Positions 1 through 64,000 of a stretch of DNA of 64,000 nt are shown in pieces. How positions within the stretch are numbered: the stretch's first letter is position 1; each line of letters opens with the position of its first letter. A program made the translations under genes and the position numbers. Source of the DNA: a virus; IMG/VR virus record IMGVR_UViG_3300042878_001080, positions 29,329-93,328 of that record, one strand, 5' to 3'. The notes beneath the pieces are model-generated. The model searched no databases. It saw only the letters and a program-made list of their open reading frames with translations, and had not been told where the DNA came from.

Positions 1-2
1 CA

Positions 3-2168
3 TTTGCGGAATTTGGTCTTAATGTTATAGATAAAGATGGTAATAGTTTCTTCTTTGAAACATCATTTAGTGAATCGGATTCTAAATACTTACCAAAAGT
101 GTTTGGTTCTTCTAATTTCTCTAAACCAAGAACAACAGTACCATTATTTGTTGAGGAAAAATTTCAAACATTATTGAACTACGGTTATAATAAAGGATAT
201 ATTAAAGGTTTAAGTTGTGACTTACTATCATTACCTAGAGCTAATTCAAATGTTAATTCCTCGTCATCTATAGCATATTACTTAGAAAAATATCAAACAC
301 CGGTTTCACCGTGGATTGTTTCTGAAGTTAGAGGTAGTAAAGTATATAACTTATTTAGATTTACAACCATTTCTGACGGTAATGGTGCAAATACGGAAGT
401 TAAAATATCAATATCTAATATGTCTTTTAATAATTTAACATTTGACGTGTTAGTTAGAGATTTTTATGATACCGATAATAATCCGGTAGTAATTGAGAAA
501 TTTACTAATTGTACTATGGATTCTAATAGTAATTCATTTGTGGGACAAAAAATTGGAACAACAGATGGTGAATACGCATTAAATTCAAAATACATAATGG
601 TAGAAATGAATGAAGATGCACCTATTGATACATTACCTTGTGGTTTTCAAGGATTTAAATTTAGACAATATGGTTCATCAAATTCCCCATTTCCAATTTA
701 TAAAACTAAATACGATTATCCGGGAGAAGTGGTTTTTGACCCACCATTTGGATTAAGTTCAGGAAGTAACAACTCAACTTTAAGTCCGGGTGATAATGTT
801 CGTAAAACATATTTAGGTATTTCTACAGGAAATGGTGCTGGTTTTGACGTTGATTTCTTCCAATATAAAGGAAAACAAAGACCTTTAAATTTATGTATTG
901 ATAGTGATGCTGCTGAATGGATAACATTAACTAAAGGTTATCATATGGATAAAAACGCAAGTGGTATAACAATTTCTAATAGTTATACAACTAGTGGAAC
1001 TTCAGCATATTATGTTGGTGACGCTACATTCACAACAGACCCTTCAGACGAAACAAGTCCTTATTACAGAATATATTCTCGTAAGTTCTCAGTATTAGTT
1101 CAAGGAGGTTTTGATGGTTGGGATATCTATAGAGAATCAAGAACAAATACCGACACATTTAAGTTAGGTAGAAGAGGTTACTTAAACGGTGCTTGTCAGG
1201 ACATTAAATATCCTACAGCAACAGGTTGGGGAGCATTTAAACAAATTAAAGTTGGAAATAATACTGTTGATTGGGGTAACTCTGATTACTACGCTTATTT
1301 ATTAGGACAACAAACATTCTCAAATCCTGAAGCAGTTAATATTAATTTATTTGTTACACCAGGTATTGATTATACTAATAATTCTGATTTAGTTGGGGAT
1401 GCAATTGAAATGATTGAGTTCAATAGAGCTGATTCATTATACATTTGTACGACTGCTGATAGTAATTTATTTTTACCAACACCTGATACCGCTGGTTTAA
1501 TTTACCCTCAAGAAGCTGTTAATGTTTTGGACGATAGTGGTGTAGATTCTAATTATACAGCAACTTATTATCCTTGGGTATTAACTAGAGATAGTGTTAA
1601 TAATACACAAATCTATTTACCACCAACGGCAGAAGTTGTAAGAAACTTGGCATTAACCGATAACATTGCGTTCCCTTGGTTCGCGGCAGCAGGTTATACA
1701 AGAGGTATTGTAAATGCTATCAAAGCGAGAAAGAAACTTACTCAAGAAGATAGAGATGTCCTTTATCAAGGTCGTATCAACCCAATCGCCACTTTTTCTG
1801 ATGTTGGTACCGTAATTTGGGGTAATAAAACTCTTCAAGTAGCACAATCCGCTCTTGATAGAATAAATGTGAGAAGATTATTACTTCAAGCTCGTAAATT
1901 GATTTCAGCAGTATCTGTAAGATTATTGTTTGAACAAAACGACCAAAAAGTAAGACAAGATTTCTTAGATGCTGTTAATCCTATCTTGGACGCTATCAGA
2001 AGAGATAGAGGTTTATATGATTTCCGAGTTACAGTATCTTCAGACACTGCTGATTTAGATAGAAATCAAATGACTGGTAAGATTTATATCAAACCAACCA
2101 AATCATTAGAATTTATAGACATTACGTTCTATATTACTCCAACCGGAGCTTCTTTTGAAAATATATAA
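3..2168 (+). CDS. Contractile tail sheath protein (5'-truncated)
   Basis: Frame is open from position 3; sheath C-terminal motifs YYPWV, PWFAAAGYTRG, RINPI, WGNKTLQ, LDRINVRRLL, IKPTKSLEFI. Confidence 0.95.
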   Translation, partial: FAEFGLNVIDKDGNSFFFETSFSESDSKYLPKVFGSSNFSKPRTTVPLFVEEKFQTLLNYGYNKGYIKGLSCDLLSLPRANSNVNSSSSIAYYLEKYQTPVSPWIVSEVRGSKVYNLFRFTTISDGNGANTEVKISISNMSFNNLTFDVLVRDFYDTDNNPVVIEKFTNCTMDSNSNSFVGQKIGTTDGEYALNSKYIMVEMNEDAPIDTLPCGFQGFKFRQYGSSNSPFPIYKTKYDYPGEVVFDPPFGLSSGSNNSTLSPGDNVRKTYLGISTGNGAGFDVDFFQYKGKQRPLNLCIDSDAAEWITLTKGYHMDKNASGITISNSYTTSGTSAYYVGDATFTTDPSDETSPYYRIYSRKFSVLVQGGFDGWDIYRESRTNTDTFKLGRRGYLNGACQDIKYPTATGWGAFKQIKVGNNTVDWGNSDYYAYLLGQQTFSNPEAVNINLFVTPGIDYTNNSDLVGDAIEMIEFNRADSLYICTTADSNLFLPTPDTAGLIYPQEAVNVLDDSGVDSNYTATYYPWVLTRDSVNNTQIYLPPTAEVVRNLALTDNIAFPWFAAAGYTRGIVNAIKARKKLTQEDRDVLYQGRINPIATFSDVGTVIWGNKTLQVAQSALDRINVRRLLLQARKLISAVSVRLLFEQNDQKVRQDFLDAVNPILDAIRRDRGLYDFRVTVSSDTADLDRNQMTGKIYIKPTKSLEFIDITFYITPTGASFENI

Positions 2169-2174
2169 TAAAAA

Positions 2175-2207
2175 AATTATGACCCATTGTAATAGTGGGT
2201 CATAATT
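2175..2207 (+). terminator. Hairpin after sheath gene
   Basis: AATTATGACCCA...TGGGTCATAATT 12-bp stem. Confidence 0.6.
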
Positions 2208-2225
2208 AAGCCTTAATTAAAAATT

Positions 2226-3044
2226 ATGTTAAAAAATAGAATTGTAGAGGGTATTGACGAAACAGGTGCTCCGGATGAAAAGTATTACGCTTTTGATTGG
2301 GACGATAATATTGTTTCTATGCCGACAAAGATAATATTAAAAGATGAAGATGGTGATGAGGTTGGAATGTCAACTGAAGATTTTGCAACATATCGAGAAG
2401 AAATTGGTAAAGAACCAGTTGAGTTTGAAGGACACACTATTGTTGGGTTCTCTAACGACCCTTTTAGATGGTTTGGAACTAAAGGTGATAAACAATTTAT
2501 TGTTGATTCAATGACCGCAAAACCAGGTCCTGCTTGGCCGGATTTTGTTGAAGCAATTAATAATGGTTCAATATTCTCAATCGTAACAGCAAGAGGGCAT
2601 ACACCTTCAGTTTTAAAAGAGGCTTGTTACAATTATATTGTATCTAATTTCAACGGTATTAATTCTAATGAATTAGTTAGAAATTTAGAAAAATATAGAG
2701 ATTTAACGGATGAAGAAAACACATCTAAAAGAGAAATGATTAGAGAATATTTAGATTTATGTCGTTTTTATCCTGTAACTTATGGAGAAGGTTCCGCAAC
2801 AAATCCTGAACAAGGTAAAATCAAAGCATTAGATGAGTTTGTTGAGTATGTTAAAGATATATCTAACTATATTCAAAAAGAAGCATTTTTAAAAAATAAA
2901 ATAAATAATTATTTTGTACCTAAAATAGGTTTTTCAGATGACGACTTAAAAAATGTGGATGTAGTGAAAAAACATTTTGAACAAGACCCAGAAAATATTA
3001 TTAAAACATATTCAACCGCTGGAGGAATTAAAAAAGAATATTAA
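2226..3044 (+). CDS. HAD-superfamily-like protein
   Basis: Motif I AFDWDDNI, motif II VTARGH, Lys in GKIK, motif IV FSDDD. Confidence 0.65.
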   Translation: MLKNRIVEGIDETGAPDEKYYAFDWDDNIVSMPTKIILKDEDGDEVGMSTEDFATYREEIGKEPVEFEGHTIVGFSNDPFRWFGTKGDKQFIVDSMTAKPGPAWPDFVEAINNGSIFSIVTARGHTPSVLKEACYNYIVSNFNGINSNELVRNLEKYRDLTDEENTSKREMIREYLDLCRFYPVTYGEGSATNPEQGKIKALDEFVEYVKDISNYIQKEAFLKNKINNYFVPKIGFSDDDLKNVDVVKKHFEQDPENIIKTYSTAGGIKKEY

Positions 3045-3052
3045 AATATTTA

Positions 3053-3162
3053 TAAATAAAAATTATTAAATAAAAATTATTAAATAAAAATTATTAAATA
3101 AAAATTATTAAATAAAAATTATTAAATAAAAATTATTAAATAAAAATTATTAAATAAACTAT
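3053..3162. repeat. 14-bp tandem repeat TAAATAAAAATTAT, 7 perfect copies plus one degenerate copy
   Basis: Perfect copies start at 3053, 3067, 3081, 3095, 3109, 3123, 3137; TAAATAAACTAT follows. Confidence 0.97.
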
Positions 3163-3187
3163 TAATATAAAAACTAGGATTTCTAGA

Positions 3188-3216
3188 ATGATAGATATTT
3201 TAATTCTAAAAGTCAA
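3188..3216 (-). promoter_or_regulatory. Sigma70-like promoter TTGACT-N17-TATCAT pointing into the tandem repeat
   Basis: AGTCAA at 3211-3216 and ATGATA at 3188-3193 on +, 17-bp spacer. Confidence 0.45.
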
Positions 3217-3288
3217 GTAAAAAAAATTAAATAGGTAATATTTATAATAAACAAGATAAAAAATAAAAATTAAAAAAACAAATAGAAA

Positions 3289-3777
3289 ATGGCTGATTTA
3301 TTAATGAAAATGCCCATACCGTATGAACCGAAAAGACAAAATAGGTTTATTGTACGATTCCCTTCTACATTAGGGATTAACGAATGGTTCGTAGAATCTG
3401 CCGCTAGACCACACATAACAATCAAAGACGTTGAAATACCTTTTTTAAATACTTCAACTTATGTTGCTGGTAGATTTACTTGGGGTACTATGAATGTTAA
3501 ATTCCGTGACCCAATTGGACCTTCAGCGTCACAAGCTCTTATGGAGTGGGTTCGTTTATGTGCTGAGTCTGTTACAGGTCGTATGGGGTATGCTGCGGGA
3601 TACAAAAAAAATATTGACCTTGAGATGTTAGACCCAACAGGTGTTGTTGTGGAAAAATGGATTTTAGAAGGTTCTTGGTTAAGTGATGTTAATTTTGACG
3701 CTTTACAGTATAGTTCAGACCAATTAGCAACAATTTCAACAACTATTCGTATGGATAGATGTGTATTAGTTTATTAA
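3289..3777 (+). CDS. Tail tube protein (T4 gp19-like)
   Basis: EPKRQNRF, YVAGRFTW, YKKNIDLEMLDPTG..VEKW; 162 aa; follows the sheath gene. Confidence 0.9.
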   Translation: MADLLMKMPIPYEPKRQNRFIVRFPSTLGINEWFVESAARPHITIKDVEIPFLNTSTYVAGRFTWGTMNVKFRDPIGPSASQALMEWVRLCAESVTGRMGYAAGYKKNIDLEMLDPTGVVVEKWILEGSWLSDVNFDALQYSSDQLATISTTIRMDRCVLVY

Positions 3778-3794
3778 TTTATAAAAATTAAAAT

Positions 3795-3832
3795 AAAATA
3801 CCCCTACATTTAATTATGTGGGGGTATTTTAT
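3795..3832 (+). terminator. Rho-independent terminator
   Basis: AAAATACCCCTACAT...ATGTGGGGGTATTTT. Confidence 0.7.
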
Positions 3833-3880
3833 TTATATTAAAAAAATATATCGTATTATTTATAATAAAAACAAAATTAT

Positions 3881-4636
3881 ATGGAACAAAGTTTAATAGA
3901 TGCTGGAACACAAAATTTCAGCTTACCACACGATATGGTTCAATTACCGACAGATGGGGTTTTTTATAAATCAAAAAAGAAAGCGGTTAAAATTGGTTAT
4001 TTAACAGCAAATGATGAAAATTATTTAATTGGTGCTGGTCGTAGTAGTGAAAACATTATTTTAAAATTATTGAGAAATAAAATGTACGAACACGACTTAC
4101 GTCCTGAAGAACTTTTAGATGGTGATGTTGAGGCAATATTAATCTTTTTAAGAAATACTTCTTTTGGTTCAGAATATAGTCTTAATTTAATTGACCCAGG
4201 AACTGATAAACCATTTGTTGGTACAATTACTTTAGATGAGTTAAATTTTAGAAAAACGAATGTTAAACCGGATGAAGATGGTACATTTACCACTAAATTA
4301 CCAAAAACTGGTGTTACAGTAAAATTAAAACCAACAACTTTTAATGATACAATTGATTTAGATAAAATGGCTGAACAATATCCCGTTGGTCATCAAGTGC
4401 CAAGAATTACTTGGAAATTATTAAAACATATTGTTGAAATTGATGGTAATACTGATAGAACAAAAATAAGTTTATTTATTGATTCCTTACCAATTATGGA
4501 TTCAAAATACATAAGAAAGTTTTTAAAAGAAAATGAACCGTCATTGGATTTAAAAAGAAGTGTAATCGCCCCATCAGGAGAATTGGTATCTTTCGAGATT
4601 GCCTTTGGGGTGGAGTTTTTTCGACCTTTCTTCTAA
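3881..4636 (+). CDS. Baseplate hub assembly / tail chaperone (T4 gp26-like)
   Basis: VQLPTDG.FY, LTANDE..L, DVEAILIFLR..SFG..Y, C-terminal EFFRP; lies between tube and tape measure. Confidence 0.75.
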   Translation: MEQSLIDAGTQNFSLPHDMVQLPTDGVFYKSKKKAVKIGYLTANDENYLIGAGRSSENIILKLLRNKMYEHDLRPEELLDGDVEAILIFLRNTSFGSEYSLNLIDPGTDKPFVGTITLDELNFRKTNVKPDEDGTFTTKLPKTGVTVKLKPTTFNDTIDLDKMAEQYPVGHQVPRITWKLLKHIVEIDGNTDRTKISLFIDSLPIMDSKYIRKFLKENEPSLDLKRSVIAPSGELVSFEIAFGVEFFRPFF

Positions 4637-4775
4637 TCACCGACAATTATTGATTGAGGAATACTTGTATTTGTCTCAATCAATACACGTTTCATATTCG
4701 GATTTTCATTTGATGCCAACATATGTTCGAAAATATTTAATAAACCGATTAATCGATAATAACACACCAGACTAG
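4617..4775 (+). CDS. T4 gp51-like small ORF, probably reached by frameshift from the upstream gene (not in ORF track)
   Basis: Translates FFDLSSNHRQLLIEEYLYLSQSIHVSYSDFHLMPTYVRKYLINRLIDNNTPD*; no ATG before the conserved-looking part; overlaps TTTTTTCGA. Confidence 0.7.
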   Translation, partial: FFDLSSNHRQLLIEEYLYLSQSIHVSYSDFHLMPTYVRKYLINRLIDNNTPD

Positions 4776-4823
4776 TAATTTAAAAACTATGTTTGGTGTA
4801 TTTATTTATAAATACATTTAATT

Positions 4824-6572
4824 ATGCCGACCCCAATAGACCCAACAACACCCGCAGATAAATCGAGAGGATTAGGGGAAACTTTATATTCTAATATTAG
4901 TCCTGAAGCAATTGCTAAAGTTGTATTAACACTTGATGCTGCTGCTAGTCAAATGTTACATCAGTTTGGACAAGGTCAAGCTATGTCCGACATTTTGCGT
5001 AAAAGTATGGCAGAATCAGTTACTGATGTTAGAAAACTAGGTGGTGATATTGCGGATGTTCTTAAAACACAACAAGAAGCTTCCTTAGCGTTAGGTAGAA
5101 ATGTTATTTTATCTAATAAAACAACTGAAGATTTATATGCTACGATGAAGGTTACGGGACAATCTGTTAAAGAGATTGTTAGTAATATGGCAGATGCGGG
5201 TATATCATCCGCAAAGGCGACAAATGAAATGTTAAAAGTGGTTAATGTTGCTCGAGAATCTGGTGTAAGTGCTGTAGCAGTTTCTGAAACGGTTTTAAAA
5301 AATATGAATGCTCTTAACAAATATAATTTTGAAGGTGGTGTTGATGGTTTGGCTAAAATGGCGGCACAAGCGACATCGTTAAGAATTGATATGTCTCAAA
5401 CATTAGGGTTTGCTGAAAAAGTGTTTAATCCTGAGGGGGCTATTGAAATTGCTGCTGCGATGCAAAGATTAGGTGTTTCTCAAAGTTCATTACTTGACCC
5501 ATTAAAATTAATGGATTTATCTCAAAATGACCCGGCTGAATTACAGAATCAAATTGCTGAAATGAGCAAACAATTTGTTCAACTTGGAAAAGACGGACAT
5601 TTTGAAATTATGCCGGGGGCAAAACGACAACTGAGAGAAATTTCAAGTGCGATGGGTATAGGTTACGACCAACTTACCAAAATGGCCTTAGGTAGTGCTG
5701 ATTTAGATAAAAAAATGAAAGAAATATCTTTTCCATCAGCAACTGAAGACCAAAAGAAAATGATTGCCAATATGGCAGAAATGGGTACGGGTGGTGAATA
5801 TATGGTTAAATTTACTGATAAAGAAGGTACTTCTCAAGAAAAGGCTGTTTCTGAATTAAATAAAGATGATGTTGCCGCTCTTGAAAAAATGGCTAACACA
5901 GCACCAAAATCGATGGAGGAATTGGCTAAAGACCAATTATCAGCAATACAAGATGTTACTGCAGCAATTAACAGTTTAGGTGATAGAACAGGTTTAGGGT
6001 TAGCTACGAGTAATCTAAGTAGTCAATTATTAAAAGGTGGTAGAAAAATTGGTGAGGCTTTAGGTGAAGTCCCTGGTAAAAATTTATCGGCGAAAAATAT
6101 TGGAAAAGGTGCTGATGAAATTATAAATGATTTAAGTTCAGGGGCTAGTTTAAGTGATGTTTTGAGTAAATTTAAAAATAAATTTATTAATGAATTACAT
6201 ACAGCTTTTGAAAATGTTAATGAACAAATGGCTAAACTAAAAGATGAGGTACCCCTATTCAAGGTGATTAATAGTATTAGTACGGGAACCCCAATAGGAA
6301 ACACTCCAACAAATTCTAGTATACCAAAAGGTAACAATACTACAAATAACTCTCAAACATCAAATAATCCATCAAATGTTAATGTAACATTAACTCATAA
6401 TATTACAGTAACTGCTCCGGTAAATATTGATGGAAAAACAATTGTAGAAGCGTTTAAAAATAATACAGATGTTTCTCAAGCAGTTGCTCAATCAATTAAA
6501 GAAACTTTTACAAATTCTAATTTTGGAATGAATTCAGGTAAAAATGATAAAGTTGGTAATCCATGGAGTTGA
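4824..6572 (+). CDS. Probable tape measure protein
   Basis: Ala/Met/Gln-rich helical 582 aa; position after tube and chaperones. Confidence 0.7.
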   Translation: MPTPIDPTTPADKSRGLGETLYSNISPEAIAKVVLTLDAAASQMLHQFGQGQAMSDILRKSMAESVTDVRKLGGDIADVLKTQQEASLALGRNVILSNKTTEDLYATMKVTGQSVKEIVSNMADAGISSAKATNEMLKVVNVARESGVSAVAVSETVLKNMNALNKYNFEGGVDGLAKMAAQATSLRIDMSQTLGFAEKVFNPEGAIEIAAAMQRLGVSQSSLLDPLKLMDLSQNDPAELQNQIAEMSKQFVQLGKDGHFEIMPGAKRQLREISSAMGIGYDQLTKMALGSADLDKKMKEISFPSATEDQKKMIANMAEMGTGGEYMVKFTDKEGTSQEKAVSELNKDDVAALEKMANTAPKSMEELAKDQLSAIQDVTAAINSLGDRTGLGLATSNLSSQLLKGGRKIGEALGEVPGKNLSAKNIGKGADEIINDLSSGASLSDVLSKFKNKFINELHTAFENVNEQMAKLKDEVPLFKVINSISTGTPIGNTPTNSSIPKGNNTTNNSQTSNNPSNVNVTLTHNITVTAPVNIDGKTIVEAFKNNTDVSQAVAQSIKETFTNSNFGMNSGKNDKVGNPWS

Positions 6573-6620
6573 GTAACTTAAAATGGGTTATTAATCTATT
6601 TATAATAAAAGAAAAAAAAT

Positions 6621-9600
6621 ATGTCAAATAGTACATTATCATTTGCTTCATCCTCTTCGTTTAGAGATATTTTATTGGCAAAAAATTTAGCACCGTATAG
6701 TGTTAGTGGTGTATATACACCACCAGCCTCAGATATTGATACGGAAGTGTCTTTAAACAATTTTAATGTTATTGATTCACCAAATGATTTAATTACTAAT
6801 GACCCTTTTGCTCAATTACTATATCCTTTAAATGAATATGGTCCTAATGGTGGTTATGATTTAAATATTAATTTTAATGGACCCCCACTTCCAGTAACAC
6901 CAAATCAAGGTGAATATGGTCCGAATGATACTGTTTTAGATTTAGTCAATGAATTTTTTATTGACGCCGCTTATATTGATAACTACTATGGACCTGTTGG
7001 TGGTTTTAATGATATGTATGGGGTTACTACTCAGATATTGGGACAACCTATACATCAACCTTATTTACCTACAAATTTTGTTCCTTCATCGTATTCACCA
7101 TATACAATTTTAATGTCTAATAATCCGACTGGTAGTGATGGTTCATTATCTCAGGATTCATATTTGGCTAGATTAGGAGCAACATTTTTAAATAAGTTAT
7201 TTCAAGATAGAATTAATCGAGAAATTTTTATAAATACAGTGGGTCAAGTTAATTTACAATCATTACAAGACCCTTTTGATGCTAGTTTAATGATTACCGG
7301 ACAAGAACCGTTAATTTATAAAAATTGGAAGATTACATCACCGGAAAACCCTGTTACTGCCGCCGCTGATTTATTAACAAGATTGGCGGGGGCTTATTGG
7401 CCGGTATCTTTAATTCCTGGAGATTATTTTACCGATAACACAAGAAATGGACAAACACAACAAACATCAACAGCATTAAATGTTGTTAATCAATTAACGG
7501 GGGGGTTTTTAGGGCCAATATTAAATAGTAAAAGAAATCCTTCTGAGATATTCTTGGCAAACACAGGAAATGGTCAAAGGTCTGTTTTATTTAGAAATAT
7601 TAATTATAATCGATATCAACCAAATTACGATAAAAATTATGGCGGTTTATTGGGTGTTGGTCAAGCAATTGTTAGTTTAATAAACCCATTTAATGGAACT
7701 TTAGTGGGTGGTTATTATGTTGGTAGTAGAAGTGCGGAACCTTCATCAATAACATCACCCCCAAATCAAGTTCCTGTTAATGCTTTTGGACAACAAGAGG
7801 ATGTTCCGGTATATGGACCATCAGAATTAGGTATTTTATATGAGGGTAATCAAGATACTCTTAAATTTGGACTTGCAGCAAAACCATTAAGTGATGGTGG
7901 AGGTATTGACGGTCAATTTGTTTGGACATCACCAAAATATAAATCAAATGCTGGTTTTCACGCAACTCCGGGAGGTGGTTCAGGTTCATTAGATGGTGAG
8001 TTTAATTTAATTAGTAGTAATTATACTCGTGATGAATCAACTAATTTTGTGTTTAAATCAACATCTATTTTAGATGAAACTCAAAGATTAGTTAATTCTG
8101 CTGATAACGTTCAAGGTATTTCAAGATTAAAACACGTTGGTAACGCTATCAATCAAGTTAGTAAAGTATTCCACGATGGGTATAAAGAAATGACTAAAGG
8201 TTCTCAAGTTGTGTCTTATACAGACCAAACAACGGGAGGTGAAGCTGGTATTGAATATTGTAGAGTTTTTACAAAAGATACACCATATTACACTTATAAT
8301 GATTTACAAAAAGTTGATGGTATCACAACAAGTGGAAGACAATTTGCCGGTTCGGTATTAGACAACACATTCAATTTAAATATTTCACCAACAAGAAATC
8401 CGGGTTCAACAAATATAATTGCTGATGGACCTAACGGTATTGGGGGTTATGCTAAAAAATATATGTTCTCAATTGAGAATTTGGCTTGGAGAACATCAAG
8501 TAAACAGGGTTATACTTATGATGAATTACCTGTTTGTGAAAAAGGACCAAATGGGGGTAGAGTTATGTGGTTTCCACCATATGATATTAAATTTAATGAT
8601 AATAGTACAGCTAACTGGACACCAACATCATTTTTAGGAAGACCGGAACCAATATATACATATAAAGATTCTAATAGAACGGGAACTTTAAGTTGGAAAA
8701 TAATTGTAGACCATCCATCTGTTATGAATGTTCTTGTTGAAAAACAATTAAAAGGTCAAAATAAAGAAAGAATCAATTCTATTATTGATTCATTTTTTGC
8801 TGGTTGTGTTAAGTATGATATATATGAATTGGCTAAAAAGTTTAATACGGTACCAACTAAAGATTTATATACTTATCAACAGATATTAAATGACCCTAAT
8901 TTAGATAAAAATACCGCAAAAGAAGTATTCAACAGTAATGGTTCTGTGGGTACAGTAACTAATAGTAGTACAGCTGGTAATTCTATTCCAAAAACAAATA
9001 CTGACACATCAGTTGCTCACTTATTGGATGGTTATAAGAATTTAGGGTTTTATTTTGATAATGATATTCCGGGACCAAACACTAAAAAAAACCCAATTCC
9101 TAATTCAACATATAAAGCTGATTATGATAACTACACAAACAGTGTGAATCAAGACCTATATGTTGATATATCAAGTAAAACTTTTGCAATAGTTAGTACT
9201 AATAGAAATGTTAAATCTTTTTTTGATAATGTGGTTATAGATAATTTTAATAAAATTAATAATAGTTTTATTGAGGATGCTTTTAAAATTTTGAGTGAAA
9301 ATAAAGGTGTTATTAAAATTTCTTTAGCTAGTTCTGCATCAGCACCGGCACAGGATGATTATAATGTTACATTATCTGTTAGAAGAAAAAATTCAGTTAT
9401 TGAATATTTTAAAAATACTAAATTGGCGAAATTTATTACAGAATCTAAAACATTAATTTTTGAAGGGAATACTGACAACGGTGAAATTGAAACAATTTCA
9501 TTTCCACAAACCTCAAATGGGGTTTTTGGTTCCTCAGTTGATTGCCATCAAGATATTATGTCTCAATCAAATACAGCTGCGTCTAATAAACAGGCTCAAG

Positions 9601-11576
9601 TTTATTCAGTTGCTGCAATGGCTTGTAGAAGAGTTATTTTTAAAGATATAAAAGTTACGGATATTCCTTCAGATAAACCAGTTGAACCTATAATAAAGGA
9701 TGAAATCAAACCAACGATATCTGAGCCAATAAAACCAAAAGCAAAAACTACTAGAACAGAAAAAACAATAAAAGAAGGTATTAGTAAATTAATATTAAGA
9801 AGATTACTATCTGAATGTGATTATTTTGATGTTATTAAGAAAGAAGTACCAATGTTATATGATTCTATACAGGAAAAAATCAAATATTTTAACCCTGCGT
9901 TTCACTCTATGACACCTGAAGGATTAAACTCTCGTTTGACGTTTTTAAATCAATGTGTTCGACCTGGTGAATCAATTCCTGTTATTGGGGATAAAGGTCA
10001 GATAGTAGCTAATGATGCGTTAAACACCTCATTTGGAGCACCACCTGTTTTAGTTTTAAGAATTGGGGATTTTTATAATGGTAAAATTATACCAAGGTCA
10101 ATTGGTTTTTCATATGAACCTTTGGTTTTTGATATGAATCCTGAGGGTATTGGAATCCAACCAATGATTGCAAATGTTACGATGCAATTTGATATGATTG
10201 GTGGAATGGGATTAGAAAAACCGGTAGAAGAGTTACAAAACGCTTTATCGTTCAATTATTATGCTAATACTGAAATTTACGATGAAAGAGCAAAATGGAC
10301 GGATGATAGTTGGAAAAAGTTAGATAAAGAATATTTCCAATCTTTAATTGATGAACAACCAACATTAACTGTTGCTCAAGTTGATAATCAACAAACAAAT
10401 ACTGCTGGAGAAACTATTGGACAAATACAAACAACTGTTAATGGTGTTAGTGGTCAAACTGGTGATATAACCTACATGAAAATTATGGATACTTTATTAG
10501 ATGTAACTAAAGAGTATTATACTAATATTGTTAATCAAGGTGAGAGTATGACTAAATCATATAATAATGGTATTTGGCAATTAATTTCAAAAGAAAGACA
10601 ATATACTGATGGTATATCTAATTTTAATATTGATAATTTACCACCATCTTTTACTGTAAATATTTTTGGTAAATCTGTTTTTGAGAGTAGAATTGATGAA
10701 TTATTTAATAAAACAATTGAAGATGTTGATAATAATAGTAATTTCATAATTTTAGGATTAATTGCGGAAAACTTTAATGATGCAACACTTAGAAGTGTTA
10801 AAACAAATTTAAAAACATATTTAACTAATTATAAAACTGATTTTAGTTTAGGTGTTAGTACTATTGTTAGTAATGTCGTTCAACAACAAGTTGATATGGT
10901 TCAAGTTTTTAGAAAAATTAATTTTGTTACAACATTATCTGATGGTGTTATTATTGATTCAAAACCTAAAATATATAATATTTCCGGTACAACAGAAATT
11001 GATAAATCAAGTAAACCGATACCATTAGATACCTATGATGAATTATCAACAGATTATAAATCGGTTTCAAATAATTTAAATAAATTTAATCAATATCTTA
11101 TTGATAAGAGTATTATTTATAATGGATATAACGAACCGGGAGGGTTTAATCCAACATCAACAGTTTTTGAATTAACAGATTTGCCAGGTAAAAGATTTTT
11201 TATGGTTATGTCTCAAATATTTGATAATAGTGATGATTTTAATACGTTTAAAACGTCAATAATTACTAATGATATGGATAAATCAACACCAAATTTATTA
11301 AAATCATTTAATAAAATTGTTAATAAATTTCAAGATAAAGTTAAAATAGAATTAAAGGAAGAAGAAAAGTTTTATAAAACATTTAAAAAGAGTAACGATT
11401 ATAAAAATTATCTTGTGGTTGAAAACCTTTATAAAAAAGGTAAAACACGTAAATTTAATTATACGACAGAACCATCATCAAAGAATGTTGAACAAACTAA
11501 AAATTTATTTTTATTATACCAAGGTAAGAATGATGGTGATAAAATAATTTGGACTGATAAAACTCAATTTAATTAA
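6621..11576 (+). CDS. Giant tail-tube-initiator-like baseplate protein with internal OmpA-like domain
   Basis: FPPY...W...FLGRPEPIYTY...RTGTLSWKI and APPVLVLRIGD tube-like motifs; FYFDND...YNVTLSVRR..SV...CRRV. Confidence 0.6.
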   Translation: MSNSTLSFASSSSFRDILLAKNLAPYSVSGVYTPPASDIDTEVSLNNFNVIDSPNDLITNDPFAQLLYPLNEYGPNGGYDLNINFNGPPLPVTPNQGEYGPNDTVLDLVNEFFIDAAYIDNYYGPVGGFNDMYGVTTQILGQPIHQPYLPTNFVPSSYSPYTILMSNNPTGSDGSLSQDSYLARLGATFLNKLFQDRINREIFINTVGQVNLQSLQDPFDASLMITGQEPLIYKNWKITSPENPVTAAADLLTRLAGAYWPVSLIPGDYFTDNTRNGQTQQTSTALNVVNQLTGGFLGPILNSKRNPSEIFLANTGNGQRSVLFRNINYNRYQPNYDKNYGGLLGVGQAIVSLINPFNGTLVGGYYVGSRSAEPSSITSPPNQVPVNAFGQQEDVPVYGPSELGILYEGNQDTLKFGLAAKPLSDGGGIDGQFVWTSPKYKSNAGFHATPGGGSGSLDGEFNLISSNYTRDESTNFVFKSTSILDETQRLVNSADNVQGISRLKHVGNAINQVSKVFHDGYKEMTKGSQVVSYTDQTTGGEAGIEYCRVFTKDTPYYTYNDLQKVDGITTSGRQFAGSVLDNTFNLNISPTRNPGSTNIIADGPNGIGGYAKKYMFSIENLAWRTSSKQGYTYDELPVCEKGPNGGRVMWFPPYDIKFNDNSTANWTPTSFLGRPEPIYTYKDSNRTGTLSWKIIVDHPSVMNVLVEKQLKGQNKERINSIIDSFFAGCVKYDIYELAKKFNTVPTKDLYTYQQILNDPNLDKNTAKEVFNSNGSVGTVTNSSTAGNSIPKTNTDTSVAHLLDGYKNLGFYFDNDIPGPNTKKNPIPNSTYKADYDNYTNSVNQDLYVDISSKTFAIVSTNRNVKSFFDNVVIDNFNKINNSFIEDAFKILSENKGVIKISLASSASAPAQDDYNVTLSVRRKNSVIEYFKNTKLAKFITESKTLIFEGNTDNGEIETISFPQTSNGVFGSSVDCHQDIMSQSNTAASNKQAQVYSVAAMACRRVIFKDIKVTDIPSDKPVEPIIKDEIKPTISEPIKPKAKTTRTEKTIKEGISKLILRRLLSECDYFDVIKKEVPMLYDSIQEKIKYFNPAFHSMTPEGLNSRLTFLNQCVRPGESIPVIGDKGQIVANDALNTSFGAPPVLVLRIGDFYNGKIIPRSIGFSYEPLVFDMNPEGIGIQPMIANVTMQFDMIGGMGLEKPVEELQNALSFNYYANTEIYDERAKWTDDSWKKLDKEYFQSLIDEQPTLTVAQVDNQQTNTAGETIGQIQTTVNGVSGQTGDITYMKIMDTLLDVTKEYYTNIVNQGESMTKSYNNGIWQLISKERQYTDGISNFNIDNLPPSFTVNIFGKSVFESRIDELFNKTIEDVDNNSNFIILGLIAENFNDATLRSVKTNLKTYLTNYKTDFSLGVSTIVSNVVQQQVDMVQVFRKINFVTTLSDGVIIDSKPKIYNISGTTEIDKSSKPIPLDTYDELSTDYKSVSNNLNKFNQYLIDKSIIYNGYNEPGGFNPTSTVFELTDLPGKRFFMVMSQIFDNSDDFNTFKTSIITNDMDKSTPNLLKSFNKIVNKFQDKVKIELKEEEKFYKTFKKSNDYKNYLVVENLYKKGKTRKFNYTTEPSSKNVEQTKNLFLLYQGKNDGDKIIWTDKTQFN

Positions 11577-11578
11577 AA

Positions 11579-11905
11579 ATGAATAATAGACAAAATTATA
11601 ATAGATATAATCAATTTTTATTAAATGGTGAACAAACTATTGTTCCTTATATTTCCGTTTCTAGTAAATCGTCGGATAAAAGATATATTTATAAAGTTGG
11701 TCAATCTAGATTGGATAAAATATCACAACAATATTATGGTACCCCAACTTTTGGTTGGTTAATTCTTGCGGGAAACCCAATTTTTGGTGGTGATGAATGG
11801 TCTATACCGGATGCTGCGATATTAACAATTCCATTTCCTTTAGTATCATCTTTACAAGAATATAAATCTCAATTAGATAATCATTTCTATTATTATGGTA
11901 GGTAA
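11579..11905 (+). CDS. LysM-like baseplate protein (gp53/tail X-like)
   Basis: RLDKISQQYYG....WLILAGNP...IP...LTIP. Confidence 0.8.
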   Translation: MNNRQNYNRYNQFLLNGEQTIVPYISVSSKSSDKRYIYKVGQSRLDKISQQYYGTPTFGWLILAGNPIFGGDEWSIPDAAILTIPFPLVSSLQEYKSQLDNHFYYYGR

Positions 11906-14900
11906 CTCTGAAAATATATTGGTCGAATTCGACTACAATAACATTACAATTATTGACCCAAACAAAGTTATTGATAGTGATAATAAAGTGAAGGATAGAT
12001 ACGTTAAACAAGAGGATTTAGTGATGTACGCTAATCTTGAATGTAATGTCTTACCAAGAACTAAATTAGCTATTGGGGTTGCAAATAATGATTCTATTAG
12101 AACAGTTTCTATTGCAAAAATTAATTTTTTAAAGCCTGGTGGTAAAGATTATTTAGATAATTCATATACGGATGAATTAACGGGTAAAGGTGCTATAAAA
12201 GGTGATGGTGTTAATCAACCAACTTTTAAAGGGATAACTAATCCTAATAACAGTGATGATTTTTACATTAAACAAACTATTAGTTCAAACGGAAAACCGG
12301 GGGCTACGGATAATGGTTTATTGGGGATAACTTCTATTAACATTAGACAAGGGTTAGATTTTATGCCAACAATTGATATTAGGTTGGTGGATATTAAAGG
12401 TAGGGCGTTATTTGAAGCGGGTGATAATTCTCCATATGCGGCGTTTTTCAATTTACCTTACCCATTATTTCATTTAACGATAAAAGGGTATTTTGGTAAG
12501 GCGGTTAGATTAGCCTTAATGTTACAAAATTTTACTACAACATATAATGGAAACACAGGTAACTTTGATATTGATTTAAAGTTTTACACATACAAATATA
12601 CTGTTTTAGCTGATGTAACGATGGGGGCTTTATTGGCGACACCACATATGTATCAATCAAGATTTAATATTAGTCAAACTAGTGGTGGTCCAAGTCCAAC
12701 AACTAAAACAGATAATGTTGTCGTTGAAAGAGGTTATCAAAAAATACGAGAATTATATAGTGAGTATAAATCAAAAGGTTTAATTGCGGATGATTTCCCT
12801 GAAATTACTTTAATGCAGATGAAAGACAGAATTGATAATTTTATTAAAAATGTTCTTGATTCGTTTATTAAACAAAACTTGGACCCTTTAACTAATTTAG
12901 ATACCTATGGTATTCAGTTAAGGGATTATCAAAAAGAAGTTTTTTATACTGTAAAAACTTCATGGTTTAATGAATTTATGGATACAAGTAATTATTATAT
13001 CTTAAATAAATTAAATACAAAAGTTTATACATTCAAAAAAGAATTAAACGACCAAAATAAGTCTGACGCAATTTCAAAATTGAAGGGGATTATTGATAAG
13101 AATAATAAATTACTTAATGAAAACTCTACTTGTGGTACAAACGGTAGTTATGTGATTAATGGTAAAAAAACGGAATGTAAAATACCTAATGATATTACTT
13201 ATGAAAAAGTATTTACAATACAAATTAAACCAACGGATATTAATTTAACCGAAACATATAAATTACAAAGAAAAAATAGTCAAGCAACTCCGGAAGATTT
13301 AAAAAAATTCCAAGCGGAATTAGAAAAGACAAATCTTTTTCATAACACATCTGTAACTCTTAAAAATGGTGCTAAACAAGCTATTTCTGAATATTTTGTA
13401 TTTGAAGGAACTGGTTCATTTATCGATTTAACTGATAATATGAATAAAAACTTAAAAACCAAAAGAAATGAAATTGAAGATGAATTAACAAAGGCTTTAT
13501 CGGCCTTATTGGAGAATAAGGATAATGGTATTGGTTTTGTACCAACAATTAGAAATGTGTTGGCGGTTGTTTTTGCAAATGGTGAGGCTTTTTTACGTTT
13601 ATTGGATGAAGTTCATACTAAAGCTTGGGCTCAAAGAGATACTAAAATTAGAAAAGATGTTATTTTTAATAAACAAGTTGCTAATGCAAGTGCTGATAGT
13701 AAAGATTCCGGAGATGATAAAAATCAACCGGTATATCCTTGGCCTCAAGTAATAAAAGAAACTCCGGGGGAAAAAGGTCAGGAAAAATATGAATTAAGAT
13801 ATCCTGGTGATAGTGATATTATTGGAGAAACTAAAGGTTATTTATATGATATTTGGCCTGAAATAGAGTTTGTTGAAGAATTTATTAGTTCAATGACTCA
13901 AAAAACACCACCACCACCACCATCAACAAAATCGTCAAATTCAAAAAAAGACCCTGTAAGAGTTTCAACAAATGCTATCGAATTTCCAATTAGTAATGAT
14001 GTTTATGCTAACAAAGAATTAGTAAAATATTTTTATGAAATTTATGAAAGAACATTATTAACCTCTCAATATTCTAAATTAGATAGAACTAATAATTTAA
14101 CTTCGGAGACTGATAAAGTTTCAAACGTTATTAGTGAAGGTGAATCTATTAATGTGTTAAATAGTTTATCAGATAATAATGATGTGGAATTAATTAAAAA
14201 TTTAAAAGAATATAATTTTACTTCAGTTAAATTTGATAGTGTGTTAAAACATATTTCAAATGAGGGCGTTTCCCAAAGTTGGCAAAATTATATAAGAGGT
14301 ATTTTTAATACAGGTTATATTAAAAATGTTGTGGAAAACGCGTCTTTTGAGTTTAAATCTAAAAGTGTTGTTAATAATTCTGAGTCCCAACCATTAGTTT
14401 CTGTTAATAATGAAAAGGATATAATCGAATACATTTCAAATTCTACTACATCAAATCAATTTGATTTAACAGATACTTACCCATTTACAGATAAAACTTG
14501 GGTTAAGAATAATTTGGCTAATGGGGTTGCAACAGATGAAAAATTAGCATTTAACACAACAAAAACATTATTATATAATACTGTTAAAAAAGTTGTTACA
14601 AATTTTAGTGATACTCAATCAGAGGATGTTAAAAAACCAATAACTAATTTTGTTTATAAAAATGTAATTGCACCAATTGTTGGAAATGATTTAAGAAATT
14701 TTTATAGTAGTAGAACATATACGAAACAATTACCAACTGAAGGTGATGTTAAATATTTGAACTATAGTGGGCTTGTTAGTAGTTATCAAACAACCTCAAT
14801 GTTTAATACTCCATATTTTATAAATTCAATTCAAGAGGGGGTTCAAAATGTTAAAAATGGTGTTAAATACCCATATGTTAGTTCCGCTTATTTGTTTATT

Positions 14901-17900
14901 AACAGTTTGCCATTATCAACCTTAAGAGAAAAATATAAAACATATACAGGTAACGACACAAATTATTCTGAAGAAAATTTAGATTATATTTTTGCGTCTA
15001 TGAAAAAATTTGCGGCTTTACATAAGGTTCCGTATGCTTGGGCGTTAAAGATAGGTTCTATTTGGCATCGTTATAAAACATATGTTAATACTAATGTTGA
15101 TATATTAAGTGATTCTTGGAAAGATTTTGATTATAAAAATAATTATGACCCTATTAGTGGTAAAACATCTACGGTTTATAATTTTACCATTCCGGGTCAA
15201 ATATCGGCAACAACTATTGTGTTGGAAACAATAACAACAGCATCAACACTTAATGGTATAAATTACACAACAACAATTAATACCGGATTCTATCCTAAAT
15301 TGATAAATGATTTTAATGTGTTTTATCAGGGGTATAATATATTCACAGATTACACCAGTGGAGGTATTCAAAGTGGTTTCACCGAAGGACTTACTTTAAA
15401 TTATGTTCCTGAGGCGGTAATAGATAATACTATGGGTATTCCTACCTCATATTGTATAACTAATAGAGTTATTCCATGGTCTGTTTCTGTTACAGCAGAT
15501 TATGGTCAATATGCTTATGTTATGCCATCAAATGGTAGTGTTTTTAATCAAACAAAGAATGAATGTTTTAATATATTAAGTGAATTAGTGTATGATTTAA
15601 CTGGTAATACTTCTATGTATAATGGGTCGGCTAGATTATTTTGGGCGGCACCTAATTATGGTTATTTTGATAATAGTAAGGTTGTTAAACCAGACCCTAT
15701 TCGATATTTAAAACAAGTGTTTAATGGGCAAAGTGCTCAAGAAAATTTCTCAATTAATGGTGAATTAATTAATTATACAGAAATTAGTGAAATGTTTTCT
15801 GTTTTTGATAGAGATGCTTTAGATAAATTTGAAAATGAGTTTTTAAATTTTACGATATCTGTTTATGATTATAAAGTTGATGAAAATTCAACAGATACGG
15901 ATACAGAAAAATCGTTTAAAAATTTCCAATCATTATTGAGAAATATGATGAAAATTACAAATACAACAACAACTAATGAACAATCAGTTAGCGACATTCA
16001 ATCTAAACAATTAACAAAAATATCTAATACGATTTCTCAATTTTTAAATTATGATGTTTATTTTAAATTAGGTAATCCATCGTCATTTAATAAACAATTA
16101 TTTTACACCTTTTCAAATAAACATAAAGTAGAAATTGAAAATCCTATTACTTGGGATTATTATAACTATACAACACCAAACGCATTACCTAGTGGTACAA
16201 CATTAAATAATTCATTAGAAACTTATCCTTTAGAGTGGAAAGCATTGGAGACCTATGTTGGATTCTCCGATATACCAGAGTTATTATATAAAGATGGTGG
16301 TTCGTATATTACAGATTTTTTTATTGATTGTAATGTGGCTTTTGATGTGTATAATATTGAAAAATTGGCACCAATAATTAAAATATATGCAACTCAAAAA
16401 TTAAAAGATAAAACTTTGAATTATGATAAGTTTGTTAAATTAATGGATGTACATTTAGATAGTTTAGATTTATTTACTAATAGAATTATAAACAGTACAA
16501 TGATTAAATTACAAAATAAGTTACCTAATGTTAATTTTACTCCTCAACCTAAAATTGAAACTGTTTTGGAAAGTAAACAAACTAAACTTGAATTATGGGA
16601 ATCATTTAAAGCGACAAATGATAAATGGATTTCAGGTACTGATTTTAAAGAAAAAACATTATTTGAGGATGTTTTATTGATGGATAGAGCAAGTAGAGAT
16701 GTGGGCGATTTAATTCTTGTGGATATTCAAAAGTTACAAGTTGATTTAACAGATATAAATGTTACCTCGACAATGCTAACATATGTTCAAACAATATTGG
16801 TTAGAAATAACTTTGTTGTTATGAATATACCATCATATGTAAATTTTTATAATGTTCAAAATGCGGTTAAAAATCCAAAACCAAAACCGGAAGGAACGTT
16901 GGAATTTGCTAATACCTTATTTGGTACATTTATGAATGTTGATTATAGAGATTCTTCTGCTAAAATGGTTTGTTTTTATGCTGGAAAACCAAGTGAACAA
17001 CTCGATTTAAAAGAGAATGTTGATTATAGATATAGAAATGATGCGTTTGATTTAAGACGAGTTGATAACCCATTAGTTGAAAATCAAATAGGTAAAAATG
17101 ATTGGGATAAGTCAAATAAGGTTGTTGGGTTTAATGTTGAATTTGGACCACAAAATCAATCTATATTTCAAGGGTTTAATGTTTCTCAAAACCCTGGTTT
17201 AGCTACGGCAGAATCGTTGGAAGTATTAAATCAAATGGCTAATCAATCAAATAATAGGGGTGGTGCCACTCAGAATACGTCATTGTATAACTTATATAAA
17301 AATAGAAGTTATGCTTGTACTGTAACTATGTTGGGTAACGCTATGATACAACCTACGATGTACTTTAATTTAAGACACGTACCAATGTTTAGTGGTCCTT
17401 ATATGATTCAAAAAGTTAATCATTCAATAACACCAGGACATTTTGAGACAATTTTTGAAGGTATTAGACAACCTACGGCTTCTTTACCTAAGATAGATAA
17501 TTATATTCAATCACTTAAGACAACATTATTACAATCAATTATTGAAAAAAATAATAAAGATAAACAAGAGAAGGAGAAAGCTCTTAAATCAGGTGTGGAT
17601 ACTAACATTATTAATCAAAAAAATAGTGTAATTAGTAAAAATGTAAGTCAAGATGGTACGACTCAAAGCAATAGTCAAAACTGTAAGCCTATGGAGGCAA
17701 AACAAAATAAATATGGTAAATTTACAGTTATTAATGATAAATTAAGTACTAGTGTAACATATAAAGAAGTTGTGGATTTAATATCGTTAAAAACAACAGA
17801 CCAAAAACTTCGTTACGCAGTTTTTGCAAAAATGTACTTGAGTTCATCTCAAAGTGGCGTGTTACAATCGCATTCATTTAATTTTAGTGATACGGATTTA

Positions 17901-18233
17901 AAACAAGATTGGGGTCCATCTGTTGAATCATTTTTTACGACAAAAAAATATTATTGTAGTAATGAAAATAAACCATATATCGTCTTTACTAGTTTAACTC
18001 AAAATGTTGAATTTTTAATATCAAGATATAAAGATAGGGTTGGAAAAATTAAAAGTGTTAATTCAAAAGACATTACAAAATTTTTAATATTATATGGTGA
18101 AACTTCAATGTATGATGATTCGTTTTATACAAAAATAAATCCTACAGTTATTACAACAATTGAAAGTAATGTTCAGGATTCTATTAATATTTATAACCCA
18201 ATAAGTGGAAATTATAACAAAACACCAAATTAG
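11895..18233 (+). CDS. Giant baseplate hub protein (gp27/VgrG-like termini)
   Basis: N-terminal GITSINI...PTIDIRLVDIKG; C-terminal CTVTMLGNAMIQP..YF...FSGPYMIQKVNHSI..G.FET. Confidence 0.6.
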   Translation: MVGNSENILVEFDYNNITIIDPNKVIDSDNKVKDRYVKQEDLVMYANLECNVLPRTKLAIGVANNDSIRTVSIAKINFLKPGGKDYLDNSYTDELTGKGAIKGDGVNQPTFKGITNPNNSDDFYIKQTISSNGKPGATDNGLLGITSINIRQGLDFMPTIDIRLVDIKGRALFEAGDNSPYAAFFNLPYPLFHLTIKGYFGKAVRLALMLQNFTTTYNGNTGNFDIDLKFYTYKYTVLADVTMGALLATPHMYQSRFNISQTSGGPSPTTKTDNVVVERGYQKIRELYSEYKSKGLIADDFPEITLMQMKDRIDNFIKNVLDSFIKQNLDPLTNLDTYGIQLRDYQKEVFYTVKTSWFNEFMDTSNYYILNKLNTKVYTFKKELNDQNKSDAISKLKGIIDKNNKLLNENSTCGTNGSYVINGKKTECKIPNDITYEKVFTIQIKPTDINLTETYKLQRKNSQATPEDLKKFQAELEKTNLFHNTSVTLKNGAKQAISEYFVFEGTGSFIDLTDNMNKNLKTKRNEIEDELTKALSALLENKDNGIGFVPTIRNVLAVVFANGEAFLRLLDEVHTKAWAQRDTKIRKDVIFNKQVANASADSKDSGDDKNQPVYPWPQVIKETPGEKGQEKYELRYPGDSDIIGETKGYLYDIWPEIEFVEEFISSMTQKTPPPPPSTKSSNSKKDPVRVSTNAIEFPISNDVYANKELVKYFYEIYERTLLTSQYSKLDRTNNLTSETDKVSNVISEGESINVLNSLSDNNDVELIKNLKEYNFTSVKFDSVLKHISNEGVSQSWQNYIRGIFNTGYIKNVVENASFEFKSKSVVNNSESQPLVSVNNEKDIIEYISNSTTSNQFDLTDTYPFTDKTWVKNNLANGVATDEKLAFNTTKTLLYNTVKKVVTNFSDTQSEDVKKPITNFVYKNVIAPIVGNDLRNFYSSRTYTKQLPTEGDVKYLNYSGLVSSYQTTSMFNTPYFINSIQEGVQNVKNGVKYPYVSSAYLFINSLPLSTLREKYKTYTGNDTNYSEENLDYIFASMKKFAALHKVPYAWALKIGSIWHRYKTYVNTNVDILSDSWKDFDYKNNYDPISGKTSTVYNFTIPGQISATTIVLETITTASTLNGINYTTTINTGFYPKLINDFNVFYQGYNIFTDYTSGGIQSGFTEGLTLNYVPEAVIDNTMGIPTSYCITNRVIPWSVSVTADYGQYAYVMPSNGSVFNQTKNECFNILSELVYDLTGNTSMYNGSARLFWAAPNYGYFDNSKVVKPDPIRYLKQVFNGQSAQENFSINGELINYTEISEMFSVFDRDALDKFENEFLNFTISVYDYKVDENSTDTDTEKSFKNFQSLLRNMMKITNTTTTNEQSVSDIQSKQLTKISNTISQFLNYDVYFKLGNPSSFNKQLFYTFSNKHKVEIENPITWDYYNYTTPNALPSGTTLNNSLETYPLEWKALETYVGFSDIPELLYKDGGSYITDFFIDCNVAFDVYNIEKLAPIIKIYATQKLKDKTLNYDKFVKLMDVHLDSLDLFTNRIINSTMIKLQNKLPNVNFTPQPKIETVLESKQTKLELWESFKATNDKWISGTDFKEKTLFEDVLLMDRASRDVGDLILVDIQKLQVDLTDINVTSTMLTYVQTILVRNNFVVMNIPSYVNFYNVQNAVKNPKPKPEGTLEFANTLFGTFMNVDYRDSSAKMVCFYAGKPSEQLDLKENVDYRYRNDAFDLRRVDNPLVENQIGKNDWDKSNKVVGFNVEFGPQNQSIFQGFNVSQNPGLATAESLEVLNQMANQSNNRGGATQNTSLYNLYKNRSYACTVTMLGNAMIQPTMYFNLRHVPMFSGPYMIQKVNHSITPGHFETIFEGIRQPTASLPKIDNYIQSLKTTLLQSIIEKNNKDKQEKEKALKSGVDTNIINQKNSVISKNVSQDGTTQSNSQNCKPMEAKQNKYGKFTVINDKLSTSVTYKEVVDLISLKTTDQKLRYAVFAKMYLSSSQSGVLQSHSFNFSDTDLKQDWGPSVESFFTTKKYYCSNENKPYIVFTSLTQNVEFLISRYKDRVGKIKSVNSKDITKFLILYGETSMYDDSFYTKINPTVITTIESNVQDSINIYNPISGNYNKTPN

Positions 18234-18275
18234 TAACATTTACAAATAAACAGATATTTATATATAAAAAAGATT

Positions 18276-18500
18276 ATGGATACAAAATCATTATTAGAAA
18301 ATTACTTAGGTAAAAAAACCCGTACTACCGAAAAAGATATGGGTAACGGTTCAAAACAAGTATGTGATTTAGATTCAGGTGATTGTTATACAATTAGAAT
18401 GAAAGATGGTCTAATTGAAAGAGTTGATAACACTATGAGTCAAAATAGAAAAATACAAGTTGAAACTACAACAGGTGTAAAACAATTATTAAACGGATAA
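18276..18500 (+). CDS. Hypothetical protein
   Basis: 74-aa ORF behind a TATTTATA motif. Confidence 0.75.
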   Translation: MDTKSLLENYLGKKTRTTEKDMGNGSKQVCDLDSGDCYTIRMKDGLIERVDNTMSQNRKIQVETTTGVKQLLNG

Positions 18501-18501
18501 A

Positions 18502-19176
18502 ATGAAAAAAATAGATAATAGAATTTTAGAGGAGATTGCTAGATATAATTCAATTAATAGTTATATTGTAGAACAAGATGCTACTTTACCACCACCTCCG
18601 GGTGAAGACCCAAATGCGTTACCACCTATGGGAGGAGCTCCAGCTCCTATGGACCCAAATATGGTAACACCATCACCTGAAGCTCCAGCAGGACCACAAC
18701 CGGTTGATTTAACTACTGACCCTGATGTGGAAAAAGTTGGTGAAGGTGAAACAGGGGATAAAACAGGGGGTTCAACTGAAGAAATGGATATTACTGATTT
18801 AGTAAAATCTCAGAAAAATGTTGAACAAAAACAAGAAGAGTATTTTGATAATTTATTTCAACATTTAGATAACTTAGAATCTAAGTTAGGTGAGATGGAT
18901 GGTATTATGAGTAAATTGAATGATTTAGAAGCGAAGATTGAAAAATATAGAGAAAAAACTCCTCAAGAAAAATTAGAACTTAGAACTTTAGATTCGGGAC
19001 CATTCAATCAAAAATTAAGTCAATTTTTTGATGATAAAGAAGAGGACATGGAAAAATCAGGAAAAAATGAATATGTTTTAACACAAGATGATGTTGAAGA
19101 TTATTCACCTGTTGAAATTAAAAAAACATTTAGAAATTTTGACGATAGTTCGTCAGGGTTTCAACAAGTTAGATAG
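18502..19176 (+). CDS. Acidic Pro-rich coiled-coil protein (possible head-associated protein)
   Basis: 224 aa; N-terminal ILEEIARY..IVEQ, Pro-rich linker, heptad region. Confidence 0.6.
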   Translation: MKKIDNRILEEIARYNSINSYIVEQDATLPPPPGEDPNALPPMGGAPAPMDPNMVTPSPEAPAGPQPVDLTTDPDVEKVGEGETGDKTGGSTEEMDITDLVKSQKNVEQKQEEYFDNLFQHLDNLESKLGEMDGIMSKLNDLEAKIEKYREKTPQEKLELRTLDSGPFNQKLSQFFDDKEEDMEKSGKNEYVLTQDDVEDYSPVEIKKTFRNFDDSSSGFQQVR

Positions 19177-19180
19177 ATAA

Positions 19181-19206
19181 GACGGTCTTCGGACCGTTTT
19201 TATTTC
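19181..19206 (+). terminator. Terminator with cUUCGg tetraloop
   Basis: GACGGTC-TTCG-GACCGTT followed by a T-run. Confidence 0.85.
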
Positions 19207-19216
19207 ACAAAACAAT

Positions 19217-19245
19217 TTGACAAACACACCTTTAACACTTATACT
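19217..19245 (+). promoter_or_regulatory. Promoter TTGACA-N17-TATACT upstream of SSB
   Basis: Near-consensus hexamers with exact 17-bp spacing, right after a terminator. Confidence 0.7.
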
Positions 19246-19274
19246 TTTATAAACCTTTAAATATTTTAAACACT

Positions 19275-20129
19275 ATGGCGACAAATTCATTAGACGCAGT
19301 TTTGGCTCAATACGAGAAAGCAAAACAAGGTAGTAATTCTTCTACTACAAAATTTACACAAGAAGAAAGAATGAAAAAATACTTCGCGGCAATCCTTCCA
19401 GATAAGGAAACTCAAGGCCAAAGAAGATTAAGAATCTTACCAACAACAGATGGTTCTTCACCATTTAAAGAAGTTTGGTACCACGAGATTCAAGTGGATG
19501 GAAAATTCCAAAAATTTTATGACCCGGGAAAAAACGACAATGAACGCTCACCTTTAACTGAGGTTTATGAAGAACTTCGTGAAACAGGAAAAGAAGAGGA
19601 CAAAAAATTATCGTCAAATTATTTGGCTCGTAAATTTTACATTGTTAAAGTTATCGATAGAGATAATGAGGGGGATGGAGTTAAATTTTGGAGATTTAAA
19701 TCTAACTACAAGAATGAAGGTATCTACGACAAAATCATCCCTATCTACAGAAATAAAGGTGATATTGCTGACCCTGAAAAAGGTAGAGACCTTATCTTAG
19801 AATTAACTAAGGCTAAGACTCCAAAGGGAGCTGTTTATACAGTAATTCAAACGGTTATGTATGATGATGCAGCACCAATTCACGAAGATTCAAAACTTGC
19901 TGAAAGTTGGATTAACGATGAATTAACTTGGGAAGATGTTTACTCTAAAAAACCAGTTGAGTACTTAGAATCTATTGCAAGAGGTGAAACTCCAAAATGG
20001 AATTCTGATAAAGGTGGTTATGATTATGGTAACTCTGATGAGTCTGAAGTATCGTTTGGTGGTTCTAAACCATCTGCACCAATTGACCCACAAGCGGGAG
20101 ATGAAGAGGATAATGATATGCCTTTCTAA
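19275..20129 (+). CDS. Single-stranded DNA-binding protein (gp32-like)
   Basis: LRILP...PF.EVWYH, YIVKVIDRD, DIADPEKGRDLIL, acidic tail DEEDNDMPF. Confidence 0.85.
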   Translation: MATNSLDAVLAQYEKAKQGSNSSTTKFTQEERMKKYFAAILPDKETQGQRRLRILPTTDGSSPFKEVWYHEIQVDGKFQKFYDPGKNDNERSPLTEVYEELRETGKEEDKKLSSNYLARKFYIVKVIDRDNEGDGVKFWRFKSNYKNEGIYDKIIPIYRNKGDIADPEKGRDLILELTKAKTPKGAVYTVIQTVMYDDAAPIHEDSKLAESWINDELTWEDVYSKKPVEYLESIARGETPKWNSDKGGYDYGNSDESEVSFGGSKPSAPIDPQAGDEEDNDMPF

Positions 20130-20137
20130 TCAAATAA

Positions 20138-20190
20138 TTTAGACATATAGTTAGGACACTAAGATATACTTGGTGTCCTACTTGTCTAAA
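20138..20190 (+). other. Long imperfect RNA hairpin between SSB and recA
   Basis: TTTAGACA..TAGGACACTAAG-ATATA-CTTGGTGTCCTA..TGTCTAAA. Confidence 0.7.
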
Positions 20191-20219
20191 AAAAATAACA
20201 AATTAAACTAATTAGAAAT

Positions 20220-21209
20220 ATGGCGATTAAAAAGAAAACATTCTCGTTAGAGGATATAAAGGGTAAATTCTCTACAAAAACAAAATACAAACCTGAAAGC
20301 TTCTATAACTGCGGTGAAGCTTTTATGGATGCTTGTGGTTTACCCGGACCTGTAATGGGGGGTATCAATATGATGTTAGGTCATTCAAATACTTCAAAAA
20401 CAACAGCTATGATATTAGCGGCGGCTGATGCTCAGAAAAAAGGACATTTACCGGTGTTTATTATAACGGAAAAAAAATGGTCTTGGGAACACTCGGTTGA
20501 ATTGGGGTTACAAGCGGAACAAAATGAAAATGGTGAGTGGGACGGTCATTTTATTTTTAACGATTCTTTTGAAACAATAGAACAGGCGACTGATTTTATG
20601 AATGATATATTAGATGCTCAAGAAAAAGGTGAATTACCGTATAATGTTGCTTTTTTCTTTGATAGTATTGGTAGTATTCCCTGTCAAATGACTTTTGAAG
20701 GTAAGGGGGGGTCTATGCACAATGCTAGAGTACTATCAGAAAGAATAGGTATGGGGTTACATTCAAGAATAACAAAATCAAAAAAAGAGGATTATCCTTA
20801 TTACAATACTTTAGTTGTAATTGTACAACCTTGGGTTGAATTGCCGGACTCACCATTTGGTCAGCCTTCTATTAAACCTAAAGGCGGTGAGGCGTTATAT
20901 TTGGCATCTTCTTTAGTATTTTTATTTGGTAACCAAAAAAATGCTGGAGTTAATCATATAACCGCAACTAAAAATGGTAGAACCGTATCTTATGCTGTTA
21001 GAACAAAAGTATCAATATTAAAAAATCACGTAAATGGTATTGCGTTTAAGGATGGGAAAATTATTGCGGTTCCTCAAGGATATATTGCGGATACAAAAGA
21101 GGCGTTAGATAAATATAAAAAACAATATTCTAGTTATTGGGGTGCGATACTTAGTGGTACCGGTGAATTGATATTAGATGAAAATAGTGAAGACGATTCT
21201 GACGATTAA
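20220..21209 (+). CDS. recA: RecA/UvsX-like recombinase
   Basis: Variant Walker A GHSNTSKT, FIITE, Walker B FFFDSIG, KGGEAL, KNHV. Confidence 0.85.
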   Translation: MAIKKKTFSLEDIKGKFSTKTKYKPESFYNCGEAFMDACGLPGPVMGGINMMLGHSNTSKTTAMILAAADAQKKGHLPVFIITEKKWSWEHSVELGLQAEQNENGEWDGHFIFNDSFETIEQATDFMNDILDAQEKGELPYNVAFFFDSIGSIPCQMTFEGKGGSMHNARVLSERIGMGLHSRITKSKKEDYPYYNTLVVIVQPWVELPDSPFGQPSIKPKGGEALYLASSLVFLFGNQKNAGVNHITATKNGRTVSYAVRTKVSILKNHVNGIAFKDGKIIAVPQGYIADTKEALDKYKKQYSSYWGAILSGTGELILDENSEDDSDD

Positions 21210-21260
21210 AAAAATTGATACTATTACTACTTTTAAGTATTTTTAAGATATTTATATAAT

Positions 21261-21413
21261 ATGGGAAGACATAAGATTGATGAAGATAAAAAAAAGGTAA
21301 AAGTTTCGGTTGCGATTGACCCTGAATTACCTCAATACTTTAAGGATAAATCTATAAATTTATCTTCCCTTGTTAATAAATTATTAAAAGAATATATTAA
21401 AAATGGAAACTAA
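21261..21413 (+). CDS. Small ribbon-helix-helix-like protein, copy 1 (not in ORF track)
   Basis: MGRHKIDEDKKKVKVSVAIDPELPQYFKDKSINLSSLVNKLLKEYIKNGN; paralog at 56880. Confidence 0.8.
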   Translation: MGRHKIDEDKKKVKVSVAIDPELPQYFKDKSINLSSLVNKLLKEYIKNGN

Positions 21414-21963
21414 AGTTTGTAGTAAATGTAATGTTGAAAAACAAATAACCGATTTTTATAAAAAAAATAATTATTGTAAAATTTGTCATTTAGAAAAAAA
21501 ACAAAATTGGAGAAAAAATAATCCCGAAGAATATAAAAAACAAAACAAAAATTATTGGGAGAGAACTAAAGATGTTCAATCACAAAAAAAGAAAGTTTGG
21601 ATTAAAAATAATCGGGAAAAGTATAATAGTTATTGGACAAATAGAAAAAATATAGACCCAGAATTCAAACTACTAATGAATATGAGGTCTAGATTATGTG
21701 GTTATTTAAAGAAACTTAACATAACCAAAACTAACAAAACTTTTGATATTGTGGGTTGTTCTCCCCAATTTTTAAAAGAACATTTAGAAACCCAATTTAC
21801 TGATGGTATGAGTTGGGATAACAGGAGTGAGTGGCATATTGACCACATCATTCCATTATCATCGGCAAAAACAGAAGACGAACTTTATAAGTTGTGTCAT
21901 TATGAAAATCTTCAACCATTATGGGCTGAGGATAATTTGAAAAAGAGTAACAAAATTTTATAG
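21403..21963 (+). CDS. Free-standing HNH endonuclease with N-terminal Zn ribbon, copy 1
   Basis: CSKC..CKIC; WHIDHIIP...NLQPLW..DNLKK. Confidence 0.9.
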   Translation: METKVCSKCNVEKQITDFYKKNNYCKICHLEKKQNWRKNNPEEYKKQNKNYWERTKDVQSQKKKVWIKNNREKYNSYWTNRKNIDPEFKLLMNMRSRLCGYLKKLNITKTNKTFDIVGCSPQFLKEHLETQFTDGMSWDNRSEWHIDHIIPLSSAKTEDELYKLCHYENLQPLWAEDNLKKSNKIL

Positions 21964-21984
21964 TAACGAATACAAACAAAACAA

Positions 21985-22986
21985 GTGACTAAAACACTAT
22001 TAGTGGATGGAAACAATCTACTTAAGATTGGGTTTTGCGGGGTTAAAGACTTTTACCACAACGGAAAACACATAGGAGGATTATGGCATTTTATCAATAC
22101 AATTAGACGTTTTATAGACGAACAAAATTTTGATAAGGTTGTTGTTATGTGGGATGGTGATAATAATTCATCCGCCCGAAAACTTATTTACCCCCAATAT
22201 AAAGAAAAACGACGTATAACCGAAGATTTCAAAGATGAATCTTTTGAAGAACAGAAAGAGAGAATCAAACAATACTTGGAGGAATGTTATATAAGACAAA
22301 TCAACGTAGATAATAACGAAGGCGACGATTTGATTGCTTACTACTGCCAAATCTCGGAAAACGAACAAAAGACTATCTATTCGGGGGATAAAGACCTTAC
22401 CCAACTTATATCGGATAAGGTATCGGTATATTATCCAAGAACCAAAGAGACTTATCATTTAGGAAGTAAAATCAAATGTGATTTTTACGAATTTCCCCAC
22501 GAAAACATCAGGACTTATAAAATTCTATCTGGAGATAAATCGGACAATATTGACGGTATTTCAGGGTTGGGTGAGAAAACTCTTATAAAGTTTTTTCCTG
22601 AGCTACTTGAAAAAACCGTTTCTATTACCGATATTTTAGAAAAGGCTGAAATTCTACTAAAGGAAAACAAGGGTAATAAGACATTACAAAATCTTTTATC
22701 CGGAAAAACTAAAAGTGGTGTGTATGGTGATGAGTTTTTTGTTATTAACGAAAAAATTATAAATTTATCAAACCCATTAATTACTGATGGTGCTAAAGAA
22801 CTTGTTGAATTATATTATAAAGAAACCTTAGACCCTGATGGAAGGGGTCATAGGGGACTTATTAAAATGATGATGGAAGATGGGTTTTTTAAGTATCTAC
22901 CGAAGGGGGATGACGCGTGGGTTAATTTTGTTAGACCCTTTTTAAAACTAACAAGAAAAGAAAAAAGAAATTATAAAAACAATTAA
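21985..22986 (+). CDS. 5'-3' exonuclease (T4 RNase H / PolI N-terminal-like)
   Basis: LLVDGNNL, EGDDLIA, SGDKDLTQL, GDKSDNIDGISGLGEKT; GTG start. Confidence 0.92.
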   Translation: MTKTLLVDGNNLLKIGFCGVKDFYHNGKHIGGLWHFINTIRRFIDEQNFDKVVVMWDGDNNSSARKLIYPQYKEKRRITEDFKDESFEEQKERIKQYLEECYIRQINVDNNEGDDLIAYYCQISENEQKTIYSGDKDLTQLISDKVSVYYPRTKETYHLGSKIKCDFYEFPHENIRTYKILSGDKSDNIDGISGLGEKTLIKFFPELLEKTVSITDILEKAEILLKENKGNKTLQNLLSGKTKSGVYGDEFFVINEKIINLSNPLITDGAKELVELYYKETLDPDGRGHRGLIKMMMEDGFFKYLPKGDDAWVNFVRPFLKLTRKEKRNYKNN

Positions 22987-22994
22987 TTAAAACT

Positions 22995-23447
22995 ATGAAA
23001 GACCAAGATTCGGTAAAATTAGAATTCTTAATGATGGTAAATGATAACATCATTGTGCAGAGATTTTTTAACGTAAGAGAGTTCAATAATGAGGGAAAAA
23101 ACTCGTTAGAACTTTATGACTTACTTCGTGAATTTAAAGACGATATTCAAACTCAATTGTCGTTGAAAACCGTAACGTATATGACGGATAATATGTACGA
23201 AATTGTGAACAATCCTGCTATTTTGGAAACGTCTTATACTGACGGTCCGGAGTACTTCAACATCTTCATCAAACAAAATGATGTGACAATTTGTCATAGA
23301 CAGGTGGATGCTAAAGTATACCCTCCAAAGATAAGATATACTGTGGATGTACGCCCACACCTAAAAAACCTATTAATGAATTTAACTGACATTTTTTCGT
23401 CAAAAGATTTAACAAAAAAATATCTAGAAGTTAACCTAAGTGTATAG
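22995..23447 (+). CDS. Hypothetical protein
   Basis: 150-aa ORF in the replication operon. Confidence 0.75.
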   Translation: MKDQDSVKLEFLMMVNDNIIVQRFFNVREFNNEGKNSLELYDLLREFKDDIQTQLSLKTVTYMTDNMYEIVNNPAILETSYTDGPEYFNIFIKQNDVTICHRQVDAKVYPPKIRYTVDVRPHLKNLLMNLTDIFSSKDLTKKYLEVNLSV

Positions 23448-23476
23448 TATTTATTAATACACTAAAAGAAAAATAT

Positions 23477-24862
23477 ATGGCGTCAAACAAAAATTTTGAG
23501 TATCTAGGTAGTACATTTCAGATACAATTATTAAACCAAATCATTATCGATAAAGACTTCTCAAGGTCAATTATAGATGTGATTGAAACAAGTTATTTTG
23601 AGAATAAATATTTCAAATTAATCATTCAAATGATTAAAGAGTATTACACAAAATACGAACACACACCAACCTTTGACACCTTAGAACAAATCACAAAATC
23701 TGAGATACAACAACCTCTGGCGGCAAAAATCATTATTGATACCCTTACAAAAGTTAAGGAGTCCACGTTAGAAGGTGCTGAGTTTGTACAAGAAAAATCT
23801 ATGAAATTTTGTAAACAACAAGAGTTACAAAAAGTAATGGTTAAAGCTCAAAAAATCATCGATACTGGTGAGTTTGAAAGTTATGATACATTAGAGGAAA
23901 TGGTTAGTAAGGCATTACAAGTAGGGGAACACGATAAGGGAACTGAAAGTGTTTTTAGTAACTTAGATGATGTTTTAAACGAAGATTATCGTCATCCGAT
24001 ACCGATGGGTATTCCGGGGATAGATAGACTCTTAAAAGGAGGGTTGGCTAAAGGTGAAATCGGTGTTATTTTAGCACCAACAGGTGTAGGTAAATCTACT
24101 TTACTTACAAAAATTGCAAATCATTCATTTAATTTGGGGTATAATGTTTTACAAATATTCTTTGAGGATAATCCGAAGATTATCCAACGAAAACACATTA
24201 CATTATGGACAAAAATCCATCCGGATGAATTGTCTATAAGAAAAGATGAAGTTATGGTTAAAGTTCAAGAAATTAAGGAGAAAATGCCTAATGAATTAAT
24301 ACTTAAAAAACTTCCATCTGATACTATAACAATGATGCAAATTAAGAATCAAATTAGAAAAATGATTTCTGAAGGTATTAAAATTGATATGGTATTATTG
24401 GACTACATTGACTGTGTGGTTCCGGATAAAAACTTAGGAGATGAATGGAAATCTGAAGGGTCTGTGATGAGAGGTTTTGAATCTATGTGTCACGAACTTG
24501 ATTTAGTTGGATGGACTGCAACTCAGGGTAATAGAAGTTCAATATCCTCAGATGTTGTAACTACCGACCAAATGGGTGGTTCTATCAAAAAAGCTCAGGT
24601 TGGACACGTAATCATTTCCGTGGCTAAATCTCTACAGCAAAAAGAAATGAAACTAGCGACGATAGCAATTACTAAATCACGTATTGGTGATGATGGTGTT
24701 GTCTTTGAGAATTGTAAATTCGATAATGGTATGTTAGAGATTGATACTGAGAGTTCAGTAACATTCTTAGGGTTAGAAGAACAAACTGAAGAAAGAAATA
24801 GACAGAGAATCAAGGACTTGTTAGATAAGAGAAAAGAAAAAAACCAACAACAAATTAATTAA
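23477..24862 (+). CDS. dnaB: Replicative DnaB/gp41-like helicase
   Basis: [34 protein letters not shown]. Confidence 0.92.
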
Positions 24863-24863
24863 T

Positions 24864-25814
24864 ATGAAAGAAAAAATATTAGAACCAAATAATGAGAGAT
24901 TTGTTATCTTCCCAATAGAACATAATGATATTTGGGAATTTTACAAACAACACCAAGCGGCGTTTTGGACAGCGGAAGAAGTTGATTTATCTAATGATAT
25001 TAGAGATTGGGAAAACCTATCTGATAATGAGAGATATTTCCTTAAAAATATATTAGCATTCTTTGCGGCATCTGATGGTATCGTGAATGAAAATTTGGCT
25101 GAGAACTTCTTAAAAGAAGTTCAATATGCTGAAGCGAAGTTCTTCTACGGATTCCAAATTATGATGGAGAATATTCACTCCTTAATGTATTCATTATTAA
25201 TAGATACTTATGTGTCTGATGAGACAGAAAAAGATGAATGTTTCCACGCAATAGATAGATTACCTGCTGTTCAGAAAAAAGCTAGTTGGGCATTGAAATG
25301 GATAGAAAGTTCGTCTTTTCAAGAAAGATTAGTAGCGTTTGCGGCGGTTGAGGGTATCTTCTTCTCAGGTTCATTCTGTTCAATCTTTTGGATGAAATCA
25401 AGAGGGATTATGCAAGGATTATGTAATGCTAATAGCCTCATCTTCAAAGATGAGAACTTACATTGTGATTTTGCGATTCATTTGATTAACAATCATATTG
25501 AAAACAAACCAACGGAGAAAAGAATTAAAGAAATTTTATTATCAGCATTAGAAATTGAAAAAGAGTTTATTACTGAGTCATTACCTGTATCTTTAATTGG
25601 TATGAATTCAAATTTAATGAAACAATATCTTGAATTTGTAACTGATGGACTATTAGTTAAGTTTGGATGTAAAAAACATTTTAATGTTGAACAACCATTT
25701 AAATTTATGGAACAAATCGCTGTTGAAACAAAGGGTAACTTTTTTGAATCAAGAACAATGGAGTATCAAAAAGCTAAGTTAGGAGAATCATTAACATTTA
25801 CAGACGATTTTTAA
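24864..25814 (+). CDS. nrdB: Ribonucleotide reductase class Ia beta subunit
   Basis: [49 protein letters not shown]. Confidence 0.97.
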
Positions 25815-25815
25815 T

Positions 25816-28230
25816 ATGATGTCACTAAAAATAAGAAAAAGAGGGGGTGATGAGGTATCCTTTAACCCCCAAAAAATTTACAATAGAGTTAAACAAGCTT
25901 CTAAAGGGTTAAAAGTTAATGCTGATGAGGTGTTCATTAAAGTGATTACTTCGGTCCCAACTGAAGGTGTTATTACAACTAAAGAGTTGGATAAATTGGT
26001 TTACGAGATTGCTGCGGCTTATACTGGTAGTCATCACGATTACTCAAGACTAGCGTCATCTGTGGCAATATCTGCGTATCACAAAGAGACTGATGAAAGT
26101 TTCTGTAATACAATGAAAAGTTTATATGACGATGATATTATTAATGATATCTTAATCAATACAATTACTCAATACGGTCCTGAAAATATTGATTCGGTAA
26201 TAAATCACGAGAATGATTACAATTTTGATTATTTTGCGTGGAAATCATTACAGGAAATGTATTTGTTGAAAACACCTAAAGGTGTTGTAGTTGAAAGACC
26301 TCAACATATGTATATGAGAGTTGCTTTATGGGTGACTAAATCATTTGAAGAGGCGGTTGAATACTATAATTCGTTATCGAATCAACTTATCTCTCCGGCA
26401 ACACCAATTATGATTAATGCGGGTACCAAAACACCTCAACTAGCGTCTTGTGTGTTGAAGTACAATAACGGAGATTCAAGACAAGGTTTGTTGGATACAT
26501 TTAATGACATTTCAACTTATTCGTCAGATGCGGCTGGAATTGGGTTATGTATGTCTAACATTCGTAGTAAAGAAAGTCGTATTAACTCATCAGGAGGATT
26601 TGCGGGTGGTTTATTGAAATACCTAAAGATTGTTAATGAAGGGTTAAGATTCTTCAACCAACAAGGAAGAAGACCGGGTAGTGCTGCTATCTACATAGAA
26701 CCTTGGCATAAGGATATTATGGACTTACTTGAAATCAAAAAGAATACGGGTGCTGAGGAGTTGAGAGCAAAAGATTTATTTACCTCAATTTGGTTACCGG
26801 ACAACTTTATGAACGCAGTTAAGAACAATGATGATTGGTATTTGTTCTGTCCTAACGAAATTATCAAAGCGGGTATCAAACCATTACAAGAAGCTTACGG
26901 TGATGAGTATGAATCAAATTACAACAAAGCAGTTGAACTTGGTTTAGGTAAGAAAGTAAAAGCACAAACAATTTGGAATAAGATTATTGAATCTCAGGTT
27001 GAAACCGGAGTTCCTTACTTATGTTCTAAAGATAGTGCTAACAGAAAAACTAACCATCAAAACATCGGAGTGATTAAACAATCTAACTTATGTAATGAGA
27101 TTTACCAATTCACCGATGAGAACACCACAGCAATCTGTACGTTATCATCTATGGTATTAAAGAACTTCATCATAAAAGGAGAATTTGATTTCAAATTACT
27201 TTATAGTGAAGTTAGAAAGGTTGTTAGAGCACTTAACAAAGTTGTTGATATCAATAGTTATTCAACTGAACAAGGAAGAAAAGGTGGGTTGGAACAAAGA
27301 GCGATTGCCATTGGAACACAAGGTCTTGCTGATGTATTCTTCTTAATGGATTATATCTTTACAACTGAAGAAGCAAAGAAACTTAATAAAGAGATTTTTG
27401 AAACAATCTACTTCGCAGCAATCACTGAAAGTATGAATCTATGTAAAACAGGTGAATACAAACCATACGACTTTTTTAATGGGTCACCAATGTCAAAAGG
27501 TATATTCCAATTTGATATGTGGGGGTTAGATTATGAAGGTTTAGGTGGAATGTGGGATTGGGACTCACTTAAATTAGAAGTGTCTAACCACGGTGTTTGT
27601 AATTCGTTATTCACGGCTCAGATGCCAGTTGCGTCTTCGGCTAAGATTACAGGTTCATTTGAAATGACAGAACCGGCTCACTCGGCATTATTTAATCGTC
27701 GTGTTGTCGGTGGTGAAATTTTAATTGTTAATAAATACTTAATTAACGATTTTGAAAAGTTAGGTGTTTGGTGTGAGGACTTGAAAAATGAGATTATAAT
27801 GAATGAAGGGTCAGTACAAAATATTAATTTTAATCATTACTTGGACCCGGAAGATAAAAATTATAATAAGAAGGTTAAACGAATAGAACATTTAATTCCA
27901 AAATACAAAACAATTTGGGAGATATCTCAAAGAGAATTGATTGATATGGCTGCGGACAGAGCACCATTCATAGACCAATCACAGTCAATGAATATCTATA
28001 TGTCTGAACCAACATTATCAAAGATTTCATCATCACACTTCCATTCTTGGGGTAAAGGGTTGAAAACTCTTTGTTATTATGTTAGAACAAAGGCGATATC
28101 AACCGGAGCTAAACACTTAGCTGTTGATATATCAAAAGTGAGTCAATCAAAACCAATTGAGAAACCAACCGTTGATTTAACACAAAAACCTTCGGATTCC
28201 GAGTTTGAGTGTTTCGGATGTGGTTCTTAA
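25816..28230 (+). CDS. nrdA: Ribonucleotide reductase class Ia alpha subunit with ATP cone
   Basis: ERPQHMYMRVA, QLASC, SNLCNEI, DQSQSMN, LKTLCYY, C-terminal CFGCGS. Confidence 0.97.
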   Translation: MMSLKIRKRGGDEVSFNPQKIYNRVKQASKGLKVNADEVFIKVITSVPTEGVITTKELDKLVYEIAAAYTGSHHDYSRLASSVAISAYHKETDESFCNTMKSLYDDDIINDILINTITQYGPENIDSVINHENDYNFDYFAWKSLQEMYLLKTPKGVVVERPQHMYMRVALWVTKSFEEAVEYYNSLSNQLISPATPIMINAGTKTPQLASCVLKYNNGDSRQGLLDTFNDISTYSSDAAGIGLCMSNIRSKESRINSSGGFAGGLLKYLKIVNEGLRFFNQQGRRPGSAAIYIEPWHKDIMDLLEIKKNTGAEELRAKDLFTSIWLPDNFMNAVKNNDDWYLFCPNEIIKAGIKPLQEAYGDEYESNYNKAVELGLGKKVKAQTIWNKIIESQVETGVPYLCSKDSANRKTNHQNIGVIKQSNLCNEIYQFTDENTTAICTLSSMVLKNFIIKGEFDFKLLYSEVRKVVRALNKVVDINSYSTEQGRKGGLEQRAIAIGTQGLADVFFLMDYIFTTEEAKKLNKEIFETIYFAAITESMNLCKTGEYKPYDFFNGSPMSKGIFQFDMWGLDYEGLGGMWDWDSLKLEVSNHGVCNSLFTAQMPVASSAKITGSFEMTEPAHSALFNRRVVGGEILIVNKYLINDFEKLGVWCEDLKNEIIMNEGSVQNINFNHYLDPEDKNYNKKVKRIEHLIPKYKTIWEISQRELIDMAADRAPFIDQSQSMNIYMSEPTLSKISSSHFHSWGKGLKTLCYYVRTKAISTGAKHLAVDISKVSQSKPIEKPTVDLTQKPSDSEFECFGCGS

Positions 28231-28237
28231 ATAAAAT

Positions 28238-28270
28238 AATCACGACATTAGTGTCGTGATTTTTTATTTT
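28238..28270 (+). terminator. Terminator after nrdA
   Basis: AATCACGACA-TTAG-TGTCGTGATT followed by a T-run. Confidence 0.8.
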
Positions 28271-28312
28271 AATCTATTTATAAGAAATAATCACGACACT
28301 ATATTTATAGTT

Positions 28313-28771
28313 ATGGCAGATGGAACAACATATGGGTTAACTTTTCCTTTCAGAGATTCTTTTGATGGGAAATATTTAGATTTATCGGATTATAATGACC
28401 AAGAGATTAGGTCTAATTTAATACATCTTTTATTATCTAAAAAGGGTAGTAGATATTATTTACCTGATTTTGGTACAAGATTATATGAGTTCATATTTGA
28501 ACCATTAGATGGACCTACTTTTTCAGAAATAGAAACAGAAATAAGAGAATCTGCGGGTATATATCTTCCGGGAATAAGAATAACTAAAATTAGTATTACC
28601 GCGGCATCCGATGGTGATGAAGATAAAGGAAGTTATATAAACGATAACGATGAAAGAGTATTTAGAGTACCTAACATCTCAAATAATGAACATACTGCAA
28701 AAGTTAAAATTGATTATATCATAAATAATGATGTTTTTAATAGTAGTGACTTTGTAATTATTAATATATAA
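28313..28771 (+). CDS. Baseplate wedge protein gp25-like
   Basis: IRSNLIHLLLSKKGSRYYLPDFGTRLYEFIFEP; start moved to ATG 28313 (MADGTT). Confidence 0.9.
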   Translation: MADGTTYGLTFPFRDSFDGKYLDLSDYNDQEIRSNLIHLLLSKKGSRYYLPDFGTRLYEFIFEPLDGPTFSEIETEIRESAGIYLPGIRITKISITAASDGDEDKGSYINDNDERVFRVPNISNNEHTAKVKIDYIINNDVFNSSDFVIINI

Positions 28772-28775
28772 AATT

Positions 28776-30614
28776 ATGGCAAACAAGAAAATTTCCTATA
28801 CTACAAGAGATTTCCAATCAATTAGAACAGAGTTAATTAACTTTACTAAAACGTATTATCCTGATACAATTCAAAACTTTAATGATGCGTCGGTTTTTTC
28901 AGTATTATTAGATTTAAATGCTGCGGTTACAGATAACTTACAATTTAATATTGATAGAAGTATTCAGGAGACAGTACTTCAATTCGCACAACAAAGGTCA
29001 TCAGTTTTTAATATCGCAAAAACTTATGGATTAAAAGTTCCGGGAATGAGACCATCAGTTGCTTTAGTTGATTTCTCAATTACGGTTCCTGCTTATGGTG
29101 ATAAGGAAGATTTAAGGTATTGTGGTATTTTAAGAAGGGGTTCTCAAGTTAATGGTGCGGGACAAGTATTTGAAACCGTTTATGACATTGATTTTACATC
29201 CCCAGTTAATGATGAAGGATATCCTAATAGATTAAAAATACCTAATTTTGACTCAAATAACAAGTTATTAAATTATACAATAACTAAAAGAGAAACTGTT
29301 GTTAATGGTACAACAAAAGTATTTAAAAAAGTTATAACTCCAAATGATGTTAAACCTTTTTATGAATTATTTTTACCGGACAAAAACGTGTTAGGGGTGA
29401 CTAGTGTTTTATTAAAAGATAGTACTCAATATACAAATATCCCATCAGTACAAGAGTTTTTAGGGTTAAATAATAGATGGTATGAAGTAGATTCTTTGGC
29501 GGAAGATAGAGTATTTGTTGAGGACCCAACCAAAGTATCAGATGCTCCGGGGGTTAAAGTTGGAAAATATATACAAACTAGTGATAAATTTATAACAGAA
29601 TTCACACCTGAAGGGTTTTTAAAAATGACTTTTGGTGGTGGTAATCAATCTGCTGATGAACAATTAAGAGAATTTGCTAAAGACGGTTATCAATTAAATT
29701 TATATAAATACTCAAATAACTTAGCGTTAGGTAGTTCTTTGAAGGCGAACACAACCTTATTTGTTCAATATAGAGTTGGTGGGGGTGTTGGTTGTAATCT
29801 TGGTGTTAATGCAATTACTCAAATAGGTACGGTATCATTCTTTGTTAATGGTCCTTCGGATAGTGTTAATACAACTGTGGTTAATTCGTTACGATGTAAT
29901 AATGTAACAGCAGCAATCGGTGGGGCAAGTTTTCCAACTACGGAAGAAGTTAGAAATTTGGTATCGTATAACTTTTCATCACAAAAAAGAGCTGTAACGG
30001 TTAATGATTATGAGTCGATAATTAGAACAATGCCATCACAATTTGGTGCTCCGGCAAAAGTTTCAATTACAGAAAACAATAATAAAATTATTGTACAAAT
30101 GTTATCTTATGATGAAACAGGTAGGTTAACGGAAGTAATATCAAATACTTTAAAAAATAATGTCGCAAATTATTTATCAAACTATCGTATGATAAATGAT
30201 TATGTATCAATACAAAGTGCTAATGTTATTGATTTAGGGTTTAACATTGATGTTGTTTTAGATAACACACAAAATCAAGGGACGGTTATTTCTCAAATTA
30301 TTACAATTGTTTCTGATTATTTTGACCCAGCAAATAGACATATGGGAGAAAATGTCAATATTTCAGAATTAAGAAGATTAATACAGAGTGAAAACGGTGT
30401 TGTTTCATTATCTGATATACAAGTATTCAATAAAGTTGGGGGTCAATACTCCTCATCTCAAACATCTCAAAAATATTCGGATAGTTCAACTTATCAAATA
30501 GGTTTAATTGATGATACCATTTTTGCGGAACCAAATCAAACCTATCAAATAAAATATCCTAACAAAGATATCAATATTAGAGTTAAAAACTTAAAAACTG
30601 TTAACTTCTCATAA
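28776..30614 (+). CDS. Baseplate wedge protein gp6/J-like
   Basis: RDFQSIR..L, YRVGGG..NL, AIGGA, QKRAVTVNDY. Confidence 0.88.
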   Translation: MANKKISYTTRDFQSIRTELINFTKTYYPDTIQNFNDASVFSVLLDLNAAVTDNLQFNIDRSIQETVLQFAQQRSSVFNIAKTYGLKVPGMRPSVALVDFSITVPAYGDKEDLRYCGILRRGSQVNGAGQVFETVYDIDFTSPVNDEGYPNRLKIPNFDSNNKLLNYTITKRETVVNGTTKVFKKVITPNDVKPFYELFLPDKNVLGVTSVLLKDSTQYTNIPSVQEFLGLNNRWYEVDSLAEDRVFVEDPTKVSDAPGVKVGKYIQTSDKFITEFTPEGFLKMTFGGGNQSADEQLREFAKDGYQLNLYKYSNNLALGSSLKANTTLFVQYRVGGGVGCNLGVNAITQIGTVSFFVNGPSDSVNTTVVNSLRCNNVTAAIGGASFPTTEEVRNLVSYNFSSQKRAVTVNDYESIIRTMPSQFGAPAKVSITENNNKIIVQMLSYDETGRLTEVISNTLKNNVANYLSNYRMINDYVSIQSANVIDLGFNIDVVLDNTQNQGTVISQIITIVSDYFDPANRHMGENVNISELRRLIQSENGVVSLSDIQVFNKVGGQYSSSQTSQKYSDSSTYQIGLIDDTIFAEPNQTYQIKYPNKDINIRVKNLKTVNFS

Positions 30615-30686
30615 TAATTTATTTTTAATAATAATGAATTATCTTTTAAAAATAGTGTATAAACTATTTATTAAAAAAGATAAAAA

Positions 30687-33600
30687 ATGTCAAAATCATA
30701 TAGAATAAGAACGAAGGTCGGTGTAGATACTTCTTTAAAAGTGTTAATTGAACAAGAGTTTGAGCACTTGGAGATTTTATCGTTAAAAATATTACAAAGT
30801 GATATCTACACAAGACAATGCTCGGATTATGGTGTTATTATTGGCCGAGTTAGCGTTAATAACGGATTTGGTGTTCCAAACGCTAAAATATCTATTTTTA
30901 TTCCTATAGATAGTGAAGACCAAAAAAACCCTATTATATCTGAATTATATCCCTACAAATCATTATTAGATAATAATTCTGATGGTTATAGATATAATCT
31001 ACTTCCATATGTTAAATCATATAGTGAGCACATACCTACAGGAACTTTTTTCACTAGAAATGATGTACTTAAAGACCCCACTTTAATTGAGGTTTATGAT
31101 AAATATTACAAATATAATGCCGTAACAAATCAAAGTGGTGATTATATGATATTTGGGGTTCCAGTTGGTTCTCATACAATTGTAATGGATGTTGATTTAT
31201 CCGATATTGGTGAATTTTCATTATCACCCCAAGATTTAATTCGAATGGGGTTGGCAACAGAATCTCAGGTTTCGGGAACTAATTTTAAATCGTCACATAA
31301 TTTACGAGAATTACCTCAAATTATTAATCTTAGTAAATCTATTGAGGTTGAACCATTATGGGGTCAGCCTGAAATCTGTAATTTAGGAATTACAAGAACT
31401 GATTTTGACTTGAGTAGTGAGTCGAAAATTGATATTAGACCAACAGCGGTTTTTATGGGGTCAATAATTTCTGATTCTAATACTAACGCTTTAAAATCTA
31501 ATTGTAAGCCAACAAATAAATCTGGTTATTTATGTAGTTTAATTGCGGGTCCGGGTGAAATATTATCTATTAGACAAACAATAAATCAAGATTCTAATGG
31601 GTTACCAATTCTTGAAAACTTTAGTTTAGAAAGTGGGGGTAAAGTAATTGATGAAAACGGGGCTTGGTTAATAGATGTTCCGATGAATTTAGATTATTAT
31701 ATAACTAATGAGTTTGGAGAACAGGTATTATCGAATGACCCTGAAGTGGGTATTCCAACAAAATCTAAATATAGGTTTAAAGTAAAATGGTCTCAATCAC
31801 CATCATTGTCTGATGTTACTAAACGAGCGTATTATTTAGTTCCAAATATTAGAGAATACCCTGAACCTTTTAATTTAAATTCATACTCGTTTAGTGTTGA
31901 TTGGAATGATTATGGAAATTCTCAAATGATTCAAGACGCAATAAACTGTGATGATAAATTTTATTTAATGCAATATAATAAAGTTTATACGATTTCTGAG
32001 TTTATTGATAATCATAAGTATGGTAGTGGAACAGAAAGATATATTGGGATTAAAAATATATTAGAAGATACCTGTGAAAGTGATAACAATAAATTCCCGA
32101 CTAATGATGGGACATTTAGATTTGATATAATATACATAATATTTATGTTTTTCAGTGTTATGTTAACACCGATTTTTTTCTCTTTAATACTTTTATTACA
32201 TATTTTATATTTTGTTGCGTGGTTGACAGGTATTATACTTTCCTTAGTTATTGTTGTTGTAGGTAGTATTGTTGTTTTATTATGTAATTTTGTAAAATTG
32301 ATTGTTAATGTTATTAATTCAATACCTTATGTTAGTATTGGGGATTCTCCTGATTGTCCGGATTTTGAAGATATAAAAAATTTAATAAAACAAGTTATGG
32401 GGTTAAAGGATTATTTTAAGAATGTAAAAGTTCCTATTTTAACCTATCCGGATTGTAATCTTTGTTCTTGTGAGCAAGGTGAGGGTATTAATGAACCGTC
32501 TGACCCTGATGGGTGGCCAAATACTGAAGTTGGTAAATTAACTCCTTGTGATACAATATCTTCAGACCCTAAACCAATGTCTACATTAAATAATGGTATG
32601 ACTATTGCTCCCTTATCTACTTTTTCAGGGTTTAAATTACCTACATACAATATACAGGAAAACCCAACAGGGTTTAATGGTCAAAGAAAAACCATCTTTG
32701 CTAATGATTTTGCTGGTTATACTTATGATGGTCAGTATGGGTCATCAACTATTGGGGCACCTTTTTTACAGTTAGAAACTATAACAACAGGGTCGGGAGG
32801 TAACTCTTCGACGGAAGTTTGGAATTGGTTTACAAACGGGTTACCTCTTGCTGATAGAATTAATTTATTTAATGTTAAGGCCAAATATTTTGATGAAAAT
32901 GCTAATAACCCTGGTGGTGGTGTTAATAGAATATCTGTTAATTTCCAACCAACTCAACCTCAAGTTCATTATGACAATACTATTGTAATTTTATGTGATA
33001 AAACCACGGCTAAGAAATTTGCTGCGGGGCAAATGATATCATTTCAAAATCCTTCTTTTACTAAAGACCCAAATTTAACGGGGGGTATTAAGAATAAGTA
33101 TAATAATTACGCAATTACAGGGACAACATTTACTGGTAATAATACTACAGTTCAAGTTAATTATTCGAGGTTTGATGGTAATGGTTATACACAATCTCCG
33201 GTATATGTTGTTAATATTACTGCGGACACAACAAACAATTATCATAAGTTTCCTATTGATATAGAATATTTCCAAGTTATAACGGGAATGACATATAATC
33301 AATTTAACGGTCAATGTTCGACTCAATTACCAAATTCGTTAAATGAAAAATATTTTAATAATGATACAACTTTTTTCCAACTTTATAATAATACTAATGG
33401 TTATGTTGCGGGGTATAGAGGATTCATTAATATAGAGACCTTTGGACAAACACCATTAACGCCCTCAGGTATTAATGTGTTAAATTCTATGACTTATGTT
33501 AAAAATGTTAATGATAACTATGTTGTAATATTAAATAGAGGTGTTGACCCATATACTAATAAGATTGATATTGAATATGGTATTGGTAAACTTCTTGGTT

Positions 33601-36365
33601 ATAGTTCTGAAAGTGAGGTAAAAGTTAGAGGGTTATACCGTATGAATATACCTATTCAAGGGAGTTATAAAAATATTAGTCATAACAGTAGTGATAGAGC
33701 TATTACAACACCAACATCTCCTTGGACGCCATTATCAAGTACAAGTACTCAAAATTATGTTGATGGGTTAACTTGGGTTGGTGGTAATTCAGTGCCTGTA
33801 GGTGGAAATGTTAATAATGAAACAGGATATGCCGGACAACAATTGTATTTTAATTCGTTTTCTTATTGTGATAATCAAAAAGAAACTTGGGGATGGGTAA
33901 CAGGGTATACTCAAGGTTTAACAGCAACAACTTGGACGCAAAAAACCTCAAGATTTTCAGGGTTTAATTCAAATTTAATTAGTTATTATTCTAGTTTAGA
34001 TAATCGTTCTTTAAATTACAAACCAACTTGTAATAATATACAACCTGGTAATGGAACAACCAATACTGGTGATGATGTACCTTTATTCTCTCAGACACCA
34101 CCTTTAAGTGATGGTGCTATTGCAGACACATTCCACGGGTTATGTATTAGTTTGGCAAATGGATTTACATATTCTTGGAGTAGAACACCAACTTATCATT
34201 ATCAATTACAAACTTGTGTTTATGATGATATTACAGGGAATAATTGTGATGCGTGTGGTTGTTGGACTGATTCAAATGGTGATTGTGTTAATTGGTCTCT
34301 ACCATGGATGACTCGAGATATTTCACAATATTACACAACAACAGGTAAGAATGAAGGTTATATTCCTAATGAAATTGTTGAGGGAGGTTCGATGTTACAT
34401 ATGATGTCAATAATTCCGACAAGTCCTCTTGTTGTAGATTGTTGTAGTGATATTTGTTCTTATCCCCCACCGGAAGTAAATGTTAAGACATTTTATTATT
34501 CACCAATTTATGATACAACGGGAAATACTATGAATTTCACTTTAGGTAGTATTCCGTCACCTACATTTATTTCTTTTCCTAATATGACTGAGAACCAAAT
34601 TGTGATGAGAGGGGATAGGTTACCTACAAGTACTAATGTTGAAGAATATTGTTGTAATGGGCGGGTTTTACAAAAAAATAGTAAATTATCAATATATCAA
34701 ATACCAGATAAAGGTGTTGTAGGAATAAATTCAGTTGCGGGACCAACAGATTCGATAGGTAATGGTTCATTAAATGATGTTAGAGAAGATTTAGGTGGTT
34801 CTCCAAAAATAAATCAAGTTATTAATACATTTACTTGTGAAGGTTCGGTTAATTTGGGATGTTATGGTTGTAATCAATCACCGGTTAATAGTTCCATTTT
34901 AATAAAACCAAGAGGAAACCCTTGTTTAGAATTTAATGGAGAGACAATCTTTGAGGGTGGGTGTTATATTTTTGTTACATCAATTTTCATTTCAATATTT
35001 AGAGATTGGGAATTAATGTTTGAGTGGATAGCTCGAAATATGGTAATGCTTGGTGCTTGTCGAAATGTGTTTTCTCATCGATTTAATAATAATTGGGTGA
35101 ATGGTGTATTATATGCGTTCCCATTTAAAAATGAGGTAAAATATTTTACAGCACCTACAGATAGCCCACCAAATTATCCGGTGGCAAAATATTGTACGGA
35201 TGTTATAATGTATCATAATACATCAAGAAGTTTTTATTATCGATGTTCACCTTATAATCCTATTACGGGAACTTTTAGTGGTAAATTAAATTATCCAACA
35301 ACTATTATGGATTTAGGGCCTAGGTCGGCTTTTTTACAAGAGTTAATAATGTCGGATGTTTATGATGGTTATTTAGTTAATAAGTTAGATACTACAACAT
35401 ATTCTCACGTTGATGAGATTCTTAATTTATTTATTGTTAGTAGATTTATGAATAACAATTTTTTAAATAATGCGTTAGGAGCTCTTAATATTTTTGCCTA
35501 TTTTCAAAATAGTAGAAATGGTAAATTTTTAATTGATGCTGATTATGCTCAATTAATATCGATTAATTCCGAATTAGGGGTTAATCCATTTCAATCATCA
35601 AATTATCCTGACGCACCTACTTTAGTAACGGCAGGACGTTTTGTTACGGGAATTCAATATAAAATAACAACACCAGGAACGACATTATTTACGTCAATTG
35701 GTTCTCCAAATAATACTGCGGGGACTACGTTTATTGCTACGGGTGTTGGTTCAGGTACCGGAACGGCTAATGTGTTTCCTGAAATTCAAAATCCGATATT
35801 TTTTGATTGTGATAATTCTTTGGGTATATTCTTTTCGTCAGATACTCAACTTAGAGATTATATTACACCAAAAAGAACAATTATTAATTCATCGGGTAAT
35901 AATTCAAATCCTGATTGTGTTTTTAATAATTTCCCTGTTTATTCTCAACAAGTTCCATTATCTCAATGGAGTATTTTAACAGATACTAAAGGTAGTATTT
36001 TTGGTGGAGAGTCTAATGATTGGAATTACGATACTATTTATTCATCGAAATATCAATCTTTAGATAGATTATCACCACCGTCAAGATATTTTAGAACAAC
36101 AAATCAATCTCAAGTTGATTTTTTTAAAGGGTATATATATGCGGTTACTGAGGGTAATAGTTTAACACCTTCAACACCAGGTGGTTCTCCGATGCAAAAT
36201 AACTCAATTACAGCTCTTGTTAATTATTGGGATAGAAATCAATCTGATGAACAGAATGTAACTGTTGGAGCTCCGTTTCATTTTTATTTTGGTCTTAAAA
36301 GAGGTTCTTCATCATTTGATAGATTTAGAACAAAATGGATAAACAATAGTAATATTATAAATTAA
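30687..36365 (+). CDS. Giant Cys-rich tail-associated protein with a long hydrophobic segment
   Basis: 1892 aa; N-terminal GRV..NNGFGVPNAKISI beta-sandwich-like motif; ~65-aa hydrophobic stretch. Confidence 0.6.
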   Translation: MSKSYRIRTKVGVDTSLKVLIEQEFEHLEILSLKILQSDIYTRQCSDYGVIIGRVSVNNGFGVPNAKISIFIPIDSEDQKNPIISELYPYKSLLDNNSDGYRYNLLPYVKSYSEHIPTGTFFTRNDVLKDPTLIEVYDKYYKYNAVTNQSGDYMIFGVPVGSHTIVMDVDLSDIGEFSLSPQDLIRMGLATESQVSGTNFKSSHNLRELPQIINLSKSIEVEPLWGQPEICNLGITRTDFDLSSESKIDIRPTAVFMGSIISDSNTNALKSNCKPTNKSGYLCSLIAGPGEILSIRQTINQDSNGLPILENFSLESGGKVIDENGAWLIDVPMNLDYYITNEFGEQVLSNDPEVGIPTKSKYRFKVKWSQSPSLSDVTKRAYYLVPNIREYPEPFNLNSYSFSVDWNDYGNSQMIQDAINCDDKFYLMQYNKVYTISEFIDNHKYGSGTERYIGIKNILEDTCESDNNKFPTNDGTFRFDIIYIIFMFFSVMLTPIFFSLILLLHILYFVAWLTGIILSLVIVVVGSIVVLLCNFVKLIVNVINSIPYVSIGDSPDCPDFEDIKNLIKQVMGLKDYFKNVKVPILTYPDCNLCSCEQGEGINEPSDPDGWPNTEVGKLTPCDTISSDPKPMSTLNNGMTIAPLSTFSGFKLPTYNIQENPTGFNGQRKTIFANDFAGYTYDGQYGSSTIGAPFLQLETITTGSGGNSSTEVWNWFTNGLPLADRINLFNVKAKYFDENANNPGGGVNRISVNFQPTQPQVHYDNTIVILCDKTTAKKFAAGQMISFQNPSFTKDPNLTGGIKNKYNNYAITGTTFTGNNTTVQVNYSRFDGNGYTQSPVYVVNITADTTNNYHKFPIDIEYFQVITGMTYNQFNGQCSTQLPNSLNEKYFNNDTTFFQLYNNTNGYVAGYRGFINIETFGQTPLTPSGINVLNSMTYVKNVNDNYVVILNRGVDPYTNKIDIEYGIGKLLGYSSESEVKVRGLYRMNIPIQGSYKNISHNSSDRAITTPTSPWTPLSSTSTQNYVDGLTWVGGNSVPVGGNVNNETGYAGQQLYFNSFSYCDNQKETWGWVTGYTQGLTATTWTQKTSRFSGFNSNLISYYSSLDNRSLNYKPTCNNIQPGNGTTNTGDDVPLFSQTPPLSDGAIADTFHGLCISLANGFTYSWSRTPTYHYQLQTCVYDDITGNNCDACGCWTDSNGDCVNWSLPWMTRDISQYYTTTGKNEGYIPNEIVEGGSMLHMMSIIPTSPLVVDCCSDICSYPPPEVNVKTFYYSPIYDTTGNTMNFTLGSIPSPTFISFPNMTENQIVMRGDRLPTSTNVEEYCCNGRVLQKNSKLSIYQIPDKGVVGINSVAGPTDSIGNGSLNDVREDLGGSPKINQVINTFTCEGSVNLGCYGCNQSPVNSSILIKPRGNPCLEFNGETIFEGGCYIFVTSIFISIFRDWELMFEWIARNMVMLGACRNVFSHRFNNNWVNGVLYAFPFKNEVKYFTAPTDSPPNYPVAKYCTDVIMYHNTSRSFYYRCSPYNPITGTFSGKLNYPTTIMDLGPRSAFLQELIMSDVYDGYLVNKLDTTTYSHVDEILNLFIVSRFMNNNFLNNALGALNIFAYFQNSRNGKFLIDADYAQLISINSELGVNPFQSSNYPDAPTLVTAGRFVTGIQYKITTPGTTLFTSIGSPNNTAGTTFIATGVGSGTGTANVFPEIQNPIFFDCDNSLGIFFSSDTQLRDYITPKRTIINSSGNNSNPDCVFNNFPVYSQQVPLSQWSILTDTKGSIFGGESNDWNYDTIYSSKYQSLDRLSPPSRYFRTTNQSQVDFFKGYIYAVTEGNSLTPSTPGGSPMQNNSITALVNYWDRNQSDEQNVTVGAPFHFYFGLKRGSSSFDRFRTKWINNSNIIN

Positions 36366-36366
36366 G

Positions 36367-38211
36367 ATGGATGATATAAGAATAGTGTTAGGGTCTTTAA
36401 GGTATAAGACATCAACAAATACTAATTTATCGATACCTACACCGTTAGTTCAGAACACGAAAAATCTACAAGAATTTGATAGGAGTGTTGATGTTAATTT
36501 GGCTCAGGTTTTTGATGATGAAAGACAAAAATCAACAACTTTTAGACCTGTCTGTAAGTTTCAAATATTATTTAATAACTCGTATAGTGGTTTAACAAAT
36601 TATGAGCCATTAGAGAATAATTTATATTATGTTAATGAGAATGCTTTAACTCTATTGCAATGTCAGCTTAATCCTCAATCGGTTTATTGGGAAGGGTTCC
36701 CACAGTATGATGAGTTTGATTTTGTTAGGAGTGATTATAATGTTTCGGGATATACAATACCAATCCCATCTACAGTGCCCGGACAGCCTCCCTTAGTTCA
36801 TATTGATTTTATTTCAAGAAGTGCTTCAACATATAATTGGAACCATTTTGTTAGTTATCCGTATAAAAATATTGATAAAGTTATGTCTTTTAATAATGAA
36901 AATTTAGTTAATCCTTTGACTTGGAATGCTGTTGATGGAATTCCTTTTGTTGTTGTTATTTTAGATAGTGCAGGTAATCCTTTATTAGAGGGTGGAAATT
37001 CAATAATTCGATTTAAGTGTCCGGTTAAACACGGGTTATCGGAATCTGAGTTTATTAAGATTAAATTAAATGGATATGTTAATACCTACCAAATATTTTC
37101 TTTTGGTGATGGTTTGCCAGGAACGGAAGAATATATTGTTAATATATTTAATATTGGTTATATATCTATTTTTAGTGACGGTGATGACGGTACATTTAAG
37201 AGAGTAATAAATAATGAAAACCCCAACGATACAACATCCAAATATTATGTGATTCAACATAAGATAATTACGGATGTGAATGATGCTGTTTTAGTTAATT
37301 CAGGATTCGAAAAAAATATATTTGGTACTAATAAAAAATTTGAAAGTCGTGTTTATACACCAAATAAGGTAAGTAGAGTTTCGATTAAAGAAAATTCACA
37401 ATCATATACATTATCGTTTAATAAAGATATTGATGTAAATGAATTGAGGGATAATCAAAAACGACCAATAAGTGAGTTATACATTAGTACGATATGGAAA
37501 GGATATTTTGGATTAACTTTTGGTGGTGTTGATAATGTTGGAAATCCTGTGGGATTAAAACAAGGGTTTGATTTTAATTTATCACCATTAACGTCATTTA
37601 ACATACCACAATCTTGGTGGGGGTCGGATAATTCCAATTCAAATTTTGTTAATTCAAATGGATTACCATATCCTATTGATACTTACTCAACATATGTGGG
37701 TTCAAACATTAAGTTTACATATCTTAAATCACTTAAGATGGGGGATACTATTGATGGTAACTATTGTGAATGGAATGATTACGAACAAAAAGAGAGAGTT
37801 ATTTCGGAAATGTATCATAAATTTACATTTAATTCGAATGTGTTTAATATAGGTTCGACAGATGATAATAATCAATTTGGGTATTATTACAAACCAAATA
37901 GGTTGATGAGAATTAGGGGGTTCTCTGATTATATTGAGACGGGTAGTATTAAGAATATGGCGGATGTTCCGGATTATTCATATTTCTCAACAACATATAA
38001 TTCTTTTATTTGGAGAGATTTATATACCTATGGTTTTAAGGATAATTCAGGTAATGGTGTTGATTATCCGTTTTTAAATGGAAAACATTATCCATATGAG
38101 AATTTTATTTTTAGAATAATACCGGAAGGCACTAATTATATAGAAAGTAGTTTACATAATTATGCAACTCTTTACGGGGCGGCTCAACCAATAACAGACA
38201 ATTGTGAATAA
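36367..38211 (+). CDS. Putative virion structural protein
   Basis: 614-aa ORF closely spaced within the baseplate operon. Confidence 0.6.
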   Translation: MDDIRIVLGSLRYKTSTNTNLSIPTPLVQNTKNLQEFDRSVDVNLAQVFDDERQKSTTFRPVCKFQILFNNSYSGLTNYEPLENNLYYVNENALTLLQCQLNPQSVYWEGFPQYDEFDFVRSDYNVSGYTIPIPSTVPGQPPLVHIDFISRSASTYNWNHFVSYPYKNIDKVMSFNNENLVNPLTWNAVDGIPFVVVILDSAGNPLLEGGNSIIRFKCPVKHGLSESEFIKIKLNGYVNTYQIFSFGDGLPGTEEYIVNIFNIGYISIFSDGDDGTFKRVINNENPNDTTSKYYVIQHKIITDVNDAVLVNSGFEKNIFGTNKKFESRVYTPNKVSRVSIKENSQSYTLSFNKDIDVNELRDNQKRPISELYISTIWKGYFGLTFGGVDNVGNPVGLKQGFDFNLSPLTSFNIPQSWWGSDNSNSNFVNSNGLPYPIDTYSTYVGSNIKFTYLKSLKMGDTIDGNYCEWNDYEQKERVISEMYHKFTFNSNVFNIGSTDDNNQFGYYYKPNRLMRIRGFSDYIETGSIKNMADVPDYSYFSTTYNSFIWRDLYTYGFKDNSGNGVDYPFLNGKHYPYENFIFRIIPEGTNYIESSLHNYATLYGAAQPITDNCE

Positions 38212-39031
38212 TAATAGTTATAAATTTACATTACCAAAAGGTAACGACAAATATATCAATATACCAATTGAGATTAAATGGGATATTCTTGGACAGGATA
38301 ATGCTGTAGATGAATATCAGCAAAATGTTGTGGAAGATATAATTGGGTTTCCTGGTGATTTTGAGGTATTAAGATTTGCTCACGCACCTTATAATAATAG
38401 TACAAAAACTGATATCAAATATGATTTTCATTTTTTTAGTGTTGATGGAGGTGTTCCTCCTAATCCGTCAAGTGATGTGACTACTGCGGTCTCAACAGAT
38501 TGGGAGGTTAGTTATATTCCTGAAGGTTTTTTAACTACTGAAATATACTATTATGTAAAACCATTTACTAAGTCATTTTTTAAATTGGATTTTTATGATA
38601 GTAAAGATGCGATTACCCAAACTAATTATTTTACGGTAATATTACCAGTTCAACAGGGATTCACGGTAAGTTCTATGATTAGTTCCTATCAACCATCGGT
38701 TGAGATTAAAATACCGTCATTTAAGTTAGATTATGTTGGGGATAAAGAAGGGTTCTTTTTGTATTGGTTAAGAAACACAAAATTTTTAAATATTAGTAAA
38801 TTTTATATGACAGCAAAGTTTTTTGATGCTAGATTGGGTGTTTTTGTTAAAATGATGAATGTTCCCCAAGCATCAACACTGGTTCCATCATTATTTAGAT
38901 TTAATCCTGAGGATTTTTTTTATTATGAGGTTAGATTGGATTATAATGAGAAAACATATGAAGTATGGGATGTTAATGGTAGAGTTGGGACGACAAGTTC
39001 AATAAAATGGTATGAATATATAAACCCATAA
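38204..39031 (+). CDS. Putative virion structural protein
   Basis: 275 aa; GTG start overlapping the upstream gene. Confidence 0.6.
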   Translation: MNNNSYKFTLPKGNDKYINIPIEIKWDILGQDNAVDEYQQNVVEDIIGFPGDFEVLRFAHAPYNNSTKTDIKYDFHFFSVDGGVPPNPSSDVTTAVSTDWEVSYIPEGFLTTEIYYYVKPFTKSFFKLDFYDSKDAITQTNYFTVILPVQQGFTVSSMISSYQPSVEIKIPSFKLDYVGDKEGFFLYWLRNTKFLNISKFYMTAKFFDARLGVFVKMMNVPQASTLVPSLFRFNPEDFFYYEVRLDYNEKTYEVWDVNGRVGTTSSIKWYEYINP

Positions 39032-39032
39032 T

Positions 39033-40226
39033 ATGACTGAAAGAGATTATCGTATTAAAATATCCCCTGAATTTATTAGTGGTGACATTTTTAAGGTCAC
39101 TTATAACGCAGGAACTATAACGGGTACCGGAATAGTTAATGAGTGTTGTATTATTCCATCAGAAACTTTTAAAATTAATTTAACAGGTGCGTCTTATGTT
39201 TATTCATCAATGACCGAAGTGTTATCTGGTGGGACTAATGGTTCATCTCTATTAACAGGGTTAACCATTCCAATATTATTGACTGAAAACACAATTGATA
39301 TTGGGTATTATTCAGTATTTGATGGTATGGTTTTGCAACAAGATACCATGTTAAATTTTGTTTTTTCGGGTGATGGTGTGCAACCACATAATTGTTATTT
39401 TTATAATACTTCGGATACTGAATTTAAAAAATATTTAGAATTTTCGACATATACTATTGATTGGGGGGATGGATATGTTGAACCTGTAACATCGACATTA
39501 CCTTTATCACATTTTTACCCACAAACAACTGATGTGAATTATACAATTACTATGTCAGGTATGAGTCCTTGGGGGGTAAATATTATTAAAAAAACAGTTC
39601 GACCACCATTTACAGGTACAACAACATTAAATAAACAAGGTACAGCTCATTTCAAACCAGCTGGTGGTAATTGGTCGAATACTCTACTTTCTTACGATTA
39701 TATATTCAGTGGGGATTCAAGTTGTGATGCGACAACTGATGATATATGGTTATTTAATACAGGTAATGTTCCACCATTTACTGGACAATCAATACCTTTT
39801 CTAATAACAGGTTATACAATATCGTCATTAAATGATTTAAAACAATATGGTTCTGTTAAATTTAAACCGGGGATTCAAGTAACGGGTAACACAGGAATGA
39901 TTGGTACTTATTCGGGTACAAGTTTGGATGGATTATATACTGCTTATACAATTAATGATGTTGATTATTATGATTGGTCGGATGGAACAACAATTTTTGC
40001 GGTAAAATCTTCAGGTTTAACCTCTAATATGGTGGTTTGTGAGCCAATTGTGAAAAATGAGTTATTATTAGGAATAATTGATGAGGCAGAAGTACAATCT
40101 AATATATTTATAGAAAGGGGTAAGAACTCGGCCCTTGAAAGAGTGGAAAGATTGGGTGAGGTTGATAACGTAGGAGATTTAGTCAAATACGGGTATAAAT
40201 TTTTTAATGTAAATACTAAAATATAG
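39033..40226 (+). CDS. Putative virion protein with PKD-like motif
   Basis: YTIDWGDG...SHFY....YTIT. Confidence 0.6.
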   Translation: MTERDYRIKISPEFISGDIFKVTYNAGTITGTGIVNECCIIPSETFKINLTGASYVYSSMTEVLSGGTNGSSLLTGLTIPILLTENTIDIGYYSVFDGMVLQQDTMLNFVFSGDGVQPHNCYFYNTSDTEFKKYLEFSTYTIDWGDGYVEPVTSTLPLSHFYPQTTDVNYTITMSGMSPWGVNIIKKTVRPPFTGTTTLNKQGTAHFKPAGGNWSNTLLSYDYIFSGDSSCDATTDDIWLFNTGNVPPFTGQSIPFLITGYTISSLNDLKQYGSVKFKPGIQVTGNTGMIGTYSGTSLDGLYTAYTINDVDYYDWSDGTTIFAVKSSGLTSNMVVCEPIVKNELLLGIIDEAEVQSNIFIERGKNSALERVERLGEVDNVGDLVKYGYKFFNVNTKI

Positions 40227-40227
40227 A

Positions 40228-41136
40228 ATGGCTACAGGAACATATGGAACAATAAGACCGGCTGACGTAAGTCCGGAGGATGTTGAGATAATTTTAAATT
40301 ATACACCATCAAGAGATGAAACGGATAATTTTGTATTAACAAAGTTGGACGCATTATCTATTTTAAAACCTTACTATAACAATAGTGATACGGGGGTTAG
40401 TAATGGTATTGAAATATTGGGTGGTTTATATAATTTAAAACTGCCTGCGGAACAATTTAATAAAATTGGTGTCTATACTTTATTTATTAGACCAGCTCAA
40501 ATAAGAACAACAATATTAGATTGTGGTGTGTTATCGGCACTTCCAAACGTTAAAGGTTTGATATTTGATTTAAGTCAAGTTCCTTCGAATTATAGAAACA
40601 AATTTGTTAGTCAAGGATTAGTTGGTTTTAGAATTGAATATTTAAACTCAGATGGTACAAAAATACCTAATTTTTTTAGAATTATTACCTCATCATTTTT
40701 TTGTGAGCCAGTAGTTCAAAACTTAACAAATTCATCACAAAAATCAATAAGATATAAATATACGGATAACAATACTAATTTGTTATTCTGTACTTTAACA
40801 CCATCTTCGGCACCAACAAATAAGCCAAATGCGACACCATATATAGGCCAACCAAATCAGAATGTAATTATTACAAATACATTCTTTAATCCAATAACTT
40901 TGGATATTGAAATTGGTGAGCATGATTTCTCAACATTGGCTATTGGTATTTATGGTAATCAAACTAAATCTATGGATGATGGTATCTACACATATTACGA
41001 TAATAGTTATAACATTTACAAACAATACAATTTATACGAAATTAGAGACCAATTTAACGCATTATTATATGAAGTTAGACAAGATAGAGGTAATAATATA
41101 GATTTTAGTAAAAACTTTACAAACATAACTCAATAA
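40228..41136 (+). CDS. Putative virion structural protein
   Basis: 302-aa ORF in the same operon. Confidence 0.6.
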   Translation: MATGTYGTIRPADVSPEDVEIILNYTPSRDETDNFVLTKLDALSILKPYYNNSDTGVSNGIEILGGLYNLKLPAEQFNKIGVYTLFIRPAQIRTTILDCGVLSALPNVKGLIFDLSQVPSNYRNKFVSQGLVGFRIEYLNSDGTKIPNFFRIITSSFFCEPVVQNLTNSSQKSIRYKYTDNNTNLLFCTLTPSSAPTNKPNATPYIGQPNQNVIITNTFFNPITLDIEIGEHDFSTLAIGIYGNQTKSMDDGIYTYYDNSYNIYKQYNLYEIRDQFNALLYEVRQDRGNNIDFSKNFTNITQ

Positions 41137-44117
41137 TGGCTACAGAAAAATTTACTTGTCCTCCACAAACGGCATCAGGTGCTGGTACATTTTCCGATAA
41201 TTCAGTTGGATTTCAACTTGTTACAGGTGGTGGTTTAACGCAAGGTAATTTTGAATTTACAACGGGGATAACGGAAAAATCAAATAGAACTTTTACCACA
41301 GGAGTGTTCTCTAATCCAATTAATTTAGAGGGGTTAGGTGTTGATAGTGTTGCACAATCAAAAACGATATTTGAAAACAACTTTAAGGTTTATCCTAATT
41401 TTGATATAACTCAAGTTACAAATTTTACCACATATGGGTCAATGGTTAAAAGAATTTCAACATCTGTTGAAACTATTATTAGTAAATTTCCTGCGGCATT
41501 AGAAGTGACCTTTATGGATGAGAATTATGTGACCGGAACAACAGCAACAAATATATCTTATAACCCAATAACAGATGAGACTAGTATAGAACTAAATGTT
41601 TCTAAAATTAGAAATCCATTTGACGTTGATTTTAGTGTTAATTCTACTAGAAATTTGGAGTTAAGAGAGGTTCAGGTTTCTCCTTTAAGAAATTTAACAA
41701 CACAATTTATTAAATACTCGTTATATTATAGTGGTGTCGGTTATAATCTTACTCATATTGAACCAACAACATCATTAACTACCGGAGTACTTAAAATATA
41801 TCTTAAAGGTGATGTTTTTCCAAATCAAACTGAAACATATGATGATTTAGTTATTCGACCAAATGACTATGAGGTTAGTAGGGTTTTTAACGAAGATTTA
41901 GATGAGGTTCAAAGATTTTTATTAAATAGAAACTCAGTACCAAATTATACGGCAACATTCCAAGTTCCAAATGAGAATGATGATGGTACTTATTACATTC
42001 AAAATACGTTAGTTACGTGGCCATTATATGGTAATTGGAATTTGGATATATTAACAAATTCATTTACTACTTATTTAACTACTTTAAATACCATTAGTGT
42101 GTCTTTTGATGGATATCAGACAAATCTTGTCTCAAGATTTTTAACAACTGATTCTCTTAAAGAGTTTGATACTTCTGACCAAAAAATTGAAAAAATATTA
42201 CAAATATATGGTAGAAGTTTTGATGAAACTAAAAAATTTATAAATGGGTTGGCGTATATGAATTCGGTTAATTATAATACCGGTAATGATATTCCATCAC
42301 AATTATTAAAAAATTTATCACAAACATTAGGTTGGGCGACTAATATGTCCCCAATAACTAATGAGGACTTTTTAGGTTCAGTTTTTGGACAAAAGAATGT
42401 TGATAAATCTGATTTTAGTGGTGTAGGACAATCTCAAACACCTGATGAATTAAATTATCAATATTATAAAAATTTAGTTCTTAATTCTGCATATTTGTTT
42501 AAGTCAAAAGGAACTAGAAAGTCAATTGAAACTTTAATGAGGTTGATTGGTGCTCCTGATGCTTTAGTTGAGTTTAATGAGTATGTTTATTTGGCGGACC
42601 AAAGAATAAATATGAATGAGTTTAACTCTCAATATGCTAATATATCGGGAGGAACTTATTCTAAAGAATTACCTATTTTAGACGGGGAATATACATTTAA
42701 CATACAAGGTGTGGTGTGTTCCGGTTTCACAACAACATCGGTTCTTCAAGAAGCGAACGTTACTAAAGGAGATTACCCTATTAGTGATAGTGGATATCCA
42801 TCGTCACCTATTAATTCTGATACTTATTTTTATCAAATGGGTAGTGGATGGTTTGAATCAACACCAAAACATAGGTCACCGGAACAACCTGATTTAACTA
42901 ATAGTGTTTTTACAGGGTCAAACCCAAATTATCAAACAAAGTTAGCTCCTTTTACTTATGGGCAAGAATACTTAAATGTTTATAAAAAATTCCCATTCAC
43001 TGATTTGGGATATAATTTAAGTTCAATTATTGATAATAACAAAAGTTGGGCAGATACTGAAATTGGAAGTAGAAGTAATTTAGATGGTGGTTATAATTCG
43101 TTATATACTACTGATAGTGAAGATTTAATTATTAATGTTAAAAATATTGATTTATATTTAAATCCTGCTCAAGGATTATCGTATGATGTTTGGTATATGT
43201 CTAGAGAATTTAACTTCCCTATTGCCGATGAAGGTTTGGGTTATGTTGCACCAACAAGATGTAATCCTAATCCAAATTCATCTTACCCTCATAGAGGTGG
43301 CGTTGATTCTACGATTATTAATCCTCAACCATTAAAGGAAACATTCTTTGAATTTGCTCAGACATTTTGGAAAAACACAATTAATGTTAGAAATAGACAA
43401 TACGCAACAGATGGAAAAACTAGTGGGTATCCAACATTATCTTCAATATATTGGAATTATTTAGAATCCCAATCTTTGGCTGGAATTCAAAATGATAATT
43501 TTACATACCAAACAATGATTGACTATGTAAATGGTATGGGTGATTATTGGATTAGATTAGTGGAACAAATGATTCCAGCAACAACAATTTGGAATACGGG
43601 AGTTAAATTAGAAAACTCTATTTTTCATAGACAAAAATTTGTGTGGAGACGACAAAGAGGTTGTGATTTAGTTCCAATTCTTTGTAATCCTTGTAAATTC
43701 ACGGGTAGTATTTATTTAGATAATTGTACTGTATGGTCTCACTTATGTAATGTATATCCTGATAAAGGATTTGATTTGATATTATCTGATGTTGTGAATA
43801 CAGAAGGATGTGATGAAGATACGATTAGTAGTGATTGGTTTGTTGATATTACTATAAATGGGTTTAATATTAATCAAGTACCATTTTTCCATGGTTCGGG
43901 TCTTTATTTCCCAAATAGTGTTCCTAACTTATCTGATTGGGAGACAGCTTTAAACCAAACTTTACAACAAATATATTCGTTAGGGTATGATTATCGTTAT
44001 GAGACAATTGATAATGTTTATTATGTCAGAATTTGGGATACAAATTGTGCTACTACACCATCAACTAAAACAATAACTATAAATGTGGGAATACAATACA
44101 GTATATCTTGTCAGTAA
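41136..44117 (+). CDS. Baseplate wedge protein, gp7/P2 gpI-like
   Basis: LLKNL...LGW, YLFKSKGTRKSIETLMRLIG. Confidence 0.65.
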   Translation: MATEKFTCPPQTASGAGTFSDNSVGFQLVTGGGLTQGNFEFTTGITEKSNRTFTTGVFSNPINLEGLGVDSVAQSKTIFENNFKVYPNFDITQVTNFTTYGSMVKRISTSVETIISKFPAALEVTFMDENYVTGTTATNISYNPITDETSIELNVSKIRNPFDVDFSVNSTRNLELREVQVSPLRNLTTQFIKYSLYYSGVGYNLTHIEPTTSLTTGVLKIYLKGDVFPNQTETYDDLVIRPNDYEVSRVFNEDLDEVQRFLLNRNSVPNYTATFQVPNENDDGTYYIQNTLVTWPLYGNWNLDILTNSFTTYLTTLNTISVSFDGYQTNLVSRFLTTDSLKEFDTSDQKIEKILQIYGRSFDETKKFINGLAYMNSVNYNTGNDIPSQLLKNLSQTLGWATNMSPITNEDFLGSVFGQKNVDKSDFSGVGQSQTPDELNYQYYKNLVLNSAYLFKSKGTRKSIETLMRLIGAPDALVEFNEYVYLADQRINMNEFNSQYANISGGTYSKELPILDGEYTFNIQGVVCSGFTTTSVLQEANVTKGDYPISDSGYPSSPINSDTYFYQMGSGWFESTPKHRSPEQPDLTNSVFTGSNPNYQTKLAPFTYGQEYLNVYKKFPFTDLGYNLSSIIDNNKSWADTEIGSRSNLDGGYNSLYTTDSEDLIINVKNIDLYLNPAQGLSYDVWYMSREFNFPIADEGLGYVAPTRCNPNPNSSYPHRGGVDSTIINPQPLKETFFEFAQTFWKNTINVRNRQYATDGKTSGYPTLSSIYWNYLESQSLAGIQNDNFTYQTMIDYVNGMGDYWIRLVEQMIPATTIWNTGVKLENSIFHRQKFVWRRQRGCDLVPILCNPCKFTGSIYLDNCTVWSHLCNVYPDKGFDLILSDVVNTEGCDEDTISSDWFVDITINGFNINQVPFFHGSGLYFPNSVPNLSDWETALNQTLQQIYSLGYDYRYETIDNVYYVRIWDTNCATTPSTKTITINVGIQYSISCQ

Positions 44118-44156
44118 ATATGAAAAATAAACTTTACAATAACTTACACATTATAA

Positions 44157-47100
44157 ATGGCTTGTAATATATTATATAATACTAGTATAACCGGAGATTG
44201 TGCTAATATTAACTCAGGGTCATTTACCATTAACATTAGTGGTACGGGTCCTTATTCCATTCAATGGGTGTCACCCTTCACCGGAACGACTTCTTTAGGT
44301 TTGAGTGCCACAACATATTCACGAACAAGTTTATCGGCAACAACTTATACTTTTAACATTATTGATAGTTGTAGTCCTAATACAATAGTACCTGTAAATA
44401 TTTATATTTCTAGCGGGACTAGTGTTTCTATAACAAATTTTAGTAATACAATATGTGGTGGAAATAATGGTTCTTTAACGGCATCGACAAGTAATATATA
44501 TGGAACACCAACTTTTAGTTTATATAATAATACAGGGGGGTTTGTTTCTTCAGGTGCGTCATATACTAATACATTTGTATTCACTAGTTTATCCTCAGGA
44601 ACTTACTATGTGATTGCTAATGATGGTGGTGGTTGTGTGGGGAAATCAGAGACGTGTATCATTAAAGAATCGAATCCAATTGATTATGATTTTTATATTG
44701 TGGATGATGCGGGTTGTAAAGTTAATTCAGGTAAAATGTTTATTTCAGGATTAACAGGAACGCCTCCTTACACTTATTTATGGTCAAATGGTAGTATTAC
44801 AAATTCTATTTCAGATTTATCAACAGGTGTTTATAGTGTTACAGTTACTGATAATACAGGTTGTAGCGTTAGTAAAAGTGGTTTTGTTGGTGAAGTAACG
44901 CCTGTTGGGTTTGGTGTTGAATATTTAAAACAACCAACGTGTTTTAGTGGTGACGGTGAGGTTACTATTGTTGTGACTGATGGTACTCCACCATTTTATT
45001 ATTTAGGTTCAAATGGTGTTACAAATGTCACATTTGATAGGACTGTTACTTTTAGTGGGTTAAGTGCCGGTCTTTTTACTATTCAAGTAACGGATGCGGG
45101 ATTATGTAATTTTATATCCTCAGTTACTTTACAAGTTCCGATGGGAATCTCGTCAGTTTCAGTTGAAACTAAAAATTCAAAATGTAATGATTTGACAGGT
45201 CAAATAGGTCCTATCCATGTTTTTGGTGGGGTTATACCTTATACTTATACTTTAACGGATTTTGATGGTAATATAATAAGTCAAACATCTAATAGTGGTA
45301 CTTGGACTTTTAATAATTTATCTTCAGGTACTTACTTATTAACTGTTTCTGATTCAGGTACTGAGTCTTGTGTATTTATGGATTCGTATACGGTTAATAA
45401 TGATGTGTTATATGATTTAACCGTTACTACAACAGGAACTACTTGTGATGGTAATGATGGGGTTGTAACGTTAGACATTACATCGGGAGGAACACCGCCT
45501 TACTTATATAAAATTGATGGTAAATCAATTAAAACTTCATTAACTTCTTATACTTTTAATAATTTAGTTTCGGGTAATTATGTTGCGAGTGTTACCGATG
45601 CGTTATATTGTTACCAATCAACACCATTTACTATAGATGAGTCGAACACTATAGATTTTCATTTATTAAGTCAAAATGCGATAAATGATGATGGGATTAT
45701 AACTGCTTACATAACTAATGGAACACCACCATTTACGTTATATTTTAATGGTGATACTGTTGGAACTACAGTTATGTCTATACCTGATTTACCTATTGGT
45801 GATTATTCGGTTAGGATAGTTGATAGTTCGGGATGTTCTAAAACAAAAAGTAATAAAATCGGAGGGTATCGACAAAGAGGTTCTATTGGGTCTTACAATG
45901 TTTGTAGTGGTACGTTAGATAAAAGTATTGTTCTCAATTCTAACATTAGACAATTTTTTTATGAAGGGTATAATGAGTTAATATTGACAGAACCAACATA
46001 TTCAAATTGTATTTTAACAGGGGCTACGTTTTCTGCGACAACAACTATTGGTGATTGTGTTAAAACTGAATTATTTTATCATAGTACAACAATAACGGAT
46101 TATCCATCTGATGAGGATTGGTTTTTAGTTATAACTTCATTAATTGAATCCTGTCCTCAAATTGGTTCCGGTAATGTTTTAATTAATTCTTTAACTAATA
46201 CTATTACTGTTACAACAAATTGTGATTTAGAATCTTTACATAATTCAAATGTTTTAGTTGAGTTAAGAATTCATTATGAGATTGCTTGTGTTTGTGCTTT
46301 ACCAACACCAACACCAACAATGACACCAACTCATACTCCGACTCCAACAATGACTCAAACGCCAGGAGCATCACCATCTGTGACGCCAACACATACTCCG
46401 ACTCAAACACCGACACATACACCTACAATGACTCAAACTCCAACGAGTACAATGACTCCAACACCAACACCGACATCTAAAAAAACATATTATGCGTATG
46501 TTATATGTGATGCGAGACCAAATTTAACTACTTCAGTGATTCAACCAATACCGGCAATAGTTGGTAATATGGTTAATGATGTTATTTTAGATTTAAATAA
46601 TAATATTTGTTGGAGATTAGTTGAAATTAGTGATAATGAGAATCATTTAATTAGTACTTATGGTGGAACTACCTATACTAATAATTATTTTACAAATGTT
46701 TATGGTGAAATATTCTCAAGTCAGAACACTAAAAATCCTTGTGACGATTGTAAAGAAGTTATAAAATCATTACCAGTCCCGGTTAAAAGTGATTGTCCAA
46801 CAAACTTAAGAAATTGGAGTGATTGTCCTAAAGCTGATGTTATAGGTATTATTTATGTTAATGATACAATAATTTATTCATTTGATTATGACTTTGATGT
46901 TAGTTTATATTTAGATACTTTACCAACAAATAATGGTGATTATGTTAATATAGTTTTAACAACATCAAGTAGTGATACTATTGTTACGTTAAATGTTTCA
47001 TATAATGATGGTGTAACATATTCTCAAACAAGTAATACAGTAATTAATTTTGGTTATTTTGTTAAATGTGATGCAAAATCACAACCTGATTCTATTGATA

Positions 47101-47570
47101 TTTTCTCAACGTGTGAACGTGTTCCACCATCAATAATATTATATAGTACAACATATAGTGAGGGTGGTTTTATTCCTACCCCAGCATATTCATATACATC
47201 AAATAATTCACCACAAATGGTGTGGATGTTAAATAATTTTAATGGAATAACGGTAACTAGTTTTGAAATACTTTGTGAAGATATTGATATTGTTGGTAGT
47301 AGTCCTGATGGATATTCTGTTCTATGGCATGTTACAAATATTGACCCTACACAATTCAATATTGCGAGTAACGGTACTTGGATTGGTGATGCAATACTTA
47401 ACTTTACTGATGGTGACCCAACTAGTTTTAATGGTTGGAACGGTCCTAGTGTAACGGGTGGTTTTGTAAATCATTATAGAATACAAATAACAGCTAATTT
47501 ATCTAGTGGTGGTTCCGTAAGTAGTAATTACTCAACATTTAGAGCTACTTGTACGACACCATACTGTTAA
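44157..47570 (+). CDS. SprB-repeat adhesin / tail fibre-like protein with Thr-Pro linker and C-terminal PEBP-like domain
   Basis: Repeated C....G.....GGTPPY.Y.W...L..G.Y.VTVTD..GC units; PT tract ~46300-46480. Confidence 0.75.
46300..46478 (+). repeat. Thr-Pro low-complexity coding repeat
   Basis: [14 protein letters not shown]...TPTPTPTS. Confidence 0.9.
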
Positions 47571-47574
47571 TAAA

Positions 47575-47606
47575 TAAAAAACCCCTCCGTTAAGAGGGGT
47601 TTTAAA
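47575..47606. terminator. Bidirectional terminator between convergent genes
   Basis: AAAACCCCTC-CGTTAA-GAGGGGTTTT. Confidence 0.85.
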
Positions 47607-48206
47607 TTACCATATGTTTTCTTGTCTCATGTGACCTAAGACACAACAATAAGCATCTGTTTGGTCGAAGTTCTCTTTTTTGAGTGTATTGTTTCTTGTG
47701 TATTGCCAAGTAATTTGTGGTTCTTTTTTTGCAATTAAGTCCCATATAATTTGTTTCTTATCAATATCTTTTGGGAGACCGCCGAATAGTACAAATTTAC
47801 CTTGATTGTTTTCTTTAACTAATTCAGGGAAGGCAAACTTACGAGAGTTATATGTTGATATGAAGTCAGGGACTATCCCTAAAACATCATATATCTCTTT
47901 TGTGACTAATGTGTTAAAACGTAATAATGTTTGAACGGTATAGACGTTATTTGAGTTTAATAGAGGTTCTTCAATAATTACTTTAGTGATACCCATATCT
48001 TTATATTCTAAAAGTTTAGCTCTAAAGATTTCACCTTTAAGAAGTAATTCTTTTATTTTATTATCTTCCTTAGGTTTAGGTGTTGGTGATACGTGAGTTA
48101 ATTCCAATAATTCTTTACTTTCTATGTCGAATAATGCGACACCTATAGTTTTTGTTGAGACATCTAATCCAAGTACTTTAGGGCTTTCTTTTAATGTTTT
48201 TTTCAT
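47607..48206 (-). CDS. ruvC: RuvC-like Holliday junction resolvase
   Basis: VLGLDVSTKTIG, VIIEE, FDQTDAY. Confidence 0.8.
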   Translation of the reverse strand: MKKTLKESPKVLGLDVSTKTIGVALFDIESKELLELTHVSPTPKPKEDNKIKELLLKGEIFRAKLLEYKDMGITKVIIEEPLLNSNNVYTVQTLLRFNTLVTKEIYDVLGIVPDFISTYNSRKFAFPELVKENNQGKFVLFGGLPKDIDKKQIIWDLIAKKEPQITWQYTRNNTLKKENFDQTDAYCCVLGHMRQENIW

Positions 48207-48209
48207 ATA

Positions 48210-50630
48210 TTAAAAATCAAATTTTACTAAAAACTGTTGAATTCCTTGTCTAAGGACAGGAGATTGTAGCTTTGATACAATCATAAGATTCATTTGGTCA
48301 TCGTAAAGACCAATTTCTGAAATATATGGTGTAACACCTTGAGACCAACTTGGGTTGGATGAGTGTTGAAACTCGGCTTGGCCAAGATTTATTTTATATC
48401 TCATTTCATAGATGGTTGCTTGTATGTCAGTTTCTAAGGAACCGTAAAAATAATATTCGTCACCAAAATTAAGAGTTTGTCCTGTTTGTCCTATTGATGG
48501 TAATGAAATGAAATTGTTTAAATTATATTTGTTAGTTTCTGATGTGTCATATAAAGTTTTAGTGATAACGAATGTATTACCGGTAAGACCTGATTGAGTA
48601 ATATAACTATTTACGGTTGTCGCACTTAATTGATTTGTAAAATTAATTAATCTCCATTTATTTGAGTCAGGTCTATCACCATTTTCAACAATTTGGCAGA
48701 TTATTTGAAATTTGTTTGCAACATAACCATTAACTAGTGAATTATTTGTTATTTGTTTTAAACAATTAAATCCACCACCAAAAGTGATTGCAACATCTTG
48801 TTGTCCTGCAACACCACAATTAACATTTGGTCCTAATATTGTTGAGTAATAATTACAATGTAATGAATTTGTTGCTCCTGATGATGAGTTTGTTAATAAA
48901 TAACTAACATACATCGTTTGGTTAGTTCCTGATAGTACCCCTAAACCAGAAGAATCATTAACTACAGTACAACTATTTGGTGTTATTAGAGATGTTGTGG
49001 CTGATGGTAAAGTCCAGTTACGATTTGATTTATAAGATAATGCGGCGATTAATTCCTCATCATCGATTACGATTATTTTTTGGTCGGGAAACACTTTACC
49101 AACTCTGTTAGGTTGTCCATTAACACTATTTGGGTGAGTGTCCCATAACATATAATAACGAATACCTGGTGTATTCATATCTGTGTTTTTAGTGGATTTG
49201 ATATAGTGAGTTTTAAACACATTGATTGGTACCTCGTCTTCAGGTGGGAAAACATAGAATGTTTCACCGTGACAGCACTCAGGGTTTTTATGCCACATTA
49301 ACCAAGGTAAGTGTAATTTAAAATTTCTTGCGTCTCCTGTTACATCTTCAGCATTTGTTCCGGTAATCGGTTGCTCGAGTGCAAATTTTTCACCATAGAA
49401 AAAATCAATCGTGTTATTTGTATAATGAATGATAGCTATTGATTTTTGTTCTTCCGGAGTAACAACAATTTTTTTATTAAATGAATTATAATAATAAACA
49501 GAATCTTCAACATTCATATCTTTATCAACAAATGTTTGACCGCTACTTGACATATATCCTAAGTATTCTTTAGTACCAATATATGATTTAGAATTAAAAT
49601 GTGTGTAATCTTGAGATATTGTTGGAATTAATCCTGCGGGGTTTTCAGACCAAGGAATGTTCATATTCCAAACTTTAACATCAAATTGGTCTGTATCACA
49701 AATAGATTCAAAATTAATCACATCAGTGTTCCAATGTTGGGTTGGTGTTATACTATCGTATAATGAAGTCATATTAGGTGGATACACTAATGTTCTAACA
49801 TAAGTACAAGCGGACGTTATGTAAGTGTAGTTAGGTGTTACTCTATCTAAAGTTATTACATTTAAACAAATATCAACAATTTTATATGTTAAGATATTGT
49901 GACAACTATTAACATTTACAAAGGTGTTAATAACAGGTGTTGGAGTACAACCTGTTGGGGTTGTTAGACAACAAGTTGATGATGGTGTTGGTGTTGGGTA
50001 TGGTGGCATACAAGCATCATATGATGGTGTAACCGTTGGTGTTGGTGTGGGTGTTGGTGATGAAGGTATGTTAGTTCCACAATAACTAGTATTACCATCA
50101 AAATAAATTGTGATTAAATCTCCTTTTGATGGTAATCTAACAATATTGGTGTTACAACCTGAATAAATTATTTTGATTTGTGTTCCACCGGTGAATGTTG
50201 AAATATCGACAACATAGTTAGAATTGATAACGTAATTAGTGTTAGTGTTTGCACTCCAACTTGAAGGTGGTGATGTTGTATCTCCACTAAAAAAACCTCT
50301 AATTGATGCTCTATTATATATTGGAGAAACCGCAGGGTCTGAGAATGGGATACCATAAGTACTATTGTTATTTTGATTAACATAAATAGGGTATTTAACA
50401 TTCTGTTTATTAGTTTGACCTTGAGCAGAATTTTGTGAATTAAAATTCGGTTCTAATATATTATTATAAGATTGATTGTAAGGGGCACCACTTAAGGTGT
50501 TGTAAGAAATTTCACTATCTCCAATTTGAAAATAGGAGATGTTAAAATTACCTTCAGATAGTTTTTGTCTAGCTGTGTCGGTTAATCTTGTGTTAATTAG
50601 TGCTGATGTGTTTTTAACTATATATGCCAT
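48210..50630 (-). CDS. Tail-fibre attachment/collar-like protein
   Basis: N-terminal LTDTAR.KL....ISYFQIGD; C-terminal ISEIGLYD...L.IVSKL..P; PT tract. Confidence 0.55.
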   Translation of the reverse strand: MAYIVKNTSALINTRLTDTARQKLSEGNFNISYFQIGDSEISYNTLSGAPYNQSYNNILEPNFNSQNSAQGQTNKQNVKYPIYVNQNNNSTYGIPFSDPAVSPIYNRASIRGFFSGDTTSPPSSWSANTNTNYVINSNYVVDISTFTGGTQIKIIYSGCNTNIVRLPSKGDLITIYFDGNTSYCGTNIPSSPTPTPTPTVTPSYDACMPPYPTPTPSSTCCLTTPTGCTPTPVINTFVNVNSCHNILTYKIVDICLNVITLDRVTPNYTYITSACTYVRTLVYPPNMTSLYDSITPTQHWNTDVINFESICDTDQFDVKVWNMNIPWSENPAGLIPTISQDYTHFNSKSYIGTKEYLGYMSSSGQTFVDKDMNVEDSVYYYNSFNKKIVVTPEEQKSIAIIHYTNNTIDFFYGEKFALEQPITGTNAEDVTGDARNFKLHLPWLMWHKNPECCHGETFYVFPPEDEVPINVFKTHYIKSTKNTDMNTPGIRYYMLWDTHPNSVNGQPNRVGKVFPDQKIIVIDDEELIAALSYKSNRNWTLPSATTSLITPNSCTVVNDSSGLGVLSGTNQTMYVSYLLTNSSSGATNSLHCNYYSTILGPNVNCGVAGQQDVAITFGGGFNCLKQITNNSLVNGYVANKFQIICQIVENGDRPDSNKWRLINFTNQLSATTVNSYITQSGLTGNTFVITKTLYDTSETNKYNLNNFISLPSIGQTGQTLNFGDEYYFYGSLETDIQATIYEMRYKINLGQAEFQHSSNPSWSQGVTPYISEIGLYDDQMNLMIVSKLQSPVLRQGIQQFLVKFDF

Positions 50631-50657
50631 ACTGTATAAATATTCTGTGTTTTATTA

Positions 50658-52589
50658 TTAGTTAATTTTTATTGAGCAACAATCGCATCCACTAATAACA
50701 GGATTACTAATTGAGTAGTTATCGGTGCAATATCCAACAACACATTCACCTAATGTAGTTTTATCAACTCTTGATGTTGTATTGATTGTTATAGTATCAT
50801 TATTTGAAATTGTTAATGAACTCCAAACATCATCAATGTTTGATTGATAAACATATTCTTTTTGACAGTTAGTGATTGTATTAATCGATTGTGTGTTACC
50901 TGTTACTGTACTGTTAATTGATATTGGTGTGATGTTTTTAGTTAATACAGTTCCGGTTGTTAATATTGATGTTCCACTTGTTGGGGATGAATAAAAACTA
51001 TTGTTATGTATAATATCAAATGTGATGGTTGTACCATCAGGTAATGATGGATTTACATCGACGATTGTTTCGTAAGTATTAACTAATGATATATTATTAT
51101 TAACGGGTGTAGTATTAATCGTTTTAAGTGATATACTATATGTTGTGGATTGTTGTTGTTTATCTAATGTTACTGAACTTGAATAAGATTCTAATAATGA
51201 ATCAACAACCAATAATGAATAAATTCCACTACAAAGGTTGGTAAATATTGGGGATGATGAATACGTCACACCATTATCGATTGAGTAATTGAATGGAGGG
51301 TTATCTAATGTTACATTAAATATAATACTACCATCACATAAACAAGTTGGTTGATTAACACTTACTGGTGGTAATTGTTTTCTTACATTACCACAACTAC
51401 CTTCATTTGTTGTTATTGATTGTAATGGAAAACCTCCGGTTCCAAACCAGTTTGTTGGGTATGTTATTGAAGAAGTTAGTTGTGTATTTGAAAACATTAT
51501 ATTACCATAAATTGTTGAGGATAATAACCATCTGGTACCGTCCCAATTAATGGTTGAATTTGGGTTAAGTTCATTTTCGTCTATCCAAGTTGGTTTATTA
51601 TTAGAATCTAATCCATTATAAATAAAATGGGTGTCACTTACAGATATACCCCCTTTTTTAGGTGCTGATACTGATAAACAAAAATCAGGATATAAACTTA
51701 CTGTTGGAACAATTAATGTAACTGTGTTATTTAGACAATGTTCGTTATAGATATAGAAAACACCTAAATTAACTGGTGTTGTATTTGGTACTTTGACGAT
51801 AATACCTAATTGTAAAGTTGTTCTTGGTATGTTTTGTGCCAATACTCCGGATGGGTATAATATTGGTATATCGGCAGGTCCTGGAGGTGCACTATTGTAA
51901 TAAATTGTGTATGGACCATCTGATGTTGATTCCATAGTTAAACTTATAGTATAATAATAATGTGTGTTGTCTATTGGTGTTGGTGTGTAATTACTAATAG
52001 TTCCACTGAATGAACAGTCTCGTTCTGTATGAATATTACAAACTGTTATTGCAGTATAGTCGTGCCAGTAATCAACGGTTGTTGCCGTATAATAACCATT
52101 ACCAAGACCATCAATTGCTGGTGATACATTACCAGTATTCCACCAAGTAGTTTCATATGGGGGAGTTCCTCCTGATATTAGAAGAGATACTTGACCATCA
52201 TAACTGTCGTATGATGTAGGGTTAGATACCACACAATCAACAACCATTGGTAATATTGTAATAATCCCACATTCATTTTTATAACCAATAATTGTTGGGG
52301 GTGTTATAATTGGTGGTGTGTAACAAGGGTATGTATTAAAACATTTCTCACAATCGCTCTCCCATTGAAGACCTATTGGTGTTGTGTTATATATTTGATA
52401 ATTACCGACAGATGATAATGAACTACCACTATAAGTAACACATCCCTTAAAAGTTTCGATAGATAGTGGATATGTTTTACCTTCAGGATAGGAAAACCAA
52501 GAAGACCAATCATCGGTGGTACCTGAGGTAATTCCAAAAGGTTCGACCCCACCACAACATCCGCTAAAATAATGTATAATACTACCCAT
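50658..52589 (-). CDS. SprB-repeat-containing putative adhesin/tail protein
   Basis: DGQVSLLISGGTPPY..TW; CDGSI...PPFNYSIDNG.TY.SSPIFTNLCSGIY. Confidence 0.7.
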   Translation of the reverse strand: MGSIIHYFSGCCGGVEPFGITSGTTDDWSSWFSYPEGKTYPLSIETFKGCVTYSGSSLSSVGNYQIYNTTPIGLQWESDCEKCFNTYPCYTPPIITPPTIIGYKNECGIITILPMVVDCVVSNPTSYDSYDGQVSLLISGGTPPYETTWWNTGNVSPAIDGLGNGYYTATTVDYWHDYTAITVCNIHTERDCSFSGTISNYTPTPIDNTHYYYTISLTMESTSDGPYTIYYNSAPPGPADIPILYPSGVLAQNIPRTTLQLGIIVKVPNTTPVNLGVFYIYNEHCLNNTVTLIVPTVSLYPDFCLSVSAPKKGGISVSDTHFIYNGLDSNNKPTWIDENELNPNSTINWDGTRWLLSSTIYGNIMFSNTQLTSSITYPTNWFGTGGFPLQSITTNEGSCGNVRKQLPPVSVNQPTCLCDGSIIFNVTLDNPPFNYSIDNGVTYSSSPIFTNLCSGIYSLLVVDSLLESYSSSVTLDKQQQSTTYSISLKTINTTPVNNNISLVNTYETIVDVNPSLPDGTTITFDIIHNNSFYSSPTSGTSILTTGTVLTKNITPISINSTVTGNTQSINTITNCQKEYVYQSNIDDVWSSLTISNNDTITINTTSRVDKTTLGECVVGYCTDNYSISNPVISGCDCCSIKIN

Positions 52590-52691
52590 TTTTATTAATT
52601 GTTTTATTATAAATAATCTAAAGTTTGATTTTATTAAAATATAATTGACATTTACTTTTAATAAATGGTGTGGTTGGTGATATTTATTAGT

Positions 52692-52862
52692 ATGAAACTT
52701 ATTAGTACCATATCCAATATTGTTACGGAAGCTAAAGAACTATATGATTTGGCTTGTGATAAAGGAGTTCCTGAAAAAGAATTGGAACGACTTGAAAAAA
52801 ATTATTACGAATCCTTAAAACTTCTAAGGATATATGAAAACTTGGGTAAGAATCCTAAATAA
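52692..52862 (+). CDS. Small hypothetical protein
   Basis: ATG 52692 directly after TATTTATT; MKLISTISNIVTEAKELYD... Confidence 0.6.
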   Translation: MKLISTISNIVTEAKELYDLACDKGVPEKELERLEKNYYESLKLLRIYENLGKNPK

Positions 52863-54105
52863 CACCACCATCAGTTATATTCCACCCATAACCACCGGAA
52901 ATTACTGGATTGGTTAGGATATCTCTACCGGATTGGCTGGATGATGTGTATTGTGCATCACCAAACTTTATATTAAGTGATAGTTGAAGTGATGGTAATG
53001 AACTCCACCCATTATATATAGAGTCTAGATTATTTGAAGAAAACGTTGATGGGGTTTTATCTTCCATGAATGAAGTAAAATCATTAACCATTGATACATT
53101 CCAGTTTCCAATGTTTTGGTCAAATAATGAAAATATAAACATGGCAACCATTGTTGTGACATTTGACACATTCCAACCGGATAATGGTTGGTTAAATAGT
53201 GAATTTTGAAACATTTGATTCATTTCGGTAACGTTCGAAACATCCCACGAATTAATATCTTGGTCGAATACCGTTCCCGCAAACATATCATTCATGTTAG
53301 TAACGCCTGAAACATTCCAATTACCGATAGGACTGTTAAACATTGAATTTGAAAACATACTATTCATTTGAGTAACGTTCGATACATCCCATGAACTTAT
53401 ATCGTCATTAAATCCTGAACCATCAAACATCCCATACATGGTGGTAATATTACTAACATCCCAATTATTAATAAACGGTATTGTTGTTAATGAAACACAT
53501 GACGCAAATGTATCTTCTAAATTATATATTCCGGATAAATTAAGTGTGTCTGTAACATTTGTTAATGATAAATCGTAACAATTGTAAAAATTACTACCAC
53601 TATTACCTAATTGAAGACAACCCCACTGTAATATTTCAATAATATTTACAGAATAGGGTGAAGACATAAACGACCACCCATTTATAATTCCTTTGATGGT
53701 TATTGTATAGGTTCCAGCTACATCGTAAGTGTGGGAACTATTTGAATATGAGTTAGATGAAAAAGTGCCGTCACCCCAATCTATTATTCCATCGTATGTT
53801 CCATCTAACTCATAAGGTAATGTAATACTCTCAAATGAACTTGTTGTTCTCCAAACAGAGATAAATGCTGGTGATAACATATTACAATCAATAATCTTAA
53901 ATCTTTCACAACCATCGGATGTTATTATTTTAATACCGACAGCGGGTGCCATGTCAAATGGGAATGGTAATAATATTTCGTTTATTGGTGGTACAGATGT
54001 TGTGATGGTTGATATTAAAACACAATCATTACCATAGACATTACACACATATATATTATATGGGTATGTTAATCCTGTTATTGTATTTAATGTTATTGAT
54101 GTCAT
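52855..54105 (-). CDS. BspA/DUF285-repeat protein with PKD-like domain
   Basis: Tandem ~23-aa WDVSNVT.M..MF....FN..I.. repeats; IDWGDG...HTY..AGTYTITI. Confidence 0.88.
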   Translation of the reverse strand: MTSITLNTITGLTYPYNIYVCNVYGNDCVLISTITTSVPPINEILLPFPFDMAPAVGIKIITSDGCERFKIIDCNMLSPAFISVWRTTSSFESITLPYELDGTYDGIIDWGDGTFSSNSYSNSSHTYDVAGTYTITIKGIINGWSFMSSPYSVNIIEILQWGCLQLGNSGSNFYNCYDLSLTNVTDTLNLSGIYNLEDTFASCVSLTTIPFINNWDVSNITTMYGMFDGSGFNDDISSWDVSNVTQMNSMFSNSMFNSPIGNWNVSGVTNMNDMFAGTVFDQDINSWDVSNVTEMNQMFQNSLFNQPLSGWNVSNVTTMVAMFIFSLFDQNIGNWNVSMVNDFTSFMEDKTPSTFSSNNLDSIYNGWSSLPSLQLSLNIKFGDAQYTSSSQSGRDILTNPVISGGYGWNITDGGVI

Positions 54106-54108
54106 AAA

Positions 54109-55620
54109 TTAAGGACAGTATAACCAATTAGTACCATTAATGTGTATGTTAAAATAAAGTGGTGAATTATCGGTTATTGTTATTGTTGCTGGATTAGTCG
54201 GACCACAGTACCCCGTGTATGTTGCGTTAACAGCTTGTCCTGGTACAACGGTACCTTGACCAATACCGAATGTGATTGAGTTTCTAACATATGTGGCTCC
54301 TTGTTCTGTGATATAAAAATTATAAGTTTCTCCCGAACATAATGAATTAATAAAGTGTGGTGTTATCACTGAAGATGTTGTGTAATGTCCAAATAATGGT
54401 GTTCCAAATAATGATGAACCACCTAAAGTACTATAACAACTAATAGGTTCTGATGATTTTTTAAAATAAATGTAAATACCATATCCTGCTGGTGGAATAA
54501 CGTTTATGTCTTTAGTTAAATAAGCATAAACTGATGGTAATTGATTAGGGAACGATGGGTTACATAAAGAACAATTAAGTTGTGTTGTACTTGGAGTCAT
54601 CGTCATAGTCATTGTTGGTGTATGTGTCGGAGTTTGTGTTGGTGTGTGACTTGGTGATGCTCCCGGTGTTCCGGTCGGTGTGTGTGTTGGAGTTCTAGTC
54701 ATTGTTGGTGTTTGGGTAGGTGTTGAAGTATGTGTTGGTGTTGGGGTTGGAACAATTGCTGATTGGCAATATATACAAGCACCGTCTTCATATGAAAAAC
54801 CGTAAGGACCAGTAGTTATGTTAATTGTGTTAATATTTCCGTGGTCATAATCCATACCAAGGTAAGATATACATCTTGTTTCGGTCACACCGTTGTTATT
54901 AACAGTTGCCCCTAAAACAATATATAAATCAAATTCAAATCCTGTTGGGGTTCCGGTTACATCAGTACAATAGTAAAAATCGCCATTATAACAATCTTGA
55001 AACTTCAATACTCCCGGACAAATAATTTGACCTGTGATTGCGGAATAACTACCAAATCCATCAATCAAACAATTTCTAGATATTAATGGTGAGTTAAAAG
55101 GTAATTTAGACCATATATTGTTTTCGTCATACATAGTTGGTGTTACTGTTGGTGTTGGTGTTGGTGTCGGAGTATATGTGTAACCACTAGCATCAATACC
55201 GATTATTGAACAATAGTTTGTTGAACTTGGTGTAACCGTAGGTGTTGGAGTTACGCTAGCACTTGGTGTCGGAGTTGGTGTTGGGATAAATTCACAATCA
55301 AAGATTGCTGTAAAATCTAAAACATCACAATTTTGAGTTGGTGTTGGTGTAGGTGTTAAACATATACCACTAAAGACATAGGATGTTGATAAGTCGGGAC
55401 AGATACTTGTGGATGGATACTTACCACTTAAATAACAAGTACCTCCAAGAATATTAGATAAACACCATTCACTAGTTGTCCCCGTTGTATGATATATAGT
55501 CCAACCACTGGTTTGACCCGTCCAATATGTGTAACCATTATAGGTACCACCTGTTATGTAGTTATCGTCGGCACCTACTATTCCGGTATTATTTACACAA
55601 TATGTTGAATTACAAGCCAT
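54109..55620 (-). CDS. Cys-rich Thr-Pro-linker virion/adhesin-like protein
   Basis: Four PT tracts separating small Cys-containing domains. Confidence 0.65.
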   Translation of the reverse strand: MACNSTYCVNNTGIVGADDNYITGGTYNGYTYWTGQTSGWTIYHTTGTTSEWCLSNILGGTCYLSGKYPSTSICPDLSTSYVFSGICLTPTPTPTQNCDVLDFTAIFDCEFIPTPTPTPSASVTPTPTVTPSSTNYCSIIGIDASGYTYTPTPTPTPTVTPTMYDENNIWSKLPFNSPLISRNCLIDGFGSYSAITGQIICPGVLKFQDCYNGDFYYCTDVTGTPTGFEFDLYIVLGATVNNNGVTETRCISYLGMDYDHGNINTINITTGPYGFSYEDGACIYCQSAIVPTPTPTHTSTPTQTPTMTRTPTHTPTGTPGASPSHTPTQTPTHTPTMTMTMTPSTTQLNCSLCNPSFPNQLPSVYAYLTKDINVIPPAGYGIYIYFKKSSEPISCYSTLGGSSLFGTPLFGHYTTSSVITPHFINSLCSGETYNFYITEQGATYVRNSITFGIGQGTVVPGQAVNATYTGYCGPTNPATITITDNSPLYFNIHINGTNWLYCP

Positions 55621-55621
55621 A

Positions 55622-55843
55622 TTAGATTACTATATTTGAGATTGAGGTACAACCATTATTATCAACAACTTTTAAATTAAATGATATCTGACCTTCCATA
55701 ATTGAAGGAACCTGAAAATCGTAAGGTAACGATGATGATGGTATTGTGTTAATATATACACAAGTAACATTTAATGAATCACATAGATAAACATTAAAGG
55801 GTGTTGCTCCGGATATATTATTGATATTAATATTTGTTGGCAT
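55622..55843 (-). CDS. Small protein paralogous to the N-terminus of the BspA-repeat protein
   Basis: MPTNININNISGATPFNVYLCD...KVVDNNGC; start moved to ATG 55843. Confidence 0.7.
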   Translation of the reverse strand: MPTNININNISGATPFNVYLCDSLNVTCVYINTIPSSSLPYDFQVPSIMEGQISFNLKVVDNNGCTSISNIVI

Positions 55844-55895
55844 TTGGTTAAAAGTTATTATCATAAATATAGTAGGATTAAAAAACTAATAAAGT

Positions 55896-55926
55896 TTTGA
55901 TAATAATAATTTTATTCTTATCTTTG
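55896..55926 (+). promoter_or_regulatory. Bacteroidota-type promoter TTTG-N19-TATCTTTG
   Basis: Matches the -33 TTTG / -7 TAnnTTTG consensus; 5 nt upstream of the primase ATG. Confidence 0.7.
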
Positions 55927-55931
55927 CCCCT

Positions 55932-56831
55932 ATGTCAGACGATGCGGAAATATTATTAGAGATACTACACGAAATTTTGGGTGATGAGAAACTTCATTAC
56001 GAATCGAAGGGTCAAATATCTTTTGACTGTCCGATATGTGATGAGGACCAACACAAAGGAAATATGGAGGTAAATTATTTTGACCACGTATTTAAGTGTT
56101 GGAGTTGTGGTGATGAGAATAATACCAAAGGACCTCTTGGAAAACTTATAGATAATTTTGGTAACAAGAAACAAAAAAAAATCTACAATCTACTCCAACC
56201 TGAGAATCACAAACCAAAAGAGAAACGAGTTGATAAACTAAAACTACCTGAGGGATTCACAAAATTCAAGGATAGTAGTTTGGTTTATCCAGTTCGTCGT
56301 CAGGCGTATAACTATTTAACTCAACGAGGAATAACCGATAAGATTATTGAAAAGTATGGTATTGGGTTCTGTGATAAAGGTGCGTTCTCTGGTAGGATAA
56401 TTATACCCTCCTATGATATAAAGGATGAGTTAAACTATTTCATTGCTCGAAGTTGGGACCCAAATAGCCGAGCTAAGTACAAGAATCCGGAAGCAGCTAA
56501 AGATGAGATAATCTTCTTTGAGAGTACAATCAATTGGAATGCTGACATCCATCTTTGTGAGGGAGCGTTTGATGCTATCTTTCTACCTAATAGTATTTCT
56601 ATGTTGGGAAAACATATGTCTGAGTTATTACTTAATACACTGTATGAGAAGGCGAATGGTAATATAATTATTTGTTTGGATAGTGACGCCTTCCAAGATG
56701 CTATTAAATTATACCATAATTTAAATGGGGGTAGATTATATGGTAAAGTAAAATTAATAAAATTAACTGGTGATGCTGATGTTGCCGATTTAAGGGGAAA
56801 CATTAGTGATTACTTTTATACAATGAAATAA
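55932..56831 (+). CDS. dnaG: DNA primase
   Basis: Zn finger CPIC..CWSC; GRIIIP, KYKNP, TOPRIM CEGAFDA and CLDSDA. Confidence 0.92.
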   Translation: MSDDAEILLEILHEILGDEKLHYESKGQISFDCPICDEDQHKGNMEVNYFDHVFKCWSCGDENNTKGPLGKLIDNFGNKKQKKIYNLLQPENHKPKEKRVDKLKLPEGFTKFKDSSLVYPVRRQAYNYLTQRGITDKIIEKYGIGFCDKGAFSGRIIIPSYDIKDELNYFIARSWDPNSRAKYKNPEAAKDEIIFFESTINWNADIHLCEGAFDAIFLPNSISMLGKHMSELLLNTLYEKANGNIIICLDSDAFQDAIKLYHNLNGGRLYGKVKLIKLTGDADVADLRGNISDYFYTMK

Positions 56832-56855
56832 AGTTGTTAAAAATAACAACTTTAT
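56828..56855. repeat. Perfect 12-bp inverted repeat
   Basis: ATAAAGTTGTTA-AAAA-TAACAACTTTAT. Confidence 0.8.
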
Positions 56856-56879
56856 ATAAAACTATGATATTTATATAAT

Positions 56880-57041
56880 ATGGGAAGAAACAAAAAAAAT
56901 AACGAAGAAAAAAAACAAAGTATATCTATTGCTCTTAAACCTGAGATTTTAGAATACTACAGGAATCTTCATATTAACTTGTCTTCGTTAGTTAATAAAT
57001 TATTAGAAGATTATAAAGAAAATGGAAACAAAAGTTTGTAA
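56880..57041 (+). CDS. Small ribbon-helix-helix-like protein, copy 2 (not in ORF track)
   Basis: MGRNKKNNEEKKQSISIALKPEILEYYRNLHINLSSLVNKLLEDYKENGNKSL. Confidence 0.8.
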   Translation: MGRNKKNNEEKKQSISIALKPEILEYYRNLHINLSSLVNKLLEDYKENGNKSL

Positions 57042-57579
57042 AAAGTGTGGTGTTGAAAAATTACTTTGTGATTATAATAAAGATAAGTATTCATCTGATG
57101 GTTTGAGATACCGATGTCGGGAATGCACATCGTTAGAGTATAAAAATTTTTATTATAAAAATAGAAAAAATGAAATTCAAAGACAGGTTAATTATCAAAA
57201 AAATAATGATGAATCTGTTAAAAAAAGTAGAAATTACCGACATCAAAAAAATTATGATAATAACATTTTGTATAAATTAAAATTTAATATTAGAAATAGG
57301 GTTAAACTTTTTATTAAAAGTGTTAATTTTGATATAAAAACTAATAACACCTATAATATTGTAGGTTGTACTCCTGAAGAATTAAAAATTTATCTTGAAG
57401 GACAATTTACCGAAGGTATGTCTTGGGATAATCATAAACACACGGGGTGGCATATAGACCATATAATACCGATATCTTCAGCTAAAACAGAAGAGGATGT
57501 TTATAAATTATGTCATTATACTAATTTACAACCATTGTGGTGTAATGAGAATTATAAAAAAGGAAAAAAAATAATATGA
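57022..57579 (+). CDS. Free-standing HNH endonuclease with Zn ribbon, copy 2
   Basis: CKKC..CREC; WHIDHIIPISSAKTE...LCHYTNLQPLW. Confidence 0.9.
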   Translation: METKVCKKCGVEKLLCDYNKDKYSSDGLRYRCRECTSLEYKNFYYKNRKNEIQRQVNYQKNNDESVKKSRNYRHQKNYDNNILYKLKFNIRNRVKLFIKSVNFDIKTNNTYNIVGCTPEELKIYLEGQFTEGMSWDNHKHTGWHIDHIIPISSAKTEEDVYKLCHYTNLQPLWCNENYKKGKKII

Positions 57580-58439
57580 ATAAATTAAAAAATGTTGCAA
57601 CTGAAATATTAGATATTTTAGAAAAAAGACGACAAGAACTTGAACTTACATTTGTGGAGGACACACATACCTACACGATGAAAAACGCCAAAGGTGAATT
57701 AAAAAGTGATTGGCCTTCGGTAAGTAAAGTAATGAAGTCATTTTACACAGAATTTGATTCTGAAGGGATATCTTTAAAGAAGGCGAATGGAGACCCCGAA
57801 GTCCAACAACAATTATTGGCCGAATGGAAAGCCGCTGCCGACTATTCAATAAATGTGGGAAGTAGAACTCACTTTTTATTGGAAAAAAAATCTTTAGAGA
57901 TGTTTGAGTTGGATAAGGAAGTTAGACAACCTGAATTTGAGTGTAATTTTGAACAGATATTACGTAGTGATTCTATGGTGTCTGCCGGAACTAACTTTTT
58001 AGAAACTATGAAAGAGCGTGGAGCGTTATTGTTGGATACAGAGTTAATTCTTGGTGACTATGAGTATGGTTATACAGGTGCTCCCGATAAAATGTGGTTA
58101 ATTGAGAATAAAGATAAAACTGAGATTGGTATTATCTGTACGGATTATAAAACTAATAAACCAAAAAACTTTGAGGCGAGTTATTTTACCAAAAAAATGA
58201 AATATCCTTTCGAAAAGTTAGATGATACCGCTCTTGGACATTATTCAACACAATTACCATTTTATTGTAAGCTATTATTAAAGATGTTGAAAGGGTCTAA
58301 ATACGAAAACATTAAAGTATTTGGATGTATTATTGTTCTTGTTAAAGATAATGGAACATTTGAAGAATTTAGAATACCAAAATCAGTTCAACAAACCATA
58401 TTGGATATGGATATGAAAAAGTATTTGACTAAGAAATAA
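57576..58439 (+). CDS. PD-(D/E)XK (Cas4/RecB-like) exonuclease
   Basis: PSVS, GSRTH, TE, GAPD, DYKT, YSTQLPFY. Confidence 0.8.
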   Translation: MNKLKNVATEILDILEKRRQELELTFVEDTHTYTMKNAKGELKSDWPSVSKVMKSFYTEFDSEGISLKKANGDPEVQQQLLAEWKAAADYSINVGSRTHFLLEKKSLEMFELDKEVRQPEFECNFEQILRSDSMVSAGTNFLETMKERGALLLDTELILGDYEYGYTGAPDKMWLIENKDKTEIGIICTDYKTNKPKNFEASYFTKKMKYPFEKLDDTALGHYSTQLPFYCKLLLKMLKGSKYENIKVFGCIIVLVKDNGTFEEFRIPKSVQQTILDMDMKKYLTKK

Positions 58440-58453
58440 AAATTAACTAAATT
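58425..58453 (+). promoter_or_regulatory. Possible promoter TTGACT-N17-TAAATT
   Basis: Same architecture as the SSB promoter; upstream of ORF 58468. Confidence 0.4.
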
Positions 58454-58467
58454 TAAAAGAAAAACAT

Positions 58468-58683
58468 ATGGACGATTTATTGAAACCAAAGATTGATTTA
58501 AAAAAACAACCAACGGTTGAGTGTAGTGAGTGTAGTTGCATCTACTTCAAAGAAGTTGTTATGATAAAAAAAGTAAACAAATTATTAACAGGAAGTCAGG
58601 AAGATACTATAGTTCCATTTCCAACTTATCGATGTGATGATTGTGGTCACGTAAATGAGGATTTTAAATTATTTGATAAGTAA
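58468..58683 (+). CDS. Small Zn-ribbon protein
   Basis: CSEC ... CDDCGH. Confidence 0.75.
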   Translation: MDDLLKPKIDLKKQPTVECSECSCIYFKEVVMIKKVNKLLTGSQEDTIVPFPTYRCDDCGHVNEDFKLFDK

Positions 58684-58868
58684 TGAAACTATTTAAACGA
58701 AAAGATGTTTGTGCACCTTGTACCGCATCGTTATGGTTAATACCGACAATGTCTTATATATTCGGTAAAGTTGGTGGTTTAACATATAATAGAGAATGGA
58801 TATGGTGGGTGGGAATACCAACTATGTTTTTAATATGGGTATTATTAAATTGGAAAATAAAAAAATAA
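58683..58868 (+). CDS. Small two-TM membrane protein
   Basis: Two hydrophobic segments; start overlaps the upstream stop. Confidence 0.6.
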   Translation: MKLFKRKDVCAPCTASLWLIPTMSYIFGKVGGLTYNREWIWWVGIPTMFLIWVLLNWKIKK

Positions 58869-58869
58869 G

Positions 58870-59655
58870 ATGATAAAAAAAATAGTACATTTTAGTGATT
58901 TACACATACGATTGTTTAAAGACCACGACTTATATCGAGGAATCTTGAATAATATGTTGGAACAATTCAAAGAGATTGCTCCGGATAGAATTGTCTTCAC
59001 CGGAGATTTAGTTCATTCCAAAAATCAAATGACTCCTGAACTTATTGAGTTTGTTGCTTGGATTCTTACGGAATGTTCTCAGATTGCCAAAACCATAGTT
59101 ATTATTGGAAATCACGACTTCTTGGAAAGTAACTCCTCAAGGTTGGACGCTCTTACACCGGTGATTGATTCCTTAAAAAACGACAACATCGTTTATTTGA
59201 AGAACAGAGGAGAATACGAGGACGATAATGTTGATTGGGTAGTGTATTCATTACTTGACCATAACATCCCACCTGAGATTGAAAAAACGGGTAGATTAAA
59301 GATTGGTTTATTCCATGGGCCGGTTCAGGGATTAACAACTGATATTGGGTATAAATTTGAGACAGGATTTGAAACTGATAAGTTTGACGGATGTGATTTG
59401 GTATTATGTGGTGATATTCACAAAAGACAAATCTTCAACATTCCGGGTGGAAAGAAAGCGTATATGGTTGGTTCAACAATTCAACAGAACTATGGTGAGA
59501 CAATAACCAAACACGGATTCGGTATCTATAATCTTGAGACAGATGATTATTCATTTGTTGATTTGGATAATCCAAAACCTTTCTTATCATTTAAGATGAA
59601 ATCATTTGATGATATAATAAACGGAACAGAAAAATTAGTTAATAGTGGAAAATAA
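58870..59655 (+). CDS. sbcD: SbcD/Mre11 (gp47-like) nuclease, catalytic domain only
   Basis: SDLH, TGDLVH, GNHD, FHG, GDIH, GSTIQQNYGE. Confidence 0.88.
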   Translation: MIKKIVHFSDLHIRLFKDHDLYRGILNNMLEQFKEIAPDRIVFTGDLVHSKNQMTPELIEFVAWILTECSQIAKTIVIIGNHDFLESNSSRLDALTPVIDSLKNDNIVYLKNRGEYEDDNVDWVVYSLLDHNIPPEIEKTGRLKIGLFHGPVQGLTTDIGYKFETGFETDKFDGCDLVLCGDIHKRQIFNIPGGKKAYMVGSTIQQNYGETITKHGFGIYNLETDDYSFVDLDNPKPFLSFKMKSFDDIINGTEKLVNSGK

Positions 59656-59827
59656 TGTAATAGGTAGAACACTTGATTTAGATTTAGGGTCTACACCGGT
59701 CAATGTGACCATAAAGGAAATAACTGATACCAAAGTGATTGTGGAATATAACAATTCTACACCGGGAAGAACTGAAGAGTTTACAATTATTGACTTTGAG
59801 TATTTTAGTGGGTTAAAAATTAAATAA
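59645..59827 (+). CDS. Hypothetical protein
   Basis: 60 aa, GTG start overlapping sbcD. Confidence 0.55.
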   Translation: MENNVIGRTLDLDLGSTPVNVTIKEITDTKVIVEYNNSTPGRTEEFTIIDFEYFSGLKIK

Positions 59828-59829
59828 CA

Positions 59830-59934
59830 ATGGGAAATCTTAGAGACAAATTCTCCGATGAGGAGTGGGAAGAATTACTTAAAAAAATAGAACAAGAAGA
59901 CAAAGAACGTGCAGCAAATCAAGTTAACAAGTAG
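59830..59934 (+). CDS. 34-aa helical peptide (not in ORF track)
   Basis: MGNLRDKFSDEEWEELLKKIEQEDKERAANQVNK; fills the gap between neighbours. Confidence 0.55.
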   Translation: MGNLRDKFSDEEWEELLKKIEQEDKERAANQVNK

Positions 59935-60304
59935 TCAATTAAGTAGTGTCAAAGAATATTGTAAATTAAACAATATTGAGGATGTGGATAAGTTCATAAC
60001 CAAATGTTATACCGAAGGGTTTAACATAAAAAAATATGGACTACTTGGAGACGATTCAGGAAAAACAGATATTGTTGGTGAAAAACAGGTAGAAATTGAG
60101 GTAATTCGTGAAATACGGGTAGAAGTTCCGATTGAAGTTATTAAAGAAGTTATAGTGGAAGTTCCTGTCACAAATATAGATAAAATTTGTGACAAACCTG
60201 AATCAAATGATAAGGTAAAACTTCTCCAAGAAACTTTACAGAAACTTAGAAAAGAACTATCTTTAAAGAACTTAAGGATTGAAGAACTTGAAAAAAATAA
60301 ATAA
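59909..60304 (+). CDS. Hypothetical protein with EVIKEV/VEVP repeats and coiled coil
   Basis: EIEVIREIRVEVPIEVIKEVIVEVPV. Confidence 0.65.
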   Translation: MQQIKLTSSQLSSVKEYCKLNNIEDVDKFITKCYTEGFNIKKYGLLGDDSGKTDIVGEKQVEIEVIREIRVEVPIEVIKEVIVEVPVTNIDKICDKPESNDKVKLLQETLQKLRKELSLKNLRIEELEKNK

Positions 60305-60319
60305 ACTAAATAATATAAT

Positions 60320-60670
60320 ATGATTAAAATTTTAACTTGGTTCATTTTAAGCTACGGGCTTATGAACATTATGGTCTATGGGTCAATTTTTCAGGGATTC
60401 AGAAACTTTTTTAAAAAATGGGGGGAAATAACCGTAATACCTTTTTATGAGGTGGGTAACTTCATATCGGGAATATTATCATGTCCAATGTGTTTTAGTA
60501 CATGGGGTGGATTTGTATTATCTCTTACAGTATTCTCGCCAACATATGAATTGTTCTCAACACCACTATGGATTAGTTGGTTCTTTGATGGGATTTTATC
60601 CTCTGGAGCTGTATGGGCTATAAACGCAATTGTAGAATGGTTTGAAGTTAATAGACCATCAAAAAATTAA
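60320..60670 (+). CDS. Membrane protein with CxxC (DUF1360-like)
   Basis: Three hydrophobic segments; ILSCPMCFSTWGG. Confidence 0.6.
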   Translation: MIKILTWFILSYGLMNIMVYGSIFQGFRNFFKKWGEITVIPFYEVGNFISGILSCPMCFSTWGGFVLSLTVFSPTYELFSTPLWISWFFDGILSSGAVWAINAIVEWFEVNRPSKN

Positions 60671-60673
60671 AAT

Positions 60674-61267
60674 ATGAAACGTAATGTAGGTGAAATAGTT
60701 ATTAAGTATCTAAGTAATAAAACTGAGACAAGAAATATCATTAAATGTGATGATTTTTTTAATTTAATTGGTATGATGGGATTTAGAGATGAAAGTCAAG
60801 AGGTTATCGATATTATTGATTACTTAGAAGATAACAAAACAGATATTAATTTTCACGGAGCAAAGACTAATGATTATTATAATAGGTTTAGGAATATTGA
60901 AAAAAAAGTTCAGTTATCTAAAATATTAAAAGGTTCTAAAACGGAAGTCCAAAAACTGATTGAAAAGGTTGGTAATATTAAAATTGAAGAGAGACCGGAT
61001 TGGTTGGATTATTATCGTAATGATGATGACGATGATGTACCACCCCCACCAATCTCAGAAAGAGATAAAAATTTAGGTCAAAGTATTATTGATAGATTAA
61101 CTGGTAAGATTAAAGACCGACTTGATAATGAACCGGGAATGACTTTAGAGGAAATTCAAAGTATGGTTGATGTTGAAATGGGTCTTAGTGATGAACAGAT
61201 GGAACAATTGAGAAACGCTCCGGATATTACTGAAGAACAAATAAATGAAATTAGAAATAACAATTAA
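60674..61267 (+). CDS. Hypothetical acidic protein
   Basis: 197-aa ORF. Confidence 0.7.
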   Translation: MKRNVGEIVIKYLSNKTETRNIIKCDDFFNLIGMMGFRDESQEVIDIIDYLEDNKTDINFHGAKTNDYYNRFRNIEKKVQLSKILKGSKTEVQKLIEKVGNIKIEERPDWLDYYRNDDDDDVPPPPISERDKNLGQSIIDRLTGKIKDRLDNEPGMTLEEIQSMVDVEMGLSDEQMEQLRNAPDITEEQINEIRNNN

Positions 61268-61279
61268 ATAAAAACAATT

Positions 61280-61537
61280 ATGCCAAAGTCAAAATTACGT
61301 GGTGGAGCAAAGGCTCACAAAAAAAGAGTTACATTAAGAAATCAAAACCTTAATGGGATGAGAAAGAAAGCTCAAACAGAATATAAAGAAATGTTTGAGA
61401 AACAAATGGAGGTATTAAAGGCTCAGTATCAAAATGATAATGGTGAGATGATGGATATTAACGCTGAGGTTCTCGGTGATGTAAATGAAATTAACGTGAC
61501 CGATGCTGAGGTTGTAACACCTGAGGTTGCTGTATAG
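61280..61537 (+). CDS. Hypothetical protein with basic N-terminus and acidic C-terminus
   Basis: 85-aa ORF. Confidence 0.7.
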   Translation: MPKSKLRGGAKAHKKRVTLRNQNLNGMRKKAQTEYKEMFEKQMEVLKAQYQNDNGEMMDINAEVLGDVNEINVTDAEVVTPEVAV

Positions 61538-61547
61538 TAAAACACAA

Positions 61548-63917
61548 ATGGATTTATTTAATCCCCCATTAGAATTTAATTACACAATAATGACAAAAGA
61601 TTTAGATATTACAAGTTTTGATAATCCTTACCTACAGATTGTATGGGAGGATTATGCGGAAAACTTTACACAAGAAAAGATAAAGAGTGTTCGTCATTAC
61701 TTCCAAAAGAAGTACAACACAACCAACGTCAACGTAATCACGAAGACAAAGGTTGCTGACGACACCACACATACCGTAGACATATCCTTTAACATCTTAG
61801 ATGAGAACTATCAATTAGAATTAGTTCGTTCATTCTTGGAGTCAAAAGGAAATATGGAACACTATGATGATATCTACCAACTTAATAGTATTGTGGATAA
61901 CAAATTGTTACAGGACCAAACCGATGCCACTCCGTTTAAGAGGTGGTATATTAAGAACATCGAGTTCTCAAACTTCTTATCCTATGGTGAGAATCAGAAG
62001 ATAGACTTTGAGAAGTGTGATGGGATTACGGTTGTTGAATCAAATCCACCTAACTTTGGGGGTAAGACAGTTTTGACTGTGGATTTACTTATGTTCTTAT
62101 TCTTTAATGAGACCACCAAGACATCCAAAGCGGAGGAGATATTCAACAGGTTTACGGACAGAAACAAAGTTGCGGTAAAAGGTGAGATTACAATCGATGG
62201 TGAGGAATATATCATATTGAGAAATATTGAGAGAAAGTTATCAAAGAAAAACGAATGGACGGTTAAAACCGAGTTGGACTTCTATAAAAGATTGTCTGAT
62301 GGTAGTTTACAAAACTTCACCGGAGAACAACGAAGAGAGACCGAGGCGTTTATCAAAACATCTATCGGAACCAAAGAGGACTTCTTAATGACCATCCTAA
62401 CAACTGCCACCAACTTGGAAGAACTAATTGATGCCAAACCCACAGCGAGGGGTCAAGTTCTTTCAAGATTTATGGGGTTGGATTTCCTTAAACGTAAGGA
62501 AGATGCAGCCAAAGAAATTTATAGTGACTTTTCCAAAGGAATGTTGTCGAACATCTATAACTCGGAACAACTTAAAACGGATAATCAAACTAATCAAGAT
62601 ACGATTGATACTCTAACGGAAACTAATCTTACATTAGGTACTCAATTAGAAGATGTTAAATCAAGAATCGTTAAAGGTCAGGAGTATAAAGACGGATTAT
62701 TAAACTCCAAACACAATATTGATAGAGATTTAACATTGGTATCACCGGATAAAGTCCAAGAGGAAATTAATGGGTTGGACATACAGAAAACCAAATCCAT
62801 TTCAGATAGAGATGGGGTTAAGGTTGTTGAACCATCTGAATTTTACCACGAGGACAAACACGATGAGGTAAAACAAGAGATTAAGGACTTGATTACCAAA
62901 CAAGCGGAGAACAATGCCAAGATTAAAAGTATTGAAGAACTTAAGAGTTCGGTTGATGGTGGAATCAAATGTGAACACTGTGGCATTGAATTGATGAACG
63001 CGGCTATAACCAATGCCAAAATTGGTGAACTTGCCGGATTTATCACGCACAAAGAGGAATTATCGGGGTTAATGCGTGAGTTAACCGGCAGAGAAGAAGG
63101 TTTTGTTAATCTTAAAAAGGAATTTGATGAGTATGAGAAAAACAAACTTATCAAAGAGAAATATGAATTAAGTGTTGAACGTTTCCAATTGATGATTGAT
63201 GCGTTAAAAACCAAATTGGAAAGATACTCTGAAGTTCAGGATAAGATTATTGAAAACAATAAGACAGATGGATTGTTGATTAAAGCGGGGATTAGAATTG
63301 ATGAACTTGAGGGTGAGAAGAAAACTATTGAAACTAGTATCTCAAACAATAAGTTTACAATGACTAATTTAACCACCAAGATGATTTCTAACTTGGAAAC
63401 AATTAGAAAAATTGCTGAGGAGGCCGAGAGAGAAAGAATCTACAAAATCTATTTGGAAATCTTTGGTAAGAATGGTGTGACTAAACTTATAATGAAGACG
63501 ATGATGCCATTGATTAATAGTGAACTTCAAAGATTGTTAGAGGATAGTTGTCACTTTAGATTAGAAGTTAAGATTAACGATAAGAATGAGGTTGACTTCC
63601 TTATGATAGACAACAACACTCAGGTTGAGAAACCGATGGCATCCGGTTCCGGGTATGAAAGAAGTATTGCTTCGCTAGCGTTAAGAGCCGTGTTAAGTAA
63701 GATATGTTCATTACCAAGAGCAAACGTAGTTGTGTTTGATGAGGTCTTTGGAAAGATATCCAACGACAATTTAGAGATGGTATCTGAGTTCTTTGGTAAG
63801 ATTAAGGAATACTTTGAGAAGATATTTGTTATCACTCATAATCCTTTAGTTACCAATTGGGCAGACAACGTTGTTAGGATACGAAAAGAAGAAAATATTA
63901 GTTACGTTTCCCAATAA
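61548..63917 (+). CDS. sbcC: SbcC/Rad50 (gp46-like) ATPase with ~130-aa N-terminal extension
   Basis: IEFSNFLSYG, NFGGKT, Zn hook CEHC, SGSGYE, VFDEVFG, VITHN; start moved to ATG 61548. Confidence 0.9.
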   Translation: MDLFNPPLEFNYTIMTKDLDITSFDNPYLQIVWEDYAENFTQEKIKSVRHYFQKKYNTTNVNVITKTKVADDTTHTVDISFNILDENYQLELVRSFLESKGNMEHYDDIYQLNSIVDNKLLQDQTDATPFKRWYIKNIEFSNFLSYGENQKIDFEKCDGITVVESNPPNFGGKTVLTVDLLMFLFFNETTKTSKAEEIFNRFTDRNKVAVKGEITIDGEEYIILRNIERKLSKKNEWTVKTELDFYKRLSDGSLQNFTGEQRRETEAFIKTSIGTKEDFLMTILTTATNLEELIDAKPTARGQVLSRFMGLDFLKRKEDAAKEIYSDFSKGMLSNIYNSEQLKTDNQTNQDTIDTLTETNLTLGTQLEDVKSRIVKGQEYKDGLLNSKHNIDRDLTLVSPDKVQEEINGLDIQKTKSISDRDGVKVVEPSEFYHEDKHDEVKQEIKDLITKQAENNAKIKSIEELKSSVDGGIKCEHCGIELMNAAITNAKIGELAGFITHKEELSGLMRELTGREEGFVNLKKEFDEYEKNKLIKEKYELSVERFQLMIDALKTKLERYSEVQDKIIENNKTDGLLIKAGIRIDELEGEKKTIETSISNNKFTMTNLTTKMISNLETIRKIAEEAERERIYKIYLEIFGKNGVTKLIMKTMMPLINSELQRLLEDSCHFRLEVKINDKNEVDFLMIDNNTQVEKPMASGSGYERSIASLALRAVLSKICSLPRANVVVFDEVFGKISNDNLEMVSEFFGKIKEYFEKIFVITHNPLVTNWADNVVRIRKEENISYVSQ

Positions 63918-63920
63918 AAG

Positions 63921-63951
63921 TTTGGGAAACATAATTTTTTTATTATCTTTG
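63921..63951 (+). promoter_or_regulatory. Bacteroidota-type promoter TTTG-N19-TATCTTTG
   Basis: Same elements and spacing as 55896-55926; the -33 box lies in the GTTTCCCAA/TTGGGAAAC hairpin; ATG at 63983. Confidence 0.65.
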
Positions 63952-64000
63952 TAACATAATATATAACTTAAACGTATAACGTATGAATGGTTTAACCAAA

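What the first reader, a model, noticed from the sequence alone, without database searches (positions are those of the whole stretch)
21247..21963. Two-gene RHH + HNH cassette present twice (also 56866-57579): candidate self-regulating mobile element
Seen: both loci start with the identical 23-mer GATATTTATATAATATGGGAAGA. Each then has an unannotated ~50-aa protein (alternating beta strand, then INLSSLVNKLL). The HNH ATG overlaps codon 48 of that ORF in both cases (METKVC). HNH catalytic halves are very similar while the middle helical regions diverge. Both cassettes sit between core replication genes (recA/exonuclease; primase/PD-(D/E)XK nuclease). Known: free-standing homing endonucleases occupy such sites, usually as single genes, and RHH proteins are autorepressors or antitoxins. 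Inference: a portable promoter-regulator-nuclease unit with retargetable specificity, or an HNH toxin-antitoxin-like pair.
Basis: partly seen in the sequence, partly recalled or inferred. Interest (0 to 1): 0.8.

Follow-up and report, generated by a model that had tools for sequence, protein, structure and literature searches.

The report
Mobile RHH-headed homing nuclease cassettes
This freshwater jumbo-phage fragment carries several copies of a small selfish cassette, a tiny DNA-binding (ribbon-helix-helix) gene overlapping a homing-nuclease gene, that is present or absent at exactly the same spots in sister phages; the pairing is real and probably self-regulating, but it was already mentioned briefly in a 2025 paper.

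Summary
Both loci carry a 50-53 aa ribbon-helix-helix (RHH) ORF whose stop overlaps the ATG of a Zn-ribbon HNH nuclease. Both follow an identical 23-mer. The 93-kb contig holds four such pairs.

The cassette is mobile. Sister phages about 90% identical in the flanks have precise empty sites: 48 of 75 at UvsX|exonuclease, and nearly all at primase|PD-(D/E)XK. One relative keeps a 24-nt scar. All 48 empty UvsX|exonuclease sites carry a divergent whole-gene UvsX allele.

The RHH is a real gene (dN/dS about 0.16). It is only the DNA-binding half of a CcdA-like antitoxin. Leader plus RHH form a separable head that is gained or lost as a unit. This head also precedes two other nuclease folds, NUMOD3 + TnsA-like PD-(D/E)XK and LAGLIDADG. 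One RHH subfamily always co-occurs with a 16-bp palindrome in its own leader.

Most of the 23-mer is a phage-wide TATTTAT expression signal plus the Met-Gly-Arg codons.

Best reading: a free-standing homing-endonuclease cassette whose RHH autoregulates a translationally coupled nuclease. A toxin-antitoxin reading is poorly supported.

The association was noted in one paragraph of the 2025 'moraphage' paper (PMC12619734), so novelty is moderate. This scan had also flagged the same cassette in the neighbouring window of this contig.

The parts
20220..21209 (+). UvsX/RecA-like recombinase gene, left flank of cassette A. It is a whole-gene divergent allele relative to cassette-free relatives and a candidate target gene of the nuclease.
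   Evidence: phrog_97 UvsX-like, E 2.4e-12. Against empty-site relatives, nucleotide identity drops from about 90% to 55-73% exactly over this gene. All 48 empty sites carry the 56% allele.
21210..21260 (+). Leader of cassette A: an A-run, ACTTTT (21229-21234), and GATATTTATATAAT (21247-21260) abutting the ATG. There is no Shine-Dalgarno sequence and no RNA structure.
   Evidence: Both motifs are conserved in 82 distinct leaders. TATTTAT is a phage-wide upstream signal. RNA fold z-score 0.75.
21261..21413 (+). RHH_A, a 50-aa ribbon-helix-helix protein (A-like subfamily).
   Evidence: Pfam CcdA N-terminal part, 24.2 bits against cut-off 22.4. PHROG Arc-like repressor, E 1.4e-5. dN/dS about 0.16, other frames closed.
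21403..21963 (+). HNH_A, a 186-aa nuclease: N-terminal CxxC...CxxC Zn ribbon, variable helical middle, C-terminal HNH motif (H145, D147, H148, N169, N178). Its ATG lies 11 nt inside the RHH ORF.
   Evidence: phrog_1035, E 5.5e-23. Pfam HNH 20.7 bits (cut-off 21.4). Invariant columns in 33 homologues. AF2 residues 1-104 have pLDDT above 90.
21985..22986 (+). 5'-3' exonuclease (FEN/RNase H-like) gene, right flank of cassette A.
   Evidence: Pfam 5_3_exonuc_N, E 1.7e-29. The right junction TAG|TAACGAATAC is identical in filled and empty alleles.
55932..56831 (+). DnaG-like primase gene, left flank of cassette B.
   Evidence: phrog_47, E 6e-40. In the closest relatives its TAA abuts the ATG of the next gene.
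56829..56854 (.). Palindrome TAAAGTTGTTA-AAAA-TAACAACTTTA, with 11-12-bp arms. It is a candidate RHH_B operator, or a hairpin that insulates the cassette.
   Evidence: RNA fold -11.1 kcal/mol, z -7.3. The core TTGTTA-N4-TAACAA type element is found in 9 of 9 B-like RHH leaders and 0 of 82 others.
56832..57575 (+). Whole inserted segment of cassette B (744 bp), lying exactly between the primase stop and the ATG of the next gene.
   Evidence: Empty alleles read ...AATGAAATAA|ATGAATAAATTAAAAAATG (L248, L252, L254).
56880..57041 (+). RHH_B, a 53-aa ribbon-helix-helix protein (B-like subfamily).
   Evidence: Pfam CcdA 24.9 bits. 52% identical to RHH_A.
57022..57579 (+). HNH_B, a 185-aa nuclease. 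Its ATG lies 20 nt inside the RHH ORF, and its TGA overlaps the ATG of the downstream gene (ATGA).
   Evidence: phrog_1035, E 8e-18..
57576..58439 (+). PD-(D/E)XK-type exonuclease gene, right flank of cassette B.
   Evidence: phrog_298 exonuclease, E 2.6e-13.

Best explanation
Each locus is a free-standing homing-endonuclease gene cassette of a freshwater jumbo-phage lineage (about 300 kb, probable Bacteroidota host, very likely the 'moraphages'). It has two separable modules.

(1) A head of about 190 bp. This is a short leader carrying the phage's own expression signals (ACTTTT ... ATATTTAT directly before the ATG) plus a 50-53 aa RHH dimeric DNA-binding protein.

(2) A nuclease gene translated by coupling to the RHH, with the ATG 11-23 nt inside the RHH ORF.

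Shown: the cassette is gained and lost precisely between conserved replication and recombination genes. The RHH is a selected coding gene. The head is modular.

Inferred: the nuclease cuts cassette-free alleles of co-infecting relatives. For cassette A the cut is most likely in or near the neighbouring UvsX gene, as with T4 SegA. Recombinational repair then copies in the cassette and the adjacent allele. The RHH binds its own leader and represses the cassette promoter. Nuclease production is therefore low, self-limiting and confined to the time when that promoter class fires. This would be the same logic as I-TevI autorepression, C proteins of restriction-modification systems and Aca repressors of anti-CRISPR operons, but carried out by a separate portable gene.
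For: Mobility:
- The contig has four paralogous pairs in four different contexts.
- Copy number in complete relatives varies: HNH 3, about 8, 4 and 1; RHH 3, 5, 4 and 0.
- Site A: 48 of 75 close relatives are empty, with UvsX TAG directly followed by TAACGAATAC. L159 keeps the last 24 nt of the HNH gene as a scar.
- Site B: the closest relatives (primase 92%, next gene 96%) read TAA|ATG, which defines a 744-bp insert.
- Identity drops from about 90% to 55-73% over exactly the UvsX gene.
- Cassette presence against UvsX allele is 12/12 versus 15/63, Fisher 7e-7.
- T4 segA sits at uvsX and targets uvsX, and free-standing endonucleases cut the neighbouring gene (PMC2988022).

The RHH is a real DNA-binding module:
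- dN/dS about 0.16 over 42 distinct sequences, with the other frames closed.
- Pfam CcdA above cut-off, but only profile positions 1-37 of 71. PHROG Arc-like repressor.
- PDB profile nearest to the CcdA N-terminus and SSV ORF56B.
- The AF2 model shows an extended N-terminus plus two helices.

Regulator rather than partner of one enzyme:
- Leader and RHH are gained or lost together. HNH-only variants have neither, and their ATG sits 3-5 nt after the UvsX stop.
- L098 has an HNH 96% identical to HNH_A but no head. The junction lies in an (A)TTAAAAA direct repeat.
- The same head, with the same overlap, precedes an HNH, a Zn-ribbon + NUMOD3 + TnsA-like PD-(D/E)XK nuclease, and a LAGLIDADG nuclease.
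- B-like RHHs always have a 16-bp palindrome ending at the ACTTT element, 9/9 versus 0/82. The half-sites change in concert with the beta-strand: QSISIA with TTGTTA/TAACAA, and TKVSVA with TTGTGA/TCACAC.
- The overlap frame is conserved in all loci.
Against: - No binding, transcription or cleavage data exist, so every functional step is inferred.
- A-like leaders, including cassette A, show no dyad symmetry above chance (mean arm 4.7 against 4.9 in shuffles). No operator can be named for them.
- The conserved leader motifs are phage-wide signals. TATTTAT lies upstream of 23 of 72 genes, including a gp25-like baseplate gene at the same -11 spacing. Leader conservation therefore does not by itself show RHH binding.
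- The palindrome pattern was defined after seeing the B-type leaders. Leader and RHH are tightly linked, so common descent could give the 9/9 association.
- The palindrome could instead be an RNA hairpin (-11.1 kcal/mol).
- HNH-only cassettes persist, so the RHH is not required in cis.
- The UvsX-allele association is not corrected for phylogeny. The cleavage site is unknown.
Confidence: 0.58

Rival explanations
1. Toxin-antitoxin-like or immunity pair. The RHH protein neutralises the nuclease by direct binding. Alternatively it is an antitoxin mimic that benefits the phage against host TA defences and hitch-hikes with, or pays for, the selfish nuclease. The second idea is the alternative offered in PMC12619734.
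For: Best family hits are antitoxins: CcdA, and BrnA weakly. JGI names the family 'post-segregation antitoxin'. The upstream-small-gene, overlapping-downstream-gene layout resembles type II TA operons. The published paragraph raises this option.
Against: - Only the DNA-binding RHH half is present (CcdA profile 1-37 of 71). There is no C-terminal toxin-binding segment in 50-53 aa.
- NCBIfam CcdA equivalog scores 16.5 bits against a cut-off of 100.
- The same head precedes three unrelated nuclease folds. This is hard to reconcile with specific protein-protein neutralisation.
- HNH genes 96% identical persist without any head, and 14 of 75 site-A loci are HNH-only or split HNH without a head.
- There are no PADLOC matches.
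- One complete relative has no RHH at all, so the RHH gives no general benefit needed by the phage.
Confidence: 0.1
2. The RHH is a DNA-targeting or accessory subunit. It binds at or near the homing site and recruits or positions the nuclease, giving a two-component homing endonuclease.
For: Translational coupling gives co-production. RHH proteins are sequence-specific DNA binders. The N-terminal Zn ribbon (MET.C..C) is shared by the HNH and NUMOD3/PD-(D/E)XK partners and could be a docking point.
Against: - The RHH is much more conserved (median 74%) than the nuclease middle region (30%), and is nearly identical among cassettes at different sites. It therefore cannot carry site specificity for different targets.
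- The LAGLIDADG partner has no such Zn ribbon.
- The nucleases have their own DNA-binding modules (NUMOD3, Zn ribbon, helical repeats).
- HNH-only cassettes occupy the same site.
Confidence: 0.1
3. The nucleases are domesticated phage enzymes, for example for host DNA degradation, recombination or packaging. The RHH is an ordinary late-gene regulator, and the presence/absence pattern is plain accessory-gene flux rather than homing.
For: Phage HNH proteins often serve packaging or other roles (known from the literature, e.g. PMC5304195 abstract). The cassettes lie among replication and recombination genes. The leader uses general phage signals.
Against: - Insertions are precise to the base between stop and start codons and preserve coupling.
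- Paralogues are multiple and copy number is variable, from 0-1 to about 8 per genome.
- Degraded copies, a scar and an IS insertion are seen.
- The neighbouring gene allele is sharply replaced.
- NUMOD3 and LAGLIDADG partners are hallmark homing-endonuclease modules.
Confidence: 0.07

Closest known systems
CcdA/HicB-like antitoxin + 'Pac-I-like' putative homing endonuclease association in moraphages (Perez-Hernandez et al., Arch Virol 2025, PMC12619734)
   Same: Almost certainly the same module. The features match: aquatic jumbo phages of about 300 kb, predicted Bacteroidota hosts, multiple copies per genome, a CcdA-like small protein next to an HNH-type nuclease, and a regulatory hypothesis citing I-TevI. 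Relatives of this contig are 308-322 kb, and three of four encode DnaK, as described for moraphages.
   Different: The paper gives one paragraph, with no anatomy and no test. Not in it: empty sites and scars, the overlap and coupling, the leader, loss and gain of the head alone, pairing with NUMOD3/PD-(D/E)XK and LAGLIDADG nucleases, the linked UvsX allele, and the palindrome/RHH-subtype link. I could not compare sequences with the paper's genomes directly, so lineage identity is inferred.
Free-standing homing endonuclease genes of T4-like phages (seg and mob genes, e.g. segA at uvsX, mobE at nrdA/nrdB)
   Same: Both are intergenic insertions between conserved DNA-metabolism genes. Both show presence/absence among relatives. 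In both, the target lies in the neighbouring gene with co-conversion of flanking markers, and expression is restricted and down-regulated. The T4 facts are from PMC2988022. The same post-uvsX hotspot is used here.
   Different: T4 seg and mob genes are single genes. They are controlled by read-through, terminators and RNA hairpins that hide the RBS. Here a separate RHH gene and its own promoter-like leader precede the nuclease, and there is no Shine-Dalgarno sequence.
I-TevI transcriptional autorepression (Edgell et al. 2004, as summarised in PMC2988022)
   Same: The proposed logic is the same: a homing endonuclease locus represses its own late or middle promoter through an operator that overlaps it.
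   Different: In I-TevI the nuclease itself is the repressor. Here the function would be delegated to a separate 50-aa RHH protein shared by different nuclease folds. This is untested.
Controller (C) proteins of restriction-modification systems and Aca repressors of anti-CRISPR operons
   Same: In each case a small dimeric DNA-binding protein is encoded in the same operon as a potentially harmful or strongly expressed payload. It is often overlapping or coupled and autoregulates the operon promoter. This comparison rests on my own knowledge plus the Aca2 abstract, PMC8434428.
   Different: C and Aca proteins are HTH proteins. C proteins sit in R-M operons with a methyltransferase. Here the protein has an RHH fold, the payload is a homing nuclease, and the unit is a mobile cassette inside a lytic phage genome.
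Type II antitoxins with RHH DNA-binding domains (CcdA, ParD, RelB, FitA, BrnA)
   Same: The N-terminal beta-alpha-alpha DNA-binding domain is homologous by Pfam. These domains autorepress their operons.
   Different: There is no toxin-binding C-terminal region and no cognate toxin family. The downstream gene is a 185-300 aa nuclease of varying fold.

Membership tests
HNH (beta-beta-alpha-Me) nucleases | Catalytic motif: His general base in a (D)H context, a structural Asn, and a metal-ligand Asn or His, within about 35 residues. | tested here: met
   H145, D147, H148, N169 and N178 are invariant in 33 homologues. phrog_1035, E 5.5e-23. Pfam HNH scores 20.7 bits, just under the 21.4 cut-off, for HNH_A and gives no hit for HNH_B. 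The AF2 model of this part is poor (pLDDT 34-65), so the fold itself was not confirmed.
Free-standing homing endonuclease genes | Precise presence/absence at an orthologous intergenic site in otherwise similar genomes. | tested here: met
   Site A: 48 of 75 relatives empty. Site B: nearly all relatives empty, with base-exact junctions.
Free-standing homing endonuclease genes | Multiple paralogous or decaying copies, and modular nuclease plus DNA-binding architecture. | tested here: met
   Four copies in the contig, and 1 to about 8 in complete relatives, some with stops or split. Scar in L159. Zn ribbon, variable helical middle, and NUMOD3 in a sister class.
Free-standing homing endonuclease genes | Site-specific cleavage of the cassette-free allele, and unidirectional gene conversion in mixed infection. 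| not testable with these tools
   Only indirect evidence: a whole-gene UvsX allele replacement linked to cassette presence.
Ribbon-helix-helix (MetJ/Arc/CopG) DNA-binding proteins | A module of about 45 aa: N-terminal beta-strand with alternating polar/hydrophobic residues, then two helices. Sequence match to an RHH family. | tested here: met
   Pfam CcdA N-terminal part, 24.2 and 24.9 bits against cut-off 22.4. PHROG Arc-like repressor. The model has residues 1-21 extended and helices at 22-29 and 36-48, but mean pLDDT is only 64.
Ribbon-helix-helix (MetJ/Arc/CopG) DNA-binding proteins | Dimerisation, and binding to a repeated or palindromic operator. | tested here: inconclusive
   The 16-bp palindrome is exclusive to B-like RHH leaders, 9/9 versus 0/82. 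No dyad above chance in A-like leaders.
Type II toxin-antitoxin system (CcdAB type) | The antitoxin carries a toxin-binding region in addition to the DNA-binding domain. | tested here: not met
   The match covers CcdA profile positions 1-37 of 71 only, and the protein ends at residue 50-53. NCBIfam CcdA equivalog scores 16.5 bits against a cut-off of 100.
Type II toxin-antitoxin system (CcdAB type) | A cognate toxin of a known toxin family lies downstream. | tested here: not met
   The downstream genes are HNH, NUMOD3 + TnsA-like, or LAGLIDADG nucleases. No PADLOC hit.
C-protein-controlled restriction-modification system | An HTH controller, a restriction endonuclease and a cognate methyltransferase in one unit. 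| tested here: not met
   The controller is RHH, not HTH. Cassettes A and B carry no methyltransferase. Methyltransferases lie next to some sister cassettes (L206, L308) but are separate conserved genes.

The most novel reading that the evidence does not exclude
The RHH head is a lineage-wide, trans-acting controller for homing nucleases. RHHs and leaders are far more conserved than the nucleases, and they head at least three nuclease folds. One phage's RHH pool could therefore set the expression of all its cassettes. In mixed infection it could also silence the RHH-headed nucleases of a competitor. That would make it a portable 'anti-homing immunity' or arbitration module, not merely a cis autorepressor. 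RHH subfamilies (A-, B- and C/D-like, with matching leader elements) would then be incompatibility or specificity groups.
Probability: 0.12. Interest if true: 0.75.

Novelty: new variant of a known kind. Interest (0 to 1): 0.48.

Why it matters
Homing endonuclease genes shape phage genome mosaicism, yet how phages keep these nucleases harmless is known in detail for only a few T4 enzymes. A small, portable promoter-plus-repressor head that can be bolted onto HNH, PD-(D/E)XK or LAGLIDADG nucleases would be a new, general solution to that problem.

It would also explain why 'antitoxin' genes are so abundant in these jumbo phages without invoking counter-defence.

The system is directly testable with very small parts: a 50-aa protein, a 50-bp leader, and natural filled, empty and head-less alleles. 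The linked UvsX allele replacement gives a natural example of nuclease-bounded gene exchange in an uncultured phage lineage.

The bare association is already in print, which limits the surprise.

Tried and rejected
- A general dyad-symmetric operator or hairpin around ACTTTT in all leaders: rejected. The best inverted-repeat arm averages 4.7 against 4.9 in shuffles. Only B-type leaders have it.
- A sigma-70-type promoter for the cassette: consensus hits are not above shuffles, and the best TATAAT abuts the ATG, which would put the start inside the ORF.
- The 23-mer as a cassette-specific signal: rejected. TATTTAT lies upstream of 23 of 72 genes, and the same -11/-12 spacing is seen before a gp25-like baseplate gene and others.
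- Fold search for the nuclease: no PDB match at E <= 0.001. The PDB profile gives only a weak Zn-ribbon likeness to Hpy99I, E 0.29.
- The RHH AF2 model was too weak (pLDDT 64) to justify a fold search.
- Cultured phages: no nucleotide match to the locus. HNH homologues reach at most 44% identity (Flavobacterium Elemovirus and others) and have no upstream RHH. There is no RHH hit by tblastn.
- Bacterial genomes: one hit only, a 2-kb contig in a Lac Pavin MAG, probably phage DNA. A first attempt with the alignment failed for lack of a conserved block.
- Defence-system libraries: no hit.
- The 54-55-aa ORF that occupies the primase|PD-(D/E)XK site in other relatives looked like a possible solo RHH. 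It is unrelated.
- Programmed frameshift fusing RHH to HNH: considered. The nuclease frame is +1 relative to the RHH, every nuclease has its own ATG, and no fused forms were seen in about 300 loci. I did not run the 'longer' protein search, so fused forms elsewhere are not excluded.
Full report
**What is there.** The window is bases 29329-93328 of a 93-kb IMG/VR viral contig with 31% G+C. CheckV rates it 32% complete. At both reported loci a 50-53 aa ORF (21261-21413; 56880-57041) is followed by a 185-186 aa ORF (21403-21963; 57022-57579). The second ORF's ATG lies 11 or 20 nt inside the first. The 23-mer is exact at both sites, with none expected by chance. The small proteins are 52% identical and the nucleases 46% identical.

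The small protein matches the N-terminal DNA-binding part of CcdA above Pfam's cut-off, and a PHROG 'Arc-like repressor' family. The larger protein matches phrog_1035 (labelled 'endonuclease VII') and, at the borderline, Pfam HNH. The contig upstream of the window holds two more pairs, so there are four. All four have the same upstream signature and the same overlap.

**Is the pairing general?** A scan of viral contigs with the HNH alignment gave more than 470 relatives. Of the best 80, 66 have an RHH ORF directly upstream, with profile E-values of 5e-15 or better. It is always in the same relative frame, with overlaps of 11 nt (39 loci), 20 nt (22) or 23 nt (2). The reverse scan with the RHH found an HNH directly downstream in 67 of 80 loci.

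The RHH ORF is under purifying selection. Median dN/dS is about 0.16 over 42 distinct sequences, and both other frames are closed in all of them. It is already called as a gene in public metagenome annotations: 208 clusters, with the JGI name 'post-segregation antitoxin (ccd killing protein)'.

**Mobility.** I searched with the flanking genes rather than with the cassette.

- *Site A.* Among 75 informative relatives found through the exonuclease gene (88-98% identical), 48 have no cassette. In these, the UvsX stop TAG is followed at once by TAACGAATAC..., the same bases that follow the HNH stop in the window. Thirteen have RHH+HNH, 11 have HNH only, and 3 have a split HNH. L159 is an empty site that keeps the last 24 nt of the HNH gene as a deletion scar.
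- *Site B.* Nearly all relatives have the primase stop abutting the next gene's ATG. This includes the closest ones (primase 92%, next gene 96%). The junction defines an insert of exactly 744 bp, window 56832-57575.
- *Copy number.* Four complete relatives of 308-322 kb carry 3, about 8, 4 and 1 HNH copies, and 3, 5, 4 and 0 RHH copies. Some copies are broken.
- *Reverse polymorphism.* One relative has an HNH at a site that is empty in this contig (L052).

**Linked allele replacement.** Against empty-site relatives, nucleotide identity is about 90% on both sides but falls to 55-73% over exactly the UvsX gene. All 12 loci with the window-like UvsX allele carry a cassette. Of those with the 56% allele, 15 of 63 do (Fisher 7e-7, not corrected for phylogeny).

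In T4 the free-standing endonuclease SegA sits at uvsX and targets uvsX. Free-standing enzymes generally cut the neighbouring gene and co-convert flanking markers (PMC2988022). Nuclease genes at boundaries of exchange are a described pattern (PMC10448857). The inference that HNH_A targets the other UvsX allele is therefore reasonable but untested.

**Anatomy of the nuclease.** Thirty-three diverse homologues share three parts:

- an invariant CxxC...CxxC ribbon;
- a hypervariable helical middle, 61-136 aa long with median identity 30%, containing ~15-aa N.PE...K.W-like repeats;
- a conserved catalytic tail, median identity 76%, with H145, D147, H148, N169 and N178 invariant.

AlphaFold models the ribbon and four long helices with pLDDT above 90, but models the catalytic tail poorly. 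No solved structure matched. At site A the last ~250 nt of the gene are about 95% identical among cassettes whose middles are only 55-65% identical. The genes are therefore mosaics. Whether the middle sets target specificity was not tested.

**The head is a separable module.** HNH-only variants lack both the leader and the RHH. Their ATG sits 3-5 nt after the UvsX stop. L098 has an HNH 96% identical to HNH_A and the same UvsX allele, but no head. Its junction lies in the direct repeat (A)TTAAAAA, which is present both at the UvsX stop and at the RHH 3' end.

The same head also precedes other nucleases, with the same leader motifs and the same overlapping start:

- a Zn-ribbon + NUMOD3 + TnsA-like PD-(D/E)XK nuclease of about 300 aa (L206-208, L219, L220, L222);
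- a 259-aa LAGLIDADG nuclease (L308, L309);
- remnants of a deleted or IS607-disrupted nuclease (L211, L223 and others).

A 50-aa protein that consists only of an RHH domain, that travels with a promoter-like leader, and that heads three unrelated nuclease folds is better explained as a DNA-binding regulator than as a specific protein inhibitor or specificity subunit.

**The leader.** Eighty-two distinct leaders share three features: an A-run after the upstream stop, ACTTTT, and (G)ATATTTAT 4-6 nt before the ATG. None has a Shine-Dalgarno sequence.

Following a note from this scan (e1-6034455), I checked TATTTAT across the contig. It lies upstream of 23 of 72 genes. Spacing is -18 to -26 for structural genes and -11/-12 for the four RHH genes and three others, one of them a gp25-like baseplate gene. 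The 23-mer is thus mostly a general phage expression signal plus the MGR codons. The short spacing suggests a leaderless or near-leaderless mRNA, which is inference only. Sigma-70-type scans were uninformative.

Dyad symmetry is not general. However, the B-like RHH subfamily, to which cassette B belongs, always has a 16-bp palindrome ending at the ACTTT element. It is present in 9 of 9 distinct leader+RHH pairs against 0 of 82 others. The half-sites change together with the RHH beta-strand. In the window this element is 56829-56854, which also folds as a strong hairpin. This is the best, though post hoc and linkage-confounded, hint of an RHH operator.

**Lineage and prior knowledge.** Cultured phages have only distant HNH homologues, the best being Flavobacterium phages at 38-44% identity. 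These have no RHH. Among 185,579 species genomes, one 2-kb MAG contig matched. Relatives are 308-322 kb, and three of four encode DnaK.

This fits the 'moraphages' of Perez-Hernandez et al. 2025 (PMC12619734). [quoted passage not shown] It proposes either regulation, citing I-TevI, or a compensating benefit. The association and the main hypothesis are therefore already in print. The anatomy, the empty sites, the modular head, the other nuclease partners and the UvsX linkage are not.

**Verdict.** The loci are genuine mobile free-standing homing-nuclease cassettes (about 0.9). The RHH as a cis/trans transcriptional autoregulator of a translationally coupled nuclease is the best-supported mechanism (about 0.55-0.6), but it is wholly inferential. 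The toxin-antitoxin reading fails two defining tests. Interest is moderate: this is a neat, very testable variant of homing-endonuclease regulation, partly anticipated in the literature.

Noticed in passing
window 20220-21209 vs L104-L167: The UvsX-like gene exists as two whole-gene alleles that are about 56% identical in protein, set in genomes otherwise about 90% identical. The exchange boundaries fall at the gene borders. This looks like nuclease-bounded allele replacement.
   Followed up: partly
L159:1790-1885 (empty UvsX|exonuclease site): A cassette-free relative retains the last 24 nt of the HNH gene (AAAAAGAGTAACAAAATATTATAG) after a UvsX stop. It is a deletion scar apparently formed at the microhomology GA(A/G)GATAATT.
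   Followed up: partly
L206:2643-3536, L219:2643-3554: This is a second nuclease class behind the same RHH head, at the same post-UvsX hotspot in more distant relatives. It has a Zn ribbon, a NUMOD3 motif and a TnsA-like PD-(D/E)XK domain, and is followed by a C5 cytosine methyltransferase.
   Followed up: yes
L308:1617-2541 (-), L309:1578-2502 (-): This is a third nuclease class behind an RHH head: a free-standing 259-aa LAGLIDADG endonuclease. It lies upstream of a D12-class adenine methyltransferase and next to a DnaJ-like Cys-rich gene.
   Followed up: yes
L211:379-2457, L236:2703-4781: The C5 methyltransferase downstream of the post-UvsX hotspot is interrupted by an intein with a LAGLIDADG domain. 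In these loci the RHH head is followed only by a METKID remnant of the lost nuclease.
   Followed up: partly
L223:2643-3668: An RHH-headed nuclease gene is truncated to 107 aa. It is followed by an IS607-like MerR-HTH + serine recombinase gene, so an insertion sequence has landed in a homing cassette.
   Followed up: partly
primase|PD-(D/E)XK junction in L253, L257, L260, L264-L277: The site of cassette B is a hotspot. Other relatives carry unrelated small ORFs there instead: a conserved 54-55 aa protein starting MSNT(I/V)SF, and ORFs of 111-150 aa sharing a FIPYEQAL...ELECLKKLIEIVK pattern in up to three tandem copies.
   Followed up: partly
window 3239-56875 (many sites); contig-wide: TATTTAT(A) is a phage-wide upstream signal. 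It lies about 18-26 nt before structural genes and 11-12 nt before seven genes, including the four RHH genes and a gp25-like gene (window 28313). A second recurring motif, AAC(A/T)TTTAC, lies about 22-40 nt before several other genes. Both are probably phage-specific promoter classes.
   Followed up: partly
window 18252-18497: A 74-aa ORF with no family match has the same composite leader as the cassettes (ACATTTAC-N12-GATATTTATATA) but a 12-nt spacer before its ATG. It is variably present in relatives.
   Followed up: no
window 54109-55620 (-): A 503-aa protein has long Thr-Pro repeat tracts between Cys-containing modules (mucin-like), next to the primase region. Earlier notes of this scan describe similar proteins elsewhere in the contig.
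   Followed up: no
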